From: Treponemataceae bacterium
Lineage (GTDB): Bacteria; Spirochaetota; Spirochaetia; Treponematales; Rectinemataceae
Assembly: GCA_963678065.2 (NCBI GenBank)
Contig: CAXXVZ010000005.1
Location: forward strand, 320,001-384,000
Direction: 5' to 3'
Length of the DNA stretch: 64,000 nt
Shown here: piece by piece, positions 1-64,000 of the stretch
Numbering within the stretch: position 1 is the first letter of the stretch
How the letters are laid out: the number at the start of each line of letters is the position of its first letter
The notes under the pieces: model-generated
The model's database searches: none
Seen by the model: the letters and a program-made list of their open reading frames with translations, nothing else
Told to the model about the DNA's origin: nothing
Program-made: the position numbers and the translations under genes

Positions 1-330
1 CGGCACGCCCCAGGGCACGAGGAGGATCGAATACAGGATTCTGAACCCTCGCCGGGCCTCGAAGAGGAGGGCCGCGAGGGAGTAGCCGAGCACGACGGAG
101 AGGAGCGTGGAGGCGACCGACCAGGCGAGGGTGATTCCGGCCGACATGGCGAAGGCCCTGTCCCCGAGGATGTAGGAATAGTTGTCGAAGCCGGCGAAGC
201 TGCGCTCGCCGAAGAAATCGTGGAAGAAGGAATCCTTGAGCGCCGAAAAAAACGGGAGGGCGCCCACGACCGCGAAGAGGAGGGCGAGGGGAACGAGCCC
301 CCAGGCCGACCTGTTTTTTCTGCGCGTCAC
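1..330 (-). CDS. Carbohydrate (CUT1/MalF-type) ABC permease, N-terminal part, runs off window edge
   Basis: Hand translation from GTG at 330: MTRRKNRSAWGLVPLALLFAVVGALPFFSALKDSFFHDFFGERSFAGFDNYSYILGDRAF...LLVPWGVP. The FAGFDNY and LVPWGVP motifs are typical of MalF/UgpA. Not in the ORF track. Confidence 0.85.
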   Translation of the reverse strand, partial: MTRRKNRSAWGLVPLALLFAVVGALPFFSALKDSFFHDFFGERSFAGFDNYSYILGDRAFAMSAGITLAWSVASTLLSVVLGYSLAALLFEARRGFRILYSILLVPWGVP

Positions 331-407
331 GGACAGCTTCTCCCGTTTCCCCTCCGACACTCCCGGTCCGGCCCTCGTGTCTGCCGTCGGGCCGGAGCAG
401 GAGTCGT

Positions 408-1931
408 TCAGAACTTCGCCTTGACGGACTTCAGCATCTTCACATTCTTGATGCCGGCGGGCACGAGGGCGGCGTTCTTGTCCCAGACCAGGGCGAGAGG
501 GAACTCGTCCTCGCCGAGATTCGCGCCGTTCTTGTACATGGCGATGATGAGATCGTCGTTGTGGTCCATCTCTTTCGCGTTCAGCGTGACGGTGAATCCG
601 TCCGCGGCGACGAAATCGACGGGATAGCCGGCGCGCGCGAGGGCGCTCTCGTAGGCGGGAATCGACTTGTCCTGCTTGTGCGGCGCGTTTTTCGGATCGT
701 CGACATAGCCGAGGATGAGCCAGGCCGGGAAGCCCGTGTAGCTCGCGCTCACTCCTTTGCGCTCGAAGGTCACGGTCTTGCCGTGGCAGCTCACGCAGCT
801 CTGGATCGTGGAGCGGTCGAGTTCGTGGCTCATCTTCCCCGAGAGGGAAATCCTGAAATCCTTGAAGTCCTTCTGCTTGACGACGATTTTCTTGACCATG
901 CGCACGGAGAGGTGGCCGTCGATATTCGGATTGCCCGCTCCGACCTTGATCGTGCGCACGTAGCCGGGATCCTTGGGCAGGGCCTCGCCGTCCATCATAA
1001 AGGCGAGAAGCCAGGTTCCGTCCGCCTCGTCCATGACGAGGGAGCCGGGGTAGGTCATCTCGTAGCCGTCCATGGCGACGAAGGTCACGGAGTCCTTGTC
1101 CGAGAGCTTCGTGAAGCGCTCGACGAGTGCGCGCAGCTTGACGCCGCCGTACACATTCGTGTATTTCGTGCCGGCGCTCGTCGTGTAGCTGCCCTTCGCC
1201 TCCATGTAGAGCTCGGAGGAGCGCAGGTCGTCGAGGGAATACGAGGCCTTCGTCCCGTTTATGTCGAGGTCGACGGAGAAGGCTTCGGTCGCGGTCTTCG
1301 CGGGATCGGGGGCGAGGCTCGTCTCGATGGCGACGAGGTCGCGGACCCAGAGATTCTTGGGCGAGTCACCGACGGTCTGGGGAGCGCCCCATTTCCCGTT
1401 TTCCTCGGTGGCGAGGATGAGGGCGTCGGGGGCGAGATCCTTCGTCGAGAAGGTGGCCGTGTAGCCGTCCTTCGAGACGAGGGTTACATCGTAGCCGGCC
1501 TTCCATTTAGCCTCGTCGAAGGAGTAGGGGGCGGCCGAATCGGCTCCGTCGACCATCGCGATGATCCTGGACAGGGGGACGCCGCGGTACTCGAACTTCA
1601 CCCCTTTTTTCTCGACCTGCCGCTTCACGGCCCCTGCGTTGAAAAGCTTCTCGTAATACGAGGTCACGAGGCTGTCGGCCCGGAGGCCGAGAAGCTTGAT
1701 CGTCCAGCCCTCCGTTTCTCCGGACGCGGCGGAGACCGCGTCGGGCGTCGCCTGGGCGAAGGCCGCGGCCGGCACGAGGGCGAGCATGACGAGGGCCGCC
1801 AGGGCCGCCGCCGCTAGGCGAGCCGTCAGGCGAGTCGCGGGGCGCGCGGCACGGCTCAGGGAGCCGGGAACGGCCCGGCGCGGGGTGCTGCCCGACGAGC
1901 GGAGCGTTTTTTCCATCCTGATTCTTTCCAT
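408..1931 (-). CDS. Secreted protein with three tandem molybdopterin-dependent oxidoreductase (sulfite-oxidase-like) domains and a CxxCH motif
   Basis: AAGGAGG SD before ATG 1931; signal peptide ending AAFA|QA. Three repeats of YxGxxL...V(S/A)xDG(Y/F)...L(I/L)A...VxxLxxI. CVSCH at 783-797. Confidence 0.75.
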   Translation of the reverse strand: MERIRMEKTLRSSGSTPRRAVPGSLSRAARPATRLTARLAAAALAALVMLALVPAAAFAQATPDAVSAASGETEGWTIKLLGLRADSLVTSYYEKLFNAGAVKRQVEKKGVKFEYRGVPLSRIIAMVDGADSAAPYSFDEAKWKAGYDVTLVSKDGYTATFSTKDLAPDALILATEENGKWGAPQTVGDSPKNLWVRDLVAIETSLAPDPAKTATEAFSVDLDINGTKASYSLDDLRSSELYMEAKGSYTTSAGTKYTNVYGGVKLRALVERFTKLSDKDSVTFVAMDGYEMTYPGSLVMDEADGTWLLAFMMDGEALPKDPGYVRTIKVGAGNPNIDGHLSVRMVKKIVVKQKDFKDFRISLSGKMSHELDRSTIQSCVSCHGKTVTFERKGVSASYTGFPAWLILGYVDDPKNAPHKQDKSIPAYESALARAGYPVDFVAADGFTVTLNAKEMDHNDDLIIAMYKNGANLGEDEFPLALVWDKNAALVPAGIKNVKMLKSVKAKF

Positions 1932-2037
1932 CGCTATTCCTCCTTGAAAATGTTGACCGACTTTTTCGCACACCGTGCCTGTGCGCTTCACGATTTACGC
2001 GCTCGCACCCGCGCGCGGGCTCTGTCCCTGCAGCCCC

Positions 2038-3648
2038 TTATTTCAGATTCTCCGCGATGAGCTTCGCGGCGGTTTTCTGCGTCGTCGCGACATCCATCTG
2101 CCCGGTGAGCAGAAAGCGCAAGAGCTTCCACATGACATTCTTGAAGGCGGCGTAGGATTCCGCGGGCGGAACGACAAGTCCCGTCTCGTAGCTGCGCATG
2201 AGTTGGGCGTAGTACTTGTTGTCGGTGCGGGCGGTTTCCATGGCCATGCGGCTCGCGGGCAGCTTGGAGAGCTTCGAGGTGAACGAGGCCTGAACGCCGG
2301 GCGATGTCATGTACTGGACGAGGCGGCGCGCGAGGACAGGCTTCGTCGTCCTGCGGCCGATGGCCAGTCCCTTGAAATCGAGGAGAGGCGCGAGAGCTTT
2401 GCCCGTCGCCGAAAGCACGGGATAGGGCGCGACACCGAAATCGATGCCGATCTTCGTGAACTCGGAAATGCTGTAGGAGCCCGACAGGATGAAGGCCGTC
2501 TTGCCCGAGGCAAACCAGGATATCATCGCGTCGCGCTCCGCCGGCTCGAGGAGGCCCCGCTTGTCGAGGTCGAGAAGGTAGGCGAGCGCCCTGGCCGTCG
2601 GCTCGTCGTCGACGGTGATCGATCCGTCAGGGTTCAGGATGGAGGGTTTGCCGAATCCCGCCATGAAGGGCAGGAGCCAGTAGGCCGAATACAGGTTCCA
2701 GGCCATGGGCGCCTTGAGGCCGGATCCGTCCGCCGCGCTGCTTGCGGCGATCTTCGTCGCCATGCGCTCCAGATCATCCGTCGTCCAGTCGTCGCGGACA
2801 GTCCCGCCTGTCAGTTTTTTGTTGTAGAACACGAGCTGGGCATCGAAATAGAAGGGTACGGCCCAGAATCTGCCCTCGTGGCGGAAAGCCTCGAAACCCT
2901 TGGGCACGAGGTCGTCGGTCCTGAGGTACTCCACCGACTGGATGACGCGCGCGGCGGCGAGGGCCGGGGCGTAGTCGGACTGGATCATGACGACGTCGGG
3001 GAGCGTGCCGCCGGCCCGCGCGACGGCGAGCAGCTTGGTCTGCGTGTTGGGAACATCCGTCACCCGCACGCTCAGCCCGTGCGAGGACGCAAAGCGGGCC
3101 ACTTCTTCCTTCAGCTCGGGCACGCCCTCCCAGGAAACCCATGCCTCGAGACTCTTCTCCGACAGGAGTTCGCCCGAGAGATCGACCCGCTCGACGGCCC
3201 GGAATCTCTCTGTCCCGACGACGAGGTCCCAGCCTCCCTTCGCCTCTGCGAGGTGGACCTCGAAAAGCCGCTCACCAAGGTCGTCGGATTCCCAGGCTTT
3301 TTTCCCCGTCGCGGAAGAGGCCTCGAGTCTCCAGACTTCGGCCATGAGGGGGCATATCTCGCCGAGCGCGACAGTTTTCTCGGGCGCAGGGGAAAGAAGG
3401 GAGGAGGCTGCGGCCGCACGCTGCTCGGGTTGCGCTGTGCGTTGCTCGGGTTGCGCCGCGTCCTGTCCCCGCGGCACGGCGAGGACGAGAGGACGGGCCA
3501 GGGATTTCAACTCCGCCGCGGTGACCGAGCGGATGATCTTTCCGCCCAGCCCGATGTCGAGGGCGCGAACGCCCGTCGGCAGAAAAAACAGGAAAAAGAT
3601 GATGCAGGCCTGAGCGCAGGCCGAGAGGAAGAGACTTCGCTCCCGCAC
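2038..3648 (-). CDS. Extracellular solute-binding protein (MalE/family 1) with extra N-terminal domain
   Basis: C-terminal ~370 aa has PDVV, WAVPFYFD...FYNK, GxTAFILSG and FGVAPYP motifs of CUT1 SBPs. GTG start after AAGGAGG. Confidence 0.85.
   Translation of the reverse strand: MRERSLFLSACAQACIIFFLFFLPTGVRALDIGLGGKIIRSVTAAELKSLARPLVLAVPRGQDAAQPEQRTAQPEQRAAAASSLLSPAPEKTVALGEICPLMAEVWRLEASSATGKKAWESDDLGERLFEVHLAEAKGGWDLVVGTERFRAVERVDLSGELLSEKSLEAWVSWEGVPELKEEVARFASSHGLSVRVTDVPNTQTKLLAVARAGGTLPDVVMIQSDYAPALAAARVIQSVEYLRTDDLVPKGFEAFRHEGRFWAVPFYFDAQLVFYNKKLTGGTVRDDWTTDDLERMATKIAASSAADGSGLKAPMAWNLYSAYWLLPFMAGFGKPSILNPDGSITVDDEPTARALAYLLDLDKRGLLEPAERDAMISWFASGKTAFILSGSYSISEFTKIGIDFGVAPYPVLSATGKALAPLLDFKGLAIGRRTTKPVLARRLVQYMTSPGVQASFTSKLSKLPASRMAMETARTDNKYYAQLMRSYETGLVVPPAESYAAFKNVMWKLLRFLLTGQMDVATTQKTAAKLIAENLK
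3420..3461. repeat. Imperfect 21-bp tandem duplication encoding AQPEQRT/AQPEQRA
   Basis: gctgctcgggttgcgc at 3420 and gttgctcgggttgcgc at 3441. Confidence 0.8.
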
Positions 3649-3650
3649 GG

Positions 3651-3761
3651 GATCCTCCTTCTCAAGGGTGGAAGGCGCGGAGGTTTCCCCCGGCACCCGA
3701 TGGCTTCTCGTCCGTGGGCCGCCCTTTCAGGCGGCTGTTAGGTCCGGAAGCTCGAAGGATC
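3651..3761 (-). ncRNA. Moco/Wco (molybdenum/tungsten cofactor) riboswitch-like leader, P3-less type
   Basis: Minus-strand RNA GAUCCUUCGAGCUUCCGGACCUAACAGCCGCCUGAAAGGGCGGCCCACGGACGAGAAGCCAUCGGGUGCCGGGGGAAACCUCCGCGCCUUCCACCCUUGAGAAGGAGGAUC. P1 GAUCCUUC/GGAGGAUC covers the SD; P2 carries a CCUAAC..CACGG tetraloop-receptor-like element; P4 ends in a GAAA loop. Confidence 0.75.
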
Positions 3762-3842
3762 GTATCGCTATTTTTATATCCGCAATCGCCTCGGGACCGC
3801 AAGTCCGCTCCCGCCTCACAGGCTGTCTGCGCTCTCCGGAAC

Positions 3843-5759
3843 TCAGTCCGCGGAATTCCCGATTTCTTCCTCGTCGCGCGGGGCGAAGTCTTCCAGCCAG
3901 CTTTTGGTCGCGGCTTCCGTCATGGGGCGGGCGTAGAGATAGCCCTGAATGTAGCGGGCCCCGTTCTCCAGGGCCCGTGACAGGATGCGCTTATCGCTCA
4001 CATGCTCCGCGACGATTTCGAGCCCCGACACTGAGCAGAAGGCCGCCATACCCCTGAGCAGGACAACGGCATCCTCGCGCTCCGCGGTCTCTTTCATGAT
4101 GGAGCCCGCGATCTTCACGGCGTCGAAGCCTGCCCCCAGAAGACTGGCATAGTTGGAGTACCCCGACCCGAAATCGTCGAGGTACACGAGACCTCCCGCC
4201 TCGTGCACAGAACGGATGAAGGTATCGACGCGCGAATGATCGCGGAATGTGTCATGCTCTGTGAGTTCCACGATGAGGCGCCCGGGCTTTCCCGCAGGTT
4301 TTTCCGGACGACCCGGGAGTTCTGTTCCTTCCGCTGTTCCGGAGAGCTCTCTGCAGCAGCGGCAGATCCGCTCGACGTATACGGGACGCTCGAGATCCTC
4401 GTACGTTATGTTGAAGCTCACCGGAAGCCCCGACTCCGAAGCCATAGCCCGGGCGCGGTCCAGGATGAACTCGGATATCCGCGGGCCGAGACCGAACTGC
4501 CGCGCCGCCGCAAGATATGGCTCCACCGATTCGAGGCCACTGGCCGTCCGCACGCGGGTCAGGGCCTCGATGAATCCCACACGGCTGGTGCGGGCATCCC
4601 AGACAGGCTGGAAAACCGCCTCGAAACCTCCCGAAGCCAAGGCTCTGAAAAGAACGGCCGCCCTGAGGGCGAGTTCCCCTCCCCCGTTGCCTTCGACCGG
4701 AGAATCGGAGAAAAACCACTTCCTTCCCGCGAAAAGACAATCCTCGAGGATGGAATAGGCCCCATCGAGGGCGAGGACCGCGTCCCCGCCCCGGCTGCGG
4801 AAGGCAGCGACGCAGGGGCAGAAGCGTGCCGGAGAGGATTCGAGGACACACTCGGTCTCGAAATGCTCCACGAGATTCCCGAGCAGCTCTCCGGCATCGG
4901 AGGAAGCGGGAAGCACAAAGACGAAATCCATATCCGAAATCCTGTACGGACCGCGCATCCCCCCGACACGGATACACTCTTTCAAAAGCCCGGAAACCCT
5001 GCGCGCCGCCTTTCCCGGCTCCATCGACAGCGCGATCTCCAGATCCCGGAGTGTCGCAAAGTGCATCAGGCAGAGTACATCCCCCGCGCCGATTTCGCCC
5101 CGCAGGAAGGCCGCCTGGTTCGGCAGCCCCGTCGTCTGGTCGATGTAGTGCCGGTCCAGGATGAAGCGGATCGACCTACCCTGCCGCCTTTCGTTCGCCT
5201 CCGCGATCTCGACCTGGAAAAGGATGGCTACCATCGCCATGCAGTAGGTCACGAGCGGAAATTCCATGTTCGCCCGGCCTATCCAGCCCGAATGACGTGC
5301 GAACCACAGAGACGTCACAAAAAGCGCGAGGCTCCCGCTCGCCCCGCGTCCCCAGCGCGAACCTCCGAGCAGGTAGGTGAAGGGCACGAAGCAGAAGAAA
5401 ATGACAATGTGGACGTTGCGCGAGCTTGGAAGGAAAAGCCCCGCAAAAATGCCTGCGAGGACAAAGGCGAGCACGAGGGATTGGGCCAGGACTGTCAGCC
5501 CTATCTTCCTGACAGTGAAGAAGATGGCAAAAATGGCGAGGAGGGCCGCCGCATAGCTCGCTGTGGCAGAAAAATCACCTTTTATACAGTCCGTGATGAA
5601 AAACGAGATCGGGAAAAGACTCGATACCGAGAGAGAGACGAGGGCCACTCTGAGAGAATCGCTTTTGTTGGACTCACGGATGCGTCCGAAAGCCGCCTCC
5701 GTGAGGAAATCGTGCTCGGGAATAGCCGCTTCCAGGTTTTCGGAAGAGTCTTTTTGCAT
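3843..5759 (-). CDS. Membrane-bound EAL c-di-GMP phosphodiesterase with degenerate GGDEF domain
   Basis: N-terminal TM helices; DQTTGLPN start of a GGDEF domain whose motif is degenerate (RISDMDF); EALTR, VELTE, DDFGSGYS, AEHV, IQGY. Confidence 0.88.
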   Translation of the reverse strand: MQKDSSENLEAAIPEHDFLTEAAFGRIRESNKSDSLRVALVSLSVSSLFPISFFITDCIKGDFSATASYAAALLAIFAIFFTVRKIGLTVLAQSLVLAFVLAGIFAGLFLPSSRNVHIVIFFCFVPFTYLLGGSRWGRGASGSLALFVTSLWFARHSGWIGRANMEFPLVTYCMAMVAILFQVEIAEANERRQGRSIRFILDRHYIDQTTGLPNQAAFLRGEIGAGDVLCLMHFATLRDLEIALSMEPGKAARRVSGLLKECIRVGGMRGPYRISDMDFVFVLPASSDAGELLGNLVEHFETECVLESSPARFCPCVAAFRSRGGDAVLALDGAYSILEDCLFAGRKWFFSDSPVEGNGGGELALRAAVLFRALASGGFEAVFQPVWDARTSRVGFIEALTRVRTASGLESVEPYLAAARQFGLGPRISEFILDRARAMASESGLPVSFNITYEDLERPVYVERICRCCRELSGTAEGTELPGRPEKPAGKPGRLIVELTEHDTFRDHSRVDTFIRSVHEAGGLVYLDDFGSGYSNYASLLGAGFDAVKIAGSIMKETAEREDAVVLLRGMAAFCSVSGLEIVAEHVSDKRILSRALENGARYIQGYLYARPMTEAATKSWLEDFAPRDEEEIGNSAD

Positions 5760-5872
5760 AGTTTGCCGATTTTAGCATCAAAGCGAAGGCGATGAGCAAA
5801 AAAAAATGAAATTTATCTTTCATCAAAAATGGATATTCTGGAGTATCTATAGAGAGGAAAAGTCCTTTCGAC

Positions 5873-8086
5873 TCAATAATCGGCAATCATCGCGATGAAT
5901 GCCTCCCCGACGCGGGGATCGAAATGTTTTCCGATCTGCGACTTGATGTGCTCGAGAGTCTTTTCGCGCGTCCAGGCCGCGCGGTATGGCCTGTCGCTGG
6001 TGAGCGCGTCCCACACATCGACGATGGCGAAAATCCTGGCCGCCATCGGTATGGCCTCACCGGCGAGCCCCTTGGGGTATCCCGACCCGTCCCACTTCTC
6101 GTGGTGGCCGTAGGGAATCTCGAGGGCGGGCCTGAGGTAGGCGACCGGAGAGAGCATCCCGACCGCAAAATCGGGATGGCGTTTCATGATGGCCCACTCC
6201 TCCTCGGTGAGGGGACCGGGCTTGAGAAGAACCGAATCGGGCACACCGACCTTTCCGATATCGTGGAGCAGTGCCCCGCGCTTCAGGTGCACGAGGGCTT
6301 CGCCCTCGATTCCCAGCTTCCGCGCGAGCGCCAGAGCGAGTTCGGTGACACGCCGCGAGTGGCCCTCGGTGTCCTTGTCCCGGAGGTCCATCGCGCGCGA
6401 CCAGCCCTCGATCGTGGCGTCGTAGGCCACGGCGAGCTCTTCCCGCGCCTTCTGTTCGTTGTGGTACATTGTCTTGTTGTCGATGGCGATGGCGGCCTGC
6501 CGGGCTATCGTCTCGAAGAATCCGAGCCATTCCGGCCCCGAGGACAAGGCAGTCCGCGGATAGATACCCATGGCCCCGAGCAGCTTGGACTGCACGATGA
6601 GGGGAGTACTGTGACACGCCGTGAACCCTTCGTCGCGGAGCAGCCTGGCAAAACCGGAATCGGGATCCAGATCGGAAAAATCGGAGACGCTCACGGTTTT
6701 CCGCTCCGATGCGGCGATGCCGATATATGGCTGACCCAGCGCGACGCGTTCGCCCGGCGGGCTCTTTGTGCGGAAACCCTTCGAGACGGCCAGACGCAGA
6801 TAGTCGCCGTCTTCGTCGAGAAGAAAGATGGATGCGGCGTCGGCCCGCAGAAGAGCCATCGCCTGGTCCAGAATGAGACCGAGGGTCGCGCCGAGGTCCA
6901 CAGCACCGCTTATCGACTCGTCGATGAGGGAAAGAGCTGTCAGCTTGCGCAGGCGATCCTCGGTCTCCTCCCGAAGTTCCGCGAGATGGAGGGCATTGGC
7001 GACGATGCGGGCGACGAGGAGGAGTATGTCGAGCTCGTCTGGCTCGGGCTCCGCCTTCCTGTTCACGACTATGTCCCCGAGATACCGGTTGTGGGCGTCG
7101 AGGGGGAGCCTGATCTGGATCGGCCCGGAACTGCCATCAGGAGAATGGTCCGAAGCGGGGAGGTCGACGATCCCGCCGGCCTTGGCCCGCGTGTCGTCGA
7201 ACCGCGCCGATTCGGTTCCATCCAGCTCTTCCAGCAGGGCGAGCGTGCCGGACAGTATTCCGTCCCGGCTCCGGTTATCGCGGAGGACGGCGCTGATTTT
7301 TACTTCCATTTCGAGCTCCCGCTCGGAAATGCTGCTCTCCGTGATGTCGCGGATGTAGCCTCCGATCATGGTCTCGTCGCCCATGACGATGGGGAATTTT
7401 CTGGATTCGAAGATGCGTCCGCGAAGCCTCTCGATATCCGTGACGATGCCTGAGCCGGCGAGGACGGCCTTGTCGCCCTGCGCACACTGCGCGGCCAAGG
7501 CAGCCGGCAGGAGATCGGTCACCATCCTGCCGAGTATTTCCGGCTCGGGCCTGCGGTAGTAGTTCTCCGCGGCCTTGTTTATCATGACGAAGCGGCCGGA
7601 ATGATCCTTTATGAAGACGACATCCAGATTCGCGTCCGCGAAGGCCCGGTACTTGGCCTCGCTCGCCCTGAGAGCCGCTTCGGCCTCCCGCGCTTCCTGC
7701 TTGCGCCGTCGCGCCTCGAGAGCATGCCGCACGGCCCGTCCGACGCGGGAAAGGTTGTCCTTGGAGACGTAATCGTAGGCACCGCGGCGGAGGACATCGA
7801 TGGCGGCTTCCTCGCCGATCTTGCCGGATACGATGATGAAAGGAAGATCGAGGGACTTTTCGTTCAGCAGCCCGAGAGCCTCGAGCCCTCCGAATCCGGG
7901 AAGAGACCAGTCCGAGAGGATGATGTCGGGCAGAGGGAGGTTTTTCAGGGCTTCAAGGTAATCGCTGCGGTTGTCGACCCTCCGGTGGACAGGGCTGAAT
8001 CCTTCTTCTTCCAGGCGCATGAGGAGGAGCTCCGCGTCGTCCGGACTATCTTCGACGATCAGAAGTCTGAGCGGAGTTCCCTGCAT
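5873..8086 (-). CDS. REC-PAS-GAF-HD-GYP c-di-GMP phosphodiesterase response regulator
   Basis: LLIVEDS..DIILSD receiver; PAS (VVFIKD); GAF; HDIGK and HHEKWDGSGYP. Start uncertain (8086 or TTG 8113). Confidence 0.92.
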   Translation of the reverse strand: MQGTPLRLLIVEDSPDDAELLLMRLEEEGFSPVHRRVDNRSDYLEALKNLPLPDIILSDWSLPGFGGLEALGLLNEKSLDLPFIIVSGKIGEEAAIDVLRRGAYDYVSKDNLSRVGRAVRHALEARRRKQEAREAEAALRASEAKYRAFADANLDVVFIKDHSGRFVMINKAAENYYRRPEPEILGRMVTDLLPAALAAQCAQGDKAVLAGSGIVTDIERLRGRIFESRKFPIVMGDETMIGGYIRDITESSISERELEMEVKISAVLRDNRSRDGILSGTLALLEELDGTESARFDDTRAKAGGIVDLPASDHSPDGSSGPIQIRLPLDAHNRYLGDIVVNRKAEPEPDELDILLLVARIVANALHLAELREETEDRLRKLTALSLIDESISGAVDLGATLGLILDQAMALLRADAASIFLLDEDGDYLRLAVSKGFRTKSPPGERVALGQPYIGIAASERKTVSVSDFSDLDPDSGFARLLRDEGFTACHSTPLIVQSKLLGAMGIYPRTALSSGPEWLGFFETIARQAAIAIDNKTMYHNEQKAREELAVAYDATIEGWSRAMDLRDKDTEGHSRRVTELALALARKLGIEGEALVHLKRGALLHDIGKVGVPDSVLLKPGPLTEEEWAIMKRHPDFAVGMLSPVAYLRPALEIPYGHHEKWDGSGYPKGLAGEAIPMAARIFAIVDVWDALTSDRPYRAAWTREKTLEHIKSQIGKHFDPRVGEAFIAMIADY

Positions 8087-8260
8087 CCCGGCCCGATTCC
8101 CGACATCGGCCAACAGTTCCCCCTTGGCTATGAGTAATTTGAGTATCGCGCAGACAGGACATGAATGCAATGTTATTTGCAATTGCCGGACGCAAAAACA
8201 CCCTTGCATTCCCTCCGGTTTGGTTTACACTTTATCCATATTGCAGGGAAGGAGAAACGG

Positions 8261-9091
8261 ATGGCCCCCAGGATCAGGCCCCCCGCGGTCGCGGGTATGT
8301 TCTACCCCGCTTCAGCGGAAGGATTACGCAGAAGCATCGGACAGCTCCTCTCCGAGGCTGCCCGTGGTCTGGCGGATTTCGCCGGATTCCACGGAGCGCT
8401 CCGGGCATTGATCGTGCCCCACGCCGGTTATCCCTACTCCGGATCGACGGCCGCCGCCGCCTACAAATCCCTCGCGACTCTCGGCAGGGACATAAGGAGC
8501 GCGGCGATATTCGGACCTGCGCACCGCGTCGCCACACCCGGCCTGGCCCTCTCCTCCTGGGAGGCCTTCGCCACACCCCTCGGAGAGCTCCCCGTGGATC
8601 GCGCAATGACGGAATTGCTTCTGTCCCTTCCCTTCGTCCACACGAATGACGCGGCCCACGCGCGGGAGCACTCGATCGAAGTGCAGCTCCCCTTCCTGCA
8701 GACGGTCCTCCCCGGCATCACGATCCTCCCCATCGTCGTCGGCGGCGCCAGGCCGGCTGAAATCGCCGAGGCGATCGAAATGCTCTGGAACCAGGAGGGA
8801 ACCCTCGTCATCGTGTCGTCGGATCTGAGCCACTACCTTCCCCAGGAAGAGGCAGTCCTCATCGACTCCGCGACGGCCCTCCAGATAGAGGATCTCGACG
8901 CGCGTCTCGATCAGGAACAGGCCTGCGGGGCGGCGGCCATCAACGGACTCTTGATCGCGGCGCGGAACCGCCGCATGCATGCGCGGAAGATCGACATCCG
9001 CACATCCGCCGACACGGCGGGCGATGCCTCCAGCGTCGTCGGCTACGCCTCGTTCGGCTTCTGCGAAGGGAGCCACCCCGATGAGCGATGA
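8261..9091 (+). CDS. amrB: AmmeMemoRadiSam system protein B (MEMO1 family)
   Basis: RPPAVAGMFYP, VPHAGYPYSG, EHSIEVQLPFLQ, SSDLSHY, VVGYAS. Confidence 0.93.
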   Translation: MAPRIRPPAVAGMFYPASAEGLRRSIGQLLSEAARGLADFAGFHGALRALIVPHAGYPYSGSTAAAAYKSLATLGRDIRSAAIFGPAHRVATPGLALSSWEAFATPLGELPVDRAMTELLLSLPFVHTNDAAHAREHSIEVQLPFLQTVLPGITILPIVVGGARPAEIAEAIEMLWNQEGTLVIVSSDLSHYLPQEEAVLIDSATALQIEDLDARLDQEQACGAAAINGLLIAARNRRMHARKIDIRTSADTAGDASSVVGYASFGFCEGSHPDER

Positions 9092-9644
9092 TTTCGGCCG
9101 CCTTCTGACAGGCCTCGCGCGGAATGCCATCGCGGTGGAGCTGGGCATCGCTCCGCCTTGCGTCATAGACCGCGACGATCCCAGGCTCGACGGGCCCGGC
9201 GCCAGTTTCGTCACGCTGACAATCGGGGGGGAGCTCAGGGGCTGCATCGGGAGTCTCGAGGCGCGGCGGCCGGTCGGAGTCGATGTCGAGGAGAACGCCC
9301 TGGCCGCGGCCTTCGACGATCCGCGCTTCGATCCCCTCGGCGCGGCGGAATTCGATCTCGTCCGCGTCGAGATCTCCCTCCTGGAACCTGCCCGCCGCAT
9401 GGATTTTGACGGCGAGGCGGATGCTCTTCGCCGACTCGTGCCGGGGAGGGACGGCCTCATCCTCTCCTTCGGACAGAGGCGGGCAACCTTCCTCCCCCAG
9501 GTCTGGGAGACCTTGCCCGATCCGGGGGACTTCATGCGGCATCTCAAACTGAAAGCGGGTCTTCCGGCCGATTTCTGGGACGATAGGATCGCGCTGTCGC
9601 GCTACACGGTGCGGAAATGGAAGGAAGAGGCATGGCCAGAGTAG
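9081..9644 (+). CDS. amrA: AmmeMemoRadiSam system protein A (AMMECR1 family)
   Basis: SFVTL..GELRGCIGSL, AAAFDDPRF, ATFLPQVWE. Confidence 0.93.
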   Translation: MSDDFGRLLTGLARNAIAVELGIAPPCVIDRDDPRLDGPGASFVTLTIGGELRGCIGSLEARRPVGVDVEENALAAAFDDPRFDPLGAAEFDLVRVEISLLEPARRMDFDGEADALRRLVPGRDGLILSFGQRRATFLPQVWETLPDPGDFMRHLKLKAGLPADFWDDRIALSRYTVRKWKEEAWPE

Positions 9645-10666
9645 AGGAAGAGTATCCGGCCCTCTGGTGGGAACCCGCGGGCGGAGGACGCGTTCAGTGC
9701 CTCCTGTGCCCCCACCAGTGCATCATCCAGGACGGGGAGCGCGGCTTCTGCACCGGCCGCATGAATTACGGCAGTCACATGAAACTCGACCGCTGGCAAT
9801 ACATCTCCGGCCTGTGCATGGACCCGATCGAGAAAAAACCCCTCTATCACTTTTATCCGGGTTCCCAGGCCCTGTCCTTCGGGACCGCGGGCTGCAACCT
9901 CGACTGCGCCTTCTGCCAGAACCACGGACTCTCGCGGGCCATGACCACGGACAGGCTCACAGACACGGCGACGCCGGAAGAAATAGCCGAAACCGCACAA
10001 TCCTACAACGTCCGCTCCGTGGCCTTCACCTACAACGAGCCCGTCATATTCGCGGAGTACGCCATCGCCGTCGCGAACGCCTGCCGCAAGGCGGGGATAC
10101 AATCAGTCGCCGTGACGGCCGGATTCATCAATCCGCAGCCGGCCAGAACCTTCTTCTCCGTGATGGACGCCGCCAACGTGGACCTCAAGGGCTTCACCGA
10201 GTCCTTTTACCGCGACAACTGCGGAGGCCACCTCATGCCGGTCCTCGAAACCCTCCTCATAATCCACCGCGAGACGACATGCCACCTCGAGATCACCAAC
10301 CTCCTCATCCCCGGGCTCAACGATTCGGCGGCCGAGATAAAGGCCATGTGCGACTGGATCGCGAGAGAGCTGGGGCAGGATGTCCCGCTGCATTTTTCGG
10401 CCTTCCACCCCGCCTGGCGCCTGAACAAGGTTCCGCAAACTCCGCCCGCGACTCTCACGAACGCGCGCCGCATAGCCAAGGACGCGGGGCTCAGGTACGT
10501 CTACACCGGCAACATCCGCGACCGCGAGGGGAGCACGACCTGGTGCCCTGGCTGCGGCCGGGATCTCGTCGGGCGCGACTGGTTCACGGTCAGGCACAAC
10601 GACCTGGAAGCCACGCAAGGCCGCTGCCCGCAGTGCGGGACGACGATTCCCGGACATTTCGCCTAG
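9632..10666 (+). CDS. amrS: AmmeMemoRadiSam radical SAM enzyme
   Basis: CLLCPHQC, DPIEKKPLYHF, GCNLDCAFCQN (CxxxCxxC), C-terminal CPxCG pairs. Confidence 0.95.
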   Translation: MARVEEEYPALWWEPAGGGRVQCLLCPHQCIIQDGERGFCTGRMNYGSHMKLDRWQYISGLCMDPIEKKPLYHFYPGSQALSFGTAGCNLDCAFCQNHGLSRAMTTDRLTDTATPEEIAETAQSYNVRSVAFTYNEPVIFAEYAIAVANACRKAGIQSVAVTAGFINPQPARTFFSVMDAANVDLKGFTESFYRDNCGGHLMPVLETLLIIHRETTCHLEITNLLIPGLNDSAAEIKAMCDWIARELGQDVPLHFSAFHPAWRLNKVPQTPPATLTNARRIAKDAGLRYVYTGNIRDREGSTTWCPGCGRDLVGRDWFTVRHNDLEATQGRCPQCGTTIPGHFA

Positions 10667-10776
10667 CCGCCGCTCACCCAAGCGATGTCCTCCGTCTGGT
10701 CCCGGCAAAATGCCCGGATCGAGGGCGCGGCTACGCTGCGGGCCGATCCGCTATAACACATATTTATTCAGCAATA

Positions 10777-10805
10777 TTGACACCATATGCAATCTGCCGT
10801 ATCCT
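10777..10805 (+). promoter_or_regulatory. Sigma70-type promoter of amino-acid ABC operon
   Basis: TTGACA-N17-TATCCT. Confidence 0.65.
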
Positions 10806-10855
10806 TCCGCAATCGCTTTCAAATCGACTGTAACCCGACTACAAGGAGATCGCAG

Positions 10856-11620
10856 ATGAAGAAATCCTGGTCTTCCGTCATGTCATTCCTCCTTCTCGCG
10901 GCCGTCATCATCAGCTCGGCGGGCCTCTCGTCCTGCGCCAAGAAAGCGCCGAAAAAAATCGTCGTCGCCTCCGACTGCACCTGGCCCCCGATGGAGTATC
11001 TCGACGAAAACAAGAATATCATCGGCTTCGGCCCCGACCTCGTGAAGGAGATCGCCAAGGTCGCCGGCTTCGAGGTCGAGATCAAGAACACCGCCTGGGA
11101 TGGCATCTTCGCCGGGCTCGCCGCGGGCAACTACCAGGCCATATCCTCCTCCGTGACGATCACCGAGGAGCGCAAGGCGACGATGGACTTCTCGGAGCCC
11201 TACGTCAACGCGGGCCAGGTTCTCGTCGTCCGCAAGGACACGGCGGGCGTGTCGTCGCTCGCTGACCTCAAGGGCAAGAAAGCCGGAGCCCAGATCGGCA
11301 CGACCGGCGCCATCGAGATCGGCAAGGTCAAGGGCGTCGAACTCAAGACCTACGACGAAGTCGGGCTTGCCTTCGAGGACCTCGCCAACGGCAACATCTC
11401 GGGCGTCGTCGCCGACTCCCCGATATCGGCCAACTTCGCCCTCCAGAATCCCAAGTTCAAAGACAAGCTCATGATCGTGGGTAAACCCTTCACCGACGAG
11501 TGGCTCGGCTTCGCCTTCAAGAAGGGCGACACCGCGACCCAGAAGCTCTTCAACGACGGACTCGCCAAGGTCAAGGCTTCCGGCAAGCTCGACGAACTCG
11601 CCAAGAAGTGGCTCCAGTAG
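10856..11620 (+). CDS. Polar (basic) amino acid ABC transporter substrate-binding lipoprotein
   Basis: Lipobox LSSC; SDCTWPPME, SSVTITEER, GAQIGTTG. Confidence 0.92.
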   Translation: MKKSWSSVMSFLLLAAVIISSAGLSSCAKKAPKKIVVASDCTWPPMEYLDENKNIIGFGPDLVKEIAKVAGFEVEIKNTAWDGIFAGLAAGNYQAISSSVTITEERKATMDFSEPYVNAGQVLVVRKDTAGVSSLADLKGKKAGAQIGTTGAIEIGKVKGVELKTYDEVGLAFEDLANGNISGVVADSPISANFALQNPKFKDKLMIVGKPFTDEWLGFAFKKGDTATQKLFNDGLAKVKASGKLDELAKKWLQ

Positions 11621-11621
11621 C

Positions 11622-12446
11622 ATGGCAAAAGGCTCCCCGCTCTCCGGCCGGGACGAGAGGCGCTCCGGCCAGACGACGATCAACGTCACCGACGGCACCC
11701 TCATCCCCTTAAGGGGCGAGGGTGGCCTCATCTCTTCCTGGAACATAGCCTTCTTCGGGGCCGTCGGACTTCTCGTCGCCCTGCCGCTATTCAGCCCCGA
11801 TCCCTACCTCCGCATACTCTCCTTCGTGCCTGACGGACTCGCGGCGACCTTCGGCGTCACGCTCAGCTCGATACTCTTCGCCCTCATCATAGGGCTCTTC
11901 GCGGGACTCGGGCGCATCTCGCACAACAAGACCGTCAACATGATAGCGACGGTCTACGTCGAGGTGATCCGCGGCATACCCCTCCTCGTGCAGCTCTTCT
12001 ACATCTACTACGCCCTGGGCCCCCTCCTCCGGATGCAGGGACCGCCGGCCGCTGTGCTCGCCATGTCGATCTGCTACGGTGCCTACATGGCCGAGATTTT
12101 CCGCGCCGGCATCCAGGCCATCCCCAAGGGACAGATGGAGGCCGCCCTCGCCCTCGGCCTGAGCCGGACACAGGCCATGCGCAGGATCATCATCCCGCAG
12201 ACCATCAAGATCATCCTGCCTCCCATCGGAAACGAGTTCATCGCCCTCCTTAAAGACTCCTCCCTCGTATCCATACTCGCCGTTTCGGACCTTCTGCGCC
12301 GCGGACGCGAATACGCCTCGACCTCTTTCCGCTACTTCGAGAGCTACACAGTCATCGCGCTGATCTACCTCGTCATGACGCTCTTTTTCTCGCGACTCGT
12401 CGCGCTCATGGAAGAAAGGATGGGGCACCGTGGAAAAGTTCGTTGA
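11622..12446 (+). CDS. Amino acid ABC transporter permease
   Basis: [45 protein letters not shown]. Confidence 0.95.
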
Positions 12447-13161
12447 AATAAAAGGCGCCATAAAAACCTTCGGGACCGTGCAGGCGCTCTGCGGCGTCGA
12501 TCTGTGCGTAAAAAAGGGCGAAGTCGTCCTCATCATCGGCCCCTCGGGCTCGGGCAAGAGCACACTCCTCAGGAGTGTGAACCGCCTCGAGCGCCTCGAC
12601 TCGGGCTCGATCGCGATCGAAGGCGAGAGCGTGACCGACGAAAAGGCCGACATCCGCCACATCCGCGAGGAAGTGGGCATGGTCTTCCAGAGCTTCAACC
12701 TCTTTCCCCACCTCTCGGTCCTGGACAACATCGCCCTCGCGCCCATCGTCGTTCTGAAAAAGTCCCGGGAAGAGGCGACGACGACGGCCCGCAGACTCCT
12801 CGCCAAGGTCGGCCTCTCCGAAAAGGAAAAGGCCTGGCCCGAGCAGCTCTCGGGCGGGCAGCAGCAGCGCGTCGCCATCGCGCGCGCCCTCGCGATGAGC
12901 CCCAAGGTCATGCTCTTCGACGAACCCACGAGCGCCCTCGACCCCGAGATGATCAAGGAAGTCCTCGACGTCATGACGGACCTCGCCCGCGAGGGCATGA
13001 CCATGCTCGTCGTCTCCCACGAGATGGGCTTCGCCCGCGCCGCCGCGAACCGCATCATCTTCATGGACGCGGGCCAGATCGTCGAGGAAGCCCCGCCGGA
13101 GACATTCTTCACTTCCCCGCGCGAGGAGCGGACGCGCAGGTTCCTGGAACACATACTGTAA
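12430..13161 (+). CDS. Amino acid ABC transporter ATP-binding protein (GlnQ-like)
   Basis: [34 protein letters not shown]. Confidence 0.95.
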
Positions 13162-13181
13162 GATCCGATGCGCCAGGAATG

Positions 13182-13214
13182 AAAACCCGTGGATAGAGAA
13201 ATCCACGGGTTTTT
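13182..13214. terminator. Rho-independent terminator
   Basis: AAAACCCGTGGAT-agagaa-ATCCACGGGTTTTT directly after the ABC operon. Confidence 0.85.
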
Positions 13215-13456
13215 AGTCACCACCGCGTCGTATGTTACGGCGCCTGTTTCCCCGGTTTCGCCGCAAAGCCGCGTCAACAGAAGGACCGGCACGCGGGAGG
13301 AATTTGTCATCCTGACTAACCGAATCGCCTCTTTTGCGGTAGATTGTACTGACGAGACCTCCTTTGGGGGCCACATAGACGATCCGCCGGATCGCCCGGG
13401 CTGCCGATTCGCGTTCGACGCTGCAGCCGGATACAGAACACGGACAGGAGAACTGA

Positions 13457-16400
13457 ATGTCCTTCACCCTCATCCAGGAAAAACACATAGCCGAAATCGA
13501 TTCCCTCGCCCGACTCTACCGCCACGACGGGACTGGCGCCCGCGTCCTCTCGCTCACCAACTCGGACGAAAACAAGGTCTTCGGCATCAGCTTCCGCACG
13601 CCGAGCGCCGACTCCACTGGCGTCGCCCACATCATGGAGCACTCGGTACTCTGCGGCTCGCGCAAGTACCCGGTCAAAGAGCCTTTCGTCGAGCTGATAA
13701 AGGGCTCGCTCAATACCTTCCTCAACGCCATGACCTACCCGGACAAGACCTGCTATCCGGTGGCGAGCACGAACCTCGCCGATTTCTACAACCTCGTCGA
13801 CGTCTACCTCGACGCGGTCTTCTACCCCGCCATCACGGAGGAGACACTCGCTCAGGAGGGCTGGCACTACGAGCTCGACTCGCCCGACTCGCCCCTGACC
13901 TACAAGGGTGTCGTCTTCAACGAGATGAAGGGCGCCTACTCCGACCCGGAGGGCAGGCTGGGCGACGTCGTGCAACAGTCGCTCTACCCCGATACAGCCT
14001 ACGCACTCGATTCGGGCGGCGACCCGGCCGTTATCCCCGAGCTCAGCTATGAGCGTTTCAAAGCCTTCCACGATTCCTACTACCATCCGGCCAACTCCTA
14101 CATCTTCTTCTACGGCGACGACGATCCAGCCGGGCGCCTTCTCATCCTCGAGTCCTGGCTTTCTGATTTCGGCGAGCGGAAGGTCGAGTCTCTGCCAGGA
14201 CTCCAGCCACGACTCTCTGCGCCGCGGAGCGTCAGGGCGCCTTACGACTCGGGCGATTCGCCGGACGCGAAGTCCTACGTGACCGTGAATTGGTTATTGC
14301 CCGAGCGCGTGCCGGCTCGTGTGTCCGAAGCGATGCCCGCGGCCGGGGCCACTGCCGCAAGCCCGGAGAGCGCGCCTGCAGCCGAAGTCGAAGCTGCGAC
14401 AAAATCGCCCGGCGGCAGCGGCGACTCCGAGACGGCGCTCGGCCTCACCATCCTCTCGCACATCCTGACCGCCACCTCGGCATCGCCGCTGCGCAGGGTC
14501 CTCATCGAGTCGGGCCTCGGCGAGGATCTCGCGGGGGCCGGTCTCACGGACGAGCTCAGGCAGATGAACTACTCCGTCGGGCTGAAGGGCGTGGAGGCGG
14601 ACAAGACTGAGGCCGTGGAGAGCCTCATACTCTCGACCCTGCGCGATCTCGCGGATAAGGGCATCGACCCCGCGACGGTGAAGGCTTCCATGAATACCCT
14701 CGAGTTCGCCATGCGCGAAAAGAACACCGGCCGCCTGCCGCGCGGCATCGCGATCATGCTCGGGGCCCTCGGTGCGTGGATCTACGACGGAGACCCCGTC
14801 GCCGCCCTATCCTTCGAAGAGGATTTCGCGCGTATCAAGGCCGGCGTGCAGGCGGGCGGCTACTTCGAGAGTCTCATCGCACAGCACTTCCTCGATAACC
14901 CGCACAGGACGACCGTCGTCCTCGAGCCGGACCCAGAAGAAGGGGCGAGGAGAGAAGCGGCCGAAGCGGAGAAGCTCAGCCGGATCAAGGCCTCGATGTC
15001 GCCGGCAGAAATCGAAGCCGTCATGGAAGCCGCCCGCGCCCTGAAAGAAAAGCAACAGAGGCCTGACAGCCCCGAGGCCCTCGCGACCATCCCGGCGCTG
15101 AAACTCTCCGACATCGATCCGAAGGTCAAGATAATCCCGATCGAGGTCAGCGCCGTGGAGGAGGCGAAGCTCCTTTGCCACGACCTGCCCACGAACTCCA
15201 TCCTCTACTTCGACATCGGATTCGACCTCCATACCCTTCCCGAAAGACTCATCCCCTACGTCGGGATCCTCGGCCGCCTCCTTCTCGAGACAGGCACGGC
15301 CAGAGAGGACTTCATCTCCCTGAGCCAGAGAATCGGACGATCGACAGGCGGCATACAGGGAGGCACGGTGATTTCCTCGGCGCGGAACTCGCCGGTCTCA
15401 CAGGCCTGGTTCATGCTGCGGTCAAAAGTCCTGGCTGGCATGGAGGACGAACTCTTCGACATACTCGAGGATGTCCTCGGCACGGCGAGGCTCGACGACA
15501 GGGAACGATTCCTTCAGATCGTCCTCGAGGAGAAGGCGGGGAGCGAATCCGCCCTCCTGCCCTCGGGACACCGAGTCGTCAACTCGCGCCTCAGGTCGCG
15601 TTTCACCGAAGCCGACCGCATCGGCGAGAAGACCGAAGGGCTCGAATCTCTCTTCTTCCTCCGCAGCCTCGCAGAGCGGGCCGAGAAAGACTGGCCGGGC
15701 ATCCTCGCGGAGCTACAGGAGCTGAGGGCCGCCCTCGTCAACAGAAACGCCGCCCTCGTCAACGTCACGGCGGATGGCCCTCTCCTGGCCGCGGTGGAGC
15801 CGAAAATCGGAAAATTCCTGCGAGCTCTGCCCGGGGAACCCCTGATCGCGCATGACTGGAGCCGCGTCGAAGACGCCGGGGCCGCGCTGAAGACAGGCGC
15901 GAATGGCCCGGCGCGGAAAGCTCCGGCCGCTTCGGGCGGCGTCGGGACCGGAGCGGGACCACTCGGCGCTGCGGAGGCCCTCACCCTGCCTTCGCAGGTC
16001 AACTACGTCGGCAAGGCCGCGAATCTCTACAGCCTGGGCTACGCCCCGGACGGCTCGATCCACGTCATCAACAAGTACCTCCAGACGACCTGGCTCTGGG
16101 AGAAGATCCGCGTCCAGGGCGGCGCATATGGCGGCTTCAGCATCTTCGACAGGAACTCGGGCGTCTTCAGCTTCCTCTCCTACCGCGATCCGGGCATCGC
16201 CCCGAGTCTGCGGAATTACGACGGGACGGCCGGCTTCCTCAAAGCCCTCGATATCTCGGCCCCGGAACTCGAAAAGTCGATCATAGGGACCATAGGCGAC
16301 GTCGACGCCTACATGCTGCCCGACGCGAAGGGCTACACCTCGATGCTGCAGTATCTGACCGGCAACACGCCACAGGAGAGGCAGAAGACGCGGGACCAGA

Positions 16401-16555
16401 TCCTCGGCGCGAAAGCACGGGATTTCGTGGCCTTCGCGGAAATCCTGGAAAAGGCCGCGACCTCGGGCGAGGTTGTCGTCATGGGTTCGCCCGAAGCGAT
16501 CGAGAAGGCCGTGGCCGAAGGTATCGATTTCGGCACAGTTACGAAGGTCCTCTGA
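13457..16555 (+). CDS. M16C (insulinase/presequence protease-like) zinc peptidase
   Basis: Inverted zinc motif HIMEH, TFLNAMTYPDKT, GVVFNEMKG, IRVQGGAYG, SYRDP. Confidence 0.95.
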   Translation: MSFTLIQEKHIAEIDSLARLYRHDGTGARVLSLTNSDENKVFGISFRTPSADSTGVAHIMEHSVLCGSRKYPVKEPFVELIKGSLNTFLNAMTYPDKTCYPVASTNLADFYNLVDVYLDAVFYPAITEETLAQEGWHYELDSPDSPLTYKGVVFNEMKGAYSDPEGRLGDVVQQSLYPDTAYALDSGGDPAVIPELSYERFKAFHDSYYHPANSYIFFYGDDDPAGRLLILESWLSDFGERKVESLPGLQPRLSAPRSVRAPYDSGDSPDAKSYVTVNWLLPERVPARVSEAMPAAGATAASPESAPAAEVEAATKSPGGSGDSETALGLTILSHILTATSASPLRRVLIESGLGEDLAGAGLTDELRQMNYSVGLKGVEADKTEAVESLILSTLRDLADKGIDPATVKASMNTLEFAMREKNTGRLPRGIAIMLGALGAWIYDGDPVAALSFEEDFARIKAGVQAGGYFESLIAQHFLDNPHRTTVVLEPDPEEGARREAAEAEKLSRIKASMSPAEIEAVMEAARALKEKQQRPDSPEALATIPALKLSDIDPKVKIIPIEVSAVEEAKLLCHDLPTNSILYFDIGFDLHTLPERLIPYVGILGRLLLETGTAREDFISLSQRIGRSTGGIQGGTVISSARNSPVSQAWFMLRSKVLAGMEDELFDILEDVLGTARLDDRERFLQIVLEEKAGSESALLPSGHRVVNSRLRSRFTEADRIGEKTEGLESLFFLRSLAERAEKDWPGILAELQELRAALVNRNAALVNVTADGPLLAAVEPKIGKFLRALPGEPLIAHDWSRVEDAGAALKTGANGPARKAPAASGGVGTGAGPLGAAEALTLPSQVNYVGKAANLYSLGYAPDGSIHVINKYLQTTWLWEKIRVQGGAYGGFSIFDRNSGVFSFLSYRDPGIAPSLRNYDGTAGFLKALDISAPELEKSIIGTIGDVDAYMLPDAKGYTSMLQYLTGNTPQERQKTRDQILGAKARDFVAFAEILEKAATSGEVVVMGSPEAIEKAVAEGIDFGTVTKVL

Positions 16556-16637
16556 GGCCTTTCGGAATGTACATGAACCGGCGGAAGTCGACGCTGGCAC
16601 GGACGGGGATCGCCCCCGCGCCGTGTGGGGGCGCGGC

Positions 16638-17366
16638 GTGATCGTTCTCGACGCGATCAGGGCCGAGCTGGGCGGCAACCCCGTCCTGAAGGGCATCTCC
16701 GTCGCGCTTGCGCCGGGAAAGGCAGTCGCTCTTCTCGGAGCGAACGGCGCGGGCAAGACGACACTTTTGCGCGCGCTCGCGGGACTCGTACCCACGACAG
16801 GAGGTAGTCTGTCGCGGAACGGACAGAGCTTTTGCAACACCGATCCGGGCTGGATATCCCTTGTCTCCTACGTCGCGGACAAAAACATGCTTTTCCCCGA
16901 GCTCTCGGCGCTCGAGCACTTCGAGGTCGCGAGGCGGCTCTGGGATATCGGCGCCGCCGAGACGCGGCGCCGGGAGGCCCTGCTCCTCGGGCTTCTTCGC
17001 ATCCAGGGAGAGGAAGCGGCGGCTCCCGTCCGGGAGCTCTCTTTCGGCTATCAGAAGCGTGTGGCACTCGCCCTCTCCCTCTTCGTGCCCGCGGAACTCT
17101 ACCTCTTCGACGAGCCCTCCACAGGACTCGACCTCGATTCCATCGGGATTTTCGAGTACATCGTCGATTTTCTCAGGCGGGCGGGCAAATACATCATCAT
17201 CTCGACACACAATGCGGACTGGATAAGCTCTCTGACGGACGCGCGGCTCGTGATCGCGGCCGGATATCTTGCCGGAACGGGCGGACCGGAGGGCGTCGGA
17301 CAGCAGGACAGAGATGTGGCAGCGGGCGGACTGCAGGCAGCGGAATGGCTTCGATCCGGAACCTGA
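16638..17366 (+). CDS. ABC transporter ATP-binding protein (exporter-like)
   Basis: GANGAGKT, atypical signature LSFGYQKR, FDEPSTGLD, STH. Confidence 0.85.
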   Translation: MIVLDAIRAELGGNPVLKGISVALAPGKAVALLGANGAGKTTLLRALAGLVPTTGGSLSRNGQSFCNTDPGWISLVSYVADKNMLFPELSALEHFEVARRLWDIGAAETRRREALLLGLLRIQGEEAAAPVRELSFGYQKRVALALSLFVPAELYLFDEPSTGLDLDSIGIFEYIVDFLRRAGKYIIISTHNADWISSLTDARLVIAAGYLAGTGGPEGVGQQDRDVAAGGLQAAEWLRSGT

Positions 17367-18421
17367 CGGGCGTTTTCGCCCTCATGAACCGGAAAATGGT
17401 GCACAGGGCCAGTTTCCGCTTCGGAATCTTCATCGGCTACGGATTCGGCGTGATGATCCTCCGGCTCCTCGCCAACGCCTGGACCGTGCTCACCGTATTC
17501 CGCCACCATCCCGACTACGACTACTCCGGCTTCTTCACCGCCTCTCTCGCTCTGGTCGCCTTCTACGGGATCTGCGTCATCCCACTCATCGGGGCGCGGT
17601 CGGCGAATGGGATACTGGGGCATCCGAGACTCTCGCATGTCTCAACCTGGAGGCTCGCGGTCGCGCACACGCTGTTCACGGTGTCGCGGCTCCCGTTCCT
17701 GATTCTCGCGGCCGCTCTTGCCCTGTACTCGGCGGGCTTCTCCGCGACCGCGGGTGTGGGCGCGGGAAGGATCGCGGAGGGCGCCGCGCTCTTCACGTTC
17801 TCCCTGGTCTGCTTCGCGATCGCGAACATAGCCTTCCACAGGATCTTCCACCGACTCTCGATCCGCCTGCCGGAGGCCGAGACGGTTTTGCTGGCCCTGG
17901 TGGTCCTCGCGGTTTTCCTGAATCCGCAGCCGGTATTCCGGGACGGAACCGTGACGCTCTCGGTGGCCGAAACGCTGCGGGGCGCAGGATACCCCGACTC
18001 CGGCGCGGCGACAGTCTTTCTCATTCAGCCAGTCCTCGTCCTCATCGACGCCATCGCCCTGTCGGCCCTGCATCTTCTCGGCAGGCTGGAAACCTTCGCC
18101 CGGAGGAAGGTTCTGAGGCAGGCATTCGCGAGGCTGGTCTTCGGCCGGCTGCCCCTGTCTCTGCTCGCGGGAACCGCCTTCGCCGAATGGTACATCTTCG
18201 CCTGGCCGGCCGAGACTTGGATAAAGGTACTTCTGGCCGGCGGGATAGCGCTCTACACGCTCGTGCGGGCCGCCGATGCCTTCGTCGGGGCGACTGGCGA
18301 CATCTTCGAGCTGTTTCGCCGCCGGGCCGACGCCCGCCTCTTCCTTCCGCCTGCCTTCACCTGCGCAGCCTTCCTCGTCGCTCCCATCCTCCTCCACCTC
18401 GTCTTCGCCAGCTTTGGCTGA
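17345..18421 (+). CDS. Multi-pass membrane protein, probable permease partner
   Basis: Many hydrophobic segments; overlaps the ATPase stop; no recognisable family motif. Confidence 0.7.
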   Translation: MASIRNLTGVFALMNRKMVHRASFRFGIFIGYGFGVMILRLLANAWTVLTVFRHHPDYDYSGFFTASLALVAFYGICVIPLIGARSANGILGHPRLSHVSTWRLAVAHTLFTVSRLPFLILAAALALYSAGFSATAGVGAGRIAEGAALFTFSLVCFAIANIAFHRIFHRLSIRLPEAETVLLALVVLAVFLNPQPVFRDGTVTLSVAETLRGAGYPDSGAATVFLIQPVLVLIDAIALSALHLLGRLETFARRKVLRQAFARLVFGRLPLSLLAGTAFAEWYIFAWPAETWIKVLLAGGIALYTLVRAADAFVGATGDIFELFRRRADARLFLPPAFTCAAFLVAPILLHLVFASFG

Positions 18422-18429
18422 GGCGTCAG

Positions 18430-18649
18430 CATCGCCTGGATCGCGGAGAAAGCGAGGGCGATCCGGGCCAGGGCCGTATGATCCGGCCTGACTCCCCCGA
18501 TGCCCTCGAGAGTGCTCGTCTTGCCGGCGCTATCCGGTCTGAGGAGGGCGAGGATCTCGCCCCCGCCTGAGCTCGAAACCGATATCTTTCACCGCCGCAG
18601 GACTTCGGTAGGATTTGCGGAAACCGCTGACGTTTACGACCTTGTTCAT
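18430..18649 (-). pseudogene. Frameshifted ABC ATPase remnant
   Basis: SD + ATG 18649: MNKVVNVSGFRKSY...IGFELRRG, a frameshift in the G5 run (18560-18564), then EILALLRPDSAGKTSTLEG (eroded Walker A GPNGAGKT); truncated. Confidence 0.75.
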
Positions 18650-18869
18650 TGTGTGTTGTTCCCCTCCGCGTGCAGGCAGTAGAAGGCTGAGCCCGAAATG
18701 CTCGCAAGAACGAAACAGGCGGGCTTCCTCACGCGCAAAGGCGACATAGCCGACAGCGCGACAGCGAGGTCGAGCGTCGGATTGTCCGTCCACGGCTTTT
18801 TCTGCGAAGCCTCGAGCATGCGCACAGCCTTCTCCTGTGCGAGGCAAGCCTCGAAGGAGGGTTCTTGCA

Positions 18870-19228
18870 CTTCGCCTCGCGGTAGGAACCGATGATGATG
18901 GAGACAGGTTCGAGGGCGGGAACATTCTCACAGATGATCTTGAGGATGACGGTCATGGGAACGGCGAATGCGAGCCCCGCAAAGCCCCAGAGAATGGGGA
19001 AACCTGGATCACGACATCGCGCGCCACTTTCCTGATTCCGGACGATATCCTGTTCTCGAATGCGATCCCGATTTTTTCGAAAAAAGGGATGTTCTCGAGG
19101 AGGAGAAAGACGGTGAAGAGGATGACCATGACGGCGTTCTGCACGAAGGCGAGAATACGCGGGATCCTGAGCTTTTCCAGGGCGACGACAACAGGCTCCA
19201 TGACGAAGGACAGGAGTGCCTCGATGGC
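18870..19228 (-). pseudogene. Internally deleted AI-2E family transporter remnant
   Basis: Juxtaposed fragments LLSFVMEPVVVALEKLRIPRILA / VILFTVFLLLE and, after a frame change, ILWGFAGLAFAVPMTVILKIICENVPALEPVSIIIGSY. Confidence 0.7.
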
Positions 19229-19265
19229 CGGTCCGGCGGCCCCTCCGCCCGCCTACCCCGTCGGA

Positions 19266-21071
19266 TCAACTCCCGGTCCGCGGGGGTCGACTGTCCGCGA
19301 GCTCCGCATACCGGTCCCTCACGCAAAAGAAGGCCTTTTTCCGGACGTCCTTGGTCCTGTCGACGAGACCTTTCAGATTGTACATTTTCTGCCGCGGATT
19401 GAGCCTGCGGGGTGTCTTGAAATCGTAGAGGAGCCACGGCGCGAGGCCCACTACCTTTGCGCTCCCGAGAATGACGTCGAATTGGTTGCGGTAGACTTCC
19501 TCCTGGTATTCCTCGGTCCACTGTTCGTCCGCGGCTCCGTGAAGTCCCGCGACTGCTTCCGCGCCGAATTCGCTCACGACCACGGGTTTGCCGTAATCCC
19601 GGGCAAGAAGGCCTGCGAGCCTGTCGTAGCCGTAGTAGTACCAGCCGAAATACTCATTGATTCCGAGTATGTCCACTTCCCTCGCGAGCCGGTCCGACAC
19701 AGTGAACTTCTCAAGGTCGACGAGGCAGGCGGCCGCGACCAGACGCGTGGGGTCGCGTCTGCGGGCCGTGTCGATCAGCGTGTTCATGAAGTGAAAGCGC
19801 TCGTCCGTGTCGGGATTCTCGTTGCCCACGGCCCAGACGATGACGCTCGCGCGGTTTCCGTCGCGCTTCATGAGTTCGACGAGCTGGTTCGCCGCGTTGT
19901 CCAGGGTCGCGGGGTTGTCGAATTCGAGCGACCAGTAGACCGGTATTTCCTCCCAGAGCATGATGCCGAGCCTGTCGGCAAGCCGGGAAACTTCCCCGGA
20001 GTGCGGATAGTGGGCGAGGCGCATGAAGTTGCAATTCATCTCCTTCGCGAGCGCGAGTGTGGAAAGCATCTCCGCTTCCGTGAGGGCGCGGCCGTTCTCC
20101 AGGCTCTCCTCGTGGGCCGTGACACCGCGCAGGAAGACGGGCTCTCCGTTGAGGAGCACTTTTCCGCCATCAACCTCCACGCGTCTGAATCCGACCCCGT
20201 CGCGGACGAGGTCTTCTTCCGCGCGGATCTCCACCTGATAGAGGCGGGGGTTGTCCGGAGACCACAGCTCAGGGCTGGCCGGTATAATCGCATCGAGGCG
20301 GCCGTCCGCGGTGGTCACAAACTCCGCGTCGACGAGGCCGGCGATTCCGAGCCGCACCGGACGCTCGCCGCGCGCGTTCAGCGCGAGCCTGAGCCTGACC
20401 GAATCGTCGCCGAAGGGACCGAGCGAGAGAGACCAGTCGTCGATGCGGATCGGCGGGACGAGGTAGAGCCCGACGGAGCGGTAGATGCCGCCGTAGTTGA
20501 ACCAGTCCGTGAAATCCGCGGGCACGGCGTCGCGGCGCCGCGCGTTGCTGACCCAGACGAGGAGGCGGTTGCCGCCATCACTTTCCGGGATGGAGGGTTT
20601 CAAGGCTGCCGTGATGTCGGCGCAGAAGGGTGTGAAGCCTCCCTCGTGACTCGCGACATGGATACCGTTCACGAAGACCATCGCGGCGTAATTGGCCGCT
20701 CCGACGCGCAGGATGACACGCTCGCCTTCCTTCCGCGGGACATCGCCGAAGGTCCTGAAAAACCAGAAGCTGCCCTCGTACAGGGAATACTTCTCTTCGC
20801 GGCAGTTCCAGCACGCAGGCAAGGCCATAGTGTCCCAGGCCTCGAACTCGTAGTCCTTCGGCGCGTTCCGGTCGAACTCGCCGCCGGCCTCGCGGTACCA
20901 GTGCGCCCTGACGCCGTTGTCGTAGATGTCGGGACTCGCGTGCCACTCCCCGTCGAGCTTCAGCGCGGGAAGTCTTCCCGGACAGAGCAAAGAGTCGGCG
21001 AGCGCGACATGGCTCTTCATGAGATCGTCTATCGGATTCGAATGCAGCTGCGAGTATCCGGGATTTTCCAT
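19266..21071 (-). CDS. GH2 beta-glucuronidase/hexuronidase-like glycoside hydrolase
   Basis: HEGGFTPF, DWFNYGGIYR, RLAHYPH, WAVGNE acid/base, SEFGAE nucleophile, C-terminal NLKG (NxKG) motif. Confidence 0.9.
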   Translation of the reverse strand: MENPGYSQLHSNPIDDLMKSHVALADSLLCPGRLPALKLDGEWHASPDIYDNGVRAHWYREAGGEFDRNAPKDYEFEAWDTMALPACWNCREEKYSLYEGSFWFFRTFGDVPRKEGERVILRVGAANYAAMVFVNGIHVASHEGGFTPFCADITAALKPSIPESDGGNRLLVWVSNARRRDAVPADFTDWFNYGGIYRSVGLYLVPPIRIDDWSLSLGPFGDDSVRLRLALNARGERPVRLGIAGLVDAEFVTTADGRLDAIIPASPELWSPDNPRLYQVEIRAEEDLVRDGVGFRRVEVDGGKVLLNGEPVFLRGVTAHEESLENGRALTEAEMLSTLALAKEMNCNFMRLAHYPHSGEVSRLADRLGIMLWEEIPVYWSLEFDNPATLDNAANQLVELMKRDGNRASVIVWAVGNENPDTDERFHFMNTLIDTARRRDPTRLVAAACLVDLEKFTVSDRLAREVDILGINEYFGWYYYGYDRLAGLLARDYGKPVVVSEFGAEAVAGLHGAADEQWTEEYQEEVYRNQFDVILGSAKVVGLAPWLLYDFKTPRRLNPRQKMYNLKGLVDRTKDVRKKAFFCVRDRYAELADSRPPRTGS

Positions 21072-21103
21072 GCTGTCTCAGGCCTTCGTTGTGATGTTGT
21101 TCT

Positions 21104-22246
21104 TCATGCCGGTCTGCGGAAATATCCGATCCCGACCGTATTGCGGAATGTCCAGGCTCCCGCGTCTCCGGGAAAGAGGACGCAGTCGATCATGCCGATC
21201 GTCGCGCACCGGAACCATGTCGCGAAGCAATTCGAGTGCCCTTGTGGTTCCGAATAACCTTTGACCCAGCCGTCGAATCGCAGCCTCGCCTCGCGATCGT
21301 CCGCGGGGGACTCGTCCGCGAAGCCTCCGTCAGGATTCTGGAAGTCGAGGAGGTCCAGAAGTTTGCGTTCGAGCAGGGTCTCGATCTCATCGCGCCGCAG
21401 GCCGTACCTGTGCATATTGGCCAGCGCGTCGACGATGTCGACATCGAGGCAGGCGCTCGTGACACCGCCGAGCTCCCCGCGAGCGAGCGAGAGGCAGGCA
21501 TCGGTTATACGATCGAGATATTTCAGCGGACGGTCGAGATAGTAGTACAGGTGATAGCTGTGCATCGCACCCGCGAAAGCGAAGAGGAGTTCCTTCCGCG
21601 TCGCGAAGTTCCCGCCCCAGAATCCGGTCCCCGGATCCTGGATTTCGTCGAGCCAGTCGAGCAATTCGACGAGCCGTTCGGCCGCGGCCGCAACACCGTC
21701 TTCCATCATCGCGAGGTAGAAACCGCCGAGGTTGACGACGGCGTTGCCCTCCATCCATGGATCGTCCCAGCCCCGCTTCGCCATCCAGGATTTGAGGCCA
21801 CCGCGGTTCAGGTACGGCTCCATGAAGGCGAAGGGACGGGTCTCCCTCGATCCGATGGAGCGAAGGGCGCCCATGGAATAATTCGTCGCGTGGAAGTCGA
21901 TATACTCGCGCGTGTACGCGGGATCGGGTCTCTTGAAGCTGTCCTCGTCGCGCATGCCGGGAAGCCTGAACGCCCCGGACTCCGTCTGGAAGGAGTTGAT
22001 GAAGGCCGCCGTCCTGCCCGCATCGTATCCCGCCTCCGGCGAAAATCCGCCGAGGAGAACGAGGCAGTTCACGGCGTCATAGGTGGCCGGCAGAACCATT
22101 CCGGGCCAGACCTGCGGGTCGTGCAGTGCGCTGAAGCGGAAGGCCGTGTTGCCGCTGCCGGGAATGACCATCGATCCGAGCCATCCCAGCGAGGCTCTCC
22201 GCGATTGTGCGATCCGGCCACGGAGTTCCATTCTCTTCGCGCTCAT
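21104..22246 (-). CDS. Prenyltransferase/squalene-cyclase-repeat (alpha/alpha barrel) protein of unknown function
   Basis: QW-like repeats FQTESGAF, IQDPGTGFWG, FQNPDGGF; start overlaps the permease stop (ATGA). Confidence 0.65.
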   Translation of the reverse strand: MSAKRMELRGRIAQSRRASLGWLGSMVIPGSGNTAFRFSALHDPQVWPGMVLPATYDAVNCLVLLGGFSPEAGYDAGRTAAFINSFQTESGAFRLPGMRDEDSFKRPDPAYTREYIDFHATNYSMGALRSIGSRETRPFAFMEPYLNRGGLKSWMAKRGWDDPWMEGNAVVNLGGFYLAMMEDGVAAAAERLVELLDWLDEIQDPGTGFWGGNFATRKELLFAFAGAMHSYHLYYYLDRPLKYLDRITDACLSLARGELGGVTSACLDVDIVDALANMHRYGLRRDEIETLLERKLLDLLDFQNPDGGFADESPADDREARLRFDGWVKGYSEPQGHSNCFATWFRCATIGMIDCVLFPGDAGAWTFRNTVGIGYFRRPA

Positions 22247-23076
22247 CCTTTAACACTCCCCGCGGCGAAACCCGCTATCACTTTTTTCTGGGTCAGCATG
22301 AAGACGAGTATGACCGGGAGGGAGACCACGGTGGACAGTGCCATGATCTCCGGGAAATTTACTTCGAGCTGACTGTCCAGGTTGAAAAGCGCGACGGGCA
22401 GCGTGTAGCTCTTCATCGACGTCGAGATGACGAGGACGGGGAACCAGTTATCCCAGTTGATGATGAAGCCGAGAAGGATCGCCGTCATGAAGACCGACTT
22501 GGCCATAGGCATGATGATGGAGAGGAATGTGCAAAGCTCTCCCGCTCCGTCCATCTCCGCCGACTCGATGACGGCTTTGGGGACCTTTACGAAAAATTCC
22601 CGGAAGAGGAAGTACTGGATCGGTCCGAGGGCGAGGAAAAGAACCATGCCCGCGCGGCTTCCGAGAAGGCCGATCCGGTACATGACGACGTAGACCGGCG
22701 TCATGAGGAGAATGTAGGGATACATGATGCTGAGAAGGAAGAGCCTCTCCACCATGCGGAATCCGGGCAGCATAGGTTTCCGGCTGATGGCGTAGGCCCC
22801 GAGCGAGGACACTGTGATGCCGATCAGCACGGAGAATCCCACGATGACGACGGAGTTAGCGAGGTAGGTCCCGAAAGGAATGCCCGCGAGGTTCCGGAGG
22901 GATTCGTATGCCGAGAAGGTTATGCGCTTCGGTATAAGGCGCAGGGTATCCGCGAATATGTCCCGCGTCGGCTTGAGCGAACTCGAAATCATCCACAGGA
23001 AGGGGAATACCATGACGAGGCTCACCGCGACCGAGCCGAGGTACGCGAGGGCGACAAGTGCGGGGTTCTTTTTCAT
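22243..23076 (-). CDS. Carbohydrate ABC permease (MalG-type)
   Basis: PFLWMISSSLK, ESAEMDGA, WDNWF. Confidence 0.93.
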   Translation of the reverse strand: MKKNPALVALAYLGSVAVSLVMVFPFLWMISSSLKPTRDIFADTLRLIPKRITFSAYESLRNLAGIPFGTYLANSVVIVGFSVLIGITVSSLGAYAISRKPMLPGFRMVERLFLLSIMYPYILLMTPVYVVMYRIGLLGSRAGMVLFLALGPIQYFLFREFFVKVPKAVIESAEMDGAGELCTFLSIIMPMAKSVFMTAILLGFIINWDNWFPVLVISTSMKSYTLPVALFNLDSQLEVNFPEIMALSTVVSLPVILVFMLTQKKVIAGFAAGSVKG

Positions 23077-23976
23077 TCAGGCGTTTCCTTCCGCCCTGTC
23101 GGCCGAGGCGATTTTCCGTGTCGCGAGAGTGAGGGCGACGACAACCGCGAAGAGCACGGTTCCCATCGCGGCGGCCTCGCCGTAGTCGCCTATCTTGAAC
23201 TTCGTGTAGGCGTAATAGGAGACGAAATTGGAGGCGTAGTTCGGCCCTCCCTGGCTCATGACGAGGGCTACGGCGAAGGTCTTGAGAAACTGTATGAGCG
23301 CATAGACGGCGTTCAGGCTGAAGGCCGGGCCGAGTTCGGGCAGAGTTATGCGGAACGTGCGCGCGAACCAGCCCGCGCCGTCGAGGTGGGCGGCCTCGTA
23401 CATCTCCCTGTCGATGAGCTGGAGGTTCGTGATGAAGATGATCGTGTAGAGCCCGACGTGTTTCCACAGCTCGACGAGGGCGAGGGCCGGAAGTACGGTT
23501 GACTTACCGGAGAGCCCGCCGAAAGCCGGCAGACCCAGGAGACCGAGCACGGCGTTCACCGCGCCGTAATTCGTGTTGTACATCCACTTCCAGACGACGG
23601 AGGTCGCCATGATGGGCACGACGACGGGCATGAAGACCGCGAGCTTGAAGACGACTCCGCCCTTCCCGATGAAATTCGATCCCATGAGGAGAGCCAGGGC
23701 CAGGGCGACGGCGAGGTTGAGCGGCACCGACACGGCGGTGAACCCGAGGGTTATGCGAAACGAATCGATGAAGTAGGAATCGCCGAAAATCGTCGCGAAA
23801 TTCGCGAAGCCGATGTATTCGGGGTGACCCGAAAGGGAGGTCGACGATTTGGTGAAGGACATCGCCACGCTCTGCACGATAGGAACGATCCCGAAGAGCA
23901 GGACGAGGAGCAGCATCGGGACAAGGAAGAGATAGAGCGTGAGGTTTTTTCTCACCGGAACCGGAATCGCGATCAT
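23077..23976 (-). CDS. Carbohydrate ABC permease (MalF-type)
   Basis: IGFANF, YEAAHLDGA, GGPNY. Confidence 0.93.
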   Translation of the reverse strand: MIAIPVPVRKNLTLYLFLVPMLLLVLLFGIVPIVQSVAMSFTKSSTSLSGHPEYIGFANFATIFGDSYFIDSFRITLGFTAVSVPLNLAVALALALLMGSNFIGKGGVVFKLAVFMPVVVPIMATSVVWKWMYNTNYGAVNAVLGLLGLPAFGGLSGKSTVLPALALVELWKHVGLYTIIFITNLQLIDREMYEAAHLDGAGWFARTFRITLPELGPAFSLNAVYALIQFLKTFAVALVMSQGGPNYASNFVSYYAYTKFKIGDYGEAAAMGTVLFAVVVALTLATRKIASADRAEGNA

Positions 23977-24050
23977 GTGAACCCCTTGAAGACTGATCAT
24001 CCCGCACGCGGCGGGTCGCCTGACCGGCGCGGACGCAAGTCCCGCGCGAT

Positions 24051-24119
24051 GTTCCCGCTGCGCACAGGCGTTGCCATCCTCCGGTATCGGGGCGATGGCA
24101 ACGCCGGCCACGCGGGAAC
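24051..24119. other. Intercistronic stem-loop after SBP gene
   Basis: GTTCCCGC...GGCGTTGCCATC-loop-GATGGCAACGCC...GCGGGAAC. Confidence 0.6.
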
Positions 24120-24124
24120 GCGAT

Positions 24125-25408
24125 TTATTTCTTGGCGGCGATGTAGGCTCTCATGTCTTTTTCGGCCTTGGCGAGCGTCGCGTCGACATCGAGAGTCCTG
24201 TCGGACAGGAGCTTGAGAAGGGCCTTGTGGTAGATGTCCTCGATGCCGGAGTAGTAGCTGAAGGTCGACTCGGGGAAATCGTAGGCGATGGTCGGCTGTT
24301 TTCCGGTCGCGAAGAATTTGCCGTGGTCGGTGAGGGCGGAGAGATCGAGGTCGCTGCGGACCGCCGAGCCGATGTGTTTGAGCGAAAGCTGCTGGGCCTC
24401 TTTCGTGAGCATGAATTGCAGGAATTTGACGGCTTCGTCTCTGTTTTTGGCGTTGGCCGGAATGGCGGCGCCGCGCATGCCGGACATGACGACGGCGTTC
24501 CTGTCGCCCGCCTTGAACTGGGGCCAGGGGCCGAGGATGTAGTCGGCGTCGAGGACGTCGGGTTTGTCCCACTTGGACACGTTCCAGTCCCCGACGCGGA
24601 ACATCCCCGCCTTGCCGGCCTCGATGATCTGGTACATTTCGCCGAAGCTGTAATTGATCGTGTCTTTGGGAGCGTAGTTCCAGAACAGCCCGAGCACTTC
24701 CTTCACGATCTCCTTGTGGCGGGGCTCGTTGATGGTGATTGCGCCAGAGGGATCGATGACCGTGTATTTGACGCCCGTTCCGAAGGTAAAGAGGTCGATC
24801 ATGTGGACGAGATCGCGGGGATTCGCGGCTTCGAGGGCGAGGCCGAAGGTGTCGCCCTGCTTCTTGTTGCCGTCCGGGTCGCCCTTTGTAAAGAGCTCGG
24901 CGATGGCTTTCATTTCAGCCCAGGTCTTGGGGAAGGGTTTGCCCACGGCGTCGAGCCAGCTCTTGCGCACGCCGAAGGCCGCCTGAACGCGCTGGATGGG
25001 GAATATGAGGAGCTTGCCCTTGTACTCGGAGATGTCGAGGTCGGAGCGCGTGATGAAGGAAACGTCGCCCACGCCCTTGAAGGCGGAAGCGAGGTCGAGA
25101 ATTTTACCCGTCTGGTCTTCGACCTTGATGACGCGCTCGTAGTTGTTGAAGATGATGTCGGGCGCGGTGTTCGTATTGATCGACGCGATGGATTTTTCGA
25201 TCCACTGCTGGGTCGGATAGGTGACCGACTCGACCCTCACGTTGGGATTGGTCTTCTGGTAGAGAGCCGCCATCTCGTTGAACCAGGCGACGCCTTTGTC
25301 GCCCTGGTCGTGCCAGACCGTCAGAGTGACGGGCGCCGCTGCCAGACTGCCGATCACGGCCAGTGACATGACGAAAACAGCGACGAGCCGCACGGAGAGT
25401 TTTTTCAC
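24125..25408 (-). CDS. Carbohydrate ABC substrate-binding protein (CUT1)
   Basis: AAGGAGG + GTG; signal peptide; PKTWAE, DPDGNKKQD motif. Confidence 0.9.
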   Translation of the reverse strand: MKKLSVRLVAVFVMSLAVIGSLAAAPVTLTVWHDQGDKGVAWFNEMAALYQKTNPNVRVESVTYPTQQWIEKSIASINTNTAPDIIFNNYERVIKVEDQTGKILDLASAFKGVGDVSFITRSDLDISEYKGKLLIFPIQRVQAAFGVRKSWLDAVGKPFPKTWAEMKAIAELFTKGDPDGNKKQGDTFGLALEAANPRDLVHMIDLFTFGTGVKYTVIDPSGAITINEPRHKEIVKEVLGLFWNYAPKDTINYSFGEMYQIIEAGKAGMFRVGDWNVSKWDKPDVLDADYILGPWPQFKAGDRNAVVMSGMRGAAIPANAKNRDEAVKFLQFMLTKEAQQLSLKHIGSAVRSDLDLSALTDHGKFFATGKQPTIAYDFPESTFSYYSGIEDIYHKALLKLLSDRTLDVDATLAKAEKDMRAYIAAKK

Positions 25409-25447
25409 AACTGCCTCCTTTACGATAGGCCACACTCTGGTGGCCAT

Positions 25448-25549
25448 ATGTAAAGCTTTACATGAGCTACTATGACCTTTCGGAAACACAATGTCAATAA
25501 TGTAATGCTTTACATGGAATGAAACGTATAGTATTATGCTTTCCGAAGG
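25448..25549. promoter_or_regulatory. Divergent promoters and operators between SBP and LacI genes
   Basis: Palindromes ATGTAAAGCTTTACAT (25448) and ATGTAATGCTTTACAT (25500). Minus promoter TTGACA-N17-CATAGT (25497-25469); plus promoter TTTACA-N17-TATTAT (25509-25537). Confidence 0.75.
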
Positions 25550-25580
25550 CTGTCAAATTCTTTTTTTTGCGAGGCCGACC

Positions 25581-26648
25581 ATGAACATACACGATATCGC
25601 CCGCGAAGCCGGCGTATCGACTGCCACCGTCTCGCGCGTCATCAACAGCCCGGACCGGGTGGAAGAGAGCACGCGCGCCCGGGTGCTCGATGTGATCGAA
25701 GCGCACGCCTACACCCCGAACGCCCTGGCGCGGGGCCTTTTGCACAACCGGACGCGGACCATCGGAGTCCTCGCGGTCGACATCCTCAACCCCTACTACG
25801 CGACCGTCGTCCACGCGATCGAGCGGAACCTGAGCGCGCGGGGCAACAACATCCTTCTGTGCAACACGGGCGGAAGCCACGACGAAAAAGTCCGCTACAT
25901 CAGGACCCTCCTGGAAAAGCGGGTGGACGGCCTCGTGTTCGTCGGTTCGGTCTACAGAGAAAAGGACGGGGCCGACGAGATACTCGCGGCTGCACGCTCG
26001 ATTCCCGTCATCATGATCAACTCCGTCATCGAAGCGGAGAACATCCACTGCATCCTCTGCGACGACCGGCGGGGTATACGCGACGCACTCGACTTTTTCA
26101 CCGACGCTGGCCGGGAAAGAATCCTCTTCATCAACACGACGACGACGGCGAGCGCCCGACTCAAGGAGGACGAGTTCATCGCCCACCTCGCGCGGCGGGG
26201 CATCCGGACGCCGGGTGGCCCCGGCGGGAACGCCCCGCCGCAGGAAGGACTGCGCGGGAAATCGTGGATCATCGAAACTGCCCCCGACAGGCTCGCGGAA
26301 CTTCCCTTCGCGATCGCCGCTGCCCTGGAATCGGACGACTTCAACGCCATCCTCGCTTCGGACGACCTCTTCGCCAATGTGGCGGTGAACACTCTCCACT
26401 CCCTGCACCGCGACATCCCCGGCTCGATGTGGGTGATCGGCTACAACAACAGCTATGTCAGCGAACAGACCTTCCCCCGGCTCAGCTCGGTGGACAGCCG
26501 GATGACCGATCTCGGGGAGGCGACAGCGGAGCGACTGACGCGCATTCTCTCGGGCGACATTCCGGAAGACCGCGTAGTCCTGCTGGAGCCTGAGCTGATC
26601 CTGAAGGAATCCACGGGAACCGCGGACAAAGATTCCGGGAGCTTGTGA
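25581..26648 (+). CDS. LacI family transcriptional regulator
   Basis: IHDIAREAGVSTATVSRVIN HTH, YTPNALARGL. Confidence 0.95.
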   Translation: MNIHDIAREAGVSTATVSRVINSPDRVEESTRARVLDVIEAHAYTPNALARGLLHNRTRTIGVLAVDILNPYYATVVHAIERNLSARGNNILLCNTGGSHDEKVRYIRTLLEKRVDGLVFVGSVYREKDGADEILAAARSIPVIMINSVIEAENIHCILCDDRRGIRDALDFFTDAGRERILFINTTTTASARLKEDEFIAHLARRGIRTPGGPGGNAPPQEGLRGKSWIIETAPDRLAELPFAIAAALESDDFNAILASDDLFANVAVNTLHSLHRDIPGSMWVIGYNNSYVSEQTFPRLSSVDSRMTDLGEATAERLTRILSGDIPEDRVVLLEPELILKESTGTADKDSGSL

Positions 26649-26674
26649 AAGGGACTTGTGGGGCTCGGGGCTCT

Positions 26675-27757
26675 TCAGCGACGGGGCAGCGCGCGACAGA
26701 ATGCATCCATGTCGTCACTGTCCTCGAGAACTCCGATCTCGATATGCGCCTTCTTTTGCCCAAATGGCGGAAGCATCTCGACCATGCCTCTCTCTTTTGC
26801 GGCGGCATAGCCCATGGGCTGACAGTTCCCCGGCTCCAGGCCCATCGCGTAATCCTGCTCCTCGCAGGCTTTCCATTGGGTAAAATACGGAAGCTCCTTC
26901 TTGTCGAACGCGACATACATCCCGAACTCCAGCATGGGATTCATGATCGCTACGCGGACTTTATCGTCTGAGTCAGGTACAAGATCATGGAAATACACGA
27001 GTTCGCCTGAACCTGCGCGGGGGCTCTCCATGCGCGCATAACCGCTCGCGTTCGCTTCCGAGTAAGGGTTGACTCCGGTGACCTTTGCGGAAATCGCCTT
27101 GAACTCGGTACCTTCGTCCAGCAGCGGATAGCCGGCATTGATGTGATACAGCAGCATGGCGGGCGATTCATACGGTGAGAGGTTCTCTATGGTGTCTGTG
27201 AGGAATATCTTGTTCACGCCGGCGACCGCTCTGATTTCACGGCTGAGTACGAGACATTCTCCGAAAGTCATCGCTTCCGAGACTCTGCCCGATACGGTCA
27301 TGGTGAATGTACCGTTCTCCCATTTTTCTTGCACGCAGACATTGTCGGCGCAGGTATTCGCAATGCGGCCGTGCAAGCCGAGATCCTGCTTCCCGAGAAT
27401 GCCCATGGTTTTCTCTGATGGCGCGCCCGTGTTGGACAGGCCGCAGGTTGTCAGAAGACCGCCGAAAAAGTTCCTGAGCCAACCGACACCCTGGCACTCG
27501 TAGTATGAGGGGGAAACGACGCCTGTCTTGGACATGAAGCTCATCGGTACGGACCTGAACGATGCCCGCGAGATATCCATTCCCCGGCCGGGAAGGACGG
27601 TGAACTCCAATCCGGAGCCGGTCCGGATGTCGACAGCCTCGACGCCTTTCGCTTTTCCGTCGGTCAGCTCATAGCGCCGCGCGCCCGCCAACTGCGAAAT
27701 TTCACCCATCCGCTTTGCCAGAAAAACCCGATCATTCACAAATTGGTAGTTCTTCAA
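26675..27757 (-). CDS. Aldose 1-epimerase-like (DUF4432-type) protein
   Basis: RGMDIS, GGLLTTCGL, LHGRI, LYHIN, GLEPGN. Start uncertain (27757-27817). Confidence 0.8.
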   Translation of the reverse strand: MKNYQFVNDRVFLAKRMGEISQLAGARRYELTDGKAKGVEAVDIRTGSGLEFTVLPGRGMDISRASFRSVPMSFMSKTGVVSPSYYECQGVGWLRNFFGGLLTTCGLSNTGAPSEKTMGILGKQDLGLHGRIANTCADNVCVQEKWENGTFTMTVSGRVSEAMTFGECLVLSREIRAVAGVNKIFLTDTIENLSPYESPAMLLYHINAGYPLLDEGTEFKAISAKVTGVNPYSEANASGYARMESPRAGSGELVYFHDLVPDSDDKVRVAIMNPMLEFGMYVAFDKKELPYFTQWKACEEQDYAMGLEPGNCQPMGYAAAKERGMVEMLPPFGQKKAHIEIGVLEDSDDMDAFCRALPRR

Positions 27758-27800
27758 TTCACGACTCCCTGCACATTTCACGATCGCGCGTGGATTCCGA

Positions 27801-28934
27801 TCATTCGTACGAGCCATACTGGATCGCGGCTTCCAGAAGTTCCTTCAAATTTTCATGCGGTGTTCCATTTGAAAGATAATCCGAGGTTGCCAGAATGAAC
27901 TTACCACGCTTTTTGAATTTCAGGATAAGCTCTTTTGCGCGATCATGGACCTCGCGACTTTTTGCCGTTCTCAGAAACTCGATCTGATCGATATTTCCCA
28001 GAATCGTCATATCCTGATCGAGTATCCGGATCGCATGGTCGACATCCGCGTCGCCGAAGGGTGGCGGTGTCAGCGTTTCGAGCGCGTCGATCCCAAGAAG
28101 ATTGTAAGCCCCGAACATACTATCGCAGTCCCCGCAATTGTGAAACAACACATACGCGCCATTGGCTTTGATGGCATCGATTACCCGCTTCTCATAGGGC
28201 AAGAGGTACTTGATGAAGTAATCGGGACCGACCATGCTTCCGTTGGCGATATTGCCCTCATAGGTGACTATATCGGAGACTCTGGCGAGCTGAATCGCCG
28301 CACGGACTGTTCTCTCGCAATAGTATTCCATCATGGCAAAGAAAAAATCCTGATTCACCAAGGCATCGCAGATCAGGTCATCCAGTTTTCTCAGCCTGCT
28401 CAGCGTGTTGAAGATGCTGGGCAGCCAGGGCGCGACGACACCGTCATCGCCCAGTTTCTCCTTCGTTCTGGAGACTCTCGAGCAATCGAAATCGGGGGCC
28501 GGAGGCTGGTATTTCAAAAAGCAGGCGAAATCTTCCTCGTCCTTGATGAAGTGTTCGGTTTCCGCGGAAACTTCCGTGAAAGCATTGACCCGGTCATGCT
28601 TCACGACACCGCGCAATTCCCGTTCCGGGGTTCTGATTGTCGTGATCACGCTTCGTTTGTTCCCGCCCGACGCCAGTTCTTCCGTCGAAACCGCCCAGTC
28701 CCCGGAAGTCGCGATCACAGGGGAGACCATGTCCATGGTGCAGGTTCTTATCATGCTGTCGAAGCCGAGATCTCGGTAGATCCCGTGCAGCCTTACATCG
28801 ATGATCTCATCGTCCAGCGAATAATTCTCCCCGAGGATTTCATTGATATAATTGAGCCAGATAAACGGCGAAACCGGGATGCGATCCGTCCGTTCGCCGC
28901 TGAATGTATTGAGGATCCGCTCCCGGCTTTTCAT
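27801..28934 (-). CDS. Uroporphyrinogen decarboxylase/MtaA-like family protein
   Basis: RERIL...DRIPVSP N-terminus, FHNCG, ILGNID, FILATSD. Confidence 0.85.
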   Translation of the reverse strand: MKSRERILNTFSGERTDRIPVSPFIWLNYINEILGENYSLDDEIIDVRLHGIYRDLGFDSMIRTCTMDMVSPVIATSGDWAVSTEELASGGNKRSVITTIRTPERELRGVVKHDRVNAFTEVSAETEHFIKDEEDFACFLKYQPPAPDFDCSRVSRTKEKLGDDGVVAPWLPSIFNTLSRLRKLDDLICDALVNQDFFFAMMEYYCERTVRAAIQLARVSDIVTYEGNIANGSMVGPDYFIKYLLPYEKRVIDAIKANGAYVLFHNCGDCDSMFGAYNLLGIDALETLTPPPFGDADVDHAIRILDQDMTILGNIDQIEFLRTAKSREVHDRAKELILKFKKRGKFILATSDYLSNGTPHENLKELLEAAIQYGSYE

Positions 28935-29018
28935 ATCGACATTCTCCTTTGCGCGGACTGCATCGTTCCGCGAAAATAGCCAGCAAGGCGATGACAGGAT
29001 GGAATCGCGGAAATTTTC

Positions 29019-30482
29019 TCATTCATTTTCAAACAATTTTTTTTCAATTTCCCCGTACTGCCGATATTTGATGTCATATTGTGCTTTTTCTTCCTGGTCG
29101 GGAACATATCGATGCGCGATCGTGATCAGGTTTTGTGTCTGGGCCAACGTCGAATAGACTCCGGCGCCGAGCCCCGCGAGCATGGCCGCCCCCGCGCAGG
29201 CTGTCTCCGCCGTAGCCGGAACGCATACGGTCAAACCGGTGACGTTCGCTATTGTGCTGCACCATCGCGCGCTGTTGGCGCCGCCGCCGAACAGGCGCAA
29301 TTGCCGGATGACCGACTCGTCCTGCTGCATGACTTCGATATTATGTCGAATCTGAAACGCGATTCCTTCGAACAGGGCCAGAATCATCTCACCGGCCTTC
29401 GTATTCAGATGGATTCCGTAATAGCATCCGGCGGATTCGTCATACCAGTTTGGAGAACCCGAACCGGCGAGATGCGGATAGAAAAACAAATTGTCCGTTC
29501 TGGCGCCGACTGCCATTTCATTCAGATCGTCGTAGCTTTTATCCGCAAAGAAGGTCTGCCGCAACCACTTCAGCGAAGATGCCGCCGTACCGACTACGCC
29601 TTCCGTCACCCACTTTCCCTCCAGAAGATCGGCAAAACAGGGAATCCTCATCCTTTCGTCGAGCATCGGCTTGTCCCACTTTCTGGTGATGGCGGCCGCC
29701 GTGCCGAGAGAGATTGTAGCGATGCCGCTGGCGATGCCCGCCCCGAGGGCCGCGCATTTCTGGTCCTGTCCGCCGACGGAAATCACCACGTCGGCGCTCA
29801 ATCCGAGTTCTTTGGCCACCTGGGGGAGGATCAGGCCCGCCTCGCTTCCCGCCGCTACGACTCTCGGCAATTTCGCTTCGTCGATCCCGAAATGCTTGAT
29901 CAAGGATTGTGACCAGCGCCGCTCATTGATGTCGAACATCATTGTTCCCGAGGCCATGGTATGATCCGTCACGGCGCGGCCGCACAGTTTTGCGACGATG
30001 TAGTCATGAGCCATCAGAAAATATGAAGCCCCATCGAAGAGCCCGGAGTGGTGTTTTTTCAGCCACAGCATTTTCGGGAGCACGTACGCGGCGTCCGCCC
30101 TTTTTCCGGTGATTTCGTATAACTCCCTCTCGCTGAACCGCGTCAGAATTTCCGCCACTTCGGCGGTCGCTCGTGAGTCAAGCCAGCTGATCGCATTCAT
30201 CATCGGATCGAAATTCCGGTCGACAGGCAGAAAGGCGATACCCTGCGAACTGACGCCGAGGCCGACGACGCGGTCGCCTGAGTTTTTGCTTTTTTCGAGC
30301 GCCGAAACGATCGACCTCTTGACCAGCTCCCACCACAGAAATGCGTCCTGCTCGATCCGGATCGAAGAGAGAAAAATCAGCGGGGACTCGATGTATTCCT
30401 GCCCCAGCTCGCACAGGCTTTCATCGTAGACGATGCTGCGGACGCCCGTCGTACCCAGGTCGATGCCGATGAGCAGCTTCAT
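29019..30482 (-). CDS. FGGY carbohydrate kinase (xylulokinase-like)
   Basis: IGIDLGTT, SWLDSR, GGQDQ, FGGGANS. Confidence 0.92.
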   Translation of the reverse strand: MKLLIGIDLGTTGVRSIVYDESLCELGQEYIESPLIFLSSIRIEQDAFLWWELVKRSIVSALEKSKNSGDRVVGLGVSSQGIAFLPVDRNFDPMMNAISWLDSRATAEVAEILTRFSERELYEITGKRADAAYVLPKMLWLKKHHSGLFDGASYFLMAHDYIVAKLCGRAVTDHTMASGTMMFDINERRWSQSLIKHFGIDEAKLPRVVAAGSEAGLILPQVAKELGLSADVVISVGGQDQKCAALGAGIASGIATISLGTAAAITRKWDKPMLDERMRIPCFADLLEGKWVTEGVVGTAASSLKWLRQTFFADKSYDDLNEMAVGARTDNLFFYPHLAGSGSPNWYDESAGCYYGIHLNTKAGEMILALFEGIAFQIRHNIEVMQQDESVIRQLRLFGGGANSARWCSTIANVTGLTVCVPATAETACAGAAMLAGLGAGVYSTLAQTQNLITIAHRYVPDQEEKAQYDIKYRQYGEIEKKLFENE

Positions 30483-30487
30483 GGGTC

Positions 30488-31804
30488 TCACCTCTTTGCC
30501 AATTCCACGGCTTTGTCGACCAATCCATAGCCGAACTGTGCATCGAGGAGCGAAGTATCCGTCTCGTAACCACCTTCCTCCTGTGCTTTTTTCGTGTAGA
30601 CATAGCCGGGCAGGCAGCCATTGGCGAGCTCGTTGATGATGACAAGACCCGCGTCCACCCGACTCTTGATGTCGAGGCCGAATTCCATGAACACTTCGCC
30701 CGGCAGGCCGATGAGTTTCAGTTCTCCGATGCTGATCGCCTGCACTTCGGCCGGCTTCTCCGCTTCGAGAAGCTCGATCTTTCCGCCTTCTTGCAGCATG
30801 ATGACATAGCCCAGAAGGTCCTCGGCGCCGAGGAGTTTCAGATTCGCGTTCTGCACTTCCAGATAGGAGGCATTGCCTTCAAGTTTGTGCCGGTAGTCTG
30901 CTTCCGCTTCGCGGACACGCCCTTCCATAACCTGCCTCGCCGGCAAGCTGCGGACACCGATCGATATTTCTTCCGAAACGACCTTGATGCCAATGTCCCG
31001 GACAAACTTCAGCCCGCCGACAGCCGCGATGGCGGCGCTTCCGATCGTCCGGCCAACCCGTTCAGCTTCGTCGAAGGACTGCCCCTGTCTGAAATACCGC
31101 GTGCTCTGATCGCCCGATGTCCCCTGGGCGAAGAGCATGACGGCGGATGGAAATTTCTCTCCGATCGCCTTGCGGATGTAAGAGGGGTAATCCGCCGACA
31201 CGAGCGTTGAATCTTCATGAAGCACCGTGGGATGCAGGGCGTAGTTGACCAACACGGATCTGACCGTGCCGGACAGATCCCTCACCGCCACGACATAGGA
31301 ATACGGATCGCAGGGACCTTCCGGGTTTCTCCGGTTCCCGCCGATCCCCTGCTCTTTTCCGCAATATTCGCGGCCGAAGCCGATTTCCGCCTCGAAGGCC
31401 TTCGCCTTGGCCTCGATTATGATGCCGACTATCTTCCCGATGAGTCCGTCGACATATTCGGCGTCCTGCTCCACCCCTGCGAGGAGCGATTCGATATCCA
31501 GGCGGCCGGAAGCCCATGGCCCGGAATGCGTGTGGGAGCAACTTATCATGATGTTCGGGACGGGGATGCCGGTCAATTTCCGGACGCGTTCACGAACCGA
31601 CGAGACATGCTTTTTCGAGAAAAACAGAATATCCAGAGTTACGATGACAACCTCGGTCGTACCATGATTCAGATACAGGCAGCCCGCATACAGAGGATCA
31701 TGCGCTCCGGTATTGTGGCGGGAAAAATGCGGGTATCCGCCCAGCTCAAGTCCTTCCCGCGGTGTAATGTCGACGATAGCAGTACCGGCAGTCAGCCCCT
31801 TCAT
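30488..31804 (-). CDS. Neutral-ceramidase-like metal-dependent hydrolase
   Basis: DITP, HDPLYA, SCSHTHSGP, NYALHPT, SADYP, LPGEVF, GGYE. Confidence 0.82.
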   Translation of the reverse strand: MKGLTAGTAIVDITPREGLELGGYPHFSRHNTGAHDPLYAGCLYLNHGTTEVVIVTLDILFFSKKHVSSVRERVRKLTGIPVPNIMISCSHTHSGPWASGRLDIESLLAGVEQDAEYVDGLIGKIVGIIIEAKAKAFEAEIGFGREYCGKEQGIGGNRRNPEGPCDPYSYVVAVRDLSGTVRSVLVNYALHPTVLHEDSTLVSADYPSYIRKAIGEKFPSAVMLFAQGTSGDQSTRYFRQGQSFDEAERVGRTIGSAAIAAVGGLKFVRDIGIKVVSEEISIGVRSLPARQVMEGRVREAEADYRHKLEGNASYLEVQNANLKLLGAEDLLGYVIMLQEGGKIELLEAEKPAEVQAISIGELKLIGLPGEVFMEFGLDIKSRVDAGLVIINELANGCLPGYVYTKKAQEEGGYETDTSLLDAQFGYGLVDKAVELAKR

Positions 31805-31885
31805 CCTGAAACCTCCAATCCCGTAGGCGCTCCGCCATTGTCCTGTACCGGCGGCAATGGCGGCGACGCACTCGTCTGTCACATT

Positions 31886-32884
31886 TTACTTGAGCGAAGT
31901 TCCGACCTTGCGGGTGGCCTTGTCGAGATCCTTGAGGACTGAATCGACGTTTTCCTTGGTTACCAGGACCAGACCGGAGTCGTTTATCTTGTTGAACGAA
32001 TCTTTTCTGCCGCTGAGGTATTCGACACAGTAGCGAATCGACTCATAGCCCCGTTTGTAGAAATTCTGCGCCATGGTGCCCCAGATCTCTCCCTTCTTGA
32101 TCCCGTCCAGAGTCTCCTTGATGGGGTCGACGCCGAGGATCACGATTTTCCTGTTCTGTTCTTTCGCCACGGCGGCGGCGGCCTGGGCGCCTGTGCCTTC
32201 GAACAAAAGGACGCTGTCTATTTGCGGATACGCCCGGTAGGCGGCATCGAACTTTTCGGTCGCTGTCTGGAGGTTGGCATCATCCGACTCGACCAATGCT
32301 ACCTTCATTCCCGGGTACTTGGCCTTGATGCGGGATTCGAAGGCGTTTTTCGCCTCGACCTGATTCGAAATATCGAGTTTGGACATCATGATCATGACAT
32401 TCGCCTTGCCGTTCATTTTCTTGGCGAGCACATCGGCGGCATCGATACCATATTTGGTGTTGTCCGTACCGATGAAGGCGAAGAAAAGGTCCGCCGGCGG
32501 CATGTTGCTCGTGCAGGCGACCGGGATTCCGGCGTCTTTCGCCCTCTTGAGAGCGGCGTACATGGAAGCGTCCCAGGGTTCGGCCACGATGGCATCGGGC
32601 TTCATGGCTACCGCCAGATCGATGAACTCGATGGTTTTCTCGGCCAATCCGTTCGTGTCCGATGCGCCGATTATCTGGACATCGACGACGCTCGGGCCCA
32701 AATCCTTTACAGCCGCCTTCACTCCGTCATCCTGCTGATTATATACAGGGTGGCCGACGAGCGCGTTGACGAAGATGATTTTCAAGGGACGCTTCGCCGT
32801 TCCGGCAGACTGAGCCGTGGCGGATTGAGCGAAAAACACACATACCATGACCAATGCAATTGCCAAAGAAACCAGTTTCTTCAT
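31886..32884 (-). CDS. Monosaccharide (RbsB-type) ABC substrate-binding protein
   Basis: Signal peptide; FIGTDN, AQNFYKRGY. Confidence 0.9.
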   Translation of the reverse strand: MKKLVSLAIALVMVCVFFAQSATAQSAGTAKRPLKIIFVNALVGHPVYNQQDDGVKAAVKDLGPSVVDVQIIGASDTNGLAEKTIEFIDLAVAMKPDAIVAEPWDASMYAALKRAKDAGIPVACTSNMPPADLFFAFIGTDNTKYGIDAADVLAKKMNGKANVMIMMSKLDISNQVEAKNAFESRIKAKYPGMKVALVESDDANLQTATEKFDAAYRAYPQIDSVLLFEGTGAQAAAAVAKEQNRKIVILGVDPIKETLDGIKKGEIWGTMAQNFYKRGYESIRYCVEYLSGRKDSFNKINDSGLVLVTKENVDSVLKDLDKATRKVGTSLK

Positions 32885-33048
32885 TCCAGTGCCTCCTGTT
32901 TCCTGTTTCGGGTTGGAGAATTTTTGCCCAACCCACTGTGTTCAGATCGCATTCCACTCAGTTCGGTGCAATGAACCAGGCTTTCTTTCCTCCTTTTGCG
33001 AATTTCAATCGCCCCAAATGGACGCAGTCAATTGATTCACTTTCGGTT

Positions 33049-34560
33049 TCACGAAACGATGGCGCAGTGGAGAAGCTTCTCCTCATCGGCCTCGCCCCGC
33101 GCAAATTCCGCGCGGATTTTCCCGCCGCCGAGGACGACGAACCGGTCGCACATGCCGACCAATTCCGGCAGCTCGGAGGAAATCACGACAATGGCTTTCC
33201 CTTGCGCGGCAAGATCACACATGATCTCGTAGATCTGGGCCTTCGCCCCGACATCGATGCCCCGCGTCGGTTCATCGAGAAGGAGCACCTGGGGATCGGT
33301 CATCAGCCATTTGGCCAGGACCACCTTCTGCTGATTGCCGCCCGACAGGGCCGTTATGCCGTCTTTCTCGCTTCGCACCTTGATGCTTATTTTCGCTATA
33401 TACTCGAGAGCCTTGGTCTTTTCCCGGTGCCCGTTGACAAGGTATTTTTTCGAGATCTGATCGAGACTGGCGAGAGTGCAGTTTTCCGCCACATTCATCG
33501 ACGCGATAAATCCGTCTCGCTTACGGTCTTCGGTGAGCAGCGCGATTCCGTTGCCGATGGATTTCTTCGGGTTTTTGACCGGAATTTCCACGCCATTCAG
33601 GAACATTCTGCCACTCTTTTTTTCTATCGAGCCGAAAAGCGCATTGACCGTCTCGCTGCGGCCGGCGCCGACGAGGCCGACGAGGCCCAGGATTTCTCCC
33701 GCCCTTACGGAAAAACTCAGGTCTTCCACGATGAATTTGCTGGCCGCATGAGGATGCGCCACTGTCAGGTTCTCTACGCGGAACACTTCCGCGCCGATGG
33801 GAACTTCGCGTTTGGGATACATATTCGTGATCTTGCGGTTTACCATCTCCTCTATCGTCATCAGGATGGTGGTTTCGGACTTCAGGCGGGTGCTGATGTG
33901 TTGGCCGTCGCGCAATACCGTGATCCGGTCGGCGAGGTGCATGACTTCTTTCATTTTGTGGGTTATGTAGATGCACGATATGCCCTTGCTTTTGAGGAGA
34001 TTCAGTTTTTCGAAAAGAATCTCGACCTCGCGCTCAGTCAGGGCGCTCGTCGGTTCGTCGAGTACCAGTATCCCGGGATTCCGGGAGAGGGCCCGGGCGA
34101 TGGCGACCATCTGCTGCTGGCTGGTGGAAAGATTCCTGAGAGTCTCCTTAAGCGGCACATCCAATCCGACCATATCCGTGAAGGTCTTCGCCCTGCGGTA
34201 AATATCTTTCCAGCTCACGATCCCTTTCGCAGACGGCATCCGCCCGAGAAAAATATTCTCCGCGATGGACATATCGAGGTGCATACTGATTTCCTGATAT
34301 ATCATTTCGATGCCGGCCTTCTCGGCATCCGAGGGAGAAGAAAATTTCCGGGGAGTGCCCTTTACGATGATGCTGCCTTCATAGCTGCTGTGGTGGTAGC
34401 TGCCGCTCAAAATCTTCATGAGCGTCGATTTTCCTGCGCCGTTCTCGCCGACTATCGCCAGGATCTCGCCCGAAAGAAGATCGATCGATACGTTTTGCAA
34501 CGCGGCGACACCGCCGAAGTATTTGCTGACATTCTTCATTTCCAGTATGCATTCTTGCAT
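33049..34560 (-). CDS. Monosaccharide ABC ATPase (RbsA/XylG-type)
   Basis: [33 protein letters not shown]. Confidence 0.95.
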
Positions 34561-34572
34561 TGTTCCGCTCCC

Positions 34573-35550
34573 TCACTTCTTCAGGCGATTGCGGATCTGG
34601 TCGAGCGAACAGGCGAGCAGCAATACGATTCCCAGGACCAGCTGCTGCCAGAACGGCGAAATCTTGACAAGGGTCATGCCGTTGGAGATGGTCGCCATGA
34701 ACAGCGATCCGAGAAAGGTTCCGACAATCGTGCCGACGCCACCTGCGAGGCTCGTTCCGCCGATCACGACGGCCGCGATCACCTGCATCTCATAGCCCAC
34801 GCCGACATTCGGCTGCGCGGAACCGAGACGGGAGGCTATGAGGATGCCGGAAAACGCGGCCAGCATGCTGATGAGGATGTAGACGCTGGCGCTTATTTTT
34901 TTGGTCGGAATTCCCGCAAGACGGGCTGTTTCGACGTTGCCTCCGACCGCGCAGATCATTCTCCCGTAGACTGTTTTCTTGAGTACGAATGCGGCGATCG
35001 CTCCTAGAAGGAGCGCGATCGCCACGACATACGGGAACTGGAATCCCGTTCCCGCAAAAAAGCTGCCCTGGCCGATCAGCGCGAACTTTTCGGGCAGAGG
35101 ATACACGGGCATCCCTTTCTGGACCCCGGTGACTATGCCCCGCGCAAGGTTCATGGTGCCGAGTGTCGCCAGCATCGGGGGAAGTCCTACTTTTTGCACA
35201 AAGAAACCGTTGATGCCGCCGAACAGGCCCCCCGTCACGACTGTCGCGATGATGACCGACAGAATGATGGGAACGCCATTGGTCATGAGAAGGCCGGCGA
35301 AGACCCCCGCGAAAGCGTATACCGGACCGACCGAGAGGTCGAAGGCCCCGGAGATGATCAGGAAGGTCATCCCGATCGCGGTGATGAATACGAAGGAGGC
35401 ATTCCGCAGAATGTTCATGACGTTCGCCGAGGAGAGAAAAACCGGGCTGTTGGCAGCGAAGAGCAGACACGCGAGGAGCAAGGGAATTATCACTCCAGCC
35501 TCGCGAACCCGTATCGCGAGGCCCAAGGAATTAGTCAAATTTTTCTTCAT
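34573..35550 (-). CDS. Monosaccharide ABC permease (RbsC-type)
   Basis: [30 protein letters not shown]. Confidence 0.95.
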
Positions 35551-35577
35551 ATGGACACTCCTCCTGGCTTTTCTGCT

Positions 35578-36972
35578 TCAATCTCTGTCGAATCTTTCAC
35601 TTTCCAGACCAGGTATGTAGGCGCAGGCTTTTTCGAGCAGACCGGCGTGTCGACCGTAAATGCCGGAACAGTGGTGCACGTACGGTCCCACGATCAGCCG
35701 TCTTTCCCACCTCGGCCAGTTTTCGACCTCGTACCAGGTATAAACCTCCCGGGTTCCGGGACCGATCACGGCTCGCCCCTCACCGGCGCCCAGCACGTAT
35801 TTTCCGCCGCTCCCATCGAAGCGGCACACTGTCAGGTCTCCTTCTTTCAGATAGAACTGAAGCGAGGTGGCGGGCAAGCCTTTCAGAATCCATGGAGGCA
35901 GTATCCTGATTTTTTCGATGTCGGGATGTCTGTACGACAGGGGGGCGGAGGCGTGCCAGAGCAGGACCGCGTTGTCGTTTTCAGGATGCCGGATGGTGAA
36001 CTCGGGGAAAAATGAGGGCGAGCCGTCGCCTGCGGCGGCCTCGACCAGTATCGAGCTGAGGGCGCCGTGTATGTCGGTCTCCGCCGCAACAGGAATCCGC
36101 TCCTCGGCCAGCGCGAGGCCCAGGCCACAGCCCTCACCCATCGCCTCCTGTATCGAGCTGAAGCTCTGAAGCGCGAAAGCGTCGATCTTGTGCTTTTCGG
36201 CCATCTCGAACATCTCATCCTTGAGGGCGAGACTGTACAGCATTCCTTCATCGGGGATCTTGCCCGGATCTACAATGCTTTTCAGATCCGACAGAAGCGC
36301 CCGGTAGGTGACTTCATTCTTTTTCATCCGCGCTTTGAGCCGCTCGATGAGCTCGACCATGTCGAAGGGCATGACTTCGACGCCGAATTTCTTGAGAAGG
36401 TCGGCTTCGTCTATGATCGTCGACCAGAAAAAATCGATCCGCATGCCGATCTGCCCGACGCGCGCGGTCTTGAGCGCCTTGGCGACGCGCACCGCGCCGA
36501 TGAAATCGGTCATTCCGCTTGAGAATACGGGATCATCGACACGGCAATTTTCTATATAATCGTACTTGACCCCGAGCGTGTGGAGCACTTTGCTCGACGC
36601 GAAGCAGCCGCACAGGGAATCGCGCAGGCGTGAACCGTCCGCGAGAGGCGCGTCATCCCGCGGTCCCCAGAGCAGAGTGGGCAGGCCGAGCCGGCTGGCG
36701 ATGACGCCCACGACGGATTCGGTGCCAAAATTGCAGTGCGGGAGAAACAATGCGTCGATTCCGTTTCCCTGGAAATGGCGCAACACCATCCCGACATCGT
36801 CCTGATCCTTGATGATGCCGTCCGGCAATACACCTTCCAGATCGCATGTATCGATTCCGAGTTCCTTCAACTTCTTCAATACTTTGTTCTTCTGTACAAT
36901 CGCGTCCTCGTGAGAAAAAGCGAATTTTCCTATCGGACACACGCCGAGCTTGACCGGTTTCCTGCAGAACAT
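35578..36972 (-). CDS. L-fucose/L-arabinose isomerase-like protein
   Basis: HCNFGTE, RDSLCG, AETDIHGA, YVHHC. Confidence 0.82.
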   Translation of the reverse strand: MFCRKPVKLGVCPIGKFAFSHEDAIVQKNKVLKKLKELGIDTCDLEGVLPDGIIKDQDDVGMVLRHFQGNGIDALFLPHCNFGTESVVGVIASRLGLPTLLWGPRDDAPLADGSRLRDSLCGCFASSKVLHTLGVKYDYIENCRVDDPVFSSGMTDFIGAVRVAKALKTARVGQIGMRIDFFWSTIIDEADLLKKFGVEVMPFDMVELIERLKARMKKNEVTYRALLSDLKSIVDPGKIPDEGMLYSLALKDEMFEMAEKHKIDAFALQSFSSIQEAMGEGCGLGLALAEERIPVAAETDIHGALSSILVEAAAGDGSPSFFPEFTIRHPENDNAVLLWHASAPLSYRHPDIEKIRILPPWILKGLPATSLQFYLKEGDLTVCRFDGSGGKYVLGAGEGRAVIGPGTREVYTWYEVENWPRWERRLIVGPYVHHCSGIYGRHAGLLEKACAYIPGLESERFDRD

Positions 36973-37032
36973 GGTGTCGCCGCCTCCTCGAACGAACAGG
37001 ATAACCTGGTCGCCTCATACGGTTTATTCTTT

Positions 37033-37282
37033 TGTTCAATATTTGTTCAATTAAAAACATTGATTACATGAACAAATTGTGAATACATTTCATTTTTAAC
37101 ATGACTATCTACTGCCGTCAAGCAATTTTCAACAGAAAAATTATCAACATTTTTTGTGTTTTCAATTTTTTATATATTATACAAGTATTTACTTACCAAC
37201 AACAACAATTCAATGACTAAACTCTGTTTTTACAAAATTGAATTGTTTTTATATTGTTCATGAACATTCAATATGATATACT
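37033..37282. promoter_or_regulatory. AT-rich divergent control region with TGAACA boxes
   Basis: TGTTCA at 37033 and 37044, TGAACA 37069, TGAATA 37080, palindrome TGTTCATGAACA 37255. Plus promoter TTGTTC-N17-TATACT; minus -35 TTGACG at 37121. Confidence 0.6.
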
Positions 37283-37304
37283 ATGATTCAACAGAGGGGA
37301 TGTC

Positions 37305-38381
37305 ATGGATAATGTCACTTTGAGAGATATTGCCCGCGAAGCGGGAGTCGCCGCCAGCACGGTATCCTACGCACTGAGCGGCAAGGCCACACTGAATGAT
37401 GAAACCAGACAGCGCATTCTGCAGGTCGCCGACAGACTGGGTTACAAGCCCCGCGCGGCGAAACAGTCAGCGCCGGGGGAGGGCTCGACGCCGATAATCG
37501 CCATCCTGATCGGCGGAGGTCCCGGACAGCCGCCCCTGGACTACCATTTCCTCGGAGAGATACTCAGGGGAGCCACGGAGGCCGCGCAGGATTTCGGATT
37601 CCTCATCACCGTGCTCTACGAAAAGACGCGCAATCCGCTCTTCGATTTCGCCGCGCTCTGCCGGAATGGCACAGTAAAAGGCTTGCTCGTCACAGGACAG
37701 CATCGCTACGACGAAGTGCTGGAGAGCCTCATCGCGGAAGGGTTTCCGACCGTGCTGATGATGAAACCATCGCAGGCGGGAAGCCCTGTCTCCTCGATTA
37801 GCATCGACGACGAGCAGAGTGCCTTCCAGGCGACCGAGCACCTCATCATCCTCGGCCACACACGAATCGCCATGCTGCTCCCCGGCAGCACCGACCTCAT
37901 GTTCAGCTCGGCGCGCTACGCGGGATACCACCGCGCCCTCGACACCTACGGCATCCCTTTCGACAAAGATTTGGTCGTCGATGGAGGCCTCCTCGAAAAC
38001 CTCTCGGAGGAGGCGATGGGCAGGCTGCTCGCGCTGCCGAATCCCCCCTCGGCACTTTTCTCGGGAAACGATACGCAGGCCATCGGTGCGATGCGGGCCG
38101 CGCGCAAGCGCAACCTTGTCATTCCCGACGATCTTGCCCTGATCGGATTCGACGATTCGATGGCGGCCCGCTTCTGCGTGCCATCCCTCACGACCATGCA
38201 CGTTCCCGAATACCGCATGTCCTCGGAGGGCACCCGCATGCTCATCCGGAAGATACTCCGGCCCGGCATAGGCCCGGAATCGATCGTCATTCCGGCCGAA
38301 CTCGTGATCCGCGAGACCTGCGGCGTCCGCTCCGAGCGGCACTTCCCCGGCTCGAGCAATCGGACGCAGGCGGATGAGTGA
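37305..38381 (+). CDS. LacI family transcriptional regulator
   Basis: TLRDIAREAGVAASTVSYAL, IGFDD, LTT. Confidence 0.95.
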   Translation: MDNVTLRDIAREAGVAASTVSYALSGKATLNDETRQRILQVADRLGYKPRAAKQSAPGEGSTPIIAILIGGGPGQPPLDYHFLGEILRGATEAAQDFGFLITVLYEKTRNPLFDFAALCRNGTVKGLLVTGQHRYDEVLESLIAEGFPTVLMMKPSQAGSPVSSISIDDEQSAFQATEHLIILGHTRIAMLLPGSTDLMFSSARYAGYHRALDTYGIPFDKDLVVDGGLLENLSEEAMGRLLALPNPPSALFSGNDTQAIGAMRAARKRNLVIPDDLALIGFDDSMAARFCVPSLTTMHVPEYRMSSEGTRMLIRKILRPGIGPESIVIPAELVIRETCGVRSERHFPGSSNRTQADE

Positions 38382-38494
38382 GGGAGTTCATCAGACCGGT
38401 TTTATCGCAGTTCGGGAACCAGAGAAGATGATTCGGTTCCGTTGGTTTTTCATCCAGCACGTGCCAATCGATGTGTCGATAGTTTTGGAAAAGC

Positions 38495-39922
38495 TCAGAT
38501 TGACTGGTAAAACCCGCTTTGGGCCAAATCCACAATAACCGGAACCAATCCCTTCGATTTGATGAAGGATGCACCGGCTTCAGTTGTAATGGCCTGACTG
38601 TTTTTTCCGCACACATAGCCGTGATGCATGATGACTTTGCCGTTGACCAGACTCATGACAGGCTCCTGTTTTTCCAGGTTCAATACCGAGATATCTGCAT
38701 CTGAACCTAGCTGAAAATGCCCCTTCCGGGTAAGGCCAAGTATCCTGGCTGGATTATAACTGGTTTTTTGCACAAACTCTTTCAGGGTCAACGCCTGCAA
38801 TTTTACCAGAGCCAAACCCATGGAGACGATTACATTGCGTGGAATCCCTCCGCCATCGGTGCTGATGCAGTCGACAACAAATGCGCCAGTGGGGCGCTTG
38901 GCGACGGCCAATCGAATGCGCGGTTCCGGTGGATTCACCTTGAAACTGACTGTCGCGTCGGTACCATGTTCCCGCCAATAGGACACTGCCCGTTCACCGG
39001 TGGCCAACACCATCCGGTCCCCTTCCTCCATGTTGATGTGCGCCCAGCCAGATCGGAGCGCTTCTTCAAAACCGGATTCTGTCCTGGGAAAACCACCTAT
39101 GGACAGATTGGTCTGCGTCGCCAGACTTTCGGGAACTCCACGGGAACACTTGGCACTGGTTCCGTTCATGGGGGAAAGATACGATTCGGAACGAATGGCC
39201 GGGTTATTGGTCAAGGCGGTTACCGCTTCCTCAACCTCCGCCATATAAGGACGCCTGATGCCTCGAGTATAACTGTTTATATGGGCAATATGCAGGGAAT
39301 GACCATTGGCAAGCTCCACCGCCTCCAATAATCCGTCAATATTCGACCCGTTTCGCGAAGTGCCGCAATGAAACGCTATGTAAGCGCTGTTTTGGTTTAC
39401 GAGCTCGATCGCGCGCGCTGTCGCCTCCGGCGTCAGCGGATAATGCCCTCCCAATAGTTTGAGACCAATCGCCCCTTGCCTCAAACAGCGCTCCAGAAGT
39501 GACTGCAGTTCCTCATTCCCCGGATCGGTATCTTTCACTGTGTGCTCCGGCCGGACATACTCGATACTCGCTATGTTCAGTCCCGCACCATAGTTTCGTG
39601 CCAAATCCCAGACCCCCTCGACCGGCCCCGCCAAATCAAGGGCAGTTGTCACCCCGGCACAAGCCATCATTTTATGTCCATGGCGTCCGCCAAGCCAATC
39701 AGAAAAATGCGTATGAATATCAATGATTCCGGGTACGACGTGTTGCGCGGTTACATCAAAAACTTCGCGGGCAGTGGTCGGATCCATGTCGGCGGCGATT
39801 TCAACTATCTTTCCATCCATGATTCCAACGTCCAGCAGCTCTTCGAGATCGGTTGAATAATCGGCCACAGTGCCATTCTTCAGCAGAACATCGTACGTGC
39901 AGACCATGCCGGATTCCTCCAA
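38495..39922 (-). CDS. Amidohydrolase superfamily (dihydroorotase-like) protein
   Basis: PGIIDIHTH, ISTDGGG, NPARILGL, DADI. Confidence 0.85.
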   Translation of the reverse strand: MEESGMVCTYDVLLKNGTVADYSTDLEELLDVGIMDGKIVEIAADMDPTTAREVFDVTAQHVVPGIIDIHTHFSDWLGGRHGHKMMACAGVTTALDLAGPVEGVWDLARNYGAGLNIASIEYVRPEHTVKDTDPGNEELQSLLERCLRQGAIGLKLLGGHYPLTPEATARAIELVNQNSAYIAFHCGTSRNGSNIDGLLEAVELANGHSLHIAHINSYTRGIRRPYMAEVEEAVTALTNNPAIRSESYLSPMNGTSAKCSRGVPESLATQTNLSIGGFPRTESGFEEALRSGWAHINMEEGDRMVLATGERAVSYWREHGTDATVSFKVNPPEPRIRLAVAKRPTGAFVVDCISTDGGGIPRNVIVSMGLALVKLQALTLKEFVQKTSYNPARILGLTRKGHFQLGSDADISVLNLEKQEPVMSLVNGKVIMHHGYVCGKNSQAITTEAGASFIKSKGLVPVIVDLAQSGFYQSI

Positions 39923-39984
39923 TCGGCGTTTTCTTGGTTCATCCCGGTTTATTCCATGCTAAAATAATTATCAGACTTTCAATT

Positions 39985-40788
39985 TCAGAACAGCGGCTTG
40001 AGACTCTCCCTTGATGGCTTCAGCTGCTCCGGGGCAGCTTCCCTGACAAGGCCGCGCGCGAGGGCGATCATCGGATCCACGAGAGGTACTCCGCGGTACT
40101 GCAATCCGGTGAGCGCAAGGGGAATCTCCGTACAGGCGAGCACGATTGCATGTGAACCTTCCGAAACGAGAAAACGGGTGAATGCGAGCAATGCATCGTG
40201 AGCCCGTTCCGTTGGCGGATTGAGCGCTTTGAGTCCCCATTCGCGGTTGTAGATGACATCGTGAAGAGAATCCTGATCATTTCGCGGAATATGGACCGTC
40301 TCCATCCCATGTTGCCCGAGAACCATATCAAAAACCAGGGAAGCCCGCGTGCCTGTTGTGGACAGTATCCCGATCCTGCGCGCTCCCGGTACAAAACTCC
40401 TGATCAAACCGACGGTCTCCTCCAGCATATCGAGAATCTTGATCTGCGGAGCTCGCTCGGCTGCCATCTCGAGGAAGGGTCCGAATATTGCCGGAGCGTG
40501 GAAAGTATTGCAGGGTATGCCGCCAACACCGGTTGTGCCTTCGGAACCAAGCGCTCGCGCAGCCAGGGCGAAGGTTCTGGCCATGCCCTCCGCCGGGTTC
40601 TCCCTGGTTTGTCCAAGGAGAAAATCGGTCCTGTCGGGGATGTCATCTGACCGGGAATAGTGGTGAACTTCCAGGTGATCCTGGTCCAGCCCCCCTGTGA
40701 GTGTGTTCTCTATGATTTTTGCGTGGAGTGCCACACCTGCCATCGGACCGACTCCGCCGCCTATGATGATTGTCCTGTGCCCGGCCAT
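39985..40788 (-). CDS. Aspartate/glutamate racemase family protein
   Basis: GGVGPMAG, IPDRT, PCNTFH, ACTEIP (both catalytic Cys). Confidence 0.9.
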   Translation of the reverse strand: MAGHRTIIIGGGVGPMAGVALHAKIIENTLTGGLDQDHLEVHHYSRSDDIPDRTDFLLGQTRENPAEGMARTFALAARALGSEGTTGVGGIPCNTFHAPAIFGPFLEMAAERAPQIKILDMLEETVGLIRSFVPGARRIGILSTTGTRASLVFDMVLGQHGMETVHIPRNDQDSLHDVIYNREWGLKALNPPTERAHDALLAFTRFLVSEGSHAIVLACTEIPLALTGLQYRGVPLVDPMIALARGLVREAAPEQLKPSRESLKPLF

Positions 40789-40888
40789 ACTTTCCTCCCG
40801 GATTCTCGAGCAATCAGACTTTTATCCGTACGTCTTCTTGAAGGATTTAAGGATTTATTGAGGTCGGTTTGCTTCCTGAACGTTGCCG

Positions 40889-41608
40889 TCAAGCTCCCAT
40901 CAGGTAGGACACCGCGGTACCGGCTAGCAGTACCATGAGAATCCGCTGAAATACTCGGTTGGATATTCGTGTCGAGAGGTACTGCCCGGCGATGACACCC
41001 ACGATGGTGGGAACAAGCATGGCAAGGATGATCCTTCCGACCTCCGCCGTGAAAAACCCGCCGAAAAACAGAAGAGGAATCTTATACATATACGTCATCA
41101 CAAAGTAGATGGCGACGCTCGAGCGCAGCTCATCCTTGTTCATTCCGCGCAGTGTCAGGTAGATGACCACGGGTGGGCCGCCCATGGAGAAGGCGCCACC
41201 CAGGGCTCCTGCCACAAGGCCTGCCACCGCACCCCAGACCGCCGTAATTTTTCGCCCGAACCGTGGAACCGGCGACAGATTGTACAGGATGAATGCCACC
41301 AGGATTCCGCCCAGAATGCGCCGGGCGATGTGTTCATCCATCCCGGCGAGAAGGAAAATGCCGGCCGGAACACCGATAATCGTACCGCCAAGCAGGGGTA
41401 CCAGCTCCCGGATCCGGACATGCCGCCAGCCGAGCGCCAGGACGTACAGCGAATTTCCAGCAGAGAGTACCGTGATCGCGGGATTGAGCATTTTCAAGCC
41501 AAGGAACAGGGGCAGCACCGACATGGCGACAACGCCGTAGCCGAATCCCGTGACTCCCGCGACAATCGCGGCGAAGGCAGCCACGGCAATTGTAATCATC
41601 GTCTGCAC
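40889..41608 (-). CDS. TauE/SafE sulfite-exporter family membrane protein
   Basis: GVTGFGYG, GGAFSMGGPPVVIY; multiple TM helices. Confidence 0.85.
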   Translation of the reverse strand: MQTMITIAVAAFAAIVAGVTGFGYGVVAMSVLPLFLGLKMLNPAITVLSAGNSLYVLALGWRHVRIRELVPLLGGTIIGVPAGIFLLAGMDEHIARRILGGILVAFILYNLSPVPRFGRKITAVWGAVAGLVAGALGGAFSMGGPPVVIYLTLRGMNKDELRSSVAIYFVMTYMYKIPLLFFGGFFTAEVGRIILAMLVPTIVGVIAGQYLSTRISNRVFQRILMVLLAGTAVSYLMGA

Positions 41609-41704
41609 AGAGTGCCTCCTGGATCGCTCTCGAAGTCTCGGGACAAGGGCGATGCCAGATGAGCTGGATGCCTACCTGTCGAGTTGTCAACCTGTTTTGC
41701 GGGC

Positions 41705-43129
41705 TCAGTGCGTGCCATCGAGGATGGCCCCGGTCTCGCGCAGAAGATCGCGCAGGCGTTTCACATCGATCGATCGAAAGTCGGAATGTCGCTTTTCAAG
41801 GAAGAGCGCCGCGGCGATTCCAGCCGCGTGTCCCATCCCCATACACGAACCCATGACCCGCATCGAGCCATTCGCGTCGCGATCCGCAGAGGCGCATCGT
41901 CCTGCTACGAGGAGATTCTTGAGCTTCCGTGCTATCAGACATCCCCATGCGATGTCATAGGAACCTCCATCTGTTACCGGGATCCGGACCTGGCCAGTGC
42001 CGCTCTGGTGTATATCCACGTGATGGCACCCCTTGGCCACTCCTTCCGCGCTCTTCTTTCCCGAGAGGACCTCATCCCGGGACAAGACGTATTCCCCCGC
42101 AATTCGGCGGGTTTCCCGTATACCCAGTCGAGGCGCGACGGCTGTCAGCGATGCCCTCTCGAATCCCGGTACACAGGCTGTCAGGAATGCGGCACATCCG
42201 TCCACCTGATCCATGAGCGGACCAAGCGCGGCGGATAGTTCGCCTGTCCGCATCGCATCTACGTTCGCGACACGTGTGGCGTTCACGCACACTTCGTTTC
42301 GTCGCGGGACCGAAGGCTGGATCATGACAAGAGCCGTCGGAAAGAGTTCCCCGCGATCGATTGCGGGCGCGAGCAAGGTGCCATCGCCTCTGAAAAACAA
42401 CGCGGGACGACCTTGACGGTAGAGCGCCTCGGCCAGTTCCGCATCGGTGCGGCCTGCTCGTATGATTGCACTCTCCCCCAGGGCCAGCGCGGATGGATTC
42501 TTTCTTGCAAAATCCAAGAGGGGCTCCGTTTCCACACCTCCCATCCGGAACAGAAGCGATACAGGCTGGGATTCGCCCGGGACCCCGTCGGTGAGAAGGT
42601 CAGCCCCGGCCATAACCGCGAGATCGCCGTCGCCCGAGCAATCCAGGTAGACTGGGGCGCGAATCGTCGTTCTCCCTGACTTGTTGAGCACGTACAGAAA
42701 GCGGATGGTACCGCATTCGACTTCGACCCCGCAGCCCAAGGTCTGCAGGAGGATATCAACTTTGTGGGCGCGCATCGCATCTACCAGCGCGAACTTCATG
42801 ATCTCCGGATCGAAGGCGACATAGCGGATCAGTCGGTAGTCATTCACCACTTCGACATACCCGCCGCGCTCCCGACATCGCTCCAGAAAAGTTCGCCCCA
42901 TTCCGCCAAGTATCCACTCGCCCCATGCATTTACCGCGCCGTCAATCGGCATGCCACTCAGGAGCTCTCCGCCGGGGAAAGAGCCGGATTCGACGAGGAG
43001 AACCCTGACTCCCATCGAGGCAGCCGCGGTTGCGGCAGAAACGCCCGCTGCACCGGCGCCAAGGACGACCACATCATAGTCGAGAATGCCCGAACCTTGC
43101 CCCTGGCGTTGCACGTTTCCAGTCATCAT
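41705..43129 (-). CDS. FAD-dependent oxidoreductase (FAD_oxidored type)
   Basis: GAGAAG, DCSGDGD, RETRRI, NLLVAGRC, RVMGSCMGMG. Confidence 0.9.
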   Translation of the reverse strand: MMTGNVQRQGQGSGILDYDVVVLGAGAAGVSAATAAASMGVRVLLVESGSFPGGELLSGMPIDGAVNAWGEWILGGMGRTFLERCRERGGYVEVVNDYRLIRYVAFDPEIMKFALVDAMRAHKVDILLQTLGCGVEVECGTIRFLYVLNKSGRTTIRAPVYLDCSGDGDLAVMAGADLLTDGVPGESQPVSLLFRMGGVETEPLLDFARKNPSALALGESAIIRAGRTDAELAEALYRQGRPALFFRGDGTLLAPAIDRGELFPTALVMIQPSVPRRNEVCVNATRVANVDAMRTGELSAALGPLMDQVDGCAAFLTACVPGFERASLTAVAPRLGIRETRRIAGEYVLSRDEVLSGKKSAEGVAKGCHHVDIHQSGTGQVRIPVTDGGSYDIAWGCLIARKLKNLLVAGRCASADRDANGSMRVMGSCMGMGHAAGIAAALFLEKRHSDFRSIDVKRLRDLLRETGAILDGTH

Positions 43130-44295
43130 TCCTGATGCCCTGCCTGTTTCGCGTGACGATCCATCAGCTCGTCGATCTTCCGTCTCGCCACGTCGAAGGC
43201 GAGGTTCCTGTCATTCATCGAGCCTTCTCCACGGATTTCCACGATCAACTTGATGTTTTCATCGACCAGGGGCTCCAGCATGTGCAGCTCTTCCGCCCCG
43301 AGCCTGACTTTCAGTACGACTCCCGTATTCGCGAACTGCTCTGCCAGGCGTAAAGGCTCATTCGGCGCAGGATCTGCGACGTTACCGATTGCACAGTCGA
43401 CCATGGTCAGACCTTGCGTCCCGAGGAGAAGCGCAGTATTGTGCGCGAAATTCCCGCAACTATGTACCGCCAAACCACCAAAATGCCGCGCCAGCTGCTG
43501 ATTGTAGGGCAACGCCGTGTTCCTGTAGGCTGCAGGAGAGAGGAAGGCCATGTTGTCGTCCGAGATGCTGATGCCAGGGAGTCCGGGAGCTGACAGCATC
43601 ATGTGCCCCGGCGTGGAAAGCGTCATCCCGATGGCCTCCATCTGCCTCTCGGAAAAACCTACGATGGTATCCGTTATCGCCTGCAGCAAGGGACGGAGCG
43701 CTTCCGGCTCAGTAACCGACATCATGAGGAATTCACAGGAGTCGACAACAAGGCTTGCGGTGTCGTTGACGCTCTGTGTATCGGTGAGCGAGATGTCAAG
43801 CCGGTCCCCGGTGCTCTCCCGAAAATATTCGATCGTATCAAGCACCATCCGCATCGGTTCACAGCCGGCAATGTCGGGCTTCCGGAAGTCCGCGACATCC
43901 TCCAGTGTGCTATAGACCGACGTGGTTTGGGGTGCGGAGAAATCATCCCAGTGGAAGGGACAACCGAAGGCCGCTGCATAGATCCCCACTCCATGCCATG
44001 GTTCCAGGTAGGAAAAGATGATGTCCGACCGGAGTTCCAGATACCTGGAGAGGAGGTCGAGCTGGAATCCCAGCGATTTTTTCCTGTCCCTGCACAGAGC
44101 GCCGAAATGGTCGAGCGCGGTTGCCGGGCGCTGCACGACAGGGACGAACCACTCACCACCTGCCATGAAACTTCGGAACGATGCCTCCTTGATTTCCTTC
44201 ATTTTCAGGAATCGGTCATAGGGGAACTCGCCAGGTTGCACTGGACATCTCCTTACATATAGCGTCACGTCCTTTCTCTGCGGACGGGAACTCAC
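43126..44295 (-). CDS. Uroporphyrinogen decarboxylase-like family protein
   Basis: DTQS, ISDD...LSP, VHSCG. Confidence 0.7.
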   Translation of the reverse strand: MSSRPQRKDVTLYVRRCPVQPGEFPYDRFLKMKEIKEASFRSFMAGGEWFVPVVQRPATALDHFGALCRDRKKSLGFQLDLLSRYLELRSDIIFSYLEPWHGVGIYAAAFGCPFHWDDFSAPQTTSVYSTLEDVADFRKPDIAGCEPMRMVLDTIEYFRESTGDRLDISLTDTQSVNDTASLVVDSCEFLMMSVTEPEALRPLLQAITDTIVGFSERQMEAIGMTLSTPGHMMLSAPGLPGISISDDNMAFLSPAAYRNTALPYNQQLARHFGGLAVHSCGNFAHNTALLLGTQGLTMVDCAIGNVADPAPNEPLRLAEQFANTGVVLKVRLGAEELHMLEPLVDENIKLIVEIRGEGSMNDRNLAFDVARRKIDELMDRHAKQAGHQE

Positions 44296-44328
44296 TCTGC
44301 CATTTTCGTGGCGAGGCTTCCTCCGGGC

Positions 44329-45834
44329 TCAGAAGAGGCTGTTCGCCATCTCGACAGTATGCCCGACAAGCAGTGTGCCGCCTTCCGGTCCGACGAGATT
44401 GCTGGCAGGAATGGCGCTGTAGCCGCCGCCCTGTACAGCCCGCGCGGTCGGGAGATAGCCACCCTCGTCGCAGGCGAGCTGCACGATAAGCAGCTGCTTC
44501 GCCCTACAGCGCCCGCGCATTCTGAGGCCGTATTCCAGATACAGCTCGAAGGGGTTGGTGACCAGCACGGAATCGCCTATCCGAACAGCATGGATTTCGG
44601 TCTGGAAAAAATCAGCGGATTGCTGGAGGCGGAACCTGCGCACAACGCCATATGGCGGGAAAGCCTCCTCGCGGAGCTTGGACGATAGCGCGCCATAGAC
44701 TTCGTCGATGTCGCCATGGATACCGTTCCGGGCAAGGATGTCCGCGCACAGGATTTGCGCCCGCGCGTATTCCTCGGCTGTTACGCGACGCAGGGGCAGC
44801 TCGAGCTTCCTGGAAACATGTCGGAAGATGACTGCTCCCTGCGACTTTCGTTCTGCCCTTGGGAAGGCCTCGACGACAGCTCCGGCGATTCGCCGCCCCA
44901 GTATCTCCAGTCCTCGTTCGTCATACATCTCCCATCCCGACCCATCCGTGCCGGAAACCGGAAGGTGGCTGTTGAGCGGGGACTCGCGAACCTCCGTCGA
45001 GGCTTCCCGGCGCAGCCGGACGAGATCGCGGGGAGACTGGTCCCCCGCAGATCCGATTGCCGCGAGGACAAAAATGCCGCTGCCGAGTTTCCTGCGGATC
45101 TCCGCCCTCGCCTCGCTCCAGTAATCTGCCGACACAAAGGACTTGTGTTCCACAACCTGGGAAGGACAGCACACATTCGCCATGACCCCCGTAAGGTGGT
45201 CTGACGAGTCCAGGAAAAAGAGCATTTCCACATTGGAATCGTTCGGTCCGAGAATTCCCTCAAAATCAGCCGTTCCCGTATCACCGTACATTTTCACCGA
45301 ACCATCCCGGTACGAGGCCATCCTGCAATGTCCTGTCACGGCGGGCTCCGTTTCCGCGCCTACCCGGCCAGGCATTCTCCCGTTCCATGCCTCCTCAGAG
45401 GCATCGGCAACCTGCCTGACAAGGAATGCGAAGTATTCCGTGGGTGACACCAGACCTTCTCGGGCAGAAGCCATCGGTGTCGCCGTCATTCGCGGACCGG
45501 CATTGTCGGCCCAGAAGCATGGGGCAGTGTGGGTGTGAGTCGCGAACATTATGATCCCATCGGTATCGAAGCCCGGAATCCTCCTGCATACCTCGATCCT
45601 GACGTTTTCGAGCAGCGAGCGGGGAATGGAGGCGAGATCGCAGGACACAAGGATGCAGGCCTCTCTCTCACCCGGGGCGTCCACAGTCTCCAGGGCGAGG
45701 GCGGTGATGGTCAGGGGATCCCGGACGTACTCCGAAATCCGCTCGTAGAATTGCCCCCGCAGCGCCACCGGTCCTGCGGGAACGATTTCGCGCGATGCCC
45801 ACCCGACATTGAGAGTGTTTCCACCTTCCTGCAT
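44329..45834 (-). CDS. Neutral-ceramidase-like hydrolase
   Basis: RDPLT, ATHTHTAP, SADYW, GDQSPRD, PFELY, GGYS. Confidence 0.78.
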   Translation of the reverse strand: MQEGGNTLNVGWASREIVPAGPVALRGQFYERISEYVRDPLTITALALETVDAPGEREACILVSCDLASIPRSLLENVRIEVCRRIPGFDTDGIIMFATHTHTAPCFWADNAGPRMTATPMASAREGLVSPTEYFAFLVRQVADASEEAWNGRMPGRVGAETEPAVTGHCRMASYRDGSVKMYGDTGTADFEGILGPNDSNVEMLFFLDSSDHLTGVMANVCCPSQVVEHKSFVSADYWSEARAEIRRKLGSGIFVLAAIGSAGDQSPRDLVRLRREASTEVRESPLNSHLPVSGTDGSGWEMYDERGLEILGRRIAGAVVEAFPRAERKSQGAVIFRHVSRKLELPLRRVTAEEYARAQILCADILARNGIHGDIDEVYGALSSKLREEAFPPYGVVRRFRLQQSADFFQTEIHAVRIGDSVLVTNPFELYLEYGLRMRGRCRAKQLLIVQLACDEGGYLPTARAVQGGGYSAIPASNLVGPEGGTLLVGHTVEMANSLF

Positions 45835-45894
45835 GATTCCCCCTCTTTTCTCTCCGCGAATCCGCTTACGGTATGCAATGCAACATGATGTATG

Positions 45895-45994
45895 AGCATA
45901 TGACGTGACTGGAAATCTGTCAAGATAAAATTTCGAAAATTTATGCATATATAATCCACTAATTTTCGAAAATATATGTCATTAGTTTTCGCAA
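45895..45994 (-). promoter_or_regulatory. Internal promoter with TTTTCGAAAA operators
   Basis: TTGACA(45923-45918)-N17-TATGCT(45900-45895); ATTTCGAAAA at 45930, perfect ATTTTCGAAAAT at 45962-45973. Confidence 0.78.
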
Positions 45995-46311
45995 CCCGCG
46001 CAATGACTCCCAATCTCCATCTGCGCCAGCGGAAAGTGCTGCTGACTGCCATAGACATCGCAATCGCCGGGTGCGCCGGAGCTTACGGGGCGCGGCATTG
46101 TCACCTTGATGGCGAGTATTCTCCGGAAAGGGTGAATCCTGATTTTTCCCGCTTCGGTGCGGTATAACTTTGCGATTTTCTTTTCGGTGAATTCGGCCGA
46201 AGACAGAACCATTTCGAAATCCTCTTCCCGAACGAAAATCAGATCCAGCGTCAGCGTGAACGGGCCGGCGTTTTTGCTGCGTATGACTTTGGCGATATCG
46301 TATACTTTCAT
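45982..46311 (-). CDS. DUF4387 family protein
   Basis: AKVIRSKNAGPFTLTLD, DVYGSQQHFPL. Confidence 0.85.
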   Translation of the reverse strand: MKVYDIAKVIRSKNAGPFTLTLDLIFVREEDFEMVLSSAEFTEKKIAKLYRTEAGKIRIHPFRRILAIKVTMPRPVSSGAPGDCDVYGSQQHFPLAQMEIGSHCAGCEN

Positions 46312-47594
46312 GATTCGACTTCTTTGACGAGTTCCAGTATCGTATCGGCGATGATGTCCCCGGCCGCAGGTTCCATTTTGCTCCAGAACGCCCAGGTGCT
46401 CTCATGCCCTCCGATGCGGTCGAAGGCTTCCCTATTCGGAACATAGCCCATCCAACCGTTCGCGAGGGAAACCACAAAAGTTCTGGATGCCGTGCTCTGT
46501 CCTTTTATGCGCAGCGAGTGTTGCGCGAAATACTCGGCCGGAACGGCTCCGAAAACCGTATCTCCTATTTTAAAAACCTGTATTTCGGCCTCCTCGTGAT
46601 CACTCCGTGAATGCAGTTCCTTCAACTTCTCAAGCGACCATCTGTACCAGCCTTTGCCGACAAGGCTCCTGAAAACATTGAAACGGGACAAATCGTCGAT
46701 GCTTTCTTCAAGCCCGCCGAAGTCGCGGTACTTGATCCGTATCGTCGCGGATTTCACCGAGAGCGAGGCCTGTGGGGAGAACCTCAGCCTATCCACGAGG
46801 TGAAGCACATCGTCGGCCAGAATGCCGCCGGCAAATTCCTTCGTATCCTTCTGGTCAGGATCCGAATAGTTCCGATGAATTACATTGCCGCAGGCTCCGT
46901 TGAGGAATACGCTGACAAAGTTTTTCCCGAAGTTTTCCTTGAGGCGATTGCACACCACACCCGGATAACCGGCGGAGAGGCTCCCCATCAGATGCACCGC
47001 ATGGCAGGAGAAATTCACGAGTGTTCCCAAATTGCCGTGGTTCAAATCCCTGACGCACAATACTCCGATTTCCGGATCGATCACGCCTTCGTTTATAAGG
47101 GTATCTTCCCCGATGGTCCGGAAATCCGGCTCGGAGATCACCGAGCCGTTTCCCATGATGTAGCGACGGTTGAATGAAATTCTTCTTTCATCGCAGGAAC
47201 CCGAAGCGATCTCGACCGGGACCATCCCGTCATAGGCCTGGATGACGGCTCTCGCTCCCTGCACAACCATGAAGTCCAGATACCTGTCTTCCTTTTCCGA
47301 ACCCGGACGGTTCACGACAGCGGGGCATGCGTGATTATGTGTCGCGCAGACCATGACGTTCCCGGCGGGTATTGCGCGTTTCAGCGCTATCATTTCGCGG
47401 ATGCGCTCCACATATTCACGCTCCGCGATGACCACATCCAGCGACAAAAAGGCCAGGACCGTGTTGCCGTCACTGAAAACGGCGGCATGGGCGAAAAGCG
47501 GGTCGATCACAGAGTCGGCAGATGCAAAATAAGTCCTGATCGGGAAATATTCGGGACTTATATCCGTTTCCGAGAATCCAGCGTATATGTTCAT
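46308..47594 (-). CDS. Neutral-ceramidase-like hydrolase
   Basis: DISP, DPLFA, ATHNHACP, NFSCHAV, SAGYPG, PAEYF, GGHE. Confidence 0.8.
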   Translation of the reverse strand: MNIYAGFSETDISPEYFPIRTYFASADSVIDPLFAHAAVFSDGNTVLAFLSLDVVIAEREYVERIREMIALKRAIPAGNVMVCATHNHACPAVVNRPGSEKEDRYLDFMVVQGARAVIQAYDGMVPVEIASGSCDERRISFNRRYIMGNGSVISEPDFRTIGEDTLINEGVIDPEIGVLCVRDLNHGNLGTLVNFSCHAVHLMGSLSAGYPGVVCNRLKENFGKNFVSVFLNGACGNVIHRNYSDPDQKDTKEFAGGILADDVLHLVDRLRFSPQASLSVKSATIRIKYRDFGGLEESIDDLSRFNVFRSLVGKGWYRWSLEKLKELHSRSDHEEAEIQVFKIGDTVFGAVPAEYFAQHSLRIKGQSTASRTFVVSLANGWMGYVPNREAFDRIGGHESTWAFWSKMEPAAGDIIADTILELVKEVES

Positions 47595-47605
47595 GCATCC
47601 CCCTA

Positions 47606-48967
47606 TCACACCTCGACATATTTTACGGGAAACATTTCTCCCGTGTTTTCGACATTCATCAGATGATAAAGTGAAAATTCATATATTTCGCCGCCGGAAA
47701 GGTCGGAAGGCGAAAAAGGAAACGCAAGATTGCCCGCGGTCGTCTTGCGCCCTTCGAAAGGCTGATGGAGCGCGGTCGATCTGGCAAGACTGAGGATGCT
47801 GTCGGCAAGCTTCTGTGTAGGCGCAATCGCTTCGATCATGAGTCCTATTTCATGGGGCAGGGGAGGATTTTCCGGTTTGACGAAGGTGCACGCATCAAGT
47901 CCATAACGTCTGAAAATCACGCGATAGTCATTTTCGGCGACTCTGCCTCCGAGGTTGGTGGCAAGGGCTTTCATCACGCCGCTCTGCAGCTCATCGAGAT
48001 GTGCGATGACCATGGGGTCGCATGTTCCCGCGATCGCCACGGTGCGAAACCCCTTCAGTTCCGCGCCTTCCAGCTTCAGTGTCCGCTGTGCCGGAGCCCG
48101 CAGGACAGTCCTGGAAACCTTCACCGCACGGGATGATACCTGTTCGAAAATTGACTGACGCATGTCTATCATGCCTTCCGGCTCATAAAAGCGATCCGGA
48201 TCCGGCTGCTCGTACAGCGAGTGCCCGGCGACGGATTCAGGTGTGCATTTCCTCGCCAGATCGACCGGTTCGACAATGAAATGATCCTTGCGGAGGGTAC
48301 AGAGCAGAGAATCGTTCGCACCCGCCGGATAAGCGCAGAGCGCCCCGCATTCCGCGATTTTGGCGCAATGCAGGGAAAGCCCGGGGTCAAACCCCTTCCA
48401 TATTGGATAGGCTGCGAAGATTGCGGTGTCACAACAGCGACCGGAGACAATCACGTCCGCTCCACCCGCCAGAGCCTCTATCAGGGGTTCCGTACCGAAC
48501 TGTCCGACAGGATTGCATACATTGTCGATTTTTTCGACGGTAAGTCCATGAACCGGCCCGCAGGGAGAAATCCGGCCTTCCGCCAATGCCTGTCTGAGCG
48601 TCTCTCGCGATATGTCGGAATATATGACTGCCAGTCTGAAATGGAGATCTTTTGCGCCGGCGATGTCCAGCAGTATTTCCACGAATGTGTCGACGTGCGG
48701 CTTCGCGCCGGAACCGCCTGCGCTGCCGATTATCAGCGGGATTTTTTTCCGCCTCGCGGCGAGCAGGGCAAGTTCGAGGTCGCGCCGGACCTGCATCTCT
48801 TTCACAAAACCTTTGCCGCTTCCCAGATAATACGGTCCGGGATCTGTCGAACCGCTGTCCACGCCTATGAACGCCAGGTCTTCCAGCAGCGCCCGCCGTA
48901 ATCCTTCCTCGGAGAAGCCGTAGCCCAGCATGCCGCAGACAGACAGATATTTGATCTCCTCAGGCAT
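47606..48967 (-). CDS. AtuA (DUF1446) family protein
   Basis: GMLGYGF, DSGSTDPGPYYLG, GSAGGSG, KIAECGA, HSLYE, TAGNLAFPFSP. Confidence 0.85.
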   Translation of the reverse strand: MPEEIKYLSVCGMLGYGFSEEGLRRALLEDLAFIGVDSGSTDPGPYYLGSGKGFVKEMQVRRDLELALLAARRKKIPLIIGSAGGSGAKPHVDTFVEILLDIAGAKDLHFRLAVIYSDISRETLRQALAEGRISPCGPVHGLTVEKIDNVCNPVGQFGTEPLIEALAGGADVIVSGRCCDTAIFAAYPIWKGFDPGLSLHCAKIAECGALCAYPAGANDSLLCTLRKDHFIVEPVDLARKCTPESVAGHSLYEQPDPDRFYEPEGMIDMRQSIFEQVSSRAVKVSRTVLRAPAQRTLKLEGAELKGFRTVAIAGTCDPMVIAHLDELQSGVMKALATNLGGRVAENDYRVIFRRYGLDACTFVKPENPPLPHEIGLMIEAIAPTQKLADSILSLARSTALHQPFEGRKTTAGNLAFPFSPSDLSGGEIYEFSLYHLMNVENTGEMFPVKYVEV

Positions 48968-48970
48968 ATT

Positions 48971-49618
48971 TCACCTCGCGCCAATTCGTGATGAATATAC
49001 ATCGGTGAACGAATAGGTCGACGGAATGCCGAGGGATTCGTTGATCTTTGTCATATTGCCCTCCGTCTCGGCGTTCAGATTTTCGAAGTAACTGTTGCCG
49101 TGCGCATCCAGCGCCACGAAGAAAGGTCCGAAATTTCTCACTTCCATCACCCAGGTAGCCTCGGTTTTCCCGAGTTCATCGAGAAAATACACACAGTGGA
49201 CCTTCGTCACCTGATCCCGCAGTTGGTTTCCGCATACGCCGATTTTGCTGAGATAGATTCCGCCGACTTCCTTCAGCGCTTCCGACGTATGCGACCCCAT
49301 CGTGGTCTTCCCGATCAGCGTGCGCAGGCCGAACTTCCTGACGACGTCCGCTCCGTAACGCTCAAACCGTATGCTTGAGGTCGGTTCGATGCTGACGATC
49401 TTCCATTCGCCCGCTTCCTGCCGCATAACAGGACCGACGTGAAAGAAACAATTTACCTTCGCATAATCCAGCGGAGGAAACAGGTTCTCTTCGATGGCGC
49501 GTATATGGAAACGGCTGCGGCCGGTGAAGAGCATGCCGCTGACATGCACGATCTCCCCAAGTCTCAACGCCAAAGCGTCCTCTTCACTCAAGGGAAGCCG
49601 TATTTCTCTTGTTTTCAT
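48971..49618 (-). CDS. Fe-S hydro-lyase (fumarate hydratase/tartrate dehydratase) beta subunit
   Basis: PLSEE..L.LG, HVGPV, PTSSIR, FGPFFVALDAHGN. Confidence 0.85.
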   Translation of the reverse strand: MKTREIRLPLSEEDALALRLGEIVHVSGMLFTGRSRFHIRAIEENLFPPLDYAKVNCFFHVGPVMRQEAGEWKIVSIEPTSSIRFERYGADVVRKFGLRTLIGKTTMGSHTSEALKEVGGIYLSKIGVCGNQLRDQVTKVHCVYFLDELGKTEATWVMEVRNFGPFFVALDAHGNSYFENLNAETEGNMTKINESLGIPSTYSFTDVYSSRIGAR

Positions 49619-49629
49619 GTTCGATCCTT

Positions 49630-50541
49630 TCAGTTCCAGCACCCGATATCATCGGAAAAAATTGTTTTCCCATCAGCGGTGATGGTGGCTTTCCACCGTC
49701 TGCCGACCAGACACTGGGCGTTCACGGCCACCGGCAGGGCAGCCGTGTGCGTGACTGATTTTTCGATGTTGATCGCCATGACGCAGTTGATTCCGCGCGA
49801 TCCCATCGGTCCGAGTCCCAGCCTTCTGGAGGCTTCGAGCAACTCAATTTCCAGTTTTGCCGTTTCCGCGTCGGGATTATGCCGCCCGATCACACGGAGC
49901 AAAGCCGCCTCTTTTGCCATTTTCATGCACAGATCCGCAGTGCCGCCGATACCGACGCCGATGATCGCGGGCGGGCATATTTTCCCGGCGTAACATGAAT
50001 CCTTGATGCACTCGATGACGAATTTTTTTATTCCCGCGAGGCCGTCCGACGGGAACAGCATCCGGAAAAAGGCGCCGAATATCTCGGAACCGCCCCCTTT
50101 GGGTGCGGCAATTATTTCCAGCTGTCCGTTTTTGCCTTCAAAAGAGATTTCGACCTTGGGCATGCCAGGACCGAGATTGTTGCCGGGATTTTCCCTGGTG
50201 AGAGGATCGACCATGGTGGGACGGAGAAAGCTCTCGGCAGTCGCCCTGGCGGTAGCATGTTGGGCCGCCCTGTAGATGGAGGGGATTCCTCCCGCGATTT
50301 CCGCATCCGGAGCCACCTTGATGAAAAAAAGGGGGAAGCCTGTATCTCCGCAGACCAATCCTTTCCCCGCTTCCGACAACTCGGCATTTTTCAGACAGCT
50401 TTCCAGATGAGAGATCGCCAGAGGCTCGGTTTCCTCCGAGACTGCTCTCTCCAACGCGTTCTTTATGTCCCGTGGCATCCGCGTCGCTGCCGATCGCAGC
50501 GCTTCATACAACGCGGATTCGATTGTCTTCTCCGTGAGCAT
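49630..50541 (-). CDS. Fe-S hydro-lyase (fumarate hydratase/tartrate dehydratase) alpha subunit
   Basis: CGDTG, KGGGSE, CPPAIIGVGIGG, GLGPMG, PVAVNAQC. Confidence 0.9.
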   Translation of the reverse strand: MLTEKTIESALYEALRSAATRMPRDIKNALERAVSEETEPLAISHLESCLKNAELSEAGKGLVCGDTGFPLFFIKVAPDAEIAGGIPSIYRAAQHATARATAESFLRPTMVDPLTRENPGNNLGPGMPKVEISFEGKNGQLEIIAAPKGGGSEIFGAFFRMLFPSDGLAGIKKFVIECIKDSCYAGKICPPAIIGVGIGGTADLCMKMAKEAALLRVIGRHNPDAETAKLEIELLEASRRLGLGPMGSRGINCVMAINIEKSVTHTAALPVAVNAQCLVGRRWKATITADGKTIFSDDIGCWN

Positions 50542-50624
50542 CCCAAACCTCCTCACTCTTGCGCGCACGTTCGCTGCGAAAAACGCAAGGAGCGATCCTG
50601 CGCCGAGTTCATCGTTTCCGGCCT

Positions 50625-51314
50625 TTATCGCCCGAAACCCACTTCATTTATCAGGATACCATCCGCTTTCATGGCCAGCAGAAACTCCACTCTTTCGCGC
50701 GTCGTATATCCTACGGTTTCATCCTCGAGTCTCCCCGTCATGATCCAGACCAGGCATCCGGCCGCATGTATTTCCTCTATCAAAGCCGCATTCGCCCACT
50801 TTTCCCATAGCCGGATCGTGCCGGCTCCCGCTGTTGCGAAGTCCCGCCAGTCCGATGGTTCGGGAATGAAGCCGAGCACGCGGTACCCCGAGTCGCTGTT
50901 CCTGAGGATATGGGCATCGCGCACCGAGCAAACCCCGAATACGACCTTCGAGCCATAATCCCTTCGCTCGACCGCTGAAATCAGTTTTTCCAGACTTGCC
51001 CCGCCCTCCTTGACATGGAAGAGGAGAGATCCAAGTCCTGCATCGAAAAATTCCTCGAGAAAGGCAGGACCGAAATCGGGCCTGGCGATATGGCGGCGGG
51101 AATGAAAATCCTCGGCCGAGAGCTTGCATATTTTCTCCTCGTCGCCGAAGAGTCGACGGAGATCGGCATCATGGCTGATGACGGGAATACCATCCCGAGT
51201 GAAGCGTATGTCGATTTCCAGATAATCAGCCCCGAGAGCGAGAGAATGACGCGCTGCCGCGAGCGTCGATTCGGGAAACAGATCGGTGCCACAGCGATGC
51301 GCAACAATGGTCAT
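50625..51314 (-). CDS. Glycerophosphodiester phosphodiesterase family protein
   Basis: IVAHR, PESTLAA, EIDIRFTRDG, SHD. Confidence 0.88.
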   Translation of the reverse strand: MTIVAHRCGTDLFPESTLAAARHSLALGADYLEIDIRFTRDGIPVISHDADLRRLFGDEEKICKLSAEDFHSRRHIARPDFGPAFLEEFFDAGLGSLLFHVKEGGASLEKLISAVERRDYGSKVVFGVCSVRDAHILRNSDSGYRVLGFIPEPSDWRDFATAGAGTIRLWEKWANAALIEEIHAAGCLVWIMTGRLEDETVGYTTRERVEFLLAMKADGILINEVGFGR

Positions 51315-51396
51315 ATCCAACCTCGGCGGACATCGGGCAACATCGGACAATGCGTCCGCGGGAACGATCCGGAGCATGCCAGAAACACGGAGGGTT

Positions 51397-52440
51397 TCAT
51401 TCGAGGGAAGCCAGCGCCGTGAGGATCGCGGGGATCCCCACCCTCCAGTTCTCCGGTACTCCCTCGCTCAGCTCGAAGCAGTAGAGCCGAGGTCCCGCGG
51501 CCAGGGCCATGCCGCGTATCAGGGCGGCAAGCTCCTCTCCGGGCAGGTCGTAGCAACCGAGCGAGGGATTGATCCAGAGAAAGGCATCATGCCAGCGTTC
51601 TCTCGCCTCGGCCAGTTCCATATCCCCCTCGGGAGAAGGGGTGAGAGAATCGATATCGAAGCCCAGACGGGCGATGTCGCCGGCGATGAGCTTCAGCTTT
51701 CCGTCATAATGAACAAGAAGCCTCTTGCCCTTCCCATGCAAAATCCGGTTGATTCCTTCGTAGAGGGGAACGATGTGCTTCCGGTACGCATCAGGCCCGA
51801 TGGCGTCGATGCTCATGTTCTCCCAGAGTTTCACGATCCCTGCCTTCGACGCGGCAACGCAGGTAAATTCGTCGAGCTTCAGGGAGTTCATCAATTCGAG
51901 AAGATCGAAGAGATCGGCCTGCTCATCGGCGAGGTGATAGGAAAAGGCCTCGAGGCCTGCGTAGTCGATCTGGATCTTCTGGAAGGGCGTCCGGCCGACC
52001 TGTGCGAGAGTCATGCCGCGATCGCCCAGCGCCGCTTCGGATTCATTCCAGGCCTGGTCTGTCGCCGTATACCGGGTCCCCTCGAAAGCCTGCGTCAGTA
52101 TCCGGTAGTCGGAAGGCTTCTTGATGAAATACTCCATGCGCCACGGCAGGAGACCCCGACCAGAATCGCCCAGGTAATATTCGTGCAGTTCACCGGCAGA
52201 GGTACAAATCGTCACATCCCGTCGTTCAAGACCTTCCTCACGGGATTTCTTTTCGATGATCTCGCAATTGGGATGGTTTGCCTCAACGACGGCAACGTGG
52301 TTGACCTGGCCCAGGCCCAGGGAGAAGAGCCATTCCCAGTCCACGGTCGGATTGGGAACGAAGGCGTCATAGACGACATAGACAGGATGCTCGATCTGTC
52401 CTCCACCGAGGGCCGCCTTGAGTCTTTCGCGTATGCTCAT
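51397..52440 (-). CDS. Uroporphyrinogen decarboxylase-like family protein (HxDG type)
   Basis: RERLKAAL.G, VHYDG, DSLTPSPEGD, LWIN. Confidence 0.72.
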   Translation of the reverse strand: MSIRERLKAALGGGQIEHPVYVVYDAFVPNPTVDWEWLFSLGLGQVNHVAVVEANHPNCEIIEKKSREEGLERRDVTICTSAGELHEYYLGDSGRGLLPWRMEYFIKKPSDYRILTQAFEGTRYTATDQAWNESEAALGDRGMTLAQVGRTPFQKIQIDYAGLEAFSYHLADEQADLFDLLELMNSLKLDEFTCVAASKAGIVKLWENMSIDAIGPDAYRKHIVPLYEGINRILHGKGKRLLVHYDGKLKLIAGDIARLGFDIDSLTPSPEGDMELAEARERWHDAFLWINPSLGCYDLPGEELAALIRGMALAAGPRLYCFELSEGVPENWRVGIPAILTALASLE

Positions 52441-52536
52441 ATTCTTGAACCATCCTTGAACGAGGCGCCTTTCCGCCATCAGCTCTCCGGGTTTATCGAT
52501 ATTGTGGCTTTGGAAGATGTGATCCGACTCGCACCG

Positions 52537-53403
52537 TCAGCCTTTCACCGCGCCGCTGGTCAGGCCGGAAATGAATCTTTTGTTCATGATCAGATAGATC
52601 GTGACGATGGGGATGATGGAAAACATGGTGCCTGCCATCATGAGATTCCACTGGCTGGCTCCCTCGCCTCCTGTGTTTTTCAGCGCAACTACACCGACAA
52701 CCAGGGGATAGGTCGCTTTCTTCCCCATCGTGAATACCAGAGGCATCAGGTAATCGTTCCAGCTTGAACGGAAGGTGAGCAGACAGATAGTCGCTATCAT
52801 CGGGGTAACGAGGGGCAGAATTATGTTCCAGTATATCCTGAAGAAGCTGCAGCCATCGATGATCGCCGCTTCATCCAGTTCGAATGGAATGGTCTTCATA
52901 TAGCTGATCGCGATGAACAGATTCATAACGCTGAGACCGAAGATGTTTACGATGATGATTCCGTTGATGTTGTTGATTTTCAGACTGACAGCGGTCCTGA
53001 TCAACGGATAGAGGGTAACGCTGCCGGCCGATAAAAACAGCATGCTCAAAAAGACACCCGTCATCAGTTTCCTGCCCGGAAAATGTCCTCGCTGGAATAC
53101 ATAGGCGGTCATGGTAACGAAAAGCGCCACACCCACTACGCTGAAGACGCTGATATACAGGCTGTTCCAGGTATAGCGGGCAAAATTTCCTATTTTCCAC
53201 GCCTGCCTGTAATTCTCAAGTGTGAATTTCTGGGGAAGGAGGTTGATTCCGCCCAGCAGAATTTCCTGGCTCGATTTGAAAGATGCGGACATTGTATATA
53301 TAAGAGGCAAAAGGGTTATTGCCAAAATCAACAGGAGGAAACCGTACAGAAGTATCCGGAAAAAGAACTTTTCCATTTTTCTGATACCAGCCATGTTCAC
53401 CAC
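52537..53403 (-). CDS. Carbohydrate ABC permease (MalG-type)
   Basis: LDEAAIIDG, WNDYL. Confidence 0.93.
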   Translation of the reverse strand: MVNMAGIRKMEKFFFRILLYGFLLLILAITLLPLIYTMSASFKSSQEILLGGINLLPQKFTLENYRQAWKIGNFARYTWNSLYISVFSVVGVALFVTMTAYVFQRGHFPGRKLMTGVFLSMLFLSAGSVTLYPLIRTAVSLKINNINGIIIVNIFGLSVMNLFIAISYMKTIPFELDEAAIIDGCSFFRIYWNIILPLVTPMIATICLLTFRSSWNDYLMPLVFTMGKKATYPLVVGVVALKNTGGEGASQWNLMMAGTMFSIIPIVTIYLIMNKRFISGLTSGAVKG

Positions 53404-53407
53404 TCCT

Positions 53408-54319
53408 TTAGTTGATCCTGTCGCTGTTTTTGGTGAATTTCAGGTAAAATACTGTGACTATCGCCAAAATGAGAGAGGTGATGACTGCCAATGCAGAACC
53501 GTATCCGAAATCCGGAGAACTCGAGTAGTTCGAATCGAAAAAGAATTTGTAGATGAAAGTCATCATCACTTCCGATTTGCCGGCGGGTCTGCCACCCGTG
53601 AGAACCAGCACAAGGTCCGTTATCTTCAGACTCCCCAACAGCGCGAGCATCACGATCACCTGCAATACAGGCCCCAGCATTGGAATGGTGATGGAGAAAA
53701 ACTTGCTGGTTTCACGTGCGCCATCCATGTCCGCCGATTCGTAGAGCTCTTTAGGAATACTCTGCAAGCCCATGAGGAACATGACCATATTGAGGCCGAA
53801 GTTCTGCCAGATCGAAGCGATACCGAGGATCAGCATCGCGTTTAGCTGTGTGCCGAACCAGTTGATCGGCTCCTTTATCATGCCGATTTTCATCAACAGC
53901 CCATTTATGACGCCGTCATATGCGGCAAAAAGGAACCAGAATATGATTCCGATGATCGCGACGCTCACAACGGCCGGCAGAAAAAAGATTGCCCGGAAAA
54001 AATTGCCGAATCTGATTTTCTTGTTCAAAATATATGCAAGCACCAGCGCGAGAGGCAGTTCGATGCTCAGCTTGCCGATGGCCAGGACAAAGGTGTTCAC
54101 CACCGCTTGCCAGTAACTGATATCCCGCGTAAATGCCCTGGTGAAATTGTAAAAACCGACGAAAGTCTCCTTTGTCATACCATCCCAGCTGTAAACGCAA
54201 AGCCGGAAAACCCAGAGCAATGGATATATGACAAAAACACAGAGTCCTATCGTTGAAGGGGTAATCATCAACCAGGACTGAATCGTATCTTTGCGCCGGT
54301 ACTTATTGACCATTTCCAT
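53408..54319 (-). CDS. Carbohydrate ABC permease (MalF-type)
   Basis: FVGFYNF, YESADMDGA. Confidence 0.93.
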   Translation of the reverse strand: MEMVNKYRRKDTIQSWLMITPSTIGLCVFVIYPLLWVFRLCVYSWDGMTKETFVGFYNFTRAFTRDISYWQAVVNTFVLAIGKLSIELPLALVLAYILNKKIRFGNFFRAIFFLPAVVSVAIIGIIFWFLFAAYDGVINGLLMKIGMIKEPINWFGTQLNAMLILGIASIWQNFGLNMVMFLMGLQSIPKELYESADMDGARETSKFFSITIPMLGPVLQVIVMLALLGSLKITDLVLVLTGGRPAGKSEVMMTFIYKFFFDSNYSSSPDFGYGSALAVITSLILAIVTVFYLKFTKNSDRIN

Positions 54320-54328
54320 CTCCTGTGC

Positions 54329-54367
54329 CGCGGAACGTTCCCGATGACGGGTCCGGAACGTTCCGCG
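54329..54367. other. Intercistronic hairpin after SBP gene
   Basis: CGCGGAACGTTCC-13 nt-GGAACGTTCCGCG perfect inverted repeat. Confidence 0.7.
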
Positions 54368-54375
54368 CGAATCAA

Positions 54376-55746
54376 TTATTGCAGTCTCTGGTCAGTCTTG
54401 TAAATGTAATCCTCGAGCTGCACTTTCCCGCTCTTGACGGCTCTGTCGAGCGCTTCGTTGTAGCGTTTGTCAAGGTCGGATAAAGCTTCATCGATGGACA
54501 TCTCGCCAGCCCAGACCATATCCAGCACCTTGGGAGCGGACAGGCCTTCGATAGTGATGAGAGAATCCGGGAATGGCTGGAGGCCGTAGCTCTTGCTGAG
54601 ATCGGACATATTTTTCCAGCCCGTCTTCGACTTTACGTTTTTCGCACCGTTGATGATGTCCATTTCAATCGGGATGATGGCGCAATCCTCATAGATTGTC
54701 GTGAGGAATTCTTTGCTATGCAGAAATTTGAACACTTCTACCACGGCCGGAAGATGCGCACTCGTCACGCTTGAGCTGATACTGACCGAGTATCGCTGCA
54801 ACATCGGAGCCTTGTATCTCTGCTTGCTCAAGTCGAACACCGGGAGTTCGCAGATATCCCACTCCATCTTGGCAGGGAATTGGTCATTGTAGACGCCGAT
54901 ATCGTAACTGGGAGCGATCATCATGCCGATACGCCCTTCCGCGAACTGTGCCCGGATCGGATCGATCTGGATGGATTCGGCGCCGGGGAAATAGCTCTTG
55001 TCCGCCTTGATGCCCATCACGAATTCAATCGCCGGCTTGAAGTCCTTGAAACTATAGCGCCCTGTACTGTTGTCAAACCAGAAATGTCCGATCGAAGGAA
55101 TTGCAGCCTTGAAAACCAGCCTGCGCCATGCGGCTGACCATCCGAAGGGCAGACCATATCCGAATTCCTTACCACCACCTGCGTCCGTAATCCGTTTGGC
55201 GTAGGACCGGACTTCATTCCAGGTTTTCGGCGGCGTCGGGTTTCCGGCCTTGTCGACGATCCCCGCTTTCCTGAACAGAGCTTTGTTGTATGCCATTTTT
55301 ATGGGGACCACTTCCAGGGGAAAAGCGTAGGTCTTGCCGCCGAAGCTGAAAAGCTGTTTGACCTGACTGTAAGGCTTGAAGCGCGTCACCAGATCATTCA
55401 GGGCGGGGATGTCTTCAAAGGCCCTGACATAGCCGCCGGAGACAATCTGCGCTTCCACTCCATTCGATAAAAAGAAAAGATCCGCAGGATTTCCGGCCTT
55501 CAGACCGAGCATGAGCAACTGCGAATAATTATCGATATTGGTTTCCATATCGATCTGGATGCCCTTTTCTTTTCCGATGGTTTTGTTGAATCCCGCGACC
55601 TGGTTTTCAAGCAAAGTTTTCCAGGCGCCTACCGACGAAAACAGCGTCACTGTTTCCATTTTTCCAGGGGCGGCAAAGACTGTCCCTCCCACCAAACCCA
55701 GCAGTAGAACCGTGCTCGCAAGCACCCCAAGCAACCTACGATTCAT
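54376..55746 (-). CDS. Carbohydrate ABC substrate-binding protein (CUT1)
   Basis: Signal peptide; YNKALFRKAG, PPKTWNE, FAEGRIGM. Confidence 0.92.
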   Translation of the reverse strand: MNRRLLGVLASTVLLLGLVGGTVFAAPGKMETVTLFSSVGAWKTLLENQVAGFNKTIGKEKGIQIDMETNIDNYSQLLMLGLKAGNPADLFFLSNGVEAQIVSGGYVRAFEDIPALNDLVTRFKPYSQVKQLFSFGGKTYAFPLEVVPIKMAYNKALFRKAGIVDKAGNPTPPKTWNEVRSYAKRITDAGGGKEFGYGLPFGWSAAWRRLVFKAAIPSIGHFWFDNSTGRYSFKDFKPAIEFVMGIKADKSYFPGAESIQIDPIRAQFAEGRIGMMIAPSYDIGVYNDQFPAKMEWDICELPVFDLSKQRYKAPMLQRYSVSISSSVTSAHLPAVVEVFKFLHSKEFLTTIYEDCAIIPIEMDIINGAKNVKSKTGWKNMSDLSKSYGLQPFPDSLITIEGLSAPKVLDMVWAGEMSIDEALSDLDKRYNEALDRAVKSGKVQLEDYIYKTDQRLQ

Positions 55747-55944
55747 TCGTTACCTCCTGGTAATAAGGAATATATACAACAGGCTACCTCGAAACCCGCA
55801 TTCACCTTTTCTCCCGAATCCCAACACTCTGCCTGTGGCTCATTCCAGACTTCTCTCATTCCTTCCCATTGTCAGCGCCATGCTCAATGCATGCTCGATA
55901 TCGCCACAGGCAAAAAAATCCGATGAATATTTTCATATATCTTG

Positions 55945-56040
55945 AGGTGTGAACTATAAACTGTCAAGTAATATTTTTCGAAAAAATACATATGCTATCT
56001 GCTTGACTTTTCGAAACTATCATTCGATAATTTTCGACAA
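55945..56040. promoter_or_regulatory. Divergent promoters with TTTTCGAAAA operators
   Basis: Minus TTGACA at 55967-55962; TTTTTCGAAAAA 55974-55985; plus TTGACT(56003)-N17-GATAAT with TTTTCGAAA in the spacer; TTTTCGACA at 56031. Confidence 0.78.
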
Positions 56041-56117
56041 GATCAGGGTACGCAGCTTTTCTTCATTCTTCAATATGTACCCGTACGCCGCGGTATACAC
56101 TGTGGCTGGAGGTAAAG

Positions 56118-57476
56118 GTGCAGAATCCGAGGGTTGGATTTGTCGGTTTTGGCGAAGTGAACTCGCCACGCGAGCTTTTAACCATGAAGTGTCTGTGTGC
56201 TCGCAAAGAACTTGATGCGATGGGTTTGGAGATAACTACCACCGACCTTGTCACCGACGATGCGCAAGGTCACGATGTGGCGAGGGCAATTGCGGACCTT
56301 GGTACGGGGCACTTCGATGCGATTGTCGTCTGCATAGCGGGGTGGATACCCTCCCACGCGGTTATCAGGGTGCTTTCCGGGTTTCGACACCTTCCGGTAA
56401 TCCTCTGGGGACTCGCGGGACATTATGCCGGTGACAGGCTGGTTACTACCGCGGATCAGGCAGGCACCTCCGCCCTTAGGGGTGTGCTGGAGGATCTGGG
56501 GTACTCGGTCCGCTTTGTATACTCCACACCGGGTGGGGGCAGCGGAGCGGCCAAGGTAGCCATCATCTCCAAGGCAGCTTTCGCCCTCGCAATGCTTCGG
56601 CGCGCACGGGTGGGGATGATGGGCTACCGCGACATGAACCTCTATGGAACGATGTTCGATGGAGTGTCATTGACCAGAATTCTCGGCGTGGAAATCGAGT
56701 TCTTCGAGATGCTCGAAGCTGCGCGACTCATGGAAGCCCAGGAGGCTTCGGCAGTCGAAAAAGTCATACAACGCGTTCGGGAACGATGGACTTTTCTTGC
56801 GGAAGCCACCCGTGATGGGCTTTACAAGGCGGCGGCATGGTATCTCGCACTCGCACAGAAGGCGACAGAAAGAGGGTACCAGGCGATATCGCTGCTCGAT
56901 GTGGATGGCATGAAAAAACTTGCCGGCCTTCCTCCGGCCATGGTTTTCATGCTCCTCGCGGACGAGCTGAATCTCTGCACCATCCCGGAAAACGACTCGC
57001 TTGGCGCGGTGACGCAGCTCATCGTCAGGCAACTCACCGGCCAAGCCGCCGCTTACATGGAATTCTATGAGTTCATGGAGGATCGGGTCCTGATAGGAGT
57101 GCCGGACTACGTGCCATCGGAGGTTGTGGATGGGCCGGTCACCGTGCTCCCTGCCAGTTTCGGGAATTTCCAGGGTGGTCTGTTGAACGTCTCGAAAGTG
57201 AAAACAGGACGCGTTACACTCTCCCGTCTTTTTGCCAGAAATGGTGAATACTCCCTGCACGTCGTCACGGGAGAGGCTGTCACACCGCGCCCGTGGGAGG
57301 AAGCGGGCTGGGCCGCACCGGCGCCGCAGCTTCCCGGCCTGGAAATAATTCTCGATTCTCCTGTGGAAGAATTCGCGCAGAAGGTGATGTCCCAGCATTA
57401 TATAGTGAGCTACGGCGATACGCGGATCCTTCTGGCCGAATTCTGTACCCTGGCGGGCATCAAGCTGGTACAGTGA
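56118..57476 (+). CDS. L-fucose isomerase-like protein
   Basis: GGAGG + GTG; PVILWG, PENDSLGA, GRVTLSRL, SQHY; FucI/AraA-like domain layout. Confidence 0.72.
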   Translation: MQNPRVGFVGFGEVNSPRELLTMKCLCARKELDAMGLEITTTDLVTDDAQGHDVARAIADLGTGHFDAIVVCIAGWIPSHAVIRVLSGFRHLPVILWGLAGHYAGDRLVTTADQAGTSALRGVLEDLGYSVRFVYSTPGGGSGAAKVAIISKAAFALAMLRRARVGMMGYRDMNLYGTMFDGVSLTRILGVEIEFFEMLEAARLMEAQEASAVEKVIQRVRERWTFLAEATRDGLYKAAAWYLALAQKATERGYQAISLLDVDGMKKLAGLPPAMVFMLLADELNLCTIPENDSLGAVTQLIVRQLTGQAAAYMEFYEFMEDRVLIGVPDYVPSEVVDGPVTVLPASFGNFQGGLLNVSKVKTGRVTLSRLFARNGEYSLHVVTGEAVTPRPWEEAGWAAPAPQLPGLEIILDSPVEEFAQKVMSQHYIVSYGDTRILLAEFCTLAGIKLVQ

Positions 57477-57655
57477 CATAATGATGCCTGCCCTTTCTCA
57501 ACGCCGCCCGGCCGTCTTTCCATCTCTCCTTTCCGCGTGCAATAGTGAGGACGCGGCGGAGCAGGCCAAACAACCTGATCCCAAAACTACCCGCACTTAC
57601 GGGCCTGTCCGCAGGACGTTTTTCGCCTTCGGACCCCGGAGGAACGATAGAGAAC

Positions 57656-58663
57656 ATGGTACGATTGAGTGACATAGCCGCATTGACCGGGGTGGGAGTA
57701 GCCACCGTATCGAAGGCACTTCGCGGCAGCAGGGATATCAATCCCCAGACGAGAGAGCGCATCCTGGAAGCGGCACGAAAGCTCGAGTATCTCCCGAGAT
57801 CGGCCGCAAAAACAAAGGAAAACTTCGAAACCGCAGGCTCCATAGGTGTCATCTGCCCGGAAATTCGAAGCGGCTATTATGCCCGGATCGTAACCGCATT
57901 GGAAAAGCAGATACAGCAGGGCGGATACGGAATGATGTTGGGACTCACCGATTTCACCTACGAGCGGGAGGCAAACCTGCTCGAGCATTTCAGGAAGCAA
58001 GGCGTAGCCGGTATTATATGCATCACGGAGGAAGAGAGAATCGAGTATGACCTGCGGACCTTCCGCAGCATCTATAATATCCCTGTGGTTGTCGTCGCCA
58101 CGGTCATCGCTATCGAGGATTTCGACTATGTCAAGGTGAACGACGAATTGAGCGTCCGCATGGCAGTGCGGCATCTCGTCGAGTTGGGTCACTCAGGGAT
58201 TGGCTATATCGGGGACAGCGCCTCCCGCCAGCGAATGGCTGTGTTCGAGGATGCGTTGCGGCAGCATGGAATCCCGATGAGAAATTCGTTTGCCAGAACC
58301 GGCGACGAACGCTTTGAACTTGGAGGCTATCTCAGAATGAAGGAAGTGCTCGCAGAAATCGATCCGCCGACGGCGATGCTCGCGGCCTACGATGATATGG
58401 CAATCGGCGCGATGAGGGCTGTCTACGAGGCCGGGCTCGGGATCCCGACCGATATCTCGATCGTGGGGATCGACGGCATCGAAGTGGGAGGATACCTCTC
58501 GACCACGCTGACCACCGTTGCGGGCAACACCGCCGCGATGGCGGAAACGGCGTGGCACATCCTTTGCAGGAAGATAGGGGACCCACTGTTCACCCTGGTA
58601 CAGCATGTGGAGATAAACCCCGAGCTCCTGGTTCGCCAGTCGACCGGAGCCCCGCCAGCATGA
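57656..58663 (+). CDS. LacI family transcriptional regulator
   Basis: RLSDIAALTGVGVATVSKAL, IVGID, LTTV. Confidence 0.93.
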   Translation: MVRLSDIAALTGVGVATVSKALRGSRDINPQTRERILEAARKLEYLPRSAAKTKENFETAGSIGVICPEIRSGYYARIVTALEKQIQQGGYGMMLGLTDFTYEREANLLEHFRKQGVAGIICITEEERIEYDLRTFRSIYNIPVVVVATVIAIEDFDYVKVNDELSVRMAVRHLVELGHSGIGYIGDSASRQRMAVFEDALRQHGIPMRNSFARTGDERFELGGYLRMKEVLAEIDPPTAMLAAYDDMAIGAMRAVYEAGLGIPTDISIVGIDGIEVGGYLSTTLTTVAGNTAAMAETAWHILCRKIGDPLFTLVQHVEINPELLVRQSTGAPPA

Positions 58664-60135
58664 GCATAATCGCCGTCGACCTTGGAACGACGAATATCAA
58701 GGTTTGCCTGTTCGATGACAGTCTGAGGGTTCGTTCCATGGAGAACGAAGCGGTCGTCTATATCCGCAGCAGGAACTTCGTCGAATTCGACGCGGAGTCT
58801 TACTGCGGCAAAGTACTTCGGTGCATCCGTTCGTGCGTCAAAAATGCGGACGGAAAATCCGGAATGATTCATCAGATCGTTTTTACGGGTCAGGCCGAAT
58901 CCCTTGTCGTTCTCGGGCCGGATACGGCTCCCTTGCGCAATGGCATATCATGGATCGATACGCGATCGGAAGCGGAGTGCATAGTTCTTTCCGCGGAATT
59001 TCCGGAGGACATGGCATATCCGGTCACCGGCCAGCCATCCATTATTCCAACGTGGCCGATAACCAAGGTACTCTGGTTGCGAAACAGGGAGCCCGAAACT
59101 TTCAGAAAAGCATGGAAATACCTGCTTCTGAAAGATTACATACTTTTCCGGTTGACAGGCAGGCTCTGCGGAGAGTTCTCGATCTATAATTTCTCGCACT
59201 ATTTCAATATCCATACGAAGCGCTACTGGCGGGAAATCCTGGATTTTTGCGAGATGCGAATCGATCAGCTTCCCGAACTCATCGAACCGCAGACGGTCAT
59301 AGGACAGCTTACCGGGGATGCCGCCGATTCTCTGGAATTGAGCATAGACACGAAAATCAACGCAGGGACGCTGGATCACTTCGCGGGGATGATAGGAACC
59401 GGGAACATTCAGGAAGGAATAATAAGCGAATCCACAGGCACAGTGCTGTCGATAGCGACGATGGTGCACCGTGGCGAATTTACGGATGCGCATATTCCCC
59501 TGCACTATGGACCGTTTCAGGACAGCTATGTCTATCTTCCAGTCTGTGAAAGCGGCGGGATCAGCCTGGAATGGTTCAAAAAAGAATTCCTGCGGGAGAT
59601 GAGCTATGAACAGCTCAATGCAGAGCTGTCAATGAAGAAGCTTCCAGGCGATTTGTTTTTCCTTCCCTATCTTACGGGCGTCAATGCCCCCGATTACAAC
59701 ATGAATGCCCGGGGTGTGTTTTTTGGTTTGCAGATCCATCACGACAGGACGGATTTGGCCCAGGCGGTCATGGAAGGAGTTGCTCATCTCCTGAGAAAGA
59801 ACATTTCGCTTTTCGAACAGGCCGGAGTAAAGGCGACAAACATGATTTCCACCGGCGGCGGAGCGAGATCCGATTATTGGTCGCAAATCAAGGCAGATAT
59901 AACCGGCTATTCCGTTTCGATTCCGGAAAATGAAGAAGCGGCGACTCTGGGAGCAGCTATCATCGGCGCCATCTCGGAAGGTTTTTTCCCCTCTTTCCAG
60001 GACGCGATCAGCAGTGTCGTTTCCATGAAGCGGACTTTTTTACCCCGGGATCCCAATCCGTATGAGGGGAAACATAAAATTTTCGACCTTCTGTATTCTC
60101 AGTTGGGACCGGTGTTCGAAATTGCAGATAAATGA
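58660..60135 (+). CDS. FGGY carbohydrate kinase
   Basis: AVDLGTT, SWIDTR, TGGGARS; ATGA overlap with the LacI gene. Confidence 0.92.
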   Translation: MSIIAVDLGTTNIKVCLFDDSLRVRSMENEAVVYIRSRNFVEFDAESYCGKVLRCIRSCVKNADGKSGMIHQIVFTGQAESLVVLGPDTAPLRNGISWIDTRSEAECIVLSAEFPEDMAYPVTGQPSIIPTWPITKVLWLRNREPETFRKAWKYLLLKDYILFRLTGRLCGEFSIYNFSHYFNIHTKRYWREILDFCEMRIDQLPELIEPQTVIGQLTGDAADSLELSIDTKINAGTLDHFAGMIGTGNIQEGIISESTGTVLSIATMVHRGEFTDAHIPLHYGPFQDSYVYLPVCESGGISLEWFKKEFLREMSYEQLNAELSMKKLPGDLFFLPYLTGVNAPDYNMNARGVFFGLQIHHDRTDLAQAVMEGVAHLLRKNISLFEQAGVKATNMISTGGGARSDYWSQIKADITGYSVSIPENEEAATLGAAIIGAISEGFFPSFQDAISSVVSMKRTFLPRDPNPYEGKHKIFDLLYSQLGPVFEIADK

Positions 60136-60147
60136 CTGAATCCCGGT

Positions 60148-60186
60148 GGAGGAAGCGGAAGTGCTTCCTCCGCTCCGCGTTTTTAT
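60148..60186 (+). terminator. Probable terminator hairpin
   Basis: GGAGGAAGC-ggaagt-GCTTCCTCC followed shortly by TTTTT. Confidence 0.55.
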
Positions 60187-60273
60187 GTACCCCGCACTCC
60201 CGCACCGACAACCTTCCAGGTCTCCAGACTCTCGACCTCCCGGACTCTCGCAATAAAAACAGAATTATCTCTA

Positions 60274-60302
60274 TTGACAAGTAAAACGAAACAATACACA
60301 AT
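60274..60302 (+). promoter_or_regulatory. Sigma70-type promoter
   Basis: TTGACA-N17-CACAAT upstream of the aminotransferase. Confidence 0.6.
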
Positions 60303-60352
60303 CAATTAGAAACTCAAAAGAAAGAACAGCTTATACTCTTCAGGAGGCAGAC

Positions 60353-61705
60353 ATGTACGATCGAAAGTGGGCAAGTGTCGACATCCGGACCGTCCCATCC
60401 GTGAAAACCGAGCTCCCCGGTCCCAAATCCAGACAGATGCACGCGCGGGCGGCAAAGTATATGAAGGGCTACTCCAGCCAGGTGACGCTCTTCCCCGTCG
60501 CCTTCGAATCGGGGAAGGGCTGCGTCCTGACCGATGTGGACGGCAACGACTTCATCGATTTCTCATCCGGGATCTACGTCACAGGCCTCGGACACTGCCA
60601 TCCCAAGATCAGCGAGGCGGTGAGCGTCTACGCGAACAAGCTGATGAACTGCCACGACTTCACGACCGAAATCAAGATGAGGCTTCTCGAGAAGCTCGCC
60701 TCGGTGACTATGGGCGATCTGAAGGGTTTCCAGCTCTACGATTCGGGGACCACAGCGGTCGAGGCGGGACTCCGCTGCGCCCGGGCGGCCACGGGCAAGT
60801 TCGAGTTCCTCTCGTTCTGGCGGGACTTCCACGGGAAGACGATGGGAGCGGTGAGCTGCGCCATCGTCGACAAGACGCAGGGCATGAGGGCGCCCGGATT
60901 CTTCCTGGCCCCGAGGCCGAACTGCTACCGCTGCCCCTTCAAGACCACGTACCCGGCCTGCAAGCTGCAGTGCGCCGACTTCGTCGAGGATGTCATCAAG
61001 AACGAGACATCGGGTCAGATGGCAGCCATCGTGCTCGAGCCTGTGCAGGGCTGGGGCGGGTCGGTGGTTCCGCCTGACGGGTTCATCCAGCGCATGCGGA
61101 CGATCTGCGACAAGCACAACATGATCCTGATGGCCGACGAGGTACTGAGCGGGATGGGGCGGACGGGGAAGATGTTCGCGATGGAGCACTGGAACACGAC
61201 GCCGGACATCACCACGATCGGCAAGGGATTCGGGAACGGGTTTCCCGTGACGGCGATGTGCGTGAGCGACAAGTACAAGGATGCGATCGAGAAGATAAGC
61301 GCCTCGTCGAGCTACGGAGGAAACCCCATGGCCTGCGCCGCCGCCCTGGCGTCGATAGAAGTGATCGAGGAGGAGCAGCTGTGCGAGCGCTCGGCGCACC
61401 TGGGCGAGCTGTTCCTTGGGCGGATGACGGAGATGAAGGGTCGGCACCCGATCATCGGGGATGTGAGGGGGAAGGGCTGTCTTCTCGCGATGGAGCTGGT
61501 GAAGGACAGGTCGACGAAGGAGCCCTTCGACGAGGCAGGGAAGCTCGTGTACCAGAAAGCCTTCGCCAAAGGACTGGCCTGGGTCCCCTCCGGCCACATC
61601 CTCAGGCTCTCTCCCCCTCTCATCATGGAAGACGACATGGCTCTCAAGGGGCTCGATATCATCGAAGAAGCGGTCGCGGAAGTCGAGAAACATTTCGGAT
61701 ACTGA
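60353..61705 (+). CDS. Class III PLP-dependent aminotransferase (GabT-like fold)
   Basis: DVDGN, FHGKT, EPVQGWGG, DEVLSGMGRTG, IGKGFGNG. Confidence 0.93.
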   Translation: MYDRKWASVDIRTVPSVKTELPGPKSRQMHARAAKYMKGYSSQVTLFPVAFESGKGCVLTDVDGNDFIDFSSGIYVTGLGHCHPKISEAVSVYANKLMNCHDFTTEIKMRLLEKLASVTMGDLKGFQLYDSGTTAVEAGLRCARAATGKFEFLSFWRDFHGKTMGAVSCAIVDKTQGMRAPGFFLAPRPNCYRCPFKTTYPACKLQCADFVEDVIKNETSGQMAAIVLEPVQGWGGSVVPPDGFIQRMRTICDKHNMILMADEVLSGMGRTGKMFAMEHWNTTPDITTIGKGFGNGFPVTAMCVSDKYKDAIEKISASSSYGGNPMACAAALASIEVIEEEQLCERSAHLGELFLGRMTEMKGRHPIIGDVRGKGCLLAMELVKDRSTKEPFDEAGKLVYQKAFAKGLAWVPSGHILRLSPPLIMEDDMALKGLDIIEEAVAEVEKHFGY

Positions 61706-61728
61706 CTCCCGGCCTGAAAGGAAGTGCC

Positions 61729-62877
61729 ATGAAAAAGGAAATACGGTTCGGACTGATCGGCTGCGGACTGATGGGGAAGGAATTCGCGAGCGCAGTCGGG
61801 CGGTGGTTCCATCTCGCCGAGGATCTCCCGAGGCCGGTCATCACCGCGGTCTGCGACATGAATCTCGCCTCGACACAGTGGTTCGCCGCGAATTTTCCCT
61901 CAGTGAAACTCGCCACGACCGACTACAGGGAATTGCTGGCCTCGGGCCTGGTCGACGCGGTCTACTGCGCGATCCCGCACAATCTGCACGCGGACGTGTA
62001 TGTCGACATCATAGAGGCGGGCGTGCATCTTCTGGGGGAGAAACCCTTCGGAATGGACCAGGCTGCCAACCGAAGGATTCTGGAGGCGATGGAGCATCGC
62101 CCGGAGGTCTTCGTGCGCTCCTCTTCCGAGTTTCCCTTTACGCCCGCGGTGCAGCGGATCTGCGACATGATCGAGAAAAAAGAGTTCGGCTCGATAATCC
62201 AGGTCGAGGCGGGATTCATCCACTGCAGCGATCTCGATCCCGGAAAGCCGATAAACTGGAAACGCAGGGTCGCGACCAACGGCGAATACGGATGCATGGG
62301 CGACCTCGGGCTTCACGTCTGTCACGTCCCCTTCCGTGCCGGCTGGATACCCCGAAACGTCCGCGCCATCCTCTCCAAAATCGTCACCGAACGCCCTGAC
62401 GGCAAAGGCGGCATGGCCGCCTGCGAGACCTGGGACAACGCGACGATGTTCTGCGAAGCCGAAGATGCGGCCTCAGGATCCGTTTTCCCCATGACACTGA
62501 AAACACAGCGGATCGCCCCCGGAGAGACCAACACCTGGTCGATTTCCATCCTTGGCACAAAGGCCAGCGCCCGGTTCAGCACCAAGAACATCAATATCCT
62601 GGAGGTCCTGTATTATACTCCGGGAGGCGAACAGAATTGGCAGACGGTCGATATCGGACACCAGACCACGTTCAAATCCATCACCGGAGGTATCTTCGAA
62701 TTCGGATTCTCCGATTCGATCCTCCAGATGTGGGCGGCCTTCCTGTATGAACTCGCCGAAGGAAAACCCAAGAAACGATTTGCCGGCTGCGTAACCCCCG
62801 CCGAAACGGCATTGAGCCACCGCCTGTTCACGGCCGCGCTTTTATCCCAGAAAAACGCGTCTGTCGTTCCGGTTTGA
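61729..62877 (+). CDS. Gfo/Idh/MocA family oxidoreductase
   Basis: GLIGCGLMG, GEKPFG, GDLGLH. Confidence 0.9.
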   Translation: MKKEIRFGLIGCGLMGKEFASAVGRWFHLAEDLPRPVITAVCDMNLASTQWFAANFPSVKLATTDYRELLASGLVDAVYCAIPHNLHADVYVDIIEAGVHLLGEKPFGMDQAANRRILEAMEHRPEVFVRSSSEFPFTPAVQRICDMIEKKEFGSIIQVEAGFIHCSDLDPGKPINWKRRVATNGEYGCMGDLGLHVCHVPFRAGWIPRNVRAILSKIVTERPDGKGGMAACETWDNATMFCEAEDAASGSVFPMTLKTQRIAPGETNTWSISILGTKASARFSTKNINILEVLYYTPGGEQNWQTVDIGHQTTFKSITGGIFEFGFSDSILQMWAAFLYELAEGKPKKRFAGCVTPAETALSHRLFTAALLSQKNASVVPV

Positions 62878-62895
62878 GAAGCGGGCCGGAGCGAT

Positions 62896-64000
62896 ATGAC
62901 CACGAAGAAACTTGTACAGTTCGGAGCCGGCAATATAGGGCGCTCATTCATCGGGCAACTGTTTTCGCGCGCCGGATACGAAGTCGTCTTTGTCGATGTC
63001 AACGATGAGCTGGTCTCGCTCATCAACGAAAGGCGCCGATACAGGGTCTTGATCAAGCGCAACGACAGGGACGACGAGACCGTATGGGTCGAGAATGTCC
63101 GCGCCATCAACGGCAATGACCGGGTGGCGGTTGCGGGTGAGATCGCCGATGCCTCGTTCCTGGCGACCTCGGTGGGAAAGGGAGCTCTGCGCCACGTATT
63201 CCCCGTAATCGCGCAGGGGCTCGCCGCCCGCAGGGAAACAAATCCCGGCCTTCCTCTCGACATAATAATCGCCGAAAATATCCGCGATGGCGCGGCATGG
63301 TTTGCAGAGGAACTCAGGGCTCTGCTCCCCGAAGGATTCCTGGACGGAAGGAAAGACGCCGCAGTCGCGCCGCTCGGCCTTGTGGAAACCAGCATCGGCA
63401 AGATGGTTCCGATCATGCGAAGCGAAGACCTCGCGGCGGACCCGCTCCAGGTATTTGCGGAAGAGTACAACGAGCTCATCGTCGACAAAAACGGGTTCAG
63501 AGGGACGATTCCGGATTTTGTGGGAATGAAGCCGGTATCGGAGATACGCGCCTATGTCGACAGGAAACTTTTTGTCCACAATCTCGGGCACGCCGCGGCC
63601 GCGTATCTGGGATTCCGGAATCGGAAAGAGGCCCGGTTCATTTGGGAAGTCCTGGAAGACCGCGGCGTTTTCGATGAGGTTCAGGAAGCCATGAGGGAAT
63701 CGGCGGGGGCGCTGGTTCTCGAGTATCCTTCCGTATTCAGCGCGGGCGAGCTCGAAGGCCACATTCAGGATCTTTTGTTCCGCTTCCGGAATCGGGCACT
63801 CGGAGACACGGTCTTCCGCGTCGGCCGCGACCTTTACCGCAAGCTCGACCGCGAGGACAGGCTGATCGGCGCGATTATTCTGGCACAGGAACACGGTCTC
63901 GCGTGGCCGGCGATCGCACGGGCGGTCCGGGCAGCCTGCTCGTTTGATGCGCGGGATGAAAACGGCCTTCCCTTCAGGCAGGATTCCGTCTTCATGCAGA
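62896..64000 (+). CDS. mtlD: Mannitol-1-phosphate 5-dehydrogenase-like protein (runs off window)
   Basis: Hand translation MTTKKLVQFGAGNIGRSFIG...RKLFVHNLGHA...RVGRDLYRKL. Not in the ORF track because it lacks a stop in the window. Confidence 0.85.
   Translation, partial: MTTKKLVQFGAGNIGRSFIGQLFSRAGYEVVFVDVNDELVSLINERRRYRVLIKRNDRDDETVWVENVRAINGNDRVAVAGEIADASFLATSVGKGALRHVFPVIAQGLAARRETNPGLPLDIIIAENIRDGAAWFAEELRALLPEGFLDGRKDAAVAPLGLVETSIGKMVPIMRSEDLAADPLQVFAEEYNELIVDKNGFRGTIPDFVGMKPVSEIRAYVDRKLFVHNLGHAAAAYLGFRNRKEARFIWEVLEDRGVFDEVQEAMRESAGALVLEYPSVFSAGELEGHIQDLLFRFRNRALGDTVFRVGRDLYRKLDREDRLIGAIILAQEHGLAWPAIARAVRAACSFDARDENGLPFRQDSVFMQ

Follow-up and report, generated by a model that had tools for sequence, protein, structure and literature searches.

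A candidate tungsten-cofactor importer operon led by a Moco/Wco riboswitch in a Treponemataceae bacterium

The window (the whole 64 kb stretch of DNA that was analysed) contains, on the minus strand at positions 1-3770, a three-gene ABC-type operon that probably salvages ready-made, metal-loaded tungstopterin, possibly molybdopterin too, and would be off when cofactor is plentiful. This reading starts from a confirmed riboswitch-type RNA, three genes in a fixed order, the folds of their products, the loss of the catalytic Cys and the pattern of gene content among relatives. Domain and RNA searches confirmed the run reported in the initial annotation, in which a riboswitch-like leader is followed by a CUT1-type solute-binding protein (SBP), a secreted triple-domain protein and a permease (Table 1). 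No ATPase gene is present inside the operon.

Table 1 Features of the operon (positions in the window)
Feature	Position	Strand	Basis
Moco/Wco riboswitch aptamer, P3-less (tungsten-cofactor) type	3639..3770	-	Rfam RF01055
SBP gene, GTG start right after the RNA, 536 aa	2038..3648	-	SBP_bac_8, E 7.9e-25
SBP signal peptide, residues ~1-26	3571..3648	-	sequence; N-terminal helix 2-22 in model
SBP extra N-terminal domain, residues ~27-163, poorly conserved	3160..3570	-	alignment, model
SBP MalE-fold (CUT1-type) binding domain, conserved remodelled cleft	2038..3159	-	profile, structure, alignment
Triple protein gene, 507 aa from ATG with good RBS	408..1931	-	PF00174, E 1.4e-15
Export signal of triple protein	1758..1931	-	pattern search in homologues
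Domain 1, degenerate sulfite-oxidase/PruR fold, D155-G-Y157 kept, no Cys	1314..1712	-	alignment, profile comparison
Domain 2, most intact cofactor-type site	873..1286	-	structure and alignment
Domain 3, degenerate fold	408..863	-	alignment, profile comparison
Fused MalF-MalG permease, 5' end, last operon gene	1..360	-	two BPD_transp_1 domains

The leader, first recognised as a possible Moco riboswitch, proved to be a real match in the Rfam covariance search, with 46.0 bits (E 8.7e-8) against a gathering score of 36 bits and the whole RF01055 model covered. It is the sole Rfam match in the window. The columns of the P3 stem are empty, which places the aptamer in the P3-less class that Regulski et al. 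(PMC2408646) linked to the tungsten cofactor, ligand binding by this class being itself inferred in the accessible part of that paper. The evidence for the RNA is its covariation, with two-sided changes at 13 of 18 pairs among 36 homologues and a covariation score reached by 0 of 500 shuffles, and not its folding energy, which alone is not significant (z -1.18). The 3' end of the aptamer reaches 9 bases into the SBP gene and the 3' strand of P1 contains the Shine-Dalgarno sequence of this gene, so that ligand binding is predicted to block SBP translation; a ribosome-binding site within P1 is also described for Moco RNA in PMC2408646. Terminator and promoter scans found neither an intrinsic terminator 3' of the aptamer nor a convincing sigma-70 site, in line with translational control. 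In public RNA runs, only short contigs from relatives give scattered cover, one of them spanning the RNA and the start of the SBP gene.

A survey of homologous neighbourhoods, proposed earlier as a check on the co-occurrence of SBP, triple protein and riboswitch, bore it out. Gene order is fixed in 66 of 75 related loci, the other nine being interrupted by contig ends, and the RNA leads the operon in 60 of the 63 loci with upstream DNA, 35 of which built the covariance model; the Rfam model alone found the leader in 16 of 17 loci. An ordinary sugar importer was rejected, as no sugar enzyme or regulator occurs among the conserved neighbours of the 75 loci.

Based on structure comparison, the SBP has a MalE fold (Z 34.7 to T. 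maritima MalE2 at 23% identity), and its nearest structures are maltodextrin binders. When it is aligned with T. maritima MalE, other residues take the place of the sugar-cleft motifs, and the protein scores 71.1 bits where the NCBIfam MalE cut-off is 291. The NCBIfam models of ModA, TupA and WtpA gave no match to it at E 1e-5, although the TupA-like protein of this genome was matched. Invariant residues of the cleft are W170, E174, Y267, D269, W317, N318, S321, E371, D424, K426, K462, K503 and W507. The extra domain is less conserved than the core (mean consensus 0.30 vs 0.57). Its order of strands and helices resembles that of the triple protein's domains, the only point of agreement; profile comparison with hhalign gave at most 19% for a PF00174-like match, no Atlas match was found and the MalE part dominated the results of fold searches. 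A pterin fold is at most tentative for this domain, and of the molybdopterin-fold proteins, in the plural, of the initial annotation only the triple protein is confirmed.

The permease starts at 360 (or 330) and ends 1.5 kb beyond the window (G000:C5:318528). Its 610 aa include two BPD_transp_1 domains and two EAA loops, which makes it a fusion of MalF and MalG. The MalE-fold SBP and the MalF-/MalG-type membrane domains with EAA loops place the system in the CUT1 structural class. Four MalK-like genes were found elsewhere in this genome by pattern search only, and a divergent MalK gene adjoins the operon in one related locus (L012).

The triple protein is annotated as 'molybdopterin-dependent oxidoreductase'. 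It has the SUOX/PF00174 fold and lacks the Mo/W-ligating Cys and the twin-arginine signal; as a secreted Cys-less SUOX fold with a pterin-stacking Tyr motif it resembles PruR. In profile comparison, its three repeats match each other at 83-99% and Cys-bearing PF00174 proteins at 94-98%. Domain 2 superimposes with Z 15.8 on sulfite oxidase 3hbg (rmsd 2.7 A over 138 residues) and 15.3 on PruR 7kp2. A PDB sequence search with the whole protein gave nothing significant; with domain 2 as the query, PruR 7kom was recovered at E 0.009. Domain 2 has a full-length hairpin, D288-G-Y290, G339-H340-x-S342, an invariant R326 and Thr251 at the metal-ligating Cys position, which is Thr in 68 of 73 homologues and Asn in the other five. 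D-G-Y/F is present in all three domains; in domain 2 it aligns with the L-N-D-Y motif of 7kom and corresponds to the pterin-stacking N102/Y104 of PruR. At the position of Arg326 sulfite oxidases also have Arg, whereas PruR has Trp. This Arg plays a role in binding the cofactor phosphate in sulfite oxidases. Domains 1 and 3 have a Lys-Gly turn aligned with the Cys position and short hairpins like PruR, and domain 3 carries an invariant Pro-His-x-Gln insertion and, away from the canonical site, a conserved Cys382-His383 pair. A simple pattern test found a Tat signal in 0 of 120 homologues and a loose lipobox in 76 of 120. The protein was also considered as a heme c protein, 35 of 73 homologues having CxxCH in domain 3. 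This was rejected, since 35 of 73 have Gly in place of the first Cys and two of five genomes tested lack the cytochrome c assembly gene that is present in this genome.

The earlier suggestion that the genome might lack moaA and moaC failed here. Genes for moaA, moaC, moeA, mogA, MOSC and TupABC-like proteins cluster on contig C4, ModA is encoded on C3 and a MoaD/ThiS-like gene adjoins an AOR; MoaE was not found in this genome with a crude pattern only. Cofactor auxotrophy of this genome was thus rejected, given its moa/moe/mog and tungstate/molybdate importer genes, and the operon here would be a supplement.

Relatives differ in this respect. Gene content was compared across 221 Spirochaetia genomes, mostly MAGs (90-100% complete), in which moa and tup genes often share one cluster and related genomes are not independent. 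The operon occurs in 35 of them, 34 of which have AOR-family genes, as do 50 of 50 genomes in a further group of carriers. With a strong AOR hit set at E<1e-60, a cut-off chosen after seeing the data, 75 genomes qualify. None of moaC, moeA, tupA and modA was found in 17 of these, and carriers make up 15 of the 17 vs 19 of the 58 others; when wtpA is included, all five genes are missing from 15 of 34 AOR-positive carriers vs 2 of 41 non-carriers. The enrichment is not significant with all 97 AOR-hit genomes (carriers are 16 of 39 moaC-less genomes vs 18 of 58, p 0.39). While moaC is present in 18 of the 34 AOR-positive carriers, the 16 moaC-less ones span 10 families; tupA, modA and wtpA were found in none of the 16, and moeA is also absent from 15. 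Among 56 moaC-less genomes with Mo-hydroxylase genes, the operon is carried by 16 of 20 with a strong AOR and by none of 36 without; it is also absent from two strong-AOR pathway-less genomes. One carrier, G046, is a single contig of 3.3 Mb with the operon, two AOR and seven Mo-hydroxylase hits and no moaA, moaC, moeA, modA or wtpA. In the pathway-less G064 and G112, the cofactor-sensing RNA still precedes the operon. Family f15 has no PF00174-class protein (0 of 17), so its route is not this operon.

The operon thus follows AOR-family (tungsten-type) enzymes, and gene content provides independent support that narrows the salvage claim. Dependent enzymes, absent synthesis and a coenzyme riboswitch occur together, within the limits set by MAGs, linked genes, kinship and the post-hoc AOR cut-off; a coenzyme-riboswitch importer kept in genomes that use but do not make the coenzyme is exemplified in the accessible text of PMC5317091. 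Since many carriers have tungsten-type enzymes and no detectable synthesis or metal-import genes, they likely scavenge ready-made cofactor. The idea that this 'sugar' transporter imports cofactor and is off at surplus is supported, as a predicted function, by the conserved leader and by gene content. Of the two cargoes first offered, intact Moco/Wco or a pterin precursor, the intact metal-loaded cofactor fits better, because pathway-less carriers also lack moeA and metal importers.

In the proposed mechanism, the triple protein would be exported unfolded by Sec and could thus take up its ligand only outside the cytoplasm. Domain 2 may bind the phosphorylated pyranopterin, shielding the labile cofactor and leaving the metal unused for catalysis. 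The cofactor would then be handed to the MalE-fold SBP, with a cleft apparently rebuilt for an aromatic, anionic ligand, and be imported by the fused MalF-MalG permease, presumably with a shared MalK-type ATPase encoded elsewhere. Inside, it would mature AOR-family enzymes, while surplus cofactor would fold the RNA, hide the ribosome-binding site and turn the operon off. The operon may be a supplement to synthesis in this genome and the sole source in many relatives. The instability of free cofactor (stated in the accessible part of PMC7849362) counts against salvage. So do the bis-pterin form, which pathway-less cells would still have to build, the synthesis genes in this genome and in 18 of the 34 AOR-positive carriers, and the moaC-less genomes without the operon.

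One alternative is that the operon recovers metal, taking up W (or Mo) as tungstate, as thio- or poly-species or stripped from cofactor, which would make it a fourth importer type beside Mod, Tup and Wtp. Metal importers are among the genes known to be under Moco RNAs (PMC2408646, as far as accessible), the SBP cleft has invariant Lys residues and the operon could stand in for the tupA, modA and wtpA missing from all 16 moaC-less carriers. It is a live rival because distant Cys-less repeat relatives of the triple protein adjoin metal importers: of 80 metagenome loci, 60 have WtpA/WtpB-like genes after the repeat gene and 20 end within 320 bases, and the relatives are co-located with WtpA (TIGR03730, 284 bits, cut-off 242.75), WtpB-like and TupA-like proteins and an ArsR-HTH/PBP regulator. 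One TupA-like neighbour is fused to a PF00174-like domain; the RNA is present in only six of the 80 loci. However, a cell that neither makes the pterin nor inserts the metal has no use for free metal, and of the 16 moaC-less carriers 15 lack moeA too. Nor does the operon replace TupA where synthesis genes exist (TupA in 16 of 18 carriers and 29 of 36 non-carriers), and the MalE-like SBP is sized for a large ligand and matches none of the metal-binding models. Metal recovery is considered unlikely.

A metal-free cargo (cPMP, MPT or a simple pterin) appears improbable. Simple pterins are bound by PruR, whose fold is degenerate in the same way (PMC11194511, accessible part), domains 1 and 3 share its short hairpins and cPMP is the stable intermediate (PMC7849362, likewise), but precursors need MoeA and a metal importer, neither of which was found in 15 carriers, and domain 2 retains the long hairpin and the Arg lost in PruR. 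It is likewise very improbable that the triple protein works outside the cytoplasm as a W/Mo enzyme with a ligand other than Cys (or with a heme c partner), the ABC genes taking up what it consumes or makes, which might be a sugar derivative. Its annotation, the CxxCH motif, the cytochrome c assembly gene and the maltodextrin-binding SBP structures point that way, and Moco RNAs also precede cofactor-using enzymes. Cofactor-loaded enzymes, however, are generally exported through Tat, and without a Tat signal a loaded enzyme would have no route out. The Cys position is Thr or Asn, CxxCH often lacks its first Cys, the MalE cleft and model score are not retained, sugar genes are missing from the neighbourhood, and switching OFF at surplus cofactor fits genes that supply it.

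The long-standing view is that each cell makes and uses its own Moco. No described bacterial Moco/Wco importer was found in the largely open-access literature searched, nor in the accessible parts of PMC10102598, PMC11477304, PMC13119186 and PMC13259868. Moco uptake has been shown genetically in C. elegans, the transporter being unknown according to the accessible text of PMC7849362. A survey of ~5,900 genomes counted 305 bacteria with molybdoenzymes but an incomplete pathway; among the explanations in its accessible text (unsequenced genes, pseudogenes, new synthesis parts and metal-free forms), cofactor import does not appear (PMC6147048). On balance, we lean slightly towards this operon being the first bacterial importer of an intact metal-pterin cofactor, with many free-living anaerobic spirochaetes being tungsten-cofactor auxotrophs dependent on cofactor that is released by neighbours and caught by a recycled sulfite-oxidase-fold surface protein, and with the same Cys-less repeat module plugged into other transporters elsewhere. 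With its three proteins and one RNA, the operon makes cofactor import directly testable. If true, Wco/Moco would be a shared vitamin of anoxic communities, which would explain part of the 'orphan molybdoprotein' genomes, there would be a candidate protein for stabilising the labile cofactor, and tungsten enzymes could be supplied with cofactor in hosts unable to make it.

Compared to known systems, BtuFCD/BtuB for cobalamin and the TPP-riboswitch thiamine importers share the coenzyme-sensing RNA before an importer, and B12 systems are also known to use accessory capture proteins on the surface. The present operon differs in its cofactor, CUT1 scaffold, fused permease, lack of an operon ATPase and a capture protein derived from an enzyme fold. 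With the maltodextrin importers (MalEFG-K) it shares the MalE fold, MalF/MalG-like halves with EAA loops and probably a shared MalK, but identity is ~22%, the cleft is replaced, and the extra N-terminal domain, the permease fusion, the absence of sugar genes nearby and the cofactor riboswitch set it apart. ModABC, TupABC and WtpABC have in common with it the W/Mo link, possibly the same RNA and the distant capture-protein relatives adjoining WtpA/TupA; the SBP matches none of their models, and TupABC and ModA are separately encoded elsewhere in the genome. The sulfite oxidase family (SorA, SUOX, MsrP/YedY; PF00174) shares the fold and several cofactor-site motifs of domain 2, whereas here the fold is repeated three times, and the metal-ligating Cys, Tat signal, dimerisation domain and an electron-transfer partner in the operon are absent. 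PruR (7kp2, 7kom, 7kou, 7rkb; PMC11194511, accessible part) is likewise a Sec-exported, Cys-less sulfite-oxidase fold with a pterin-stacking Tyr motif; it is a single domain with a Pro-Trp motif at the Cys position, a truncated hairpin and a dcpA operon encoding its signalling partner DcpA, in contrast to three tandem domains without Pro-Trp, a long hairpin and Arg in domain 2 and an importer as partner. As for the RNA, a score above the gathering threshold, the absent P3, the RBS within P1 and a host with AOR enzymes and TupA agree with the Tuco class of RF01055, and the difference lies downstream, where a CUT1 operon stands in place of the synthesis genes, metal importers and cofactor enzymes listed in the accessible text of PMC2408646.

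A covariance search with Rfam bears out the leader claimed in the initial annotation: it returned a single match within the 64-kb window, a Moco-type riboswitch (RF01055) at 46.0 bits (cut-off 36). The P3 columns of its alignment are empty. As stated in the available excerpt of Regulski et al. (PMC2408646), P3-less Moco RNAs accompany the metabolism of tungsten cofactor in 17 of 19 organisms, and E. coli's Moco RNA has its ribosome-binding site in P1. The window leader shares this layout, with the 3' strand of P1 serving as the Shine-Dalgarno sequence of the gene for a solute-binding protein (SBP), directly before its GTG. The RNA is preceded by a membrane-anchored EAL-domain gene, whose end lies 70 bases upstream; its position beside the operon is not conserved.

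Homologous operons keep this leader, a point raised in the initial annotation. Seventy-five loci were obtained from a scan of species-representative genomes (best 80 of 82 confirmed relatives), labelled as 69 spirochaetes, four Thermotogota, one Bacteroidales and one without a name. A model built from 36 leaders places the RNA before the SBP gene in 60 of the 75 loci, a partly circular count as 35 of these loci went into building it; for this reason, Rfam RF01055 alone was run on 17 loci and matched in 16. P3 is absent from all leader alignments shown, and covariation in the pairing exceeds that of shuffled and slid controls. Twelve of the 15 loci without a match have no upstream DNA. The three true absences (L075, L079 and L080) have in common a TTGGCA-N7-TGCA box upstream of the SBP gene, resembling the sigma-54 promoter consensus, and the operons at L075 and L079 converge on a cluster of Mo-hydroxylase, amidohydrolase and carboxyltransferase genes.

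Two further Moco RNAs are present in the host genome. The second, P3-less and scoring 64 bits, lies 3.2 kb outside the window and directly precedes a P5C dehydrogenase gene (TIGR01236 above cut-off) facing the importer operon; we know of no link between this enzyme and the W/Mo cofactor. The third, with an extended stem in place of P3, lies before a ferredoxin-like gene and a gene of the AOR family (tungsten-type enzymes) matching PRK09849/PRK09898, which we take to be the E. coli YdhV-type, a Mo enzyme. A P3-like stem before such a gene is in keeping with the P3 rule.

Coordinates of the features in the window, the host genome (G000) and the compared loci
Feature	Sequence	Position	Strand
RF01055 leader	window	3639-3770	-
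GTG of SBP gene	window	3648	-
Insertion in SBP extra domain	window	3360-3460	-
EAL-domain gene	window	3843-5759	-
Second Moco RNA (L002)	G000:C5	316656-316779	+
Third Moco RNA (L003)	G000:C3	1074233-1074390	-
Operon divergent from AOR gene (G204)	L061	1383-7413	
Repeat lipoprotein operon, metagenome	L183	4001-13207	

Three genes lie 3' of the leader, encoding a 536-aa SBP, a 507-aa Cys-less PF00174 protein with three domains (the triple protein) and a 610-aa permease, which extends beyond the window and joins a MalF-like to a MalG-like half, with two EAA loops. The operon holds no ATPase, since the gene after the permease sits on the opposite strand. This gene order was found in 66 of the 75 loci, the remaining nine being cut by contig ends. 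Scattered ATPases apart, no further neighbour gene is conserved at the 75 loci; the ATPases adjoining the operon include a divergent MalK gene at L012, and the host genome has four MalK candidates by pattern. In G204, an AOR gene is transcribed divergently from the operon; with the accompanying NuoE/F/G-like subunits and a ThiF gene, it may encode a tungsten oxidoreductase of the electron-bifurcating type.

The structure model of the triple protein (pLDDT 85.6) matches sulfite oxidases and PruR, with domain 2 aligning to sulfite oxidase 3hbg (Z 15.8) and PruR 7kp2 (Z 15.3). In profile comparisons, the three domains match each other, and against a profile built on 18 PF00174 proteins with the Cys they give 94-98%. 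At the position of the metal-ligating Cys, domain 2 has Thr251 (Thr in 68 and Asn in 5 of 73 homologues), and domains 1 and 3 have a Lys-Gly turn of reduced length. According to an excerpt of PMC11194511, PruR is secreted and Cys-less, its hairpin is truncated, and it binds pterins via Asn102, Tyr104 and Trp160. Like PruR, domain 2 retains the Tyr motif (D288-G-Y290). What it retains beyond PruR is a hairpin of full length, the invariant Arg326, and G-H-x-S-V, which corresponds to G-A-R-S-V-K of sulfite-oxidase enzymes. Arg326 and G-H-x-S-V are presumably the residues holding the cofactor phosphate. Domain 3 has a Cys-His pair conserved in 66 of 73 homologues. A loose lipobox pattern occurs in 76 of 120 homologues and a Tat pattern in none of them, whereas periplasmic enzymes loaded with cofactor are exported by Tat; judged from these signals, the most likely place for the triple protein to meet its ligand is outside the cytoplasm. 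In Thermotogota-type homologues (about 630 aa; P0122 and P0127, locus L070), a fourth repeat is present at the N-terminus.

The SBP has a MalE fold (model pLDDT 93.6; Z 34.7 at 23% identity), scores 71 bits against the MalE model where 291 are needed, and has the MalE motifs of its cleft swapped for invariant Trp, Asn, Ser, Asp, Glu and Lys. The molybdopterin fold claimed for the operon proteins stands for the triple protein, given its sulfite oxidase/PruR fold, and is only putative for the SBP extra domain (residues 27-163), which is weakly conserved, did not match the pterin-fold profiles and is similar to the triple protein domains only in strand/helix order. This domain contains a low-complexity insertion, in which a short AAQPEQR-like sequence is repeated in tandem; the homologues shown lack the insertion.

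The host genome contains nine AOR-family matches, a MOSC protein, TupABC-like genes, ModA, and moaA, moaC, moeA and mogA. This gene set rules it out as a cofactor auxotroph, and the suggestion that it might have Mo/W enzymes without moaA and moaC did not hold. Fifty carriers out of the 75 (completeness not given) were profiled, and all have AOR, 17 moaC and 17 moeA. Across 221 evenly sampled Spirochaetia genomes (completeness at least 90%), the triple protein was found in 35, an AOR match in 97, moaC in 83 and a Mo-hydroxylase match in 123; AOR is present in 34 of the 35 carriers. Seventy-five genomes have strong AOR matches (E<1e-60, a cut-off chosen after the data were seen), leaving out 22 weak-match genomes, 16 of them from one family. 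In this set, moaC is missing in 16 of 34 carriers versus 5 of 41 non-carriers; when all 97 AOR-positive genomes are counted, carriers are not enriched among the moaC-less (p 0.39), and the enrichment p-values of 0.0016 and 6e-5 are too strong, given the kinship of the genomes and the frequent linkage of moa with tup genes. The 16 moaC-less carriers span 10 families; 15 lack moeA and none has tupA, modA or wtpA above cut-off. Only 2 of the 41 non-carriers lack moaC, moeA, tupA, modA and wtpA altogether, about what incomplete assembly would yield. With moaC present, tupA occurs in 16/18 genomes with the operon and 29/36 without.

Within the 56 moaC-less Mo-hydroxylase genomes, the operon is present in 16/20 with strong AOR versus 0/36 without; therefore, it tracks tungsten-type enzymes, as expected from the P3-less RNA. 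The 36 genomes that do without the operon, e.g. G080, G104 and family f15 (G062, G093, G116 and others), count against the import reading and suggest that the cofactor is taken up by a different route or has a different form; no PF00174 match was found in f15 (0/17). Two pathway-less genomes (G064, G112) retain the RNA before the operon. G046, a single contig of 3.3 Mb, has 2 AOR and 7 Mo-hydroxylase matches and no moaA, moaC, moeA, modA or wtpA. Since no RNA precedes its operon, and a Mo-hydroxylase cluster lies convergent to it, some lineages may carry Mo cofactor through the operon.

From these data we infer, as the probable route, that the triple protein would capture a metal-loaded pterin cofactor and the SBP would hand it over to the fused permease, powered by a shared MalK from elsewhere in the genome, while a cofactor surplus would let the RNA block translation of the operon. 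Alternatively, the operon might recover metal instead of importing cofactor, a reading kept alive by distant relatives of the triple protein that sit with WtpA-like or TupA-like genes. A profile search found 531 distant representatives; two to ten repeats are common among them, and some have S-layer anchors. In one group with 445 metagenome loci, 80 were analysed (L105-L184): a WtpA-like gene directly follows the repeat protein in 60, the other 20 ending within 320 bases, and both WtpA-like genes tested are above the TIGR03730 cut-off (2/2). Several loci have added TupA-like and ECF genes, and the RNA occurs in only 6/80. Because of these neighbours, the triple-protein family is linked to tungsten supply in general. 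For the spirochaete operon, metal recovery is nevertheless ranked below cofactor import, because the metal is of no use without moaC and moeA.

The metagenome operons pair Cys-less PF00174 repeat lipoproteins with WtpA/WtpB-like genes and further hold a TupA-like protein to which a PF00174-like domain is fused, an ArsR-HTH/PBP regulator, ECF ATPases and a 240-aa protein that has no annotation. Other relatives (P0123, P0142, P0164, P0183, P0236 and P0243) are very large surface proteins (1,200-2,900 aa), in which a Cys-less PF00174-like unit is repeated 5-10 times; SLH anchors and beta-propellers occur in some of them.

The operon fits into no family described so far, since the defining tests failed for sulfite-oxidase enzymes, PruR, MalE and ModA/TupA/WtpA. 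Our literature search found Moco uptake described in nematodes only. In the excerpted text of a 2026 review (PMC13259868), the way in which pterins pass the bacterial membrane is called unknown, and the 305 bacterial genomes with orphan molybdoproteins in PMC6147048 are still without explanation. In its working principle, the proposed cofactor import would resemble B12 salvage, of which an excerpt of PMC5317091 gives an example.

Follow-up and report, generated by a model that had tools for sequence, protein, structure and literature searches.

The window, by which we mean the whole stretch of 64,000 nucleotides analyzed here, begins with an RNA element and three genes that lie on the reverse strand and have the appearance of an uptake operon (Table 1). 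The element starts 73 nt past the stop codon of the upstream gene and lies directly ahead of the operon, whose other end is convergent with the neighboring gene. When the window was scanned with cmscan against 4,227 Rfam families, the only match that reached its gathering threshold was RF01055, the Moco/Wco riboswitch, with an E value of 8.7e-8. The alignment covers the full model, from position 1 to position 135, with the P3 columns gapped, and the element at this position is a P3-lacking member of RF01055. An initial annotation of this DNA had assigned the RNA to the Moco family, and the covariance score of 46.0 bits, against a cut-off of 36, is not a background score and agrees with that assignment.

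Table 1. Features of the riboswitch and of the operon behind it, in coordinates of the window
Feature	Position	Strand	Evidence
Moco/Wco riboswitch aptamer RF01055, P3-less form	3639..3770	-	cmscan, 46.0 bits (cut-off 36)
P1, 5' arm, GAUCCUUC	3754..3761	-	Sequence; P1 pairs covary in relatives
P2 with internal loop, CCUAA/ACGG receptor-like bulge and GAAA-capped inner hairpin	3703..3751	-	Sequence, Rfam alignment
P4 with invariant GAAA tetraloop (3687-3684)	3673..3698	-	Sequence, Rfam alignment, relatives
P5 (U3672-A3662, C3671-G3663) and loop	3662..3672	-	Rfam alignment; covariation in relatives
P1, 3' arm, GGAGGAUC, holding the Shine-Dalgarno sequence GGAGG (3658-3654)	3651..3658	-	Sequence and Rfam alignment
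GTG at which the binding-protein gene starts; pairs in the outer P1 extension of the Rfam alignment	3646..3648	-	Rfam alignment
Gene 1, MalE-like secreted substrate-binding protein of 536 aa; its N-terminus carries an additional beta-rich domain of ~135 aa	2038..3648	-	SBP_bac_8, 7.9e-25; SBP_bac_1, 9.7e-21
Gene 2, secreted protein/lipoprotein, 507 aa (start as in the database cluster), with a central sulfite-oxidase/PruR-type fold	408..1931	-	PF00174, 1.4e-15
Gene 3 (5' part), ABC permease of 610 aa with fused MalF-like and MalG-like parts, extending beyond the window to G000:C5:318528	1..360	-	BPD_transp_1, two stretches

Genes 1 and 3 together have the make-up of a CUT1-type importer, a MalE-like protein with MalF-like and MalG-like domains, the latter two fused in one protein. 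The predicted structure of gene 1 (pLDDT 91.5) resembles the maltotriose-binding protein of T. maritima (Foldseek E value of 3.5e-27, TMt 0.85), and a comparison with hhalign detected no likeness of its N-terminal domain to gene 2 (probability 0.3). The first half of gene 3 is of the MalF/GlcT type (MalF at 2.3e-29 on residues 54 to 300), and residues 392 to 594 match GlcU/MalG. No ATPase gene was found in the operon of this genome; importers of the CUT1 type usually share ATPases encoded elsewhere.

Gene 2 has a single Pfam match, PF00174, the molybdopterin-binding domain of oxidoreductases. It belongs to a conserved family, of which 22 aligned members are 43 to 82% identical to it, and most members have, as judged by eye, a lipobox Cys within a Sec-type lipoprotein signal and no twin-arginine motif. 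Foldseek matched the predicted structure (pLDDT 82) to sulfite oxidases/dehydrogenases and to PruR. In VIA-align, residues 211 to 355 align with chicken sulfite oxidase (Z 15.6, rmsd 2.7, 138 residues, 25% identity) and with PruR structure 7kp2 (Z 15.4, rmsd 2.7, 133 residues). The two domains that flank this central one are copies alike in secondary structure and reach Z values of 5 to 6 with unrelated beta folds. An organization of three sulfite-oxidase-type domains was considered and rejected, as the match is confined to residues 211 to 355 (Z of about 15). A TTSAGT motif is invariant in the family; its Ser presumably stands at the position of the Mo-binding Cys of sulfite oxidases. A search of PDB sequences with the family profile returned nothing meaningful, the central domain alone returned only SorA at an E value of 0.09, and the ESM Atlas held nothing for gene 2 beyond PF00174 clusters.

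PruR (PDB 7kou, 7kom, 7kp2, and 7rkb) is described in the available text as a secreted, nonenzymatic protein of sulfite-oxidase-like fold that binds pterin outside the cytoplasm, with a Trp of a PW motif in place of the Mo-binding Cys (PMC11194511). Across the PruR structures, the central domain of gene 2 gives Z values of 13.8 to 15.4 and rmsd values of 2.6 to 2.8 over 126 to 133 residues. The predicted structure and the signal peptides with lipobox thus give gene 2 the PruR-type trait of a sulfite-oxidase-like fold in a secreted protein. However, PruR consists of one domain, which signals to a DcpA-type c-di-GMP enzyme and binds small non-Moco pterins (PMC11194511), whereas the central domain of gene 2 is flanked by two others and is encoded in an operon for an ABC importer that has a Moco/Wco riboswitch at its head. 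In sequence, the domain is nearer to sulfite oxidase (25 to 27% identity) than to PruR (14 to 20%). As modeled, gene 2 shares the fold of PruR and is not PruR itself: its 507 aa form three domains, and its gene lies in an ABC operon.

Modeling also supports binding of the lipoprotein to the substrate-binding protein. A predicted complex of residues 30 to 536 of the binding protein with residues 74 to 507 of the lipoprotein scored 0.72, and the best of three controls scored 0.00. Among solved complexes, 116 of 157 attain this mark, as do 2 of 215 mismatched pairs; these figures are approximate, our own alignments having been used. Contact agreement among the runs was at least 60%, with a partner pLDDT of at least 82. 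In the predicted interface, the first domain of the lipoprotein contacts the binding protein, and the extra N-terminal domain of the latter takes part.

The P3-less aptamer and its conservation in relatives

All of the elements that the initial annotation had described are present in the RNA. P1 joins its two arms over 8 bp, one of them G.U, and buries the GGAGG as described, with a 5-nt spacer between GGAGG and the GTG at 3648-3646 on the reverse strand. The conserved CGAGC described as an entry was found at 3754-3750 on that strand, and P2 carries CCUAAC and CACGG on either side of its inner GAAA-capped hairpin, in keeping with the receptor-like bulge that had been proposed. P4, GGGUGCCGGGG-GAAA-CCUCCGCGCCU, has the expected GAAA loop; of its 11 potential pairs, 10 form and one is a C.C mismatch. 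Between P2 and P4 lie only 4 nt (3702-3699), which leaves no room for P3, and the absence of P3 was correctly noted. The description of P5 as weak did not hold up, since P5 is the normal 2-bp helix of RF01055 and its outer pair covaries among relatives. Overall, the interpretation offered in the initial annotation is borne out by family membership, by the missing P3, and by the Shine-Dalgarno sequence within the 3' arm of P1.

The RNA has its weak points, namely the C.C mismatch in P4 and three non-pairs in P2. Its putative GAAA receptor retains CCUAA and GG and deviates from the usual form, CCUAAG/UAUGG, which is seen in relatives such as L006. The GAAA loop of P4 is invariant among the relatives. 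Thermodynamic folding did not distinguish the sequence significantly from shuffled versions of itself (z of -1.18; 28 of 200 shuffles were equally stable). P1 is part of the centroid structure (-55.9 kcal/mol) and is absent from the minimum free energy (MFE) structure (-56.0 kcal/mol); such near-equal energies of folds with and without P1 are at least compatible with switching. A promoter scan found no site upstream of the aptamer and a single promoter-like site at 3560-3533, inside an ORF. A TATAAA at 3778-3773, noticed by eye, carries no evidential weight.

A scan with one genome per species yielded 62 loci that encode a lipoprotein with PF00174, mostly in Spirochaetota and with 5 labeled Thermotogota. 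RF01055 was detected upstream, on the same strand as the operon, in all 12 related loci that were scanned with Rfam, at 52.3 to 70.3 bits, and the 46 bits of the window RNA lie below all 12 of these syntenic relatives. We built a P3-less covariance model, R1, from the RNAs of the Rfam-detected relatives and the window RNA. The window RNA scores 95.6 bits against this model, a value that follows by construction because the window contributes 1 of the 14 training rows. With R1, a P3-less riboswitch was found ahead of the operon in 52 of the 62 loci. The other 10 have at most 1,535 nt available upstream of the lipoprotein match and are uninformative, because the binding-protein gene alone occupies about 1.5 kb. 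In each relative's row that spans the region, the junction between P2 and P4 measures 4 to 5 nt, so that none has a P3. The order of riboswitch, binding protein, lipoprotein, and fused permease is the same in all six loci for which ORFs were listed. P4 carries an insertion in one locus, L054.

In the resulting alignment, A3, 94.5% of the cells in the helices are paired, compared with 79.2% in column shuffles, and none of 500 shuffles matched this value; when partners were slid by 1 to 3 columns, pairing fell to 43 to 52%. P1 is paired in 97.3% of cells. Changes on both sides were seen in 12 of 18 helix pairs, including 4 of 4 in P2 and 6 of 9 in P4, counts that are supportive rather than independent, since A3 was fitted to the model and hence is biased toward the model's structure. 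Of 55 distinct rows, 25 read UC..GA at the outer part of P5, 23 read CC..GG, and 3 read UC..GG; the pattern missed the other 4. Helices P1, P2, P4, and P5 are supported by covariation.

Proposed translational control and the metal of the ligand

The layout that places the Shine-Dalgarno sequence within P1 is a feature of the whole group. In 53 of 56 aligned rows, an ORF of at least 300 codons has its start codon 1 to 10 nt past a purine block in the 3' arm of P1, which reads AGGAGG, AGGGGG, or AGGAAG across the rows. Of the three remaining rows, L064 has a 20-nt spacer, L063 is cut off by the end of its contig, and one is the P3-bearing RNA of the genome studied here. No terminator-like site was found in the interval from 3500 to 4000. 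Because the layout is kept in relatives and no such site is present, a translational OFF switch is the best reading of the element and is well supported by the comparison. The RNA is predicted to bind the metal-pterin cofactor. The bound cofactor would close P1, which contains the Shine-Dalgarno sequence, and the closed helix would block access of the ribosome, so that translation of the three-gene uptake operon would be off. The switch would then act as feedback on cofactor uptake, with uptake being shut off in a replete cell. We put the probability that this P3-lacking RF01055 riboswitch, through the Shine-Dalgarno sequence in its P1, shuts off the uptake operon when the cofactor is bound at roughly three in four.

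No syntenic copy that was scanned scores lower than the window RNA, and P1 is missing from the MFE structure, which would fit a decayed or nonregulatory copy of the aptamer; an ON switch belongs to the same set of alternatives. We consider this set very improbable. The conserved junction nucleotides, the GAAA loop, and every helix are intact, the centroid structure with P1 lies within 0.1 kcal/mol of the MFE, and both the syntenic position and the placement of the Shine-Dalgarno sequence in P1 are conserved in 52 loci.

A close precedent for this layout is the E. coli moaA leader RNA, also of RF01055. According to the available text on that RNA, the two have in common the P1-P2-P4-P5 architecture, the CCGAGC and GGAAAGGAG-type junctions, the GAAA tetraloop with its receptor-like bulge, and a ribosome-binding site within P1 (PMC2408646). 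Unlike the moaA RNA, the window RNA has no P3, and in place of moa or mod genes it is followed by an ABC system of the sugar type that includes a lipoprotein of pterin-binding-type fold. Another close comparison is with the P3-lacking "Tuco" subclass, which likewise has no P3 and is found in hosts with tungstate-transporter-like and AOR genes (PMC2408646, PMC11725836). ABC transporters occur under RNAs of this subclass, and in one case the RNA directly sequesters the translation start (PMC11725836). The transporters under such RNAs in E. limosum are read as iron transporters, unlike the operon described here (PMC11725836). Precedents in the portions of the literature available to us thus include P3-less RNAs ahead of sulfite-oxidase-like genes (2008) and ahead of ABC transporters (2024). 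As an RNA, the element is an ordinary member of a class known since 2008, and its interest lies in the conserved operon that it gates.

Riboswitch-controlled importers for cofactor salvage are known for other cofactors, in the cobalamin riboswitch with BtuFCD and the TPP riboswitch with ThiBPQ. The same logic would apply here, in that the genes that bring in a cofactor are repressed through an aptamer that senses its finished form.

The initial annotation had also linked P3-less variants to tungsten genes, and this is a published correlation (PMC2408646, PMC11725836). As given in the available text of Regulski et al. 2008, 58 of 176 RNAs have no P3, and tungsten-linked genes were present in 17 of 19 organisms that have P3-less RNAs (PMC2408646). 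In E. limosum, P3-less RF01055 RNAs are found at five places, ahead of WOR1, tupABC, two ABC transporters, and focA; that study treats P3-less RNAs as tungsten dependent and reports an increase of FetABC1 and FocA under tungsten limitation (PMC11725836). The text available to us on the subclass contained no demonstration of tungsten-specific binding for any member.

The gene content of the host fits selectivity for Wco. TupA/TupB-like genes adjoin moeA-moaA-moaC in a TupABC-like cluster, and there are nine matches to AFOR_N, each an AOR-family gene. The TupA and TupB models score 223.6 and 183.5 bits, below the NCBIfam cut-offs of 400 and 320, and the genes are accordingly called TupA/B-like; through these and its AOR genes the host resembles the organisms that Regulski et al. 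2008 grouped by tupA/wtpA. Three RF01055 RNAs are present in the genome. A second P3-less RNA, 7 kb away, precedes an L-glutamate gamma-semialdehyde dehydrogenase gene (TIGR01236, 752 bits; cut-off, 613.6). The third has an 8-bp P3 and lies ahead of genes for ferredoxin and an AOR, the latter scoring 1,065.9 bits with NF007354 against a curated cut-off of 868. We take NF007354 to be the model for the E. coli YdhV-type AOR, within a clade of the Mo type. The P3-bearing RNA ahead of an AOR was considered as a counterexample to the P3 rule and was set aside, as this AOR reaches the NF007354 cut-off. YdhV carries bis-Mo-MPT, in the part of the report available (PMC9103625). As far as it can be read, the published split, with P3 for Mo and no P3 for W, appears to hold in this genome.

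The same RNA and the same OFF mechanism might instead sense Moco, or the Mo and W forms alike, with the missing P3 being a trait of the lineage or of the expression platform rather than a marker of tungsten. The P3 rule is correlational, and its exceptions in the available text include two S. wolfei P3-less RNAs that precede sulfite-oxidase-like genes; when P3 was deleted from the E. coli RNA, regulation was lost and specificity was not switched (PMC2408646). In the present lineage, P3 status follows the platform, as the P3-less RNAs have the Shine-Dalgarno sequence in P1 and the P3-bearing RNAs ahead of Fer4-AOR genes have it at a remote position. ModABC-like genes are also present in this genome, adjoining a gene for an XdhC-type AOR maturation factor, and both P3-less and P3-bearing RNAs are kept in genomes with no TupA-like match. 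Against this stand the P3-bearing RNA ahead of the NF007354 AOR, the published split as it is seen here, and the nine AOR-family genes with the TupABC-like cluster, and we regard sensing of Moco or of both metals as rather unlikely. Wco is favored as a possible ligand, metal selectivity resting on the published correlation and on genome content.

Phyletic distribution of the operon

We compared the operon with markers of cofactor synthesis and use in 151 genomes of the order, including the present one (G000), by cross-tabulating genome identifiers by hand. The lipoprotein occurs in 25 of these genomes (E values up to 1e-40), MoaC in 69, MoeA_N in 67, MoCF_biosynth in 74, AFOR_N in 71, PF00384 in 68, and a TupA-like protein in 52 (E values up to 1e-20). 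The operon is present in 14 of 14 genomes that have an AOR and no match to MoaC, MoeA_N, MoCF_biosynth (MogA type), or a TupA-like protein, compared with 11 of the 57 other AOR-bearing genomes and none of the 80 genomes without an AOR. In this sample, the operon is thus restricted to AOR-bearing genomes. Together with the PF00174 domain of gene 2, this links the genes that follow the riboswitch leader to metabolism of the Mo/W cofactor. Eleven genomes with biosynthesis markers have the operon as well.

The 14 marker-less genomes (G031, G035, G039, G047, G053, G065, G071, G077, G081, G099, G113, G115, G135, and G147) are 88 to 98% complete and span six genera in two families, and should therefore not be counted as 14 separate events. 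Ahead of the operon, the riboswitch is present in 13 of them; in G147, the contig ends first. A whole-genome search of G031, G035, G053, G065, and G099 with RF01055 gave 10 matches. Four lie before the operon, three before the orthologue of the aldehyde dehydrogenase gene, and two, both P3 bearing, before AOR loci in G099 and G065; one more P3-less RNA lies at a contig edge in G053.

Most of the compared genomes are in 20 to 690 contigs and are 73 to 99% complete, and the four markers missing from the 14 genomes lie within about 6 kb in G000, so that a single lost contig would remove them all. Loss of the marker contig in 14 of 14 genomes seems unlikely. Pathway calls based on protein families are imperfect, because MoaE (PF02391) was found in only 6 of the 151 genomes; it is absent from G000 and is uninformative as a pathway marker. 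The marker-less genomes also have one or two DMSO-reductase-family-like genes (PF00384), and because of these matches AORs are not established as their sole users of the cofactor. The same query found the operon in none of 200 other genomes of the phylum, and the pattern is therefore without a replicate outside the order.

A candidate importer of the finished cofactor

Genomes that have cofactor-dependent enzymes and riboswitches, and in which cofactor synthesis, metal insertion, and tungstate uptake all went undetected, indicate that the cofactor is probably taken up in finished form, and the data suggest that the operon imports preformed pyranopterin cofactor. The surface lipoprotein, with its putative pterin pocket of the sulfite oxidase type, would capture the cofactor and pass it to the MalE-like binding protein, from which it would reach the fused permease. 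The operon would then be a bacterial Mo/W cofactor importer whose uptake is gated by a P3-less riboswitch, and entire free-living spirochaete lineages would have lost cofactor synthesis and tungstate uptake and would run their AORs on scavenged cofactor. We put this proposal forward tentatively, at a little under even odds. The open full-text literature that we searched described uptake of Moco in nematodes only and no bacterial importer of a Mo/W pterin cofactor.

Some features of the operon sit less easily with an importer of the cofactor. Its substrate-binding protein resembles those for sugars (MalE type), it includes no ATPase gene in this genome, and the pterin-binding fold is confined to the central domain of the lipoprotein.

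The riboswitch could be real and the operon could serve another purpose, such as uptake of tungstate or molybdate (perhaps bound to an organic carrier) or of a sugar-like compound, or the lipoprotein could be a periplasmic Mo/W enzyme that the transporter serves. The MalE/MalF/MalG sugar type of the binding protein and permease fits such a role, as does the 25 to 27% identity of the lipoprotein's central domain to sulfite oxidase over 137 to 138 aligned residues. When not bound by a protein, the cofactor is highly unstable, and this also speaks for a substrate other than the cofactor. Metal uptake alone, however, would not suffice for genomes in which MoaC, MoeA_N, and MoCF_biosynth went undetected, yet the operon is present in all 14 AOR-bearing genomes of this kind. 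The cofactor should not switch off an enzyme that needs the cofactor, and the putative Mo-binding position of the lipoprotein family is occupied by the Ser of TTSAGT. Moreover, the Sec-type signals would direct export of an unfolded and hence cofactor-free protein, as follows from established knowledge of Tat export. RF01055 RNAs often control metal transporters, in the portions of the reports available (PMC2408646; PMC11725836), and this too is in line with a role other than cofactor import. On balance, we consider these alternatives to cofactor import unlikely.

Enzymes that use Mo or W are assumed to rely on the cell's own synthesis of the cofactor. The operon, which is small (three genes) and conserved, is a testable candidate for cofactor scavenging. 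If cofactor import is its function, bacteria can be auxotrophs for the cofactor and depend on their community for the supply of a very labile molecule. The operon would then provide a handle on the true ligand of P3-less RNAs and on the movement of the cofactor between cells.

Lipoprotein motif and gene upstream of the main riboswitch

The third domain of the 507-amino-acid lipoprotein contains the sequence C-V-S-C-H (residues 377 to 383), resembling a motif for haem c attachment. Of these residues, only the second Cys and the His are shared by all 22 aligned relatives. At one related locus, a cobalamin riboswitch lies about 5.7 kb 3' of the lipoprotein match.

Immediately upstream of the main riboswitch, on the same strand, we found a gene whose membrane-protein product carries an EAL domain (c-di-GMP phosphodiesterase). 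c-di-GMP enzymes are signalling targets of PruR-type pterin binders (PMC11194511). Because the gene upstream of the riboswitch at locus L013 is on the opposite strand, the placement of the EAL gene beside the riboswitch and operon may be a chance adjacency.

Locations of features discussed in the text
Feature	Location	Strand	Match statistic
Lipoprotein gene	window 408-1931	-	
EAL-domain membrane protein gene	window 3843-5759	-	1.2e-39
Second RF01055 RNA, P3-less	G000:C5:316656-316779 = L004:10656-10779	+	64.4 bits
Third RF01055 RNA, P3-bearing	G000:C3:1074233-1074390 = L005:8233-8390	-	53.2 bits
Syntenic riboswitch, related locus	L054:730-884	+	
Cobalamin riboswitch, related locus	L064:13092-13285	+	71.9 bits
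P3-less matches flanking dehydrogenase orthologue	L103:1320-1468; L103:3122-3243	-; -	

Molybdopterin synthase in the order

The whole source genome (G000) has no match to MoaE (PF02391), which is matched in only 6 of the 151 genomes of the order sample; MoaA, MoaC and MoeA are found in about 67 to 69 of them. In G000, a MOSC-domain gene follows moaC. The molybdopterin synthase of the order may have been replaced, or may be too divergent for detection.

Additional RF01055 RNAs in the source genome

The third RF01055 RNA of G000 has an 8-bp P3 (GGAGGGGG/CCCCCUUC) and a Shine-Dalgarno sequence (SD) about 50 nt past the aptamer end, a layout that suggests a possible ON switch. Downstream are genes for a 4Fe-4S protein and for an AOR whose score meets the NF007354 cut-off. 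The AOR loci of two genomes of the order sample (G099 and G065) are likewise preceded by P3-bearing RNAs, with P5 enlarged.

The second RNA, 3.2 kb left of the window, is P3-less and contains the SD within P1. Immediately 3' of it lies a gene for L-glutamate gamma-semialdehyde (P5C) dehydrogenase (TIGR01236, 752 bits), and this unit and the uptake operon are convergent. Elsewhere, the syntenic riboswitch of L054 carries an insertion of about 55 nt within P4; the P3-less model gives it only 42 bits. At L103, a locus of one relative, two P3-less matches on one strand lie on either side of the aldehyde dehydrogenase orthologue, and the second may be the leader of another regulated gene. Among 29 loci from relatives, 18 have a match to the P3-less model beside the dehydrogenase orthologue. 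The P5C dehydrogenase may itself need no Mo/W cofactor and be switched off whenever that cofactor is available.
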